Below are positions 1-64,000 of a DNA stretch of 64,000 bases, one piece after another (position 1 is the stretch's first letter; every line of letters begins with the position of its first letter). A program made the translations under genes and the position numbers. The notes under the pieces were generated by a model. It ran no database searches and was not told where the DNA came from. It was given only the letters and a program-made list of their open reading frames with translations. Location of the stretch: positions 2,790,001 through 2,854,000 of the forward strand of contig CM074813.1 in NCBI GenBank assembly GCA_037447605.1. Reading direction: 5' to 3'. The stretch is from Zygnema circumcarinatum SAG 698-1b (taxonomy: Eukaryota; Plantae; Zygnematophyceae).

Positions 1-37
1 TTTGTTTTGGGTCTCCCATGTTGGTTTGATGCTTCAG

Positions 38-2504
38 ATGCCGGTGATGGACGGGATCAAAGCCACGAAGCAGACCTTTTCCATGTGGCCCACGATGGAC
101 AAGCAGCATGGCTAGAAACATCTCAAAAACCGCCAGAACCTTCCCTCTCCTCCTCTTCCTCTCCCTCTCCCTCCCTCTCGGGACCTTCAGCACCCAATGA
201 TAAGTTCCTCAAATGGGTACAGAAGCACATGCAGGATGATCCCAAAAGAGCCGCGAGCAGAAAACCTTTTTCAAACAAGTGTAAATTATGGACGGGTCGA
301 TGGGTTTACGATGAAACTTATCCGCTTTGGAATTGGGAAGACTGCCCTATCAAAGATGGGTCCTATACTTGCCAGAAATTCGGACGGGAAGACATGACAT
401 ATATGAAGATGAGGTGGCAACCTGACGGCTGCAACATCAGCAGGTCAGCAGGGCAGGGCATAAGTCTCAATTTTCGAATTCAATTTTTGAATCGAGCACC
501 ATCTGGTAGAGAAGTCTGAAAACTTGAATCTGAGAACAAGAAGTAACCTCTGGCAATCTCTCGAGAATGCAGGTTTGACCCGGCTGAATTCCGGCGACGC
601 ATGCGCGGGCGGAGAATAGCATTCGTCGGAGACTCCATTGGCCGCAACCAGTACATATCGTTGGTCTGCATGCTTAGCCAGGGGGCCGACCACTCCCGGA
701 TACATAAGGTGAGTTTGTTGTGCCCTATCATCACTGCCTCTCTCACATGCAATAGGTAATTTCGACGAAAGGCAATCAGTGGCTAACATTTTCTCAAAAT
801 CTGATTGAAGCTTGCCCCCCCCTAACTAAACCGTGGATCGGCCTCTGTGCCACCGCAATATGGAACCACCTCAATTTAGACACACACACACATGCACATT
901 CCCACACAGAAGCACATTGGAAAACGCATCTGCAACTTGTCGTCATCACGACAGTCGCACCTTAGTGAACGACCCACATCCATTTCAATCTTTTTTCCAT
1001 GCTGCGTCCTTGTAAGCAACTGTACTTGGAACGGGTGCATGCAGAATCCATACACAAGTGGGCCCCTCACCAATGATCCCATTAGTGCTGTTGTCGAGTT
1101 TGAGGAGTACAATTTCACTGTTGAGTATGTGCGGAACAACTTCCTCGTTGACTCAATGCCCGTTCCTGAATCTCCGACTCATAATGTAAGGGGCGACACT
1201 CCTTTATTATGATCATGACTCTCCTCTTCAGCACGATCCATGTTCACATCTTGCCCGTGTTTGCTTCAGTCATCGCAGCAGCTTCACTTACCTCTGCCAC
1301 TCCTTTGGGACAGGTGTCATCGCTGCTGCTGTTGGACCAACTCAACCAAACGTGGGTCCAACAATTGGAAGGGGCAGACCTCTTGGTGTTCAATCTCGGC
1401 CATTGGCTGAACAAATACAAAACTGTTGACAAGTAAGTTGCTTCCTCTCTCGCACATAACTTCCTCATTCCTCTTACAAAATTCCTTTATTTTTCGCGTT
1501 TGTTGGCTCACATTCCCCGCTATCAACAGAAGGTATCAATCTTAGCAAGACAGCACTGAACGGCCCATTGTAGTGGAGTGGTTGCTCAGGGGGGTCTATT
1601 TCGGAGTGAATGGAACGTTTCGGCCCGACATAGACGAAGTGGCGGCATATGGAATGATTATGAAGAGCTTGGCTGCCTGGGCAGACAGTGCCGCCGAGAA
1701 GAAGGCAGGGAGAAGGGTGTTCTTCCGCGCACACTCGCCCCTTCACTTCGAGTGAGCAGCACCCTCCCCCTCCCCCTCCCNNNNNNNNNNCTCCTCCCCC
1801 GCCCCATGCATGCATGCTGCCTTCACTAAGTAGGGAACTCGCGCAACAGTAGTGATAAGAATGCCAAGCCAAGCGACCAATCAATGGGCCTCGCTTGTCT
1901 TGCAGAGGTGGCGAATGGAACAGTGGGGGAAAATGCAACAGTTTACTCCCATCTTTTAGTCGCCACGCTCGACCCTCTCACTTCACGAGCATGGCACGTG
2001 ACGCCATACGCGGAATGAAGCACCCCATGATATATCTCGATGTGCATTATCTCACGTCTCTCCGTAAAGACGCGCACATTGGGAACAGTAAGGCGCGTTT
2101 GTGGTACGACTGCAGGTATTGCACTGTGTGGACCCTTCAACTTTGATCCTTAGACTCCCAAAACTAAACCATGCGATGCATGTTACATTTCTTCCCGTTG
2201 ATCTGTTTGTGATCGAGAAGCAAGGGCTCCTATTGCAATGACTGAGTTGCTTTGTGCGGTCCATTGCCGCCATTGCCTCCCTTGCAGCCATTGGTGTTTG
2301 CCGGGTGTGCCGGACGCTTGGAACGAACTCCTTTACATGACGCTGCTCAACAAGGAGGGGGGCAAACCCTCGAACGGAAGGCGGGAGAACAAGGAGGAAG
2401 GAAAGGAGGAGGGGAAGGAGGAGGGGAAGGAGAAGGGGAAGGAGGAAGGGAAGGAGGAGGGGAAGGAGGGGAAGGATGGCGGAAAAACGAAGAGCGACAT
2501 GTAA
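38..2504 (+). CDS. TBL: Trichome birefringence-like (TBL/PC-esterase) polysaccharide O-acetyltransferase, 5'-partial. Exons ~38-443, 573-708, 1045-1185, 1314-1432, 1590-1751, 1906-2115, 2288-2504
   Basis: Spliced translation has the PMR5N region ([11 protein letters not shown]...[21 protein letters not shown]), the GDS motif ([13 protein letters not shown]), [28 protein letters not shown] and the DxxH motif [18 protein letters not shown]. All junctions are GT-AG with consistent phase. The start codon and N-terminal TM lie upstream of the window. Confidence 0.93.
1781..1790. other. Assembly gap (10 N) inside a TBL intron
   Basis: Run of n flanked by C/T-rich low-complexity sequence. Confidence 0.99.
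2390..2475 (+). repeat. Coding 12-bp tandem repeat (GGGAAGGAGGAG-like) encoding an (EEGK)n C-terminal tail
   Basis: Translation [28 protein letters not shown] follows the catalytic motif. Confidence 0.85.
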
Positions 2505-2755
2505 CTGCTCTGCTCCGAGGATTTGGGGCACACGGAAAGTGTGTGAGACTGTTCGCGAGCGACTGTATTTCTCAAGGTTTGTGATGAACCAATAAATATT
2601 TCAATAATCAACGCTTACCTCCCGACAGAGTGACGATGAGAGCGCATTGCCAGCGCAAACATTAGTCCAAACATTGTTCGCTATCAGGTTCCATGTTCGG
2701 CTCCGTTTCTCCGTTAAGCGTGTTCGCAGCACAGATAGGGAAGAAGGTTGAGGTT

Positions 2756-3072
2756 CCCCTTAAACCTAAATTCAGGGTCCAATATTTCCATAAGTTAAAT
2801 CTGGAGCATAGCAAGTAAGTGAGACGTTTTTGATTGTAGATGCCCTCTCTTGTACAAAAAAAAAAAACAAAAAAAAAGACCGACTCAAATAAACGCCCTA
2901 CCTTTAGCTCTGCTTGCTTATGCATGTCTCTAAACTCTAAGCTGTCGAGTCTCCTGCAAACCCTAACTTCGTTCTATGGACTAAGTTTCCATTCTCGGCG
3001 GCACATAGGGCAGTGTGTCCTCGGGCTTTGCGAGTTGACCCATTTGAGGATGCAATGTAGGTGGAAGGCGTG
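2756..3072 (-). pseudogene. Truncated tandem duplicate of the APC11 terminal exon plus 3' flank
   Basis: 2756-3072 aligns colinearly with ~3429-3751. The minus strand encodes HAFHLHCILKWVNSQSPRTHCPMCRREWKLSP* but lacks the acceptor and the IWGACN start of the functional exon. Confidence 0.85.
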
Positions 3073-3652
3073 AGAGGGGCAGAAAGATTACATGCAAATT
3101 CATCTCCACCAACCATTTCCCCCTCTTTGCTGTCCATGGAAACTGTTGGAGATGCCTCCATGGATCTCCTTCCTGCCGAGTCTTCTCCACATGTGGAGGA
3201 TGTACCTCATTCGCCGACCGAATAGTGGTTATGGTTTATGCTTTTTTTTTGAATGAAGTGTTCGATAGAAGCACCTTTCGCGCATTATATTCTTTTAAGC
3301 ACCACTATTTGTGTGTTTTTTTTACAGAAACTGATTTTGTTGGCCAATTATGACTAGATTCAAATCTATTTTCATGCTTTTCCCACGCTTAGCCCAAAGA
3401 CTTGTTCTTTCCCCTTAGACCCCTTACACCCTTATACCTAAATTGAGGGTCCAATTTTTCGATAAGTCAAATCAGGAGCACGGCAATTAAGTGAGACGTT
3501 TCTGATTATAGATTCCCTCTTCTGTACAAAAAAACAAAAAACAAAAAAAAAGAAAAGACCGACTCAAATAAGCGCCCGACCTTTAGCTCTGCTTGCCTGT
3601 GCATGTCTCTGAACCCTCAGCTGCCGAGTCTCCTGCAAACCCTAACTTTGTT

Positions 3653-4174
3653 CTATGCACGAAATTTCCATTCTCGGCGGCACATAGGGCACTGGGGCCT
3701 CGGGCTCTGCGAGTTGACCCATTTGAGGATGCAGTGCAGGTGGAAGGCGTGGTTGCAGGCGCCCCAAACTGTGAAAGCACAAATGGTCACATAGAAACTC
3801 TCCGTTGCGTGAGCCAGCCGTTTGCACATAGACAGTTTTTGTTCAACAGTACATCACTCGCACGCTTAACAGAACTTCTAGAGGTGTTGTTCGCATTGGA
3901 TATGACGGGGGACAATGTTGAAGTTTAACATCAATCATGAGGGGTGGTGGAAGGCTCATACTGGGTTGGGACTTCAATAAGTCCTTCAGACATGCAAACA
4001 TTTCAAAGGTCCAAAAAGGTTTCAGAACCCAAATGCCCGGCTTGTATAGCCACCCAGACCTCGCAGTAACTTTTCGTCACGATCACAAAAGGGGGGGAAG
4101 CGAGAGGGAGCTGCTTGCTACACAAAACCAAGAACCTAAAGAGAGAAAGACACAGAGTGGGAGAGAGAGAGAGG

Positions 4175-4222
<48 letters not shown>

Positions 4223-5565
4223 AAGAGAGTGAGAGAGAGAGGAGAGATGCTCACTTAGAGGGCAATCATCTCCGGGCATTTTGCAGTCGGGGCAGCAGCC
4301 ATCGAAGGGCATTCGGCAGATCCCGCACGACTCGTCGTGGGCGTCCCACGTCCAAGCGGCGACCGCCCGCCAACTGCTCCAAGAGAGTGCCGCAGAGAGG
4401 GGGAGAGAGAGCAGCTTTGGGGACATCAACAAGAGCATGAAAGGACGCACAGAACTAACATTGGAGCAACATGGCGAGCAGTGCACACATCAACGTTGAG
4501 AACGGTCTCAGTGCGAGCCCCCATCATAGTGTGAACACCAGCTGCGCTTCCGGATTTAGGGTTTAGGGTTCGTTCGGACTTTCTAGGGTTCGTTTTAACT
4601 ACTTTATGGAAAGGAAAGTTAAAGACTTTTGCCATCAATGGTGCAAAGATTGACGCGTTAGTGGTCAAGAGGGTCTTGCTCTTTCAAAGTGATGCTGCTT
4701 TCCTTTTTTCAATGGAGCTTTTTAGTCTTAAGGGGAAGAAGTAAAGGATAAGTCTTGTGTTGGAGTGCGGCCTTTAGGGTTTGCGATTAAAGCTCGAACT
4801 TGGTTTGCATTTAAAGGTTTTGAGGGATGTTTTGTGATGCTTGAGGTAGGGTTTACGGAGTGGTGTCACTGCCAATCGAGTTTTTTCGTTTAAAAATTCA
4901 TAATTTATTTGAATTGTTTAGGGTTGCAAGAGAAGCCTGCTTTGAAGCTGTGCTTAGCGTTACTGTAGACATATTTACTGACCGAAAAAGAATTGCAATA
5001 TAAAGTGAATGATGAAACTTTATAAGCAGACAGAGACCGGCAGAGAAGCTGATGCTGCCTTTTCTGAAGATCACAAAATGGCCTAAAAAAAGGAAGAGAT
5101 CATTGGTTGGGTTCTTACTCTTTATTGGAAATGGAGGACGCCCCACAACCGCATCATAAGCCAAAAGTATCCACAACATAAAAAAAAACACGAGTTATAC
5201 TCTGATAAAATTTCTCCCCCCCCCCCCCCAAAAAAAGGGGTGAAATGAAATCTATAACATATTATATGTCACGCAATTCCAAAAACTCAGAAACCAGAAA
5301 CTTGAGAAACCTAACGCATCAGTTTTTTCAAGACTCCAAATTTTACTATGTATGAGGCTCGGGGGGGGAGGGGGGGTGGGCAGCAGGGCTATATAGCATA
5401 GCAGAGCGCAGCATAAATTCCAATCGAAATTAAAAAAAAAAAATCAAAAAGTTGTGAGATTCCCAGACGCTGAAATTCGATCGTGTTCCAATTTTTCCTT
5501 CCCTCTCCCCAGAAAAAAAATAATAATGAGAAGGGATTGAGCATACCTAAAATTTTCACTCGCAT
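3653..5565 (-). CDS. APC11: Anaphase-promoting complex subunit 11 (RING-H2 E3). Exons 5565-5547, a 1-nt exon (5201 or 5119; see findings), 4373-4255, 3768-3653; 84 aa
   Basis: MRVKIL(D)WRAVAAWTWDAHDESCGICRMPFDGCCPDCKMPGDDCPLIWGACNHAFHLHCILKWVNSQSPRPQCPMCRREWKFRA*, near-identical to plant APC11. 19+1+119+116=255 nt. Confidence 0.96.
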
Positions 5566-5623
5566 GGCGGCGACCTGCACCTGCTCCCTCACTTCAGAAA
5601 AAAACGACCCATTCCGGCAGTAA

Positions 5624-5877
5624 AGTACACTTGCCGTACGATAACCGACCGTCTGCCGTACATATAGTAGTGATCCGTTACAGTACCGTACAGTCTGGCC
5701 GGCTTTCGTACATTCTGGCCGCCTGCCGTACAATCTGGCCGACTGCCAGAAATTCAGAAAGGAAAAAACTGTGCGCTCAGCTCCGTTTGCGACACCAATT
5801 GAAGGCTAAAAGCACCATAATTTAGCCAATGGAGCTGTGTCACGTGCACACGTGCTTACGTGGCGAGTACCCATTGG
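5624..5877. promoter_or_regulatory. Bidirectional promoter APC11/SUVR3: GTAC cluster (5624-5747, including 3 x 20-bp tandem unit) and inverted CCAAT/CACG pair (5826-5877)
   Basis: 7 GTAC cores in ~110 bp; CCAAT-N10-CACGTG on + at 5826-5846; CCAAT-N9-CCACG on - at 5877-5859; the two divergent ATGs are 457 bp apart. Confidence 0.6.
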
Positions 5878-6022
5878 TAGACGCTCCGGGGTAATAGCTC
5901 TCAGTGAAAAGTGGCCGTGTGTCCTGTGATTTTCTTCTTTCTTTTCGTTTTTAGAAGAAAGCAGAAAGCCAGAGAGAGAGAGAGAAAGAGAGAGAGGCTC
6001 CTTCTTCCTCCCATTCTCAGCT

Positions 6023-10352
<4,330 letters not shown>

Positions 10353-11220
10353 CTTTTTGAAAAAGAATGTTTCAAACTTTTTGGGCATTGTGAGGGGGAT
10401 ATGGTCGGGGGAATGGACCTAGGTTGCAGTTTTGCACTTTGGGGGTCCCGTCGGGTTTCGGATTTTGTGAAAGCTTAAAACATTACAAAGAGCCAAGGGC
10501 TCTTGATGTTTCAATGAAATAAAAGCAGGAGCCTTCGACCAGTTCGACACGACAGGCAAATGGTTGCATACATTGGTTGGTCCAAACCTACTCTTCAAAT
10601 TTCCATTAGCAGAACAAAGTCTGCTGTCTAAACAAACCTCTCGCACTTCCTCTCCTTGCCTGTCCCCACAATACGTTAAACCGCTGACACTCTAAAGCCT
10701 GAATTACTTAATCCTACACCTCCAATATGTCTCACTCCATTTGCCTGCATCAAGGGGGGTTGTACTGGGCAGGAGAAAACCCCCACATCCTGATTTCCAA
10801 CTGAACTAGACTTACATGGCACAATCAACAGAGAACGTATTGAATAAATATCTCTTATAGTGAGGCCTCCCTGTCTGTCTGTCTGTTTTCTACGGACAGT
10901 CGGCCTCGGCAGTCACCTTCTGCATGTTGTGAAGGCTTTTAACTCGCTCCTTAGAGTTAATTTTCCAAACTTTAGATTTCAACTTCACCCTTCACCCTTG
11001 TAAGTTGTAAGTCAGATCCATAGGAACTCTCACTACGTTTCAAGTGCTCATAGTCTATCAATGAGGATTTAGGGCTCGAAATATTAGGGTGCAGGGCTTG
11101 AATGCTCGTACGTCGGTTCAGCAGGACACAAACCGATGTACAACTGAATGGCGAGGACGTTTTCGTCCATAAGTTTCCCAAATTGCCATATTATATGAGA
11201 AGTAAGGTGGTGCCTATGCT

Positions 11221-14200
11221 TTACTTCTTACTTTGGCGAGTTGTTTTATGGTGCGCCTTCTTGCTCCCCTCTGCCTTGGTGCCTTCCTCTACGGTCGCTC
11301 CATTCTTCTCCTGCAGGATTGAAAGCAGAATGACAGATTTGGGTTAACGTCGTGTTCTTTCTCAAAGTTCTCTACCACTTTCTCCACCCTAAAAAATGGA
11401 GGGCGAGCTTCAAGCCACAGAGGATTACGAAAGTGCTGCGCTTTTGAAGCACTTCGGGTCTCGGGAACCCTAAAAGGTCAAGGTACCCTAAGTTTTGAAA
11501 AACTTGAACTCTAATCCCCTTCAAGTGGAGGATCGAATGCTCCCGTACATTGTCGGACAGTCAAAGCTCCTCATCCATACAAGACAGCCGTTGAACATGT
11601 CATTATTGAATCAGCGGGTCAAGCAGATCTCAAACTTCCCACCTCTGAAATTGACATATTCACAAGCTCTCCTCACAATGGTGCTTCCATATCTCTCGTG
11701 TGAGCCTTTACAGAAATCACCTCTGAGTGCAGAACTTCAATCACCGTCTCCGCTTGCACAATGGCTCCCTTCAGCTGCTCCACAACCTCCTGTTCCTCCT
11801 GCAGAGCTCCGCTTGTCTGTTCCAGCTTCGCTTTAGCTGTGCCCAAAGCCCGTTGCTCAGTTTCCAGCAGGCCCTTAGTCTCCAGAAGCTCAGTTTTCAG
11901 CTCTGCATTCTTCGCCTTCAGAGCCCGCAGCTCTGCAATCATCTCCGCCCTACCCTTTTCCGTCACCTTCTGCTGCTCCTTCAGATCGCCATTCCTCCCA
12001 TTCACCTTCTCAAGCTCCTTCACAACGTGCTCGTATTTCCGCTGCGTCTCTACCAACGCAGCCTCCAACTCAGGAATTTTGCTCTGAACCTGCGTCAGCT
12101 CCGTTCTCAGTTTCGTAATTTCCGCTCTCGCTTCTTCCACTTCTCTCTCCTTCTCCTCGATCTGACTGCTCTTCAACTCTACCGCATCTGTCAGCTGCCG
12201 GTTCACTCGCCTCTCACTCTCCAAATCCTCACGCAGACTCGTCATCTGCTCATCCAAATGCTCCCACTGCCCACTCCTCTCCTTCACTGCCTGGTCTGCT
12301 GCACTGAGGGCCTCTGCAAGCTCCCCAATTTCTGCCTTTTTCTGAGTCAACTCCTTCAGCGCCATAGTCAACTCACCATGGATATGCTCCACCTCCTTAG
12401 CTGTCTTGTTAAGCTCGCTCCTTGTATTCTCCTCCCGTTCTGCTACTGCAGCGACCTCTCCCTCCAAGCCCTTCAACTTCTCCTCTGCCGCAGCTTTGGC
12501 GCGTTCCACCTCCTCAAGGCTACCTTTCACCTGCACTACCTCCTTCTCCATCTCCGCATACTTGCTCTCTATCTTTGCCAATTCACCTTGTGCTTGGGCT
12601 GCTTCCTGTTTCTTTTCTTCCACTGCTCTAGAGTACTCCTCAGTCTTACTATGCATCGCGTTCATCTCCTCTACCTTCGCAGCTATTTCTGTCTCTTTTC
12701 CCTTCACCAACTCCTCCAGCTCCCTCACTTTTGCAAGACTCCCTTTCAACTCCTCCTCCTTTGCAGCCATTTCTGTTTCCTTTCCCTTCACCAGCTCTTC
12801 CAGCTCCCTCACGTTTGCAAGGCTACCTTTCAACTCTTCCTCCTTCGCAGCCATTTCTGTCTCTTTTCCTTTCACCAACTCTTCCAGCTCCCTCACTTTT
12901 GCAAGGCTCCCTTTCAACTCCTCCTCCTTCGCAGTCATTTCTGTTTCCTTTCCCTTCACCAGCTCCTCCAGCTCTCTCACTTTTGCAAGGCTAACTTTCA
13001 ACTCCTCCTTAGCAGCCTCCAGACTTGCATTCAGCTCCTTCACCTTCTCATTACTCTGTGCTAGTTCTGCAGAAAGTCGGCTCATATCTTCACTCAAAGC
13101 TCGCTCTCTTGTGTCTGCCTCTGCCAGTCTCACCCCCAATGCAGCCTTTTCGGATTCCGAAGATTTCAATTGCTCCTTGTAATTGGCCATCTGCTGTTCA
13201 AGCTCCTTAGTCACTTTCTGACGGCCTTCAAGCTGGCGGGCGAGAGATTTGCCTGCAACCAATAAAGCGCAAACATTTTTTGTCAACACTTATCAATTAT
13301 ATACTAATTTGTAATGATAAAACAGCCCAGCCCAGCTTTGAGGATACTTCACACTTCAAGATTTCAGTATCCATAGCTGAAGTGAAGCTCCTCTACCTTC
13401 CATTTAGCTAAATCCTGTTTAAGTGTTCCATGTGAAACGAAATTAGCTCGACTGTATAAAAAAATGATCATGAACTCTTACTGTTCGCCTCTTGTGCTGC
13501 AAGCAGGTCTGCCAGCTCTTTTTTCTGCTTTTGTGCATTATCACCCTCTTTCCGTGCCTTTGCCTCCAAAGCATTGAGCTGCTCTCCAAGCGAAGCTTTC
13601 AGGGCTAGAGCTTCCGCATCTTTCTGCTTCAAAGCTCCGTCCTTTTTCGTCAGCTCCTCCGCGGTCTGCCCCCCCCCCCACTACATCATACTTTCAGAAA
13701 AGTCCTTCGTAGAATTTTGACTTTCGGAGCAGTATAGAACGAACGCATGCATGAAACCCTTCCGAACACGGAGCAATTTCTAATTCATCCATTGAAAAGC
13801 TTAGCTTAGACAGCATATGCAAGTCAAAAGACTTCTTGCTTACCGCCGCGCTTTTCTGTTTCTCTGTGAACCAAAGACCCCCAAAGATTGCTGTTGGAAG
13901 GCCTGTCACAGCCAGGCTTGACAGCCAGCCCCCTCCGCTCGCAGTCTGGCAATGAATATCAATAAAAATGATTAAATTAATAGTCATAAGTTCCGGAAAG
14001 TGGCTCCACAAGACGAGGACAATCCGTTATCAAAAGGATAAGGAGACAGACTGTAGCATTGGTGCAGAGAGAGAGGGAGAGAAAGAGAGAGAGAGAGAAT
14101 GGAGAGAGAGAGGGGGGGAGGGAGAGTATAGAGGAGTGCGTTGCAGGATTCACGATGTTGTAGAAAAGTGTACTTGGCTTATGTCTTGAGCTCAAAGGAA

Positions 14201-16063
14201 CGAGTGCAAGCAAAATGCTGACCTCTTCCACAGGGATTCGGATAAAAAAGGAAACCTAGGGTTGAACGAAACAGGGATCACCAAATGGATACTACAGCAA
14301 GTAAGCCACTAATGCTAGCATTAAGGGCTTTCAAACGTGCTTTTCTGATTTCTGCACTTAAGACCGACTAGCATGGCTCGCGGAAGGTACGTTTTAATAC
14401 GAAAGGTGAGTCACTAAATATTGTACATTGCAGTCAGATAAATTCAAGCATACACCCGATCGCAAAAACGTCCGTCAATGCATCATTTGCTGATTGGTTC
14501 TGCTTCTGCAGAGTTCAAGGAGGGCAACTTAAGAAAGATGGATGAATGATTGGACCAATGAAATACCTCAACTGGAAGTCCACTCGCCTCTACCTTCGTC
14601 TCCGATTCTGCACCTCCAGCTTCTGCTTGGGCTTTCACTAGAGCTGCTTCTTCCTCCGCCGCTTTAATTGTCGCTGCCGCTTCTTCCTCAGCCCTCTTCC
14701 TTGCATCCTCTTCCTCAGCTGCCTTCTTTCTCGAAGCTTCCTCTTGCTGTGCTTTCACTCGAGCTGCTTCCTCCTCTGCTTTCTTCTTCGCAGCTTCCGT
14801 TTGGGCTTTGACTCTTGCCGTCTCTTCCTCTTCAGCTTTTTTCTTTGCAGCTTTTTCCGCTTGTGCTTTGATTTTTGCCGCTTCCTCCTCCGCCACCTTT
14901 TTCCTCGCAGCTTCCTCTTCTTGCTGCGCTTTGATTTTGGCCAAATTCTCCTCTTCTGCTTTCTTCTTTGCAGCCTCTTCTTCCGCTTGTTTTCTGGCAA
15001 CTTCCTTCTGTTGTGCACTGACTCTCTCTGCGTCTTCGGCTTCAGCATCCTCTTCCACAACAGAAACCGACTCTTCAGGCTCAGTCATTGGTTTAGTTTC
15101 ATTAGCCTCTGAGACCACCTTCTCCTCCTTCTGCTTCTTCTTGATCATTTTCGGTTTTGCCTCCAAGACTTCTAAAAAGCTTGCAAAGTCCTTCGCCACC
15201 TCTCCTTTGATCAATTCCGTCTCTGCACAAAACACATAATTGCAACTTCAGGAATGGACGGTCTTCCAGGAGAGTTGGATCAGAGGGGAAATACCTTCTA
15301 ATAATACTAAGGAATAAAGCCCTCTCTGCGTATATCCATTACCACAAACAAGTTGAATCGATACAAACCCTTTCAATAATGAAAAGTCAAAAACGCCAAC
15401 CGAACTCTTGTTTTTGAAAAATGACATTCGGCATTGACGTCCCTTCCATTTAGATCCGCAATGATGCCAGAAATATTTTCGTCGTGCAGATCAGTTTCAA
15501 CCTCTAAGTCAGCTAGAAGTCAAGGCCTGGCTATGAAGGCCTGACTAAGCATCAGAAATCCGAATTTGCATGCGCACACGAAAATGGTATGAACGAACTC
15601 AAAAAAAAATCCTAAAGAGAAAGGGAAAGGAGAGACTTTGACAATTCTACTCCAAACTTTCAGTAAGTCGAGGCCTTGCAAGTCCACCTGCGATGATGTC
15701 AGCTGAAACATCAGCTCGAGATTTTTGCGCAAAAGCAAATAAAGGAAGTGCTTGCAAGGCCAGAGCCGCCGAGCCGACAGCCATTCGTCTTGTGACACCT
15801 GTCCACCTCCTCTCCCCATTTTTGAGCCCTTCCTGTTTCTCGCATTTTTGTTCCTTTTGTGCCGGTTGGCCAGCTGAAACACTGAAATTAATCGCAGAAT
15901 CGTCCCCTGCTTCTTCTTTCCCCAAAACTGCCACGCATTTGAATGCAGTAGCGGAATTTCCGTGCTGCTGAGGGGCAACTCTTCGAACAAGAGGGTTTTT
16001 GGAATCTCCAAGAAATGGAGTCGCCTTGGAGAGAAGGCTCAGCTGGGAAGTTCCAATCATCAT
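11221..16063 (-). CDS. MFP1: MAR-binding filament-like protein 1 homologue (thylakoid-anchored coiled coil). Exons 16063-15688, 15222-14567, 13945-13844, 13665-13482, 13252-11721, 11310-11221; ~979 aa
   Basis: Plastid transit peptide, twin-Arg signal (TRRMAVGSAALALQALPLFAFAQKSRA), TM segment (WLSSLAVTGLPTAIFGGLWF), long heptad coiled coil (LARQLEGRQKVTKELEQQM...EKAALGVRL) and basic C-terminus. The domain order matches MFP1. Exon phases are consistent; the last junction is the least certain. Confidence 0.78.
12676..13011 (-). repeat. Coding 84-bp tandem repeat x4 (28 aa = 4 heptads) in the MFP1 coiled coil
   Basis: KEEELKGSLAKVRELEELVKGKETEMAA repeated four times with few substitutions. Confidence 0.92.
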
Positions 16064-17164
16064 CTTGTTTAAACGATGAGAAAAATAGCAATAAGCGTGA
16101 AAGGAAGCTCTGCCTTCTCCCCCAAAATGTTATAGCCTTGAAGAGGCTATTAGGTGGTCACCTGGATCAGAATCTTAAGTGAATGTATTCCTGCAAAAAA
16201 AATCCATGCACAGAGCTTACAATATTTAGAAAAACAGGGGATGATTCATGCTCTGCAGCTCTCATTTGCATCATGGAGACTAGGGAAGGTTCAACTTCAG
16301 ATAAGGGTGACACAAGGCCGGTCAAGAATGAAAAAACAGGTTCACGTGTTCAAAATGGCTGCCCCACCGCTGCTCGGACCAACCCGCTCAGCTGATCACT
16401 TTAAATATAAACTTGCTTGAACTTAGAAAAGGACTAACTCATTCAATTTCGGGTAGGCATTGAGAACATTGAACAGGGAAACCCGGACCGATTTTCGAGT
16501 GCTGATTGCTTTGGGGACTAAGCACACTATAGAATGGGCGCCAGTTTTACCACAAACGCAATGTGCACAACTTTTGACAGCTGTCAAATGCTGTATGGGC
16601 AAGATGATTTTCAAAACGACAGTACGGTACTCGAATCGTTTGAGCTGCATCTTCCTTCAGCCACATAATAAAGCTGAAGTAAAGGTTAATCTGAACGCCC
16701 AGAATGCATTCAGCAATTCAAGGATTCGCAATGCGAGTTGCAGATTACCTCCATTCACCTCATCATAGATTTCAATCATAGCACTACAATCAACATCGAC
16801 AATGCGAGCACTTCCATCAAAGTACCAGCAATTGCATTCAATAAGTGCTACATTGCGAAGATTTCACGCAATTCCATTTGATTTCTCTCTCGTTACCTCT
16901 ACTTCCTGCTTCAATCCGGCCTTCAAAACCCTGATTTTTCAAAACCCTTCCCTGCCAAGAAACTGAAAGAAACGGAAGCTGCAAGAGCGAGACGAAGGGC
17001 CCCCAGAAAGGAGGCGGGTTTCCATGCCAACATGTTGGATCCACTCTTAGATCAAGATCAACACTTCAGGTCGCTTTTGGCCACAAGAGCGCAATCCATC
17101 CGCGGGATTACCCAGTCCTAAAGAGTTGATCCACGTTATCCAGTTTAGATTCTAAGATTTACTT

Positions 17165-17290
17165 GCCACGTGTCTAACGGATCCACTATACCACGTCATT
17201 TGCTAGAATCTTGTGCCTATCCGTAGGGGTCCACGTTCCCAATAAGAGCGTGCCACGTGTCGCCTGCGGATCCAGCCGGCAGCCAATCAG
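17165..17290. promoter_or_regulatory. G-box/CCAAT cluster upstream of MFP1, including CCAAT-N9-CCACG at 17239-17257
   Basis: GCCACGTGTC at ~17165 and ~17252, CCACGTCA, CCACGTT and AGCCAATCAG within ~125 bp. Confidence 0.5.
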
Positions 17291-17799
17291 AATCGAGAGG
17301 GCGACGGCGGCGCGGTGGGACCGACTTCTCGCTCGTTCCATGCTGACTGCCTGTTCTGTAGTTACATGGTTAAGGCTGCGTGACAAGGACCAATTGGCGG
17401 TTCCATGCTTGATTCAACGCTCGAACTGGAACTGGAACTGAAACTGAACTTTTGTGACTGTCATTGTACACATGGAAGGGCAGGGAGGGCCTCCAGTTTG
17501 ACATGAGACCAAAGTATGCGACGCAAGTTGTTGCTGGAGCACAGAATCGAAATAAAGGGTCAAGTGGGGAGGAAGCTCCATGATTTGGCATCAAAATAAG
17601 GTAAAGAAAGTTGTTTAACAAACTGACAAATTGCTTTCACTTCTACCTTACGCTAAGTTAAGAAAACAACAGGAGGACAGGTAACGGAACTAAACGAAAA
17701 CTTTCAAACCTAGCCCTAGCTTTTGTCAACCTTGCTGATACTAAAAAACAAAGACAAACAATCGTTTGTTTGCTGCAACGACCCTATCTGTAAGCAGGC

Positions 17800-18131
17800 C
17801 TAAAGCTCCCCACAGCTTGTGATCGCCACTTTGGAATACGGCCGGTTGAAGCCTCTTTCCGCAACGACTGCTCGCGAATCTCCGATCAATTTCGCCGCCC
17901 TGCAAACAAAAATTACAAAAAAAAATGACCCCGAAATGGAGGAGGCAGAGGGTAGAAGAAATCCCGAGCAAAAGGGGGGGAAAAGGAAGCAGAGAGAGGG
18001 AGAGAAGCACAATGGAGGTCAGAAAAGGGATGACGAGGAAAGGTTGGAAGAGAAGAGAGATGAGGGTCAGGAAGGAGCGAAATTGGGTGCGAAGAGAGAG
18101 CGAGAGAGAGAGCGAGAGAGAGAGAGAGGGG

Positions 18132-18217
<86 letters not shown>

Positions 18218-20331
18218 TCTTCCATTCCCTCACATGAAGTAGGGACTCGATGTATTCTCCTTCACCGTCTCCACCCGCGCGAGCTGCTCCACCACCTCCC
18301 ACCCCTCCAGGACACGCCCCACGACCAGGTTCGTCTCATCCAATTCCGGCGCGTCCTCTCTCAAAATTACGAACTCCGTTCCGTTGGGCGGCGCTCGGGC
18401 GATCTCTTCCACCATCACAAACTGGCCGTTCCTTGCGATCAGTTTGGGCTTCGGGGGAGGGATGGTGGGGTCCGCCACTATGAGGGATACAGCACGGGCC
18501 ACATTCTTAAGGGCACCCTCTTGTCTCCTACAGGCACCCCACATGCCAATTCATCCTGAAATTAGGGTTGCAGGGCTTTTCAAGATCCCTAACGAACAAA
18601 GAAACGTGCAGTTTCCCCCCCAAAATTCAACAAAAGTTTCCTATGCATGCATGCATGGTGCATGGGGCGCATGCTCACATGGAAATGGCATTCAGTTCCT
18701 CGACCAGTCGGTCCGCCGTCTCTCCCCCTGTGAACTGAGCGGTGTCGCGGTCACCTCCCGTGACGGAGAAACTGCGCAAGCCCGCGTTTTGGATGTACTT
18801 TGGAAATATTTTGATAAATTCTTTTCGGCGATAAGAGACGCCGCGACGGCCCTTTGCAAGTTCAGCGAATCTTGTTGCGCCAATGGGAACATCCTGCAGG
18901 CGAAGGACGAGTATGGTTTCTGAGGAAGCTTAAGCGTAGATAGGGAGAGAGAGGGAGAGGGGAGGGGGTGGAGGATAGGGGCAGGGACTAGAGAGGGGGG
19001 ACATTGGAGGAGAGAGAGAGAGGGTGGGGAAGGAGAAAGTCGGAGAATAGAGAGAGAGTGCATTGAAAGAAAGAGAGGAGGGGAGAGAGAGGGAGAGAGA
19101 GGGAGAGAGAGGTGGGGAGGAGAGGGGCAGTGAATAAAGAGGGGGCATTGGAGGAGAGAGAGAGAGAGGGTGGGGAAGGAGAGAGTCGGAGAATAGGGAG
19201 CGAGTGCATCGAAAGGAAGAGAGAGTGGGGGAGAGAGAGGGAGAAAGGGGGGGAGGAGAGGGGCAGTGAATAATGGGGGGGGCATTGGAGGAGAGAGAGA
19301 GAGAGGGTGGGGAAGGAGAGAGTCGGAGAATAGGGAGCGAGTGCATCGAAAGAAAGAGAGAGAGGGGGAGAGAGAGGGAGAGAGATGGAGAGAGGGGGGG
19401 GACGAGGAGAAAGTGAACGTGAGGAAGAAGATGCGTAAAAAAAAAAAAACCGAATTTCCCGTCTCATCAGAAATCCCAAGTTTCCTGAACCCTAAATGCC
19501 CCCTAAACCCTACGCTCAAAACTCTAAACCCTGAATCTCTGCTGCTTTCACCCTGATCTAAAAACTTTGAACCCTTCAACCCTCGCCCTTCAACCCTTTG
19601 ACTCTAGGCCCTGAACCCTTAAACCCTAGCCCCTGAACCCTTCAACCCTAGCCCCTAAAACCTTCAACCCTAGCTCCTCAACCCTTCAACCCTAGCCCTT
19701 GAACCCTTAAATCCTAGCTCCTGAACCCTTCAACCCTCGCCCTTCAACCCTTAAACCCTCGCCCCTGAACCCTAATCAGTGTTCCCACCTTGCCGTACAG
19801 TCCGATGACGATTCTGCCCACGTTCTGTCGGTCGATGGCGACATCCAAAAAGACTTTTTGCGTCACCGCCGGCCCCGCCCCCGCCCCCGCGCTCTCCGCC
19901 TCGGCTGCCACGTAGCCCTCTGGAGCGGCCTCGGCCGCTACGGACGAATCAGAGCTCGCTTCTGCGACCATGGCGGGCTCCTCGGCCAATGTCGCATTGC
20001 CACGTGGTAGATCCTCATCTGCCAGCGCCCGTTGCGAGAAGCTGGAGGCGGAGAAAGACGTCCACGTGGCAACACCAGCGACGAGGGTTCTTCGGTTGAC
20101 AGCTGTCAGCAGAGGGGGAAGCGGATACACGTGGCACTCCTCACCCGAGGAGGGTCCACGTGGCTCACTGACGTGGCTGGGCGCATTTCTCCTGGTCTCA
20201 GCATGCGCCACGCGGCAAACCTGCACTTGCAGAGCTTTTCCTTGCCTCTGCGGAGACAGCAGCTTCCCGCCACCTGGCAACTCCGCCACGTGGCAGGGCC
20301 GCAGGCCGCCACGTGGCAGTGCGCTCAGCAT
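17800..20331 (-). CDS. CYP26-2: Chloroplast (thylakoid lumen) cyclophilin-type PPIase CYP26-2. Exons 20331(or 20397)-19789, 18893-18679, 18527-18234, 17899-17800; ~383 aa
   Basis: VTQKVFLDVAIDRQNVGRIVIGLYGK|DVPIGATRF...VSYRRKEFIKI...PPPKPKLIARNG...PNGTEFVI...VVGRVLEG...ENTSSPYFM|AAKLIGDSRAVVAERGFNRPYSKV; RR lumenal signal (NRRTLVAG...RALA). Confidence 0.93.
18995..19380. repeat. ~140-bp purine-rich tandem repeat x3 in CYP26-2 intron 1
   Basis: cattggaggagagag...gggtggggaaggagagagtcggagaatag...gagtgcat(t/c)gaaag recurs at ~19002, ~19146 and ~19284. Confidence 0.8.
19486..19773. repeat. Degenerate interstitial telomere-like array (AACCCT-core, ~22-bp higher-order unit) in CYP26-2 intron 1
   Basis: Repeated aacccttcaaccctagcccctg / aaaccctag units. 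Confidence 0.75.
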
Positions 20332-20397
20332 GGTGCTGACTGTGCCCTCCAACGTGGGCTCGCCTGCGCTCACCACGTGGGCCCCCCCCCCCAGCAT

Positions 20398-20522
20398 CGT
20401 ACGAATTCGTACGTTTCGTAAACCAAATACCGTACAGTACAACACAGAACCAGACCGTACGTCATAGTACAGTACCGTACAGTATTTTATGGAAGTACGG
20501 TACGGCCTGCTCCTTTCTGTAC
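20398..20522. promoter_or_regulatory. GTAC/CGTAC cluster in the CYP26-2/Iojap bidirectional promoter
   Basis: 11 GTAC cores in ~125 bp between divergent start codons. Confidence 0.6.
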
Positions 20523-20690
20523 ATCACTGACGGTAACCGTCGGTGCCTGCAGGCTCTTCTGAGCCGAGCCCTGAACCCTAACCTGCGGTTGTTTCTGGAC
20601 ACTGCAAAACCTGTGCGGGGAGGGTTTTGGAAGGGAGGGAGGGAGGGGTTCAGGGAGGGGTTCAGGGAGGGCCAGGCAGCGCCAGAAGCC

Positions 20691-23280
20691 ATGGCTGCCG
20701 CGGCAGGAGCGTGGAGGACTTCTTTTTCCTCCTGCGCTTGCCAGACGGGGGCCTCTCTGCGCGACAGCTGTCAGCCATCGAGCCGCTTCTCTCCTCCCGC
20801 AGCCTCTCTCTGTGGCGAAGCCTCTCTGTCAGTGAGCGCGGAGGTTGGGGGAGGAGGGAGAGGGAGAGGGAGAGGGAGAGGGGTAAGGGAGGATGAGGGA
20901 AGGAGGGGATGGGTCTCGTGGAGGCAGCCATGGCGGGCGGAGAGGAGAGGAGGGGGAGGCGGAGGAGAGGGCACGTGGCATGTGAGGGGGGGCGAGTGTG
21001 TTGTGGCTGGATCACAGACACGTGGCAGCAGCGCAGCAGCTGGAACGAATAGGGCGGATAAGGAGGAGGCGGAGGAGGAGTGGGCGGTGAGTGGGAGGGA
21101 GGGAAGGAGGGGCAGAGGGAGGGGGAGAGGGAGTGGCAGAGGGATGGGGAGAGCGAAGGGGAGGAAGGGTGGGGGATCAGGCAAACCTACCTGCCCAAAG
21201 AAAAATACATATAAATTTACTCTGCCTTACTACAATTGAATCTGTCAACGGTTTATTTCACCTGATAATTGCATTGTGCGTCCTTATCCAAATTCAAAAA
21301 AGGTTTTGGGGCCGAATTGCAAATTTCTTCGCATTATACCTCTCTTTCCTTATCCTACATTGCTTTCTCGCTGGGCGGCAGGAGGAGAATTGGGAGGAGG
21401 ACGAGCTGGACGAGCTCTTTGAAGAGTTTGGGGAGACGGTGCTGCCGGAGTCTGCCGAGGAGCAGAGAGCCTTGCGGGAGAAGCAGGATGATGCCGAAAG
21501 TTGCACGTGTAGGCTCTCTCTCCCTCTCTCGCTCTCTCGTTCTTTCTACGCCCCTATCGCCTCCTCTCTCTTCTTCCCCTTCCTCCCAATTTCTCCTCAC
21601 TCCGTCTTCAACGCAACCCCCCAAAATATTTCGGGTGAGTTCCGAATTGTTTCTAAGTGAAGATCTCCGAAGCCCTATCTCTCTCTGTGCATGCCTGCCC
21701 ACCAGCCTCCGTTCTGGGCTGCTCTCCCCGAACTCCATAGACAGCAGTTTCCGCACTTTTCTGTGCAGCGTAACGGAATGGAGGCTCAAACTAGGTCTGT
21801 TTCCATGTGCGTGTTTCAGTTGCGGTGGCCATGGCGCGGGAAGCTGCGGCTGCTAAGGGCGGGGACGTGACGGCCCTCCATGTGAAGAGCCTCGTGTATT
21901 GGGCGCGCTGCTTTGTGCTCGTAACCGCCTTCTCGAAGCCGCAGGTGGAAGCCATAGCGTGAGTCTGCACACCTCTCCAGGAATCTACAAAACGAGACAC
22001 TTGAAGAAGTGAAATTTTAAATAAAATTCTTACGGATATTCAAAAAGAGAATTCAAATAAACAATGTTGTTTTAGCGGCGGCCTCCGGACGCTCCGCCGT
22101 CCGGAGGCCGTGTGAAATTCACTTCTTATTTGTTACTTCAGCAAAGAAATTGATTTTCAGGCCCCCAAGCGATCTTATAAAACGACGAAAGTAATTTAGA
22201 TATAATTGGGAATCTATGTGTTTCTCTATATGTATGTATAGAGAGAGAGGTTGAGAGGAAGGGAGGGAGAGGGAGAGAGGGAGAGGGAGAAAAACGCGAA
22301 TGCAGGTTCCTTTCTCCCTCTCCATCCGCTTTTTCATCTTGGGGTTTTCCTTCTCTAAGAAAGTGAAGGCATTGGGGATTTTTTAGTAGGCCATGGCTGC
22401 ATACTTCAGCTTGAGGCGTTTTGCCTCCTTGTCTTCTGAAGACATGAAATTGGCGCCTCTTCATCGTTGCAGGAAGCGATTGCAGGATGCTGCTGAGGAG
22501 CAGTTTGGCCGGGAGCCCCTCGGAGGAGATAGGGGAGGAGGAAACAGCTGGACATTGCTCGACTATGGTGAGCTTTATAATGAGTCTCTCCCTCTCTGTC
22601 TATCTCTCTTGCTCCCCTCCTCTCTCCCCGCCCGTTCCCTCCCCCTCCCCCCTCCCTCTCTCCCTCGCCGCCTCCACCCTCTCTGTGTATCTCTCTCTTG
22701 CTCCCATCCTCTCTCCTCGCCCGTTCCCCCCCACTCCCCCCTCCCTCTCTCCCTCTCCGCTCCTCCCTCTCTGTCTATCTCTCTCTTGCTCCGCTCCTCT
22801 CTCCCCGCCCGTTCCCTTCCCCTCCCCCCTCCCTCTCTCCCTCTCCGCCTCCTCCCTCTCTGTCCATCTCTCTCTTGCTCCCCTCCTCTCTTCTCGCCCG
22901 TTCCCCCCCACTCCCCCCTCCCTCTCTCCCTCTCCGCCACCTTCCTCTCTGTCTATCTCTCTCTTGCTCCCCTCCTCTCTCCCCGCCCGTTCCCCCCCAC
23001 TCCCCCCTCCCTCTCTCCCTCTCCGCCTCCTCCCTCTCTGTCTATCTCTCTCTTGCTCCCCTCCTCTCTCCCCGCCCATTCCCTCCCCCTCCCCCCTCCC
23101 TCTCTCCCTCTCCGCCTCCTCCCTCTCCTTCTCCTGACATGTGGTCTTTGAGTACCATTGGCAGGCGATGTGGTCGTGCACGTATTCTCGCCGGCTGCTC
23201 GCTCCTTCTACAATTTGGAGGAGTTCTATGGGAACGCCACTCCTCTCCCACTCCCATTTTTAACTGAAGAGCGCCGGTGA
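20691..23280 (+). CDS. IJ: Chloroplast Iojap / ribosomal silencing factor RsfS. Exons 20691-21086, 21382-21508, 21820-21958, 22473-22567, 23165-23280; ~290 aa
   Basis: DDAESCTFAVAMAREAAAAKGGDVTALHVKSLVYWARCFVLVTAFSKPQVEAIAKRLQD...NSWTLLDYGDVVVHVFSPAARSFYNLEEFYGNA, the RsfS/Iojap signature; N-terminal transit peptide. Confidence 0.94.
22590..23130 (+). repeat. ~85-90-bp pyrimidine-rich tandem repeat (~6 copies) filling Iojap intron 4
   Basis: ctctctgtctatctctctcttgctcccctcctctctccccgcccgttccc... recurs six times. Confidence 0.8.
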
Positions 23281-23977
23281 AGCATGTGGTGTTCTATGCC
23301 TTAGTTTTACTGATTCAGTTTATTCCAACAGTTGCCTCCCCCCGTGTTCTCGAGGTTTTTTTCGTAGTCTTAATTCGGACAAAGGTGTATTGGACCTCTA
23401 TTTAAGGAATTTCGGAGAGGGAGGTGGAAAAACTTGGTTTTTTTTTTTGCAAACCAGCCCAAGAAAACCACGAGGAATTTCCATCCCCTTCATGTTTCCA
23501 TGGACAGCTTTAGCTTGCACTGTCATTGTTTGTTCCAAGTACTGGTGGTTGACCATGACTTGGTCAGTCTTGGTGACTAAAATAAAAATAATCTAGTCAT
23601 GATCGTACCTTGCTAAGGGGCCCATCCCATCCCATGCATGAAGAAGGCCTTTCTATGAAAATTCAGTCGAAAAATCATCAGTTAAACAAGAAAACCTAGA
23701 AATCCTACATGGAGCGGATGGACCTCTTAGTAAGGTCTAGTTGTGACTAAAACACGTCCTATTATGACTGACTAAAACTACTACAAGAATGTTTCGGCTA
23801 GGAATCAGTTAAGTCAGTTTAGTCAAAACGATTTTGCAGCGGTCGGCTTCCAACTACCGTAACACCTACGCCTCCCTCGTTAACCTTCATTATGACCGTT
23901 GAATCGTTGACCTATGTCACGACCGTTGACCGTAGCCTTGACGCACATTGCGAGAAAAATCCATACCGTACCCCAAT

Positions 23978-24368
23978 TAGGGATGGATTAGTTACGACTA
24001 TATAATATATATTATATTATACAACTGTGACGACTAGATAACGGCTGATATAGTGATATATATTAATTTACAACGCTTTTACAACATGTACGGTAATACG
24101 GTCGTACGACTGTACGGTATTATGCGGCCCGAGCACGAGCAGACAGAGAAAACCAGACGAACGCATTTCGCAACGCCAACGCCAAAACGACCTAATTTTG
24201 GTATGGTACGACCGTATGACCGTACGAGTACGATCGTACGGTAGTTAATTGTTCAAAACGAATGGGTATAATATATGTAATAAAGTGTTTTACTTTAATA
24301 TATTACTAATTTTAAACCCGTTGTAAATTATATAATATATTCGGAATTTATAACGCGGGCCATCCCTA
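23978..24368. mobile_element. Non-autonomous hAT (Ac/Ds-like) MITE, 391 bp
   Basis: TIR TAGGGATGG (23978-23986) / CCATCCCTA (24360-24368); perfect 8-bp TSD ACCCCAAT (23970-23977 and 24369-24376); internal CGTACG/ACGAC subterminal-type motifs. TAGGGATG ends and an 8-bp TSD are hAT hallmarks. Confidence 0.9.
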
Positions 24369-24509
24369 ACCCCAATATGGAATTCCGAATTCCGATTTCC
24401 AAATTACGGAATTCCGATTTCCGAATTACGGAATTTCGCTCAGAGGCGTTCCCAGGTCCCAAAAGTTCGGTCCGTATCAAAGCGCGCCGACCGACAGCTG
24501 TGTCGTCGT

Positions 24510-24686
24510 CACGTGGCGAGTGCTGAGGGGTGGCACGTCCCTGCGCGTGCCACGTGGCTATTGGTGCACACGTGTCGAATCCAAAAGGTACCAAATGCAC
24601 CGACACACGCAACGTGGCGAGTACTGTGCGCTCGATCGCGCCGGCGCCACGTGGCGCCTGTCGGTGGAGCGCGTCCTGCCACGTAC
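24510..24686 (+). promoter_or_regulatory. Dense ABRE/G-box cluster upstream of the orphan gene
   Basis: 7 ACGT cores in ~175 bp, including CACGTGGC x3, CACGTGTC, AACGTGGC and a CGCGTG (CE3-like); probable 5'UTR-intron donor GTAAGT at ~24892. Confidence 0.65.
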
Positions 24687-25587
24687 GCCAACTGCCAGTG
24701 TCGGTGCGCAGAGACAGGGCTCGAGGGAGAGGGCTGACGGGGAGGGAGAGGGACAGGGAGAGGGACAGGGAGAGGGAGAGGGGAGAGGCAGAGGGAGAGG
24801 GAGGGAGAGGGAGCGAGGGAGAGGGAGAGAGAGGGAGGGAGAAGGGGAGGAAGAGGGAGAAAGAGAGAGGGAGGGAGAGCGGCTGACAAGTGTAAGTAAA
24901 GCGGAAGGTAGGGGTTTAGAACTTTAGGGGGGGAGAGGTTTTGGGGCGGGAGGGCAGGCAGCGAGCGCTGAAAGGTGGAACGGGCAGAGGAAGAGAGGGC
25001 AGAGGGATGCGAAGAGGTGTAGGAAATGTATGTGAGGGTGGGTGCAGGGGAGGAGAGGAGGGAGAGCAGAGGAAAGAGGGGCAAGTAAGATGGAAGGGGG
25101 CTTACATTAGGTCTGTAGAAGAGGAGAAATGAGAAGAGAAAGGACGGGCAGAGGAGATAGTAGAGAGCATAGAGGAGGAGAAGAGAGGAGGGAGGATGGA
25201 AGAATGGGAAGCGAGTGGTGTCTTTCCGTGCTTGTTTTTTGTCTCTTCTATCGCTGCAATGATTTCAACCAGCCTCCCTTTCTTCCTCCCTCTCTCCTCT
25301 CGCCCTCCCCACAGTTTTCTCATCTCCCTCTCTCCTCGCCCCTTTCTATTCCCCCTCTCCCTGTCCCTCTCCCCTCTATCCTCCTCCCCAGATTCCCCTC
25401 TTTCTTTCCCACTTTTCTCACCCCCTCTCCCCTATACCCTCCCCCCCAAGCCTCCCCTTGCTACCTCTCCCCTTTTCCCCTTCTCCCGCTCTCTTCCTCT
25501 CTCCCTCTATCCTTCCCTCCCCCATCCCCCCCCCCCCTTCCCTGGTGCGCTGAAACGAGTTCCCTGCCTTCCTTGCAGGCTGCAGAG

Positions 25588-25707
25588 ATGGACGAGCCGA
25601 TATATGTTTCCTTCAGACGGGTGGTTCTGGTGGGCTCAGACACCCACTTTTCGTCGTTTACTCTTTTTCTTCGTTTCTATGTCTGTGTGTGAGAGACAGA
25701 GAATAGA

Positions 25708-25750
<43 letters not shown>

Positions 25751-27094
25751 AGGGAGAGAGAGTGAGAGGATTCCTCCCTCTTATGTTAACAAGAGCTGAT
25801 GGTTTGCGCGGCTTTTGCAGATGTTCGCGGGAGCGGTGACTTTGGGCTCCACGGCTCCCATTGCGCCTCTCCTTCTCTTCAGTGGGGCCGTCGGCTTCTT
25901 CTTGGCACTTCCATGGATCGTGTTTCTGTATTGTGCTCGAGCAGCGCTGGTGAGGGGTGCAGCTCTACTGCTGTTTGATGACTGCAGTGAAATTATTTTG
26001 TGGGCTTTTTTCATTTTGTAAGTATTGTATTTGAACCCACCACCCTCCCCCTTTTCATAAGGTTTTTTTTTGTTTTTCTTATGTAGATTTTTGTCGACTC
26101 CGTACTACATCGGTCGAGCCGTTCTCGATATCGCAGCTCGCGAAAAGGTGGTTTGAAGGAGACAGCGAAAGTTGTGCCCTTAGACGTAAGTGCTTCCGCA
26201 GACGTAAACTTCACTTCTTGCCGATAATCTTTGACGTTTACTCGCTTTAAGGTTGAAAGGATCATCGTACGCTCGTTTAATTTTCTATTTTAATCCGCTG
26301 TATGTGCTGGACCTGCGGGATTGGCTCCTTTGAAAGTTTTACTTTATCTTTGTTTGGCTCTGTTCATTTTTTTAAGTTATTTTTGTATGTGCTCTCTGTT
26401 CTGAAAACTGCAGGAACGAGAGGAGGAGAAGATGCAGAAACTGAAGCGGAAGGAGCATCAATCGAGGGAGAAGCGGGAAAGGCTGGCAAGGAAGCAGCAA
26501 GAGGAGAGGAGGGAGAGAGAGAGACTTATTAAGAAGCGTCAGGAGGAGGAGGAGAAGAGGAGAGAGGGAGAGAGGCTGATGCTGCAACAGAAGCAGGCTC
26601 ATGAAGAAGCTGAAAGGATGGAGAGAGAGAGAGTTGAACGAGAACGCTACGAGGAGGAAGAAAAGAGGCTGAAGCAGCTCCAAGAGGAGGAGGCGGTGAG
26701 GAGGAGAGAGAACATCGTGAAAGCCCATTACGAGGAGGAGAAGGAGAAGAAAATAGAGCATTTGAAGTATCTTCAAGAGGTGCAACAGAGGGAGAGGGAG
26801 AGAGAGATTCGTGTAAAGAAGCTTCAGGAGGAAGATGAAAGGAGGCGGAGGCTCCTAAAGGAGGAAGAGGAGAAGAGGCTCGAACAACAGCGATACGCGG
26901 AAGAGAGGGCGAGAGAGAGAGCACGGGAGGAGGAGGAGGAGAGGGAGAGAGGGAGACTCGAGAGGGAGCAAGAGCAAGAGGAGGACGAGAGCTCGAGCTC
27001 GAGCGACGACGACGACAAGGATGACAAACACGACGGAGAGAAGCATCCCAAAATTAAGAGGTTCATTCGAAAGATTGTGAACAAGATCAAATGA
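25588..27094 (+). CDS. Uncharacterised protein: N-terminal ~50-aa hydrophobic hairpin, ~190-aa E/R/K-rich helix, poly-S/acidic patch, basic amphipathic C-terminus. Exons 25588-25620, 25821-25949, 26087-26185, 26414-27094; ~313 aa
   Basis: Four phase-0 GT-AG-bounded exons join into one ORF: MDEPIYVSFRR|MFAGAVTLGSTAPIAPLLLFSGAVGFFLALPWIVFLYCARAAL|IFVDSVLHRSSRSRYRSSRKGGLKETAKVVPLD|EREEEKMQKL...SSSSSDDDDKDDKHDGEKHPKIKRFIRKIVNKIK*. The start codon is uncertain. Confidence 0.72.
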
Positions 27095-28186
27095 ACTTTA
27101 AAGTGTAGAGCTGTAACATACGTCGAAGCTCAGATGTGATGTAACATGTACCAACATAACCAGCACCATTAAATAAGCGGTGGGTTGTCCTGATGAAGGG
27201 GAGAGACTGCGTATGGTTCAAGCAGGGTAGGAGTGGGTGGGAGGGGTTCTGTGGTTGATCAGAGAATCGTTCAAGCAGCAAACTTTGTGTCTTAGTATGG
27301 TCCTTTTGTAGGGTTCTAGTCAGACTTGTAATTGGTACGTCATCACTACGTATGGTGAATCTTTTCGTTATTCTCCTTGGAAGAAGTGAGAAAGACAATG
27401 CAGGCTGTACATTTGTTGACTAAGGGGACTGCTTCCTCCGTTGGGGGGGGTTCAATGGCACAAAACTGAACTGAAACTGGAACTGAGATATATGTTTTCA
27501 ACCCTGCTCTGGCCTTTTATGTCTATCGTTCACTCTCTCTCCCCCCACCCCTCTCACTCTTTCTCTCTCTTTTTTGCGGTAAAAGAATTCACGCTTTCGA
27601 TTTGTTGATGTGTACTTTCAGTGCAGGTGACAATAATACAGAAAATGTGATGCAAGGGCAACCTAAGTACCAAAAAAAAAATCATGATAATAATAAAATG
27701 TTTTCGACAGAAAATGTACAACAGTTTATTGAACTTGTCACAAATTAATGGAAGATGTAACCGATTTGAACACATATCGGAGGTCCTCACTACGTGCAAA
27801 ATATTTCGGCCATACCCACAAGCTGTGGATAAAAAAAAAAAAAAAAAAAAGAATAGATGCAGCGCTAGAAACTACAAGCAATTTAGTACACAGCTTCTCC
27901 AACTTACAGCAAGCCTTTGATAAGCATGTCACTCCCCTCCCTCCCCACCCCTCTCTCTCTCCTCCTACTCCTCTCCCAGGAACAAACCCATTATTCCAAA
28001 TTGGTGAGGAAAGGAAGGAGGAAAGGAGGGCGAATGAAGACTGGGAAGAAGTAGGAGTGGTAGGAAAAGGAGGCAGCGAGAGAGAAAGAATGAATAAAGC
28101 GAGAGAGATAGAGAGAGACAGAAAGAGAGAGAGCGTGAGTGAGAGGAAGAGGAAGCGAAGAGGAAGGAGATTTGAAGAGAGAGGCA

Positions 28187-28231
<45 letters not shown>

Positions 28232-28286
28232 CTGCCCATCCATAACACCTTTGAAACAACAAGCCGTTCCTCCTCCTCTTTTTGCC

Positions 28287-30848
28287 CTATGGTCTGTATC
28301 GGAAAGTTCGGTCTTTGCGACTCCGCAGAAGCTGAATGAGAGCCTGTGCTCCTGTCCTCCCTCGCTGTGCGCCCAACGAGAGGCGGACAAGTGGCAGCAT
28401 CACGCCCTCAGATAGCATAGCCTCCCCTGCTCCTGGAACGTATGTGGCCAGAGCCAACAGGCATGTGGCAGCATCCTCCATAGCGCGCCTAGAAGCACCT
28501 TCCAAGACGTCCGCAAGGATAGCGACACCTCCCTCCTCATATATAGCCACTCGCCCTTCGCTTACTTGCGCAAGCTTCGCCAATACAGCCACAGCCTTTT
28601 CCTCTAAGTCCACATCCAAAGCGAGACCAAGCAGGACCTTTACAGCTCCCACAGAAACGATCTCCCTCGCAGAGCCGGGATCGAGGGATAAATTAAACAG
28701 AGCAAGAGCAGCATCTTTTTTACCTCTCAAAGAAGAAATTTTGAGCACCTTCACAAGGCGTCTAACGCCACCCGCCAACCGAATAAGCACACATGCATCC
28801 TTGCTTGAAGAGAGGCAAAAAAGGGACGCTGCAGCGTTTTCCGAAATGGGGCAGCTTTCGTGCTCAAGAAGGTCAACTAAAGCATCAATTCCGCCGACTG
28901 TTATCACCTCCTCTCGGCACTTCTCCCCACTAAGAGAGAGGTTTAAAATCGTTGTAACTGCATTCTCTATTATCTCCACATCGTTGTGCTGCAGGAGAGC
29001 AACGAGAGGTTCAATCCCTCCTGCAGCAATAACTCTCATCTTGTTCTTCGGTTGATTCTTCACAAGATTCCGAAGTCTCCGAAGGGCTAATTTCCTCACC
29101 TCTCCTTTACTTTCTTGAATTGCGTCAACCAAACCTGAAATAATCTCCGCTTCATCTCCACCAAATACGACCCCTTCCCTTTCGGCAATATAGGGCTCTG
29201 CCTCCCCATTTGATGGCATAGAAACTGCTCTTGCAAGTGAAAAAGACCCATCTTTTGACATAGGCAGAGACAATGTTCTCACAAGCCCGGGTGATCTCCT
29301 TTTCTGAACTTCCGACAACTTCAACAGACAGTAAGCAGCATCTTCTTTTGCCCGAGCTGAACCTCTTTCTAAAACCTTCTGTAAAACAGAAGCTGCTTCC
29401 TTCTCATAGAGAGCGGCACAACCCTCACTCATACGACACAAATTACGCAAAGTTGCAGTAACTTTCTCCTCAAGAGCAGGATCAAGAGCCAAGCTTAGAA
29501 GCACATCTACTGCCCCTTCGTAAACTATGTCACCTGCACACACACCTTCTGCAGAAAGATTCATAAGCACTGTAGCTGCATCTTTCTTGCCCCTCAGAGA
29601 CCCCTCCTCCAACATAACAATTAGAGGTTTAATCGCTCCCGCAACCCAAATTAGGGTTTTGGCTTCCTCATCATGGCAGAGAGTGACCAGCACTGAAGTC
29701 GCTGCTTCAACAAGTGACGGCTGCTTCCCTCTCTCCATCACTTGCACCAAATTTTTGATCCCACCTGCACCCAAAATTTGGGATTGGCAGTTCTCTGTGA
29801 GAGCTAAGTTGAGAAGTGTCACGACTGCGTCCTCCACAATGCTGACGTCAGCTGACTTCAGCAATGCTACCAGTGGGGGTATCCCTCCTGCTTTCACTAC
29901 TTCGAATTTTTTCTCCGGAAGGTCCTTTACAACTTCCCGTAGAATATGAACAGCGGTTTTTTTCGACTCAGCATTATACTCCTGCAAGTTTTGCACAAGC
30001 ACAGCGATCATGTTGTCTCCTGCCACATCCCAAACTGTGGAAGAAGCTGAACTAGTCCCGGCTAAGTTCACACCACTCGATACTCTCGATTCAACTTCGC
30101 CGGAAGAAAATAGACTATCAGTCAAAGGATCGTCTATCCCAAATTCGCTGAACTCATCTGCTCCCCAAGAGAGAGTCCGCCCCCTTCTCGCTGTTGCATC
30201 ACTGTACTTAGAAAAAGTTGCAGTTTCAGTTACTCCACTGGCTGCTTTAAGAGTTACATCTGAATTTTCCACATTTGCCATTTCTTTCTTGAGTTGTCTG
30301 CTCAAATCCTGGTCGTTAAGTGTTCGACTCCTCGTTAAAAACCCTCCCCCTACTGCACAGCCCCCAATTCCCTGTAAGCGTCCCTCTACAACTACACCTG
30401 CTTTCCGGCGATTAGCAGGGGGCATCTTACTGCGACTGCAAGGAGAGGAGGAATTCATGTGTCTCATATTCTCCTCTGTATGAACGAAATTTGAAGGCCA
30501 AATGGGGCAAACTGGGCTTTTAGGTGCGAGCCTTATAGTGCTTTCGGAGGACTCGAACTCCCAAGAATTACTGCTCCCATTGCCGCCGTAACTGCTTTTG
30601 CTTTCCAACAAAGTGGAGCGCTTCTCGGATATTTTGGTGCTTTTTGACTTCTCCTGGCCACCCCAAAGAGGCGAACTTGGCCACCTCAGCGCTCTCTTAA
30701 GCTGCCACGTGGCTCCGCCTGCATCGACAGTTGACGTGGGGCTGATCGTCGGACTCGGAGTGCTTTCTGATGACGCACTCGTTCCACGTCGCGAGTCTCG
30801 AGGTCCACCTCCAACTCCCGCCCAATAATTTTCCGCTAGCTGCGACAT
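28287..30848 (-). CDS. Intronless armadillo-repeat protein with two tandem PUB-type ARM domains and no recognisable U-box; 853 aa
   Basis: Single long ORF; motifs AGGIPPLVALL...AVVTLLNL, GSLRGKKDAA and LEEK each occur twice; Ser-rich disordered N-terminus (~275 aa). Confidence 0.9.
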   Translation of the reverse strand: MSQLAENYWAGVGGGPRDSRRGTSASSESTPSPTISPTSTVDAGGATWQLKRALRWPSSPLWGGQEKSKSTKISEKRSTLLESKSSYGGNGSSNSWEFESSESTIRLAPKSPVCPIWPSNFVHTEENMRHMNSSSPCSRSKMPPANRRKAGVVVEGRLQGIGGCAVGGGFLTRSRTLNDQDLSRQLKKEMANVENSDVTLKAASGVTETATFSKYSDATARRGRTLSWGADEFSEFGIDDPLTDSLFSSGEVESRVSSGVNLAGTSSASSTVWDVAGDNMIAVLVQNLQEYNAESKKTAVHILREVVKDLPEKKFEVVKAGGIPPLVALLKSADVSIVEDAVVTLLNLALTENCQSQILGAGGIKNLVQVMERGKQPSLVEAATSVLVTLCHDEEAKTLIWVAGAIKPLIVMLEEGSLRGKKDAATVLMNLSAEGVCAGDIVYEGAVDVLLSLALDPALEEKVTATLRNLCRMSEGCAALYEKEAASVLQKVLERGSARAKEDAAYCLLKLSEVQKRRSPGLVRTLSLPMSKDGSFSLARAVSMPSNGEAEPYIAEREGVVFGGDEAEIISGLVDAIQESKGEVRKLALRRLRNLVKNQPKNKMRVIAAGGIEPLVALLQHNDVEIIENAVTTILNLSLSGEKCREEVITVGGIDALVDLLEHESCPISENAAASLFCLSSSKDACVLIRLAGGVRRLVKVLKISSLRGKKDAALALFNLSLDPGSAREIVSVGAVKVLLGLALDVDLEEKAVAVLAKLAQVSEGRVAIYEEGGVAILADVLEGASRRAMEDAATCLLALATYVPGAGEAMLSEGVMLPLVRLSLGAQRGRTGAQALIQLLRSRKDRTFRYRP

Positions 30849-31644
30849 TTCTAGTGAAAAGGAGAAATAAGAAACGAAAGAAGCTACGAGGATTATGAGG
30901 GGGAAATGGGAAGAGGGAGAGAGAGAGAGGGAGAGAGAGAGAGAGAGAGCGCTTCAGGAGGAGACGAGGTGAGCACTTGAGCTGCTAGAGTTAAGAATTA
31001 AAAACTTGTTAGCTGAATTAATTTGGCTTATAAATCTGGAAAAACTTCCTGCTCTGATAATCTTAATCCCAAGGTCCCATATCCTTTCTCTCACGACCTC
31101 GTAAAACCCATTTCCGAAAACAGACGAATTAGGAGACCCATCTCTTGAAAAGCGCAGTTAACAAAACCCATCTCCCATTCTTTCCAGCATCTGCTTTTTC
31201 CTCGTTCCCCTCCTCCTCCACCTCTTTCCTCCCGCCTATTCCTCCTTTCTCTCCCTCCTCCCCCTTCTCGTCCCCCCTCCTCCGTCGTCCTACCTCCCCT
31301 TCCTCCGTCCTCCTCTCTCCTCCCTCTATTCCTCCTCTCTCCTCCCCCTCCCCCTCCCCCTCCTCCTCCTCCTCCCCCTCGTCCTCTTTCCCCCTCCTCC
31401 CCCTCTTCCTCTCTCCCCCTCCTTCCCCTTCTTTCTCCCCCACTTCCGTCCCCTCTCGTTCCCCTCCTCCCCCTCCTCTCCCTCCCTCCCTCTCCCTCCA
31501 ATCTCTCCCCCTCCCTCTCTCCCCCTCTCTCTCCCTTCCCCCCCTCCCAGGAGCCCCCCCAGCAGAGCGCCCCCCCTCCCTGGCAGGTGCCCCCTCACCC
31601 CCGCCAAGTCCCTCCGCCACCCTCCCCCGCCGAAGGCCCGCCTC

Positions 31645-32370
31645 GTCCGTACACTTCCAGCCGTTGGTCACTTGGGCCGTTGCATCTTGTCGTTTCGAGA
31701 TTCATACCATAGAGGAAGCCGTACAATATTGTACACGCATGATTGTACGGTCGGCGCTCGTGGAAGGGAATTTGCAGCGGGGTCAAGCAAAAGCCAATCA
31801 GTAAGTGTCACGTGTAGAAATTGTACCACGTGTCGGAATGTGATTGGTCGGATTTGGGCCCACCTTTCTCCAAGTCGACAGACGATAGAGGCACAAGCAA
31901 ATTGACACGTGGTTTGTGCTAATTCGCCCGAATAGGATAGAACTGGCAATTATTCGATTTCTTTGGAGCGTTGAAGCATAGAACATGCACTGCTTAGAGA
32001 TGTTCCTCTTCGAGCACGCGACACGTGTCATGTATGGCGCCGACCAATTTCCCAAATACCCGGGGCTCCCCCGTTTGTCCCATGTGCGGAGCGTACGGAC
32101 GACATGTTGGCCGGCCGCCGGTCAAAGGGACACTTCCAGAAGCGCTGACCGCAATGATTGGGACCTGGAACTGTACGGATCTGTTCCGTAAGGACTGAGA
32201 CCGTACACAATTCGATACGATACATAGATGCAACATTAATATTGCGATACGATACACAGATATATCTTCAATATTCCGACTGGATGAAGAGATATATCTT
32301 AAATTATGCGATACGATATTTCAACATACGTCGACAGAGTACTGGCACTGTACGGTCGATCGCGGTACCG
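31645..32370. promoter_or_regulatory. Divergent promoter ARM/VPS13 with inverted CCAAT-N10-CACG pair (31794-31847), G-boxes and CGTAC motifs
   Basis: CCAAT-N10-CACGTG on + (31794-31814) and on - (31847-31827); further CACGTG at ~31906 and ~32022; about 11 GTAC cores. Confidence 0.55.
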
Positions 32371-32844
32371 TAAACATGCACTGCTAACAGAACTGCTGCT
32401 ACATGTGGAGCACTAGTTTCCCGTGGTGCTTGTTTAACGGTGAAGTTTGTTCCTGTCGTCGTCCCTTGCTCGTGTACGATGACATGGAACTGTGTTTCCG
32501 TCGTTCAACAGGTTCTGACATGTGTTGCGTGTGCCGATATCAGCAGAGGCGTGCCTAAATTGTTCGTACAAAATAAAGCCGTTCAACGAAGGATAGGGCC
32601 ACATCACCGCTTTGCCGGGGAGCCACTTTTAGGGTTTGCAAGCAGCGCCAGGTGGCGCCTCCTGAGAGTGTTAGCCGGAGCGGGCGAGCTCCATGCTCCT
32701 CCCTCCCCTCCTCCCTCTCTCTCCTCTCTCTCTCTCTCCCTCTCCCTCTCCTCCTCCCTCTCCGCACTCTCCTGTATCCCCTTCCCCCCTTGGCGTGGGG
32801 CAAGCAGTGGGGCCACAGCGGGTGGGCGGTAGGGGCACGGCAGG

Positions 32845-59585
<26,741 letters not shown>

Positions 59586-59869
59586 GGTTCCAGGGTGGTA
59601 GGGTAGTAGGGTTGTAGGGTTTAGGGTTTAGTAAAATGTGAGGAAGGTAGGTGGAAGGCATTTAGTAAGAAAAAAGTTAAATCCAAGATGGGTTGAAAAT
59701 AAGGAAAGTGTATAACGGCGATGGCATTGCGTTGCGATTTGTTGAACAAACCATCTCTTGTTGCAGTGCATGCATCGTCTTCTCATGCCACGCATTGTGG
59801 CGCAGCAACAACAGCAACATCAAACATTGAAAGCCCTAAAGTGCCCCAAAAAACTAATTAATACTGCGC

Positions 59870-60310
59870 GCTCATTGGCTCACCTACGGCACGAAATTTT
59901 AAGCCAGTCCGACCAATCCCAGTGGATATTCACACATCTAAAAAAAATATTGGCAGCCAATCACCATGCAGCATCCCACGCGCGAGGTATCCAGAACTGG
60001 ATCGTCCCACCGTCCTGCAACGCGTCCTCAACGCAGTCTCGAGAAGATACCGCACCGTCCCCACCTCCCCTTGCCGCCTCCTCTCGGAGAGCGCCACGTG
60101 TTGGTCCCTCCACAGCCTGCTCCCTCCCCACATGTGGCGCCCTCGCCACATGGCATCACGATCTATTGACACGTGGAGGTTTCACCACGTGGCACTTCTA
60201 GCTGCATGACACGTGGCGAGCTGCAGCAGGACGCCTAGGGTGTAGAGACGACAGCTACCCCCCCAGACCGCCGGAAACCCTAACCCTAAAATTTCTGAAC
60301 CCTAATTTTT
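59870..60310 (+). promoter_or_regulatory. GPT promoter region: CCAAT boxes, four CACGTG G-boxes and telo-box (AAACCCTA)
   Basis: CCAAT/ATTGG at ~59875-59961; CACGTG at ~60095, 60170, 60186 and 60210; AAACCCTAACCCTAAA at ~60275. Confidence 0.5.
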
Positions 60311-60385
60311 TCCAAGCAGCGCTGCATTCTGCCGCGTGTCATGCTGACAGACAAAGCTTGATCCAACCTCCTAACCCTAAAATCT

Positions 60386-63775
<3,390 letters not shown>

Positions 63776-64000
63776 GTGAGTTCTCTCTCTCTCTCTCTCT
63801 CTCGCTCTCTCGCTCTCGCTTTCTTACTCTCGATCTCTCACTTTCCCTCACTCTTTTTCTCTCTCTCCCTCTCTCTCTTTTCCCCCTCTCTCACTCACTC
63901 CCTTCCCCTTCCCCACTCCCTCGTCCTCCTTCATTCCCCACTCCCTCGCTCGTCCCTCCCCGCTTCTCTCTCTCTCACTCCCATTCTCTCCCTCTCGCCC

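What the first reader, a model, noticed from the sequence alone, without database searches (positions are those of the whole stretch)
4374..5546. APC11 requires a single-nucleotide exon, and there are two candidate AG|A|GT sites 82 nt apart
Seen: exon 1 (ATG CGA GTG AAA ATT TTA G|GTATGC) ends in phase 1, but both usable acceptors before the WRAVAAW exon (CAG|T TGG at 4373; GAG|C AGT TGG) are phase 2, so direct splicing frameshifts the RING domain. Adding exactly 1 nt gives 255 nt = 84 aa, the canonical plant APC11 length, with one residue between KIL and W. Scanning the interval by eye for AG-N-GT on the minus strand gave three sites: 5201 (ttttatCAG|A|GTATAA), 5119 (aatAAAG|A|GTAAGA) and a weaker 5469 (tttCAG|C|GTCTGG). 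The A sites give G+A+T = Asp. Established: a constitutive single-A exon has been described at this position in Arabidopsis APC11. Inference: the 1-nt exon may be ancient, possibly predating land plants if this is an alga. Including both A sites (81-nt GT..AG intron between them) would frameshift the mRNA, a possible 1-nt NMD rheostat on a cell-cycle E3.
Basis: partly seen in the sequence, partly recalled or inferred. Interest (0 to 1): 0.88.

Follow-up and report, generated by a model that had tools for sequence, protein, structure and literature searches.

The report
Ancient one-letter exon in APC11
This alga's gene for the cell-cycle enzyme APC11 contains an exon of a single A, which RNA places at one of two candidate sites; the trick is known from land plants, but comparison suggests that land plants splice it between two different splicing machines and that the same one-letter exon also exists in animals.

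Summary
Confirmed: APC11 (minus strand) needs +1 nt between exon 1 and exon 3. RNA contigs from two studies show both flanking introns spliced at A5119. No joint was seen at 5201 or 5469, and the fully mature junction was not seen as one contig. The two-A 'NMD rheostat' is not supported. The exon is known from Arabidopsis and land plants, and was already predicted in Zygnema and Mesostigma (PMC11096116 source data). Two points were not found in the literature searched. (1) In all 24 land-plant loci with both introns, the upstream intron starts GTATCC and nearly always has a U12-type branch motif 39-49 nt upstream, so the exon sits between a minor-type and a major-type intron. This alga has GTATGC after exonic AG, which looks major-type. 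(2) Four non-plant loci (anthozoan-like, mollusc-like, two unplaced) show the same phase-1 donor, phase-2 acceptor and a fitting AG-N-GT site, so the exon may predate the plant-animal split. Both points rest on sequence only. The scan has no earlier APC11 note; it noted a similar major/minor sandwich in this genome's FHIT gene (s1-393347, untested here).

The parts
5547..5565 (-). APC11 coding exon 1, 19 nt (MRVKIL plus the first base of codon 7); ends in exonic AG
   Evidence: covered without mismatch by RNA contigs of run X2
5120..5546 (-). Intron 1, 427 nt, GT-AG; donor GTATGCTC, acceptor AAG; orthologous to the U12-type intron of land plants but major-like here
   Evidence: joint 5119-5547, skips 427, in X2; of three equivalent cuts only this one has GT-AG ends; comparison
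5119..5119 (-). The 1-nt exon (A), middle base of codon 7 (G+A+T = Asp)
   Evidence: both flanking joints seen at this base, in different studies
4374..5118 (-). Intron 2, 745 nt, GT-AG; strong U2-type donor GTAAGA, acceptor CAG
   Evidence: joint 4373-5119, skips 745, in X6
4255..4373 (-). Exon 3, 119 nt, residues 8-46 of APC11
   Evidence: Pfam zf-ANAPC11; aligns to residues 8-46 of the 84-aa APC11 chain in PDB 5g04_B
3769..4254 (-). Intron 3 (phase 1 in codon 47); position shared with all intron-bearing orthologues examined
   Evidence: loose ends at 4255 in X2, X3, X6 are the start of exon 4
3653..3768 (-). Exon 4, coding part to the stop codon
5201..5201 (-). Second AG-A-GT site; no use detected, probably a chance site inside intron 1
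5469..5469 (-). AG-C-GT site; no use detected
5129..5162 (-). Candidate branch-point region of intron 1: CTTAT/ATGAT with A 38/35 nt upstream of the exon (in register with the land-plant motif), or TCCTCCAT with A 13 nt upstream
   Evidence: sequence inspection only; not tested

Best explanation
A5119 is the constitutive 1-nt exon of an ordinary, intact 84-aa APC11 (the RING subunit of APC/C). Shown: both flanking introns are spliced at this base, and intermediates of both orders exist (intron 1 out first in X2, intron 2 out first in X6), so the introns are removed one after the other. Inferred: the exon is marked by a strong U1 donor right after the A plus a branch point set about 35-45 nt back. 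In land plants the upstream intron is minor (U12)-type and the downstream one major (U2)-type, so skipping the base would need a hybrid splice that is generally disfavoured. In this alga the upstream donor looks major-type (+5 G, exonic AG), so fidelity rests on ordinary site strength. The second site (5201) is a chance look-alike. [quoted passage not shown]
For: Frame logic. RNA joints at 5119 on both sides and none at 5201/5469. The same rule (best U1 match among AG-N-GT sites) recovers the validated Arabidopsis A333 and picks 5119 here. 24 of 24 land-plant loci with both introns have a GTATCC donor (16 with full GTATCCTT; background 0.5% of GT) and 23 have CTTRAY 39-49 nt upstream (background about 2% at 37-46 nt). 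Two angiosperm loci also use an AAG acceptor. Literature: +5 C-to-G converts U12 to U2 (PMC2831892); exonic AG at -2/-1 blocks minor splicing (PMC11347168); U12/U2 incompatibility makes exon skipping rare (PMC3584512). Klebsormidium, Ceratodon and Ceratopteris keep only the phase-2 intron.
Against: The mature exon1-A-exon3 junction was not seen as one contig. Contigs drop rare variants, and the tool skipped the repeat at 5204-5246 next to 5201, so low-level use of 5201 is not excluded. Intron class is read from sequence only. The land-plant branch motif lies about 40 nt from the 3' end, whereas U12 introns prefer 11-13 nt, so the intron could be a hybrid. Hybrid U2-donor/U12-acceptor skipping does occur when the minor spliceosome is impaired. 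The 24 loci are related species, not independent events.
Confidence: 0.85

Rival explanations
1. Two-site rheostat: 5201 and 5119 are both used, and including both A's frameshifts the mRNA and lowers APC11.
For: Both sites have AG-A-GT-A (P=0.006 for two, post hoc); 81-nt GT..AG spacer; contigs cannot show rare isoforms.
Against: No joint at 5201 in four runs; the X2 splice jumps over it and X3 and X6 read through it. Weak donor and a G-run instead of pyrimidines. Extra sites in orthologues are not conserved, e.g. present in M. paleacea but not M. polymorpha. The stop would lie only 11 nt before the last coding junction.
Confidence: 0.06
2. Regulation by detained introns: the introns around the 1-nt exon are slow to splice, so retention limits APC11 output (retained forms hit stops after 7 or 58 codons).
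For: Partly spliced contigs of both kinds occur in which intron 3 is already removed, and intron 2 is covered in all four runs.
Against: Contig depth cannot give isoform levels, and a contig may merge different molecules. Intermediates are expected from sequential splicing alone. No condition dependence was tested.
Confidence: 0.25
3. Intron 1 of this alga is still spliced by the minor spliceosome (degenerate donor, branch TCCTCCAT 13 nt from a weak AAG acceptor).
For: Only 2 mismatches to GTATCCTT; U12-like motif at the optimal U12 distance; other scan notes report AT-AC introns in this genome (unchecked).
Against: +5 G and exonic AG are the hallmarks of major-spliceosome use; Closterium has a plain U2 donor at this intron.
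Confidence: 0.2
4. The non-plant cases are not 1-nt exons but non-canonical splices shifted by one base (which always supply a G), or parallel intron gains.
For: Three of four non-plant candidates are G, which a shifted junction would mimic; no RNA was available for them; shuffle P values for three are modest (0.03-0.075).
Against: L092 has a single site, CAG-A-GTGAGT (P=0.001); L077 has a perfect CAG-G-GTAAGT giving the Ser seen in Octopus; L080's 37/35-nt introns fit its roughly 43-nt third intron; all three intron positions coincide with plants.
Confidence: 0.15

Closest known systems
Arabidopsis APC11 (At3g05870) single-nucleotide exon A333 (Guo and Liu 2015, PMC4674806)
   Same: Same gene, same codon 7, 19-nt first exon, single A, two GT-AG introns; the paper's branch A 44 nt upstream is the motif conserved here across land plants.
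   Different: Codon is Asp rather than Gln; introns are 427/745 nt rather than 332/89; the donor is GTATGC after exonic AG rather than GTATCCTT. The paper does not discuss U12 class in the parts read.
Plant microexon cluster 1, zf-ANAPC11 (Yu et al. 2022, PMC8831610; MEPDB, PMC12409088)
   Same: Size 1, phase 1, first block 19 nt; conserved in land plants, lost with the introns in most monocots.
   Different: Listed as 'land plants'; the text has no mention of U12 or the minor spliceosome; no animal or other non-plant case.
MEPmodeler predictions in streptophyte algae (Feng et al. 2024, PMC11096116, Fig. 6a source data)
   Same: [quoted passage not shown] This window may be that very Zygnema locus.
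   Different: Prediction only for APC11; the RNA example shown was the VPS55 1-bp exon. No site choice, intron class or wider ancestry was discussed.
Fusarium CYP621A one-nucleotide exon (Nelson and Syed 2026, PMC12940212)
   Same: Phase-1 donor and phase-2 acceptor reconciled by one base.
   Different: Unrelated gene in one fungal genus. The authors call it the second known case, which suggests non-plant APC11 cases are unreported.
Mixed U12/U2 architectures (JNK hybrid introns, twintrons; PMC3584512, PMC8329584)
   Same: Incompatibility of the two spliceosomes constrains which sites can be joined.
   Different: Those involve full-size exons or nested introns; here the two machines would meet across one base.

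Membership tests
APC11 1-nt microexon (cluster 1) | Host gene is APC11 | tested here: met
APC11 1-nt microexon (cluster 1) | 19-nt first coding exon, 1-nt exon in phase 1 at codon 7 | tested here: met
APC11 1-nt microexon (cluster 1) | Both flanking GT-AG introns spliced at the same base | tested here: met
   joints 5119-5547 (X2) and 4373-5119 (X6)
APC11 1-nt microexon (cluster 1) | Constitutive inclusion in mature mRNA | tested here: inconclusive
   mature junction not listed among contigs; no skip joint seen either
U12-type intron (this window's intron 1) | 5' site RTATCCTT without exonic AG | tested here: not met
   AG then GTATGCTC
U12-type intron (this window's intron 1) | TCCTTRAY branch about 11-13 nt from the 3' site | tested here: inconclusive
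   TCCTCCAT at -13, two mismatches
U12-type intron (this window's intron 1) | Dependence on U11/U12/U6atac | not testable with these tools
   needs knock-down or lariat data
U12-type intron (land-plant orthologues) | 5' site GTATCC(TT) | tested here: met
   24/24 GTATCC, 16 full GTATCCTT
U12-type intron (land-plant orthologues) | U12-type branch motif at short distance from the 3' site | tested here: inconclusive
   motif present in 23/24 but at 39-49 nt; Sphagnum also has one at 17 nt
U12-type intron (land-plant orthologues) | Retention in minor-spliceosome mutants | not testable with these tools
   no reads call left
Poison-exon / NMD switch | Alternative inclusion seen in RNA | tested here: not met
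   no joint at 5201 in four runs; rare use not excluded
Poison-exon / NMD switch | Premature stop more than about 50 nt before an exon junction | tested here: not met
   11 nt before the last coding junction; 3' UTR introns not examined
Poison-exon / NMD switch | Conservation of the second site | tested here: not met

The most novel reading that the evidence does not exclude
The APC11 1-nt exon dates from the common ancestor of plants and animals and survives in anthozoans, molluscs and other eukaryotes. In land plants it lies between a minor and a major intron, so the two spliceosomes act across a single base and their incompatibility prevents skipping; this alga shows that intron after a switch to the major class.
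Probability: 0.6. Interest if true: 0.8.

Novelty: new variant of a known kind. Interest (0 to 1): 0.6.

Why it matters
The exon itself is known, and this locus adds RNA support in an alga. The wider pattern would answer the question left open by Guo and Liu, how one base is spliced faithfully: sequentially, with a set-back branch point and, in land plants, a minor/major pairing that blocks skipping. It would make an essential cell-cycle ligase a previously unlisted minor-intron gene in plants, missed because annotations omit the exon. It would give a nuclear 1-nt exon in animals (none found in the papers searched) and possibly one of the oldest microexons known. Loss of one or the other flanking intron would look like 1-nt intron sliding. 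It also explains wrong APC11 N-termini in databases: 240 of 316 retrieved proteins, a set biased towards outliers, including the Nematostella RefSeq model.

Tried and rejected
Direct splicing to either AG of the tandem acceptor, or to any other AG: frameshift or stop. A GC donor 4 nt into intron 1 gives an open 85-aa frame but is non-consensus, and RNA shows the GT donor. Longer 3n+1 cassette exons (37 open-frame options) would add residues, whereas intact homologues have seven residues before W8. Assembly indel in exon 1 or 3: excluded. Non-coding RNA in the introns: no Rfam match at E<=1. Naming the species failed: the ARM-repeat neighbour has no close named relative. Taxonomy of L080 and L093 could not be fixed. 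Loci for Amborella and Diphasiastrum were not on record. Run X1 gave only intron 2 sequence. The joined spliced model was not sent to any search tool; exons were searched separately by reference, and joined translations were made only inside scripts. Mammal-like protein entries (P0143, P0149) were left out of alignments and trees; no fetched contig looked human.

Full report
Observation. On the minus strand the gene has coding exons at 5565-5547 (19 nt), 4373-4255 (119 nt) and 3768-3653 (116 nt). They sum to 254 nt, and one extra base gives an 84-residue protein. Exons 3 and 4, searched separately by reference, match Pfam zf-ANAPC11, and exon 3 aligns to residues 8-46 of the 84-aa APC11 chain in PDB. 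The number of candidates therefore says nothing in itself.

Which base is used. Contigs of four public runs from four studies were laid on 4245-5930. Three of them continue from 4255 into the start of exon 4, so they are spliced RNA. Run X2 holds a joint 5119-5547 (427 nt skipped, GT-AG) with intron 2 kept. Run X6 holds a joint 4373-5119 (745 nt skipped, GT-AG) with intron 1 kept. Of the three equivalent cuts of the X2 joint only the one at 5119 has canonical ends. No joint was seen at 5201 or 5469: X2 splices across 5201, and X3 and X6 read through it. Exons 1 and 3 carry no differing letter. The exon is therefore A5119, codon 7 is Asp, and both orders of intron removal occur. Limits: contigs drop rare forms and can merge molecules, the repeat at 5204-5246 was skipped, and the mature junction was not listed (exon 1 with its short leader would be a short tip in an assembly graph; this is my inference).

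The rheostat idea. The 5201 donor matches U1 at 3 of 6 positions against 5 of 6 for 5119, and it is preceded by a G-run. The two-A message would stop 11 nt before the last coding junction, too close for junction-dependent NMD by the usual rule (own knowledge). Extra AG-N-GT sites in orthologues are scattered and not conserved. I give it about 6%.

Organism. Exons 3 and 4 group with streptophytes (96/83), next to Closterium and Selaginella with weak support; earlier scan notes call the genome Closterium-like (unchecked). About 1177 windows on 71 pieces, rich simple repeats, and 2017 runs with the same species label that share no words would fit Zygnema circumcarinatum (71 Mb; strain SAG 698-1a is now regarded as another species). 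This is a guess, perhaps 60%.

What is known. The single A was proven in Arabidopsis by mutagenesis (PMC4674806) and catalogued across land plants as cluster 1 (PMC8831610). The source data of the Zygnema genome paper already score it present in Z. circumcarinatum SAG 698-1b, UTEX 1559 and Mesostigma, and merged in Chara and Klebsormidium (PMC11096116). 'Older than land plants' is thus not new as a prediction.

Intron class. I fetched orthologous loci. In A. thaliana the only AG-N-GT site is the published A333, which validates the method. In all 24 land-plant loci with both introns (Marchantia, Sphagnum and another moss-like locus, Selaginella, many angiosperms), intron 1 starts GTATCC, 16 with the full GTATCCTT, against 0.5% of GT dinucleotides. 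Twenty-three carry CTTRAY with the A 39-49 nt before the exon, against about 2% of control YAG sites at 37-46 nt. Intron 2 always has a U2-type donor, and the best candidate base is always A. These are the U12 consensus elements (PMC2831892), although the branch distance is much longer than the 11-13 nt optimum (PMC3584512). The window has GTATGCTC after exonic AG. A +5 C-to-G change is the classic route from U12 to U2, and exonic AG prevents minor splicing (PMC11347168), so intron 1 is probably major-type here. Closterium NIES-64 has a U2 donor and a predicted 1-nt G exon, yet keeps TCCTCGAC at -37. Klebsormidium, Ceratodon and Ceratopteris have a 20-nt first exon and only the phase-2 intron. 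Direction is not settled: conversion normally runs from U12 to U2, but the non-plant donors below are U2-type, so a U12 state gained in land plants is not excluded. Searches for a U12 link to APC11 found nothing.

Beyond plants. In the metagenome scan many loci have no intron before W8. All four non-plant loci that have one and include exon 1 show a GT donor after nt 19 and an AG acceptor before nt 21, so they too lack one base, and they share the third intron in codon 47. L092 is sister to Nematostella (97/88) and has a single site, CAG-A-GTGAGT (Gln7; shuffle P=0.001). L077 lies close to Octopus and has CAG-G-GTAAGT (Ser7 as in Octopus; P=0.036). L080 (introns of 37 and 35 nt, P=0.033) and L093 (92 and 92 nt, P=0.075) are unplaced. 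Many animal-like read-through ORFs end in Arg or Ser before W8, the mark of a phase-2 acceptor, and the Nematostella RefSeq model has a wrong N-terminus. No RNA check was possible, and three of the four bases are G, which a shifted non-canonical junction would mimic. A 2026 paper calls a Fusarium case the second 1-nt exon known, and searches found no animal APC11 case; the library is incomplete.

Mechanism. Shown: use of A5119, sequential removal in both orders, intact 84-aa frame. Inferred: recognition through a strong downstream U1 site plus a set-back branch point; in land plants a U12/U2 pairing that makes skipping a disfavoured hybrid splice (exceptions exist); in this alga two major introns. 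Retained-intron forms stop early and might limit output, but contigs cannot measure that.

Verdict. The feature is real and the site is resolved; the rheostat is unlikely. The locus is a member of the known APC11 1-nt exon family and may already have been predicted in this genome. The difference in intron class and the non-plant occurrences appear unreported and rest on sequence comparison. Interest 0.6. The joined spliced model was not submitted to any search tool.

Noticed in passing
window 4557-4925: Six telo-box motifs (AACCCTA, minus strand) in intron 2 against 0.6 expected from the window average. Run X1 holds only this stretch (4522-4975), and an in-frame ATG at 4438 could give a 99-aa APC11 with another N-terminus. 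Possible intronic promoter.
   Followed up: partly
window 5566-6022: APC11 and a Pre-SET/SET-domain gene (ATG at 6023) are head to head about 460 bp apart; probably a shared promoter.
   Followed up: no
window about 7100-9800 and 61950-63200: CT-repeat runs of about 2.7 kb and 1.2 kb inside introns; may be real or assembly-inflated.
   Followed up: no
window 5361-5399: 39 nt of intron 1 match a different, abundant contig in run X1 (depth 129, one mismatch); a short dispersed repeat.
   Followed up: no
window 4880 and 5179: Run X6 has one extra base in each of two homopolymer runs: strain difference or assembly slip; it would make the spacer between the two A sites 82 nt.
   Followed up: no
L001 3920-4560: Closterium NIES-64 APC11 has a degenerate duplicate of the exon 3 acceptor and three further partial copies of the 3' half of exon 3 with its donor; the GenBank model has a wrong N-terminus.
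   Followed up: no
L012 1001-84907: Ceratopteris APC11 spans 84 kb, with a first intron of about 63 kb.
   Followed up: no
L080 1330-1345: A second GTATCCTTG (U12-like donor) lies 4 nt inside the 37-nt first intron of this unplaced eukaryote.
   Followed up: no
protein P0305: UniRef entry labelled Salmonella sp. clusters with cnidarian APC11 proteins; probably contamination.
   Followed up: no
PMC8831610 supplement, cluster 2: The VPS55 1-nt exon also follows a 19-nt first block; worth checking whether one of its introns is U12-type.
   Followed up: no
window 28287-30848: Single-exon 853-aa ARM-repeat ORF of plant U-box ARM type with no U-box hit in Pfam and no close relative.
   Followed up: partly

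Follow-up and report, generated by a model that had tools for sequence, protein, structure and literature searches.

Gene structure and transcripts of the locus

A spliced gene with four coding exons lies on the forward strand of the window, which is the whole 64,000-nt stretch analysed (positions are counted from its first nucleotide). The gene is real and spliced and, judged by contig depth, abundantly transcribed, and its predicted product is a protein of 316 aa. Contigs assembled from four public runs, which belong to two studies, were aligned to positions 25100–27500. These runs were only guessed to be RNA; they do contain spliced transcripts, since their contigs lack introns with canonical GT..AG ends. 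The joints 25629|25821, 25949|26087 and 26185|26414 were found in all four runs, each with GT..AG ends. The coding sequence runs over 25588–25629, 25821–25949, 26087–26185 and 26414–27094. Its exons measure 42, 129, 99 and 681 nt, each a multiple of 3, and contribute 14, 43, 33 and 226 residues, so that all introns are phase 0. Intron 3 is retained at about 1% of exon depth (a contig over 26157–26443 with depth 12–18 vs. ~1300).

The start-codon exon (25579–25629, placed by contig splice joints and translation) carries ATG 25588 in the context GCAGAGATGG, which is a good one, and encodes MDEPIYVSFRRVVL. Loose 5' contig ends at 25577–25579 have a unique match at 24877–24892, which places the end of a non-coding, GA-rich exon at 24907, its donor GT at 24908, and the acceptor at 25578/25579. 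From these loose ends and from reading the sequence, this 5' exon covers at least 24861–24907, with its true start further upstream. An in-frame TAA precedes ATG 25588 when reading back across the 5' junction, and the known part of the 5' UTR (56 nt) contains no ATG. At the other end, one contig stops at 27462 and continues into sequencing adapter (GATCGGAAGAGC), which suggests a 3' UTR of ~370 nt (27095–27462).

The initial annotation of this locus had joined hydrophobic exons to a charged one and had listed their separation in transcripts as a possible refutation. We found instead that three in-frame joints link them in all four runs. The annotation had also placed the exon-1 donor near 25620. 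The real donor is at 25629/25630, 9 nt further on, so that VVL stands between RR and MFAG in the product (...SFRRVVL|MFAG...). Once this donor, the resulting RR-MF adjacency, and a proposed block pattern of charges are corrected, every element that had been described is present where it had been placed.

Exon contig depth was ~1000–2000 in three 2024 runs vs. ~13 in the 2019 run, a gap of ~100-fold, although contig depth is a poor measure of expression and contigs give neither expression levels nor conditions. The window as a whole has a eukaryotic look: its introns have GT..AG ends, and GA/CT microsatellites are numerous. Among its open reading frames are plant-like ones of the ARM-repeat, SET, ATG16-like and VPS13 types.

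Promoter region

A motif count located seven ACGT cores at 24510–24686, four of them perfect CACGTG G-boxes, and several of the elements fit the ABRE form ACGTGGC or ACGTGTC. The cluster precedes the GA-rich first exon by ~40–350 bp. Across the window, ACGTGKC was counted 51 times vs. 3.6 expected, with 8 strand hits in the bin of the cluster and 5 in the next. An upstream ABRE cluster had been proposed earlier, and it proved real: no other 250-bp bin of the window is as dense, and the true first exon follows closely behind it. Since G-box clusters are also found at other promoter-like regions of the window, stress induction is only hinted at. The cluster hints at bZIP control, whether by stress or light, and does not prove ABA induction.

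The N-terminal hydrophobic segment

Exon 2 (25821–25949; 43 aa) was characterized by contig joints, translation, hydrophobicity, and AlphaFold2, and it makes up most of a long hydrophobic zone near the N-terminus. This zone consists of VVL, exon 2 and IFV. Its uncharged run spans residues 12–53, and the zone continues past a single Arg at 54 as far as residue 60. The ~43 aa uncharged segment of the initial annotation is thus present, at 42 aa. The 19-residue Kyte-Doolittle mean reaches 2.24, and prolines fall at residues 27, 30 and 45. A cleavable signal peptide was rejected, as the hydrophobic zone is far too long for one. Exon 3 (26087–26185, from contig joints and translation) encodes the end of the hydrophobic zone and then a basic, RS-rich linker (HRSSRSRYRSSRK...) with a net charge of about +5 to +7. 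The flank at residues 54–85 carries a net charge of +7, while the flank before the hydrophobic run carries 0, and by the positive-inside rule the C-terminal side is predicted to be cytosolic.

The segment had been described as too long for one transmembrane helix and hence as a hairpin. The length stands, but the hairpin is a weaker conclusion. A Hessa insertion sum of ~0 kcal/mol was obtained for residues 31–53 only, making them marginally TM-like, and 19-residue windows starting at residues 11–23 (including 12–30) gave ~+5 kcal/mol; the sum is crude and position-independent. As only residues 31–53 reach TM hydrophobicity, the length argument cannot decide between a hairpin and a single span. 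AlphaFold2, run on exon 2 alone, predicted helices at exon residues 2–11 and 14–42, equivalent to protein residues 16–25 and 28–56, with a break at S24-T25-A26-P27. This proline break is off-centre and leaves arms of ~14 and ~29 residues. Two topologies are retained: an asymmetric monotopic hairpin, or one marginal span whose preceding N-terminal segment is either translocated or interfacial. A lipid droplet, the ER, an organelle outer membrane, and the nuclear envelope are each compatible with such an anchor and are not separable from sequence.

Two of these sites belong to a different reading, in which the product would be a signal-anchored protein of the outer membrane of plastids or mitochondria, or else of the nuclear envelope, whose rod serves CHUP1-like organelle positioning or envelope spacing and not ER or droplet tethering. 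Plant outer-membrane signal anchors have a TM-like segment followed by a strongly basic flank, and here the single, marginally TM-like stretch at 31–53 is followed by just such a flank. The RS-rich motif and the KR...K-rich stretches also resemble nuclear targeting sequences. However, there is no homology to CHUP1, LBR or similar proteins, and at 42–49 residues the hydrophobic zone is longer than is typical of these anchors. We consider this assignment quite improbable.

A predicted single alpha-helix

The E/R/K-rich region follows at 26414–26989 (residues 91–282), as defined by salt-bridge pairs, a heptad test, and AlphaFold2. Over residues 91–283 (193 aa) we counted 66 acidic, 62 basic, and 30 I/L/V/M/F/W/Y residues, so that 66% (128/193) are charged. 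Opposite-charge pairs at i+3/i+4 occur at 0.249 per residue vs. 0.004 in shuffles (z = 3.7). For hydrophobic residues, Fourier power at the 3.5-residue period was 0.10, with shuffles giving 0.45 as their 95% level, and a/d occupancy was at most 4/8 in every 28-residue window. A coiled coil was rejected for lack of a heptad signal. With neither a 3.5-residue periodicity nor well-filled a/d positions, a single alpha-helix is favoured.

AlphaFold2 predicted exon-4 residues 2–189 to be helical without interruption, with pLDDT mostly above 90, although the models were made from single sequence and long helices are the default for such a composition. At 0.15 nm per residue, a helix of these 188 residues would be ~28 nm long. 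Our data thus agree with the earlier proposal of an ER/K single-alpha-helix spacer of ~28 nm in the salt-bridge excess, the missing heptad, and the 188-residue predicted helix. The same proposal had described ~190 aa of alternating E and R/K blocks. The length holds, but regular blocks were not seen: like-charge runs average 1.56 residues, E and R/K are well mixed, and charge periodicity in the rod was not significant (maximum spectral power 3.35 vs. a shuffle mean of 2.96). Overall, the composition and the model support a charged region that is predicted to behave like a single alpha-helix.

ER/K single-alpha-helix domains are found in myosins VI and X and in a Trichomonas Kelch-motif protein that has been used as a 30-nm linker. 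They are rich in E, R and K, form i/i+4 salt bridges, lack a hydrophobic seam, and extend for tens of nm, and the region described here is alike in these features. Unlike the textbook E4K4 blocks of such domains, its charges are finely mixed, with ~15% hydrophobic residues among them.

The acidic patch and the terminal amphipathic helix

Directly after the rod, SSSSSDDDD was read from the sequence at 26990–27016 (residues 283–291). It lies inside a 23-residue acidic stretch that AlphaFold2 predicts to be disordered (pLDDT below 50). The protein ends with KIKRFIRKIVNKIK (residues 303–316), which together with the stop codon occupies 27050–27094, and AlphaFold2 places a helix in this tail at exon-4 residues 213–225. 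A terminal helix with segregated hydrophobic and basic faces had been expected here, and the numbers bear this out: the net charge is +7, and no other part of the protein has a hydrophobic moment as high as its 0.91, a value attained by 0.3% of shuffles. All six Ile/Phe/Val residues of the tail fall within a 140-degree arc (40–180 degrees), with Lys and Arg on the opposite arc. A terminal basic helix with a segregated hydrophobic face also characterizes the functional class of C-terminal polybasic amphipathic membrane anchors, which includes LIPA residues 107–134, the Ist2 CSS, and the remorin anchor. We infer that the basic helix could be masked once the Ser run is phosphorylated.

The Ser run followed by acidic residues, the Lys-rich amphipathic helix, and the ABRE-rich promoter are all shared with dehydrins. 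The gene might accordingly be taken to encode a membrane-anchored, dehydrin- or LEA-like protectant, a very hydrophilic helical protein induced by water stress that shields or stabilizes the membrane in which it sits; the Ser run would then stand in for an S segment and the Lys-rich helix for a K segment. The promoter holds the densest ABRE-type cluster of the window, and the ~100-fold gap in contig depth between studies (13 vs. ~1000–2000) hints at condition dependence, though contig depth measures expression poorly. However, Pfam returned no dehydrin or LEA match even at E = 10, and dehydrin (PF00257) membership was rejected for lack of any profile match up to that value. Dehydrins are soluble and disordered, whereas this product is predicted to be a membrane-anchored protein with a long rigid helix. 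We regard the protectant reading as improbable.

Searches for relatives and coding potential

External searches were run exon by exon, and with a 43-residue hydrophobic exon and a low-complexity exon as queries their power is limited. Pfam gave no family match for any exon at E up to 10. Using phmmer with exon 2, we found no plant protein among 1.84 billion representatives, a search of low power given the 43-aa single-sequence query. Its only match, an 1822-aa translated satellite repeat with 13 weak stretches, was rejected as an artefact. Word-index searches with the whole of exon 4, its tail (170–226), and its middle (84–135) returned no relative. In a local self-test, an identical entry would score 372 bits in the word-index search. 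On that basis the product itself is absent from the 15-billion-protein collection, in which word-index searches and exact look-ups did not find it.

The ESM Atlas had no usable match to exon 2 or exon 4, and a metagenome scan gave 599 pattern matches, of which 0 were confirmed. A sequence search of the PDB yielded nothing beyond weak matches of coil type, one to V-ATPase subunit D and one to laminin. Rfam returned nothing for the whole window. Furthermore, tblastn with the N-terminal 90 residues and with residues 276–316 detected no paralogue in the window.

The reading frame of exon 4 stays open beyond what chance predicts. Frame 0 has 226 codons and 0 stops vs. 9.4 expected from shuffles, an outcome reached by 0/20000 nucleotide shuffles of the exon, and the remaining two frames contain 10 and 7 stops. 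Purines make up 78% of the exon, a bias present at all three codon positions, and Arg is encoded by AGG or AGA in 32/43 cases. Repeats of GA and GAGGGA are found around the gene and within it, and the genome is rich in GA repeats. With so purine-rich an exon in a GA-rich genome, the E/R/K tract could be a by-product of the DNA composition.

These observations bear on the main rival to the tether reading set out below, namely that this is a young, lineage-restricted gene without a tethering role, in which purine-rich low-complexity DNA is translated into an E/R/K tract behind a hydrophobic leader. Such a gene would be expected to look as this one does in several respects: an orphan in all searches, with a product absent from the 15-billion-protein collection, a purine bias that extends to third codon positions, and GA/GAGGGA repeats around and within it. 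It fits less well with four exons precisely spliced in phase 0, with the very high contig depth in three runs, and with the frame that stays open despite 9.4 expected stops. Nor does composition alone account for the ordered, non-repetitive amphipathic tail or for the salt-bridge excess. We hold this explanation to be unlikely on balance, while giving it appreciable weight. The tether reading is itself weakened by the searches, as the lack of a homologue means that there is no sign of conservation or selection. A further point against it is that the tail could bind the same membrane in cis.

Comparison with lipid-droplet proteins

SLDPs reach droplets via an amphipathic helix and ~40 uncharged residues near the N-terminus, the uncharged stretches being residues 31–69 and 25–62, and a polybasic C-terminal region, residues 107–134, takes LIPA to the plasma membrane (PMC9134073). 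For droplet proteins of streptophyte algae, a stress or "seed programme" has been described, and the physiological role of droplet–plasma membrane tethering is still unknown (PMC13247531).

The present protein shares with SLDPs an uncharged N-terminal stretch of similar length (42 residues here) and a hydrophilic remainder, which is a likeness of features only. Its polybasic tail parallels the polybasic C-terminal region of LIPA, and its ABRE-rich promoter recalls the stress or "seed programme" expression of SLDP and LIPA. There are clear differences as well. In Arabidopsis, SLDP1/SLDP2 (AT1G65090, AT5G36100) and LIPA are separate proteins that meet through a coiled-coil contact; here one chain carries both ends, and the spacer between them is a predicted single alpha-helix instead of a partner-binding region. 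In SLDPs, an amphipathic helix precedes the hydrophobic stretch, but here only 11 residues do so, and with a moment of 0.32–0.37 vs. 0.91 in the tail they are not amphipathic.

The initial annotation had also likened an RR-MF pattern to the droplet-targeting region of SLDPs. That adjacency does not exist, as VVL lies between its halves, and the SLDP resemblance is partly undermined because the motif spans the misplaced splice site.

We also compared the segment to oleosin and other class I droplet hairpins, which likewise contain a long, uncharged, proline-containing segment. However, oleosin has a ~72-residue hairpin with a PX5SPX3P proline knot; the present protein has neither, with a zone of 42–49 residues and an off-centre break. 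Oleosin (PF01277) membership was rejected, as there was no profile match.

The annotation's own version, a droplet hairpin related to land-plant SLDPs in a one-chain droplet–plasma membrane tie that does the work of both SLDP and LIPA, falls within the general tether reading as a special case. It draws on the match of the 42-aa uncharged, proline-containing stretch to the SLDP targeting feature (PMC9134073), on the parallel between the polybasic tail and LIPA residues 107–134, and on the fit of the ABRE-rich promoter with a stress or "seed programme" (PMC13247531). The marginal hydrophobicity and the helix break at STAP would also suit a monolayer hairpin. Against these stand the failure to match any plant protein in 1.84 billion representatives, the missing pre-stretch amphipathic helix, the misplaced splice site under the RR-MF motif, and the off-centre proline break with arms of ~14 and ~29 residues. 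SLDP in algae is not reported in the reviews consulted. The odds are long against this version.

A proposed single-chain tether or spacer

The architecture is real, unusual, and without known relatives, and it fits the general plan of a single-chain tether. Our preferred reading, to which we assign a probability of roughly 35%, is a membrane- or droplet-anchored single-chain tether or spacer, whatever its home organelle. The gene model, the transcription of the gene and the properties of its sequence are shown by the data, whereas topology, stiffness of the helix, lipid binding, tethering and regulation are inferred. Residues 12–60 would anchor the N-terminus in a membrane or in a lipid-droplet monolayer, and the basic flank after the anchor would place the remaining chain in the cytosol. 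There the predicted order is a flexible RS-rich linker, a stiff helix of ~188 residues (~28 nm), the acidic Ser/Asp patch, and the +7 amphipathic helix, which by its sequence may bind anionic lipid surfaces. The home compartment would thereby be kept ~30 nm from an anionic membrane, for example the plasma membrane. By prior expectation this compartment would be the ER, though lipid droplets are a possibility. Under the control of phosphorylation, the Ser/Asp patch may brake the tail electrostatically, and bZIP factors on the G-box/ABRE cluster probably drive transcription. A fully specified form, in which a one-chain tether from the droplet (or ER) to the plasma membrane combines a ~28 nm ruler with a bZIP/ABRE desiccation-type switch and a Ser/Asp phosphorylation gate, and so forms an algal one-polypeptide counterpart of land-plant SLDP plus LIPA, is in our view very improbable.

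Several known proteins follow a comparable plan, and the uncharged droplet-targeting stretch of SLDPs and the polybasic end of LIPA are further precedents for its two ends. Ist2, STIM1/2, and the junctophilins have a membrane anchor, a long spacer, and a basic or lipid-binding end, and bridge 10–30 nm. In Ist2 the end is an amphipathic polybasic helix, and in junctophilin the spacer is long and alpha-helical. The product described here has the same order of anchor, spacer, and basic end, without homology to any of them. The multi-span anchor of Ist2 and the C-terminal tail anchor of junctophilin are true TM domains, unlike the marginally TM-like segment found here. Furthermore, the Ist2 spacer is disordered, whereas ours is predicted to be a rigid ER/K helix.

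At present, the value of the locus is mainly that of a clean, testable candidate from a lineage near the point where land plants arose. Should the tether reading hold, the protein would serve as a compact natural ruler at a membrane contact site, combining a single anchor, a stiff helix of defined length, and an end that binds lipid. If it is instead a young low-complexity gene, it would show ER/K helices arising from purine-rich repeat DNA.

Transcript depth over the gene

Contigs assembled from public runs cover the orphan gene (25579-27462) at very different depths, about 13 in the 2019 run versus roughly 1000-2000 in the three 2024 runs. This ~100-fold difference may reflect expression that depends on condition, although contig depth is no proof of it. 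Within the first intron (25100-25505), contigs were found at a depth of 35-70 in three runs, compared with ~1000 or more over the exons, and could represent either unspliced precursor or a separate, weak transcript.

The 5' region and its promoter motifs

The first exon and transcription-start region of the gene are made up of a (GAGGGA)n purine tract (24723-24879), and a pyrimidine (CT-rich) tract of ~300 bp lies inside the first intron (25240-25540). Together they form a mirror-like purine/pyrimidine pair that could adopt unusual DNA structures. Just upstream of the G-box cluster are a 22-bp tandem repeat of 2.2 copies (GAATTCCGATTTCCAAATTACG, 24380-24435) and an AT-rich stretch with many CGTACGG/GTACGACCGTA-like words (24090-24250).

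Further clusters of the G-box/ABRE motifs ACGTGGC/ACGTGTC are located at 6114-6132, 17165-17261, 19907-20317, 31828-32029, and 60093-60217. These motifs are 14-fold enriched over the whole window (51 versus 3.6 expected) and therefore seem to be a widespread promoter element of the Zygnema genome.

A rejected database match

The sole phmmer match of the 43-aa hydrophobic exon, P0001 (an 1822-aa protein from a public library), was rejected as an artefact, as its misleading E value of 6.6e-11 arose from adding up 13 weak stretches. P0001 is a translated satellite-like repeat protein.

Neighboring genes

Convergent with the 3' end of the gene is an intronless 853-aa ORF on the - strand (28287-30848) with strong matches to Armadillo, ARMC5, and PUB-type ARM repeats (E = 5e-43). 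Contigs of another transcript start directly after 27470. Elsewhere in the window, ORFs match Pre-SET/SET (6023-7060, + strand), an ATG16-type coiled coil (11673-13289, - strand), and the VPS13 N-terminus (35473-36045, + strand); the VPS13 gene appears to extend over much of 35-58 kb.
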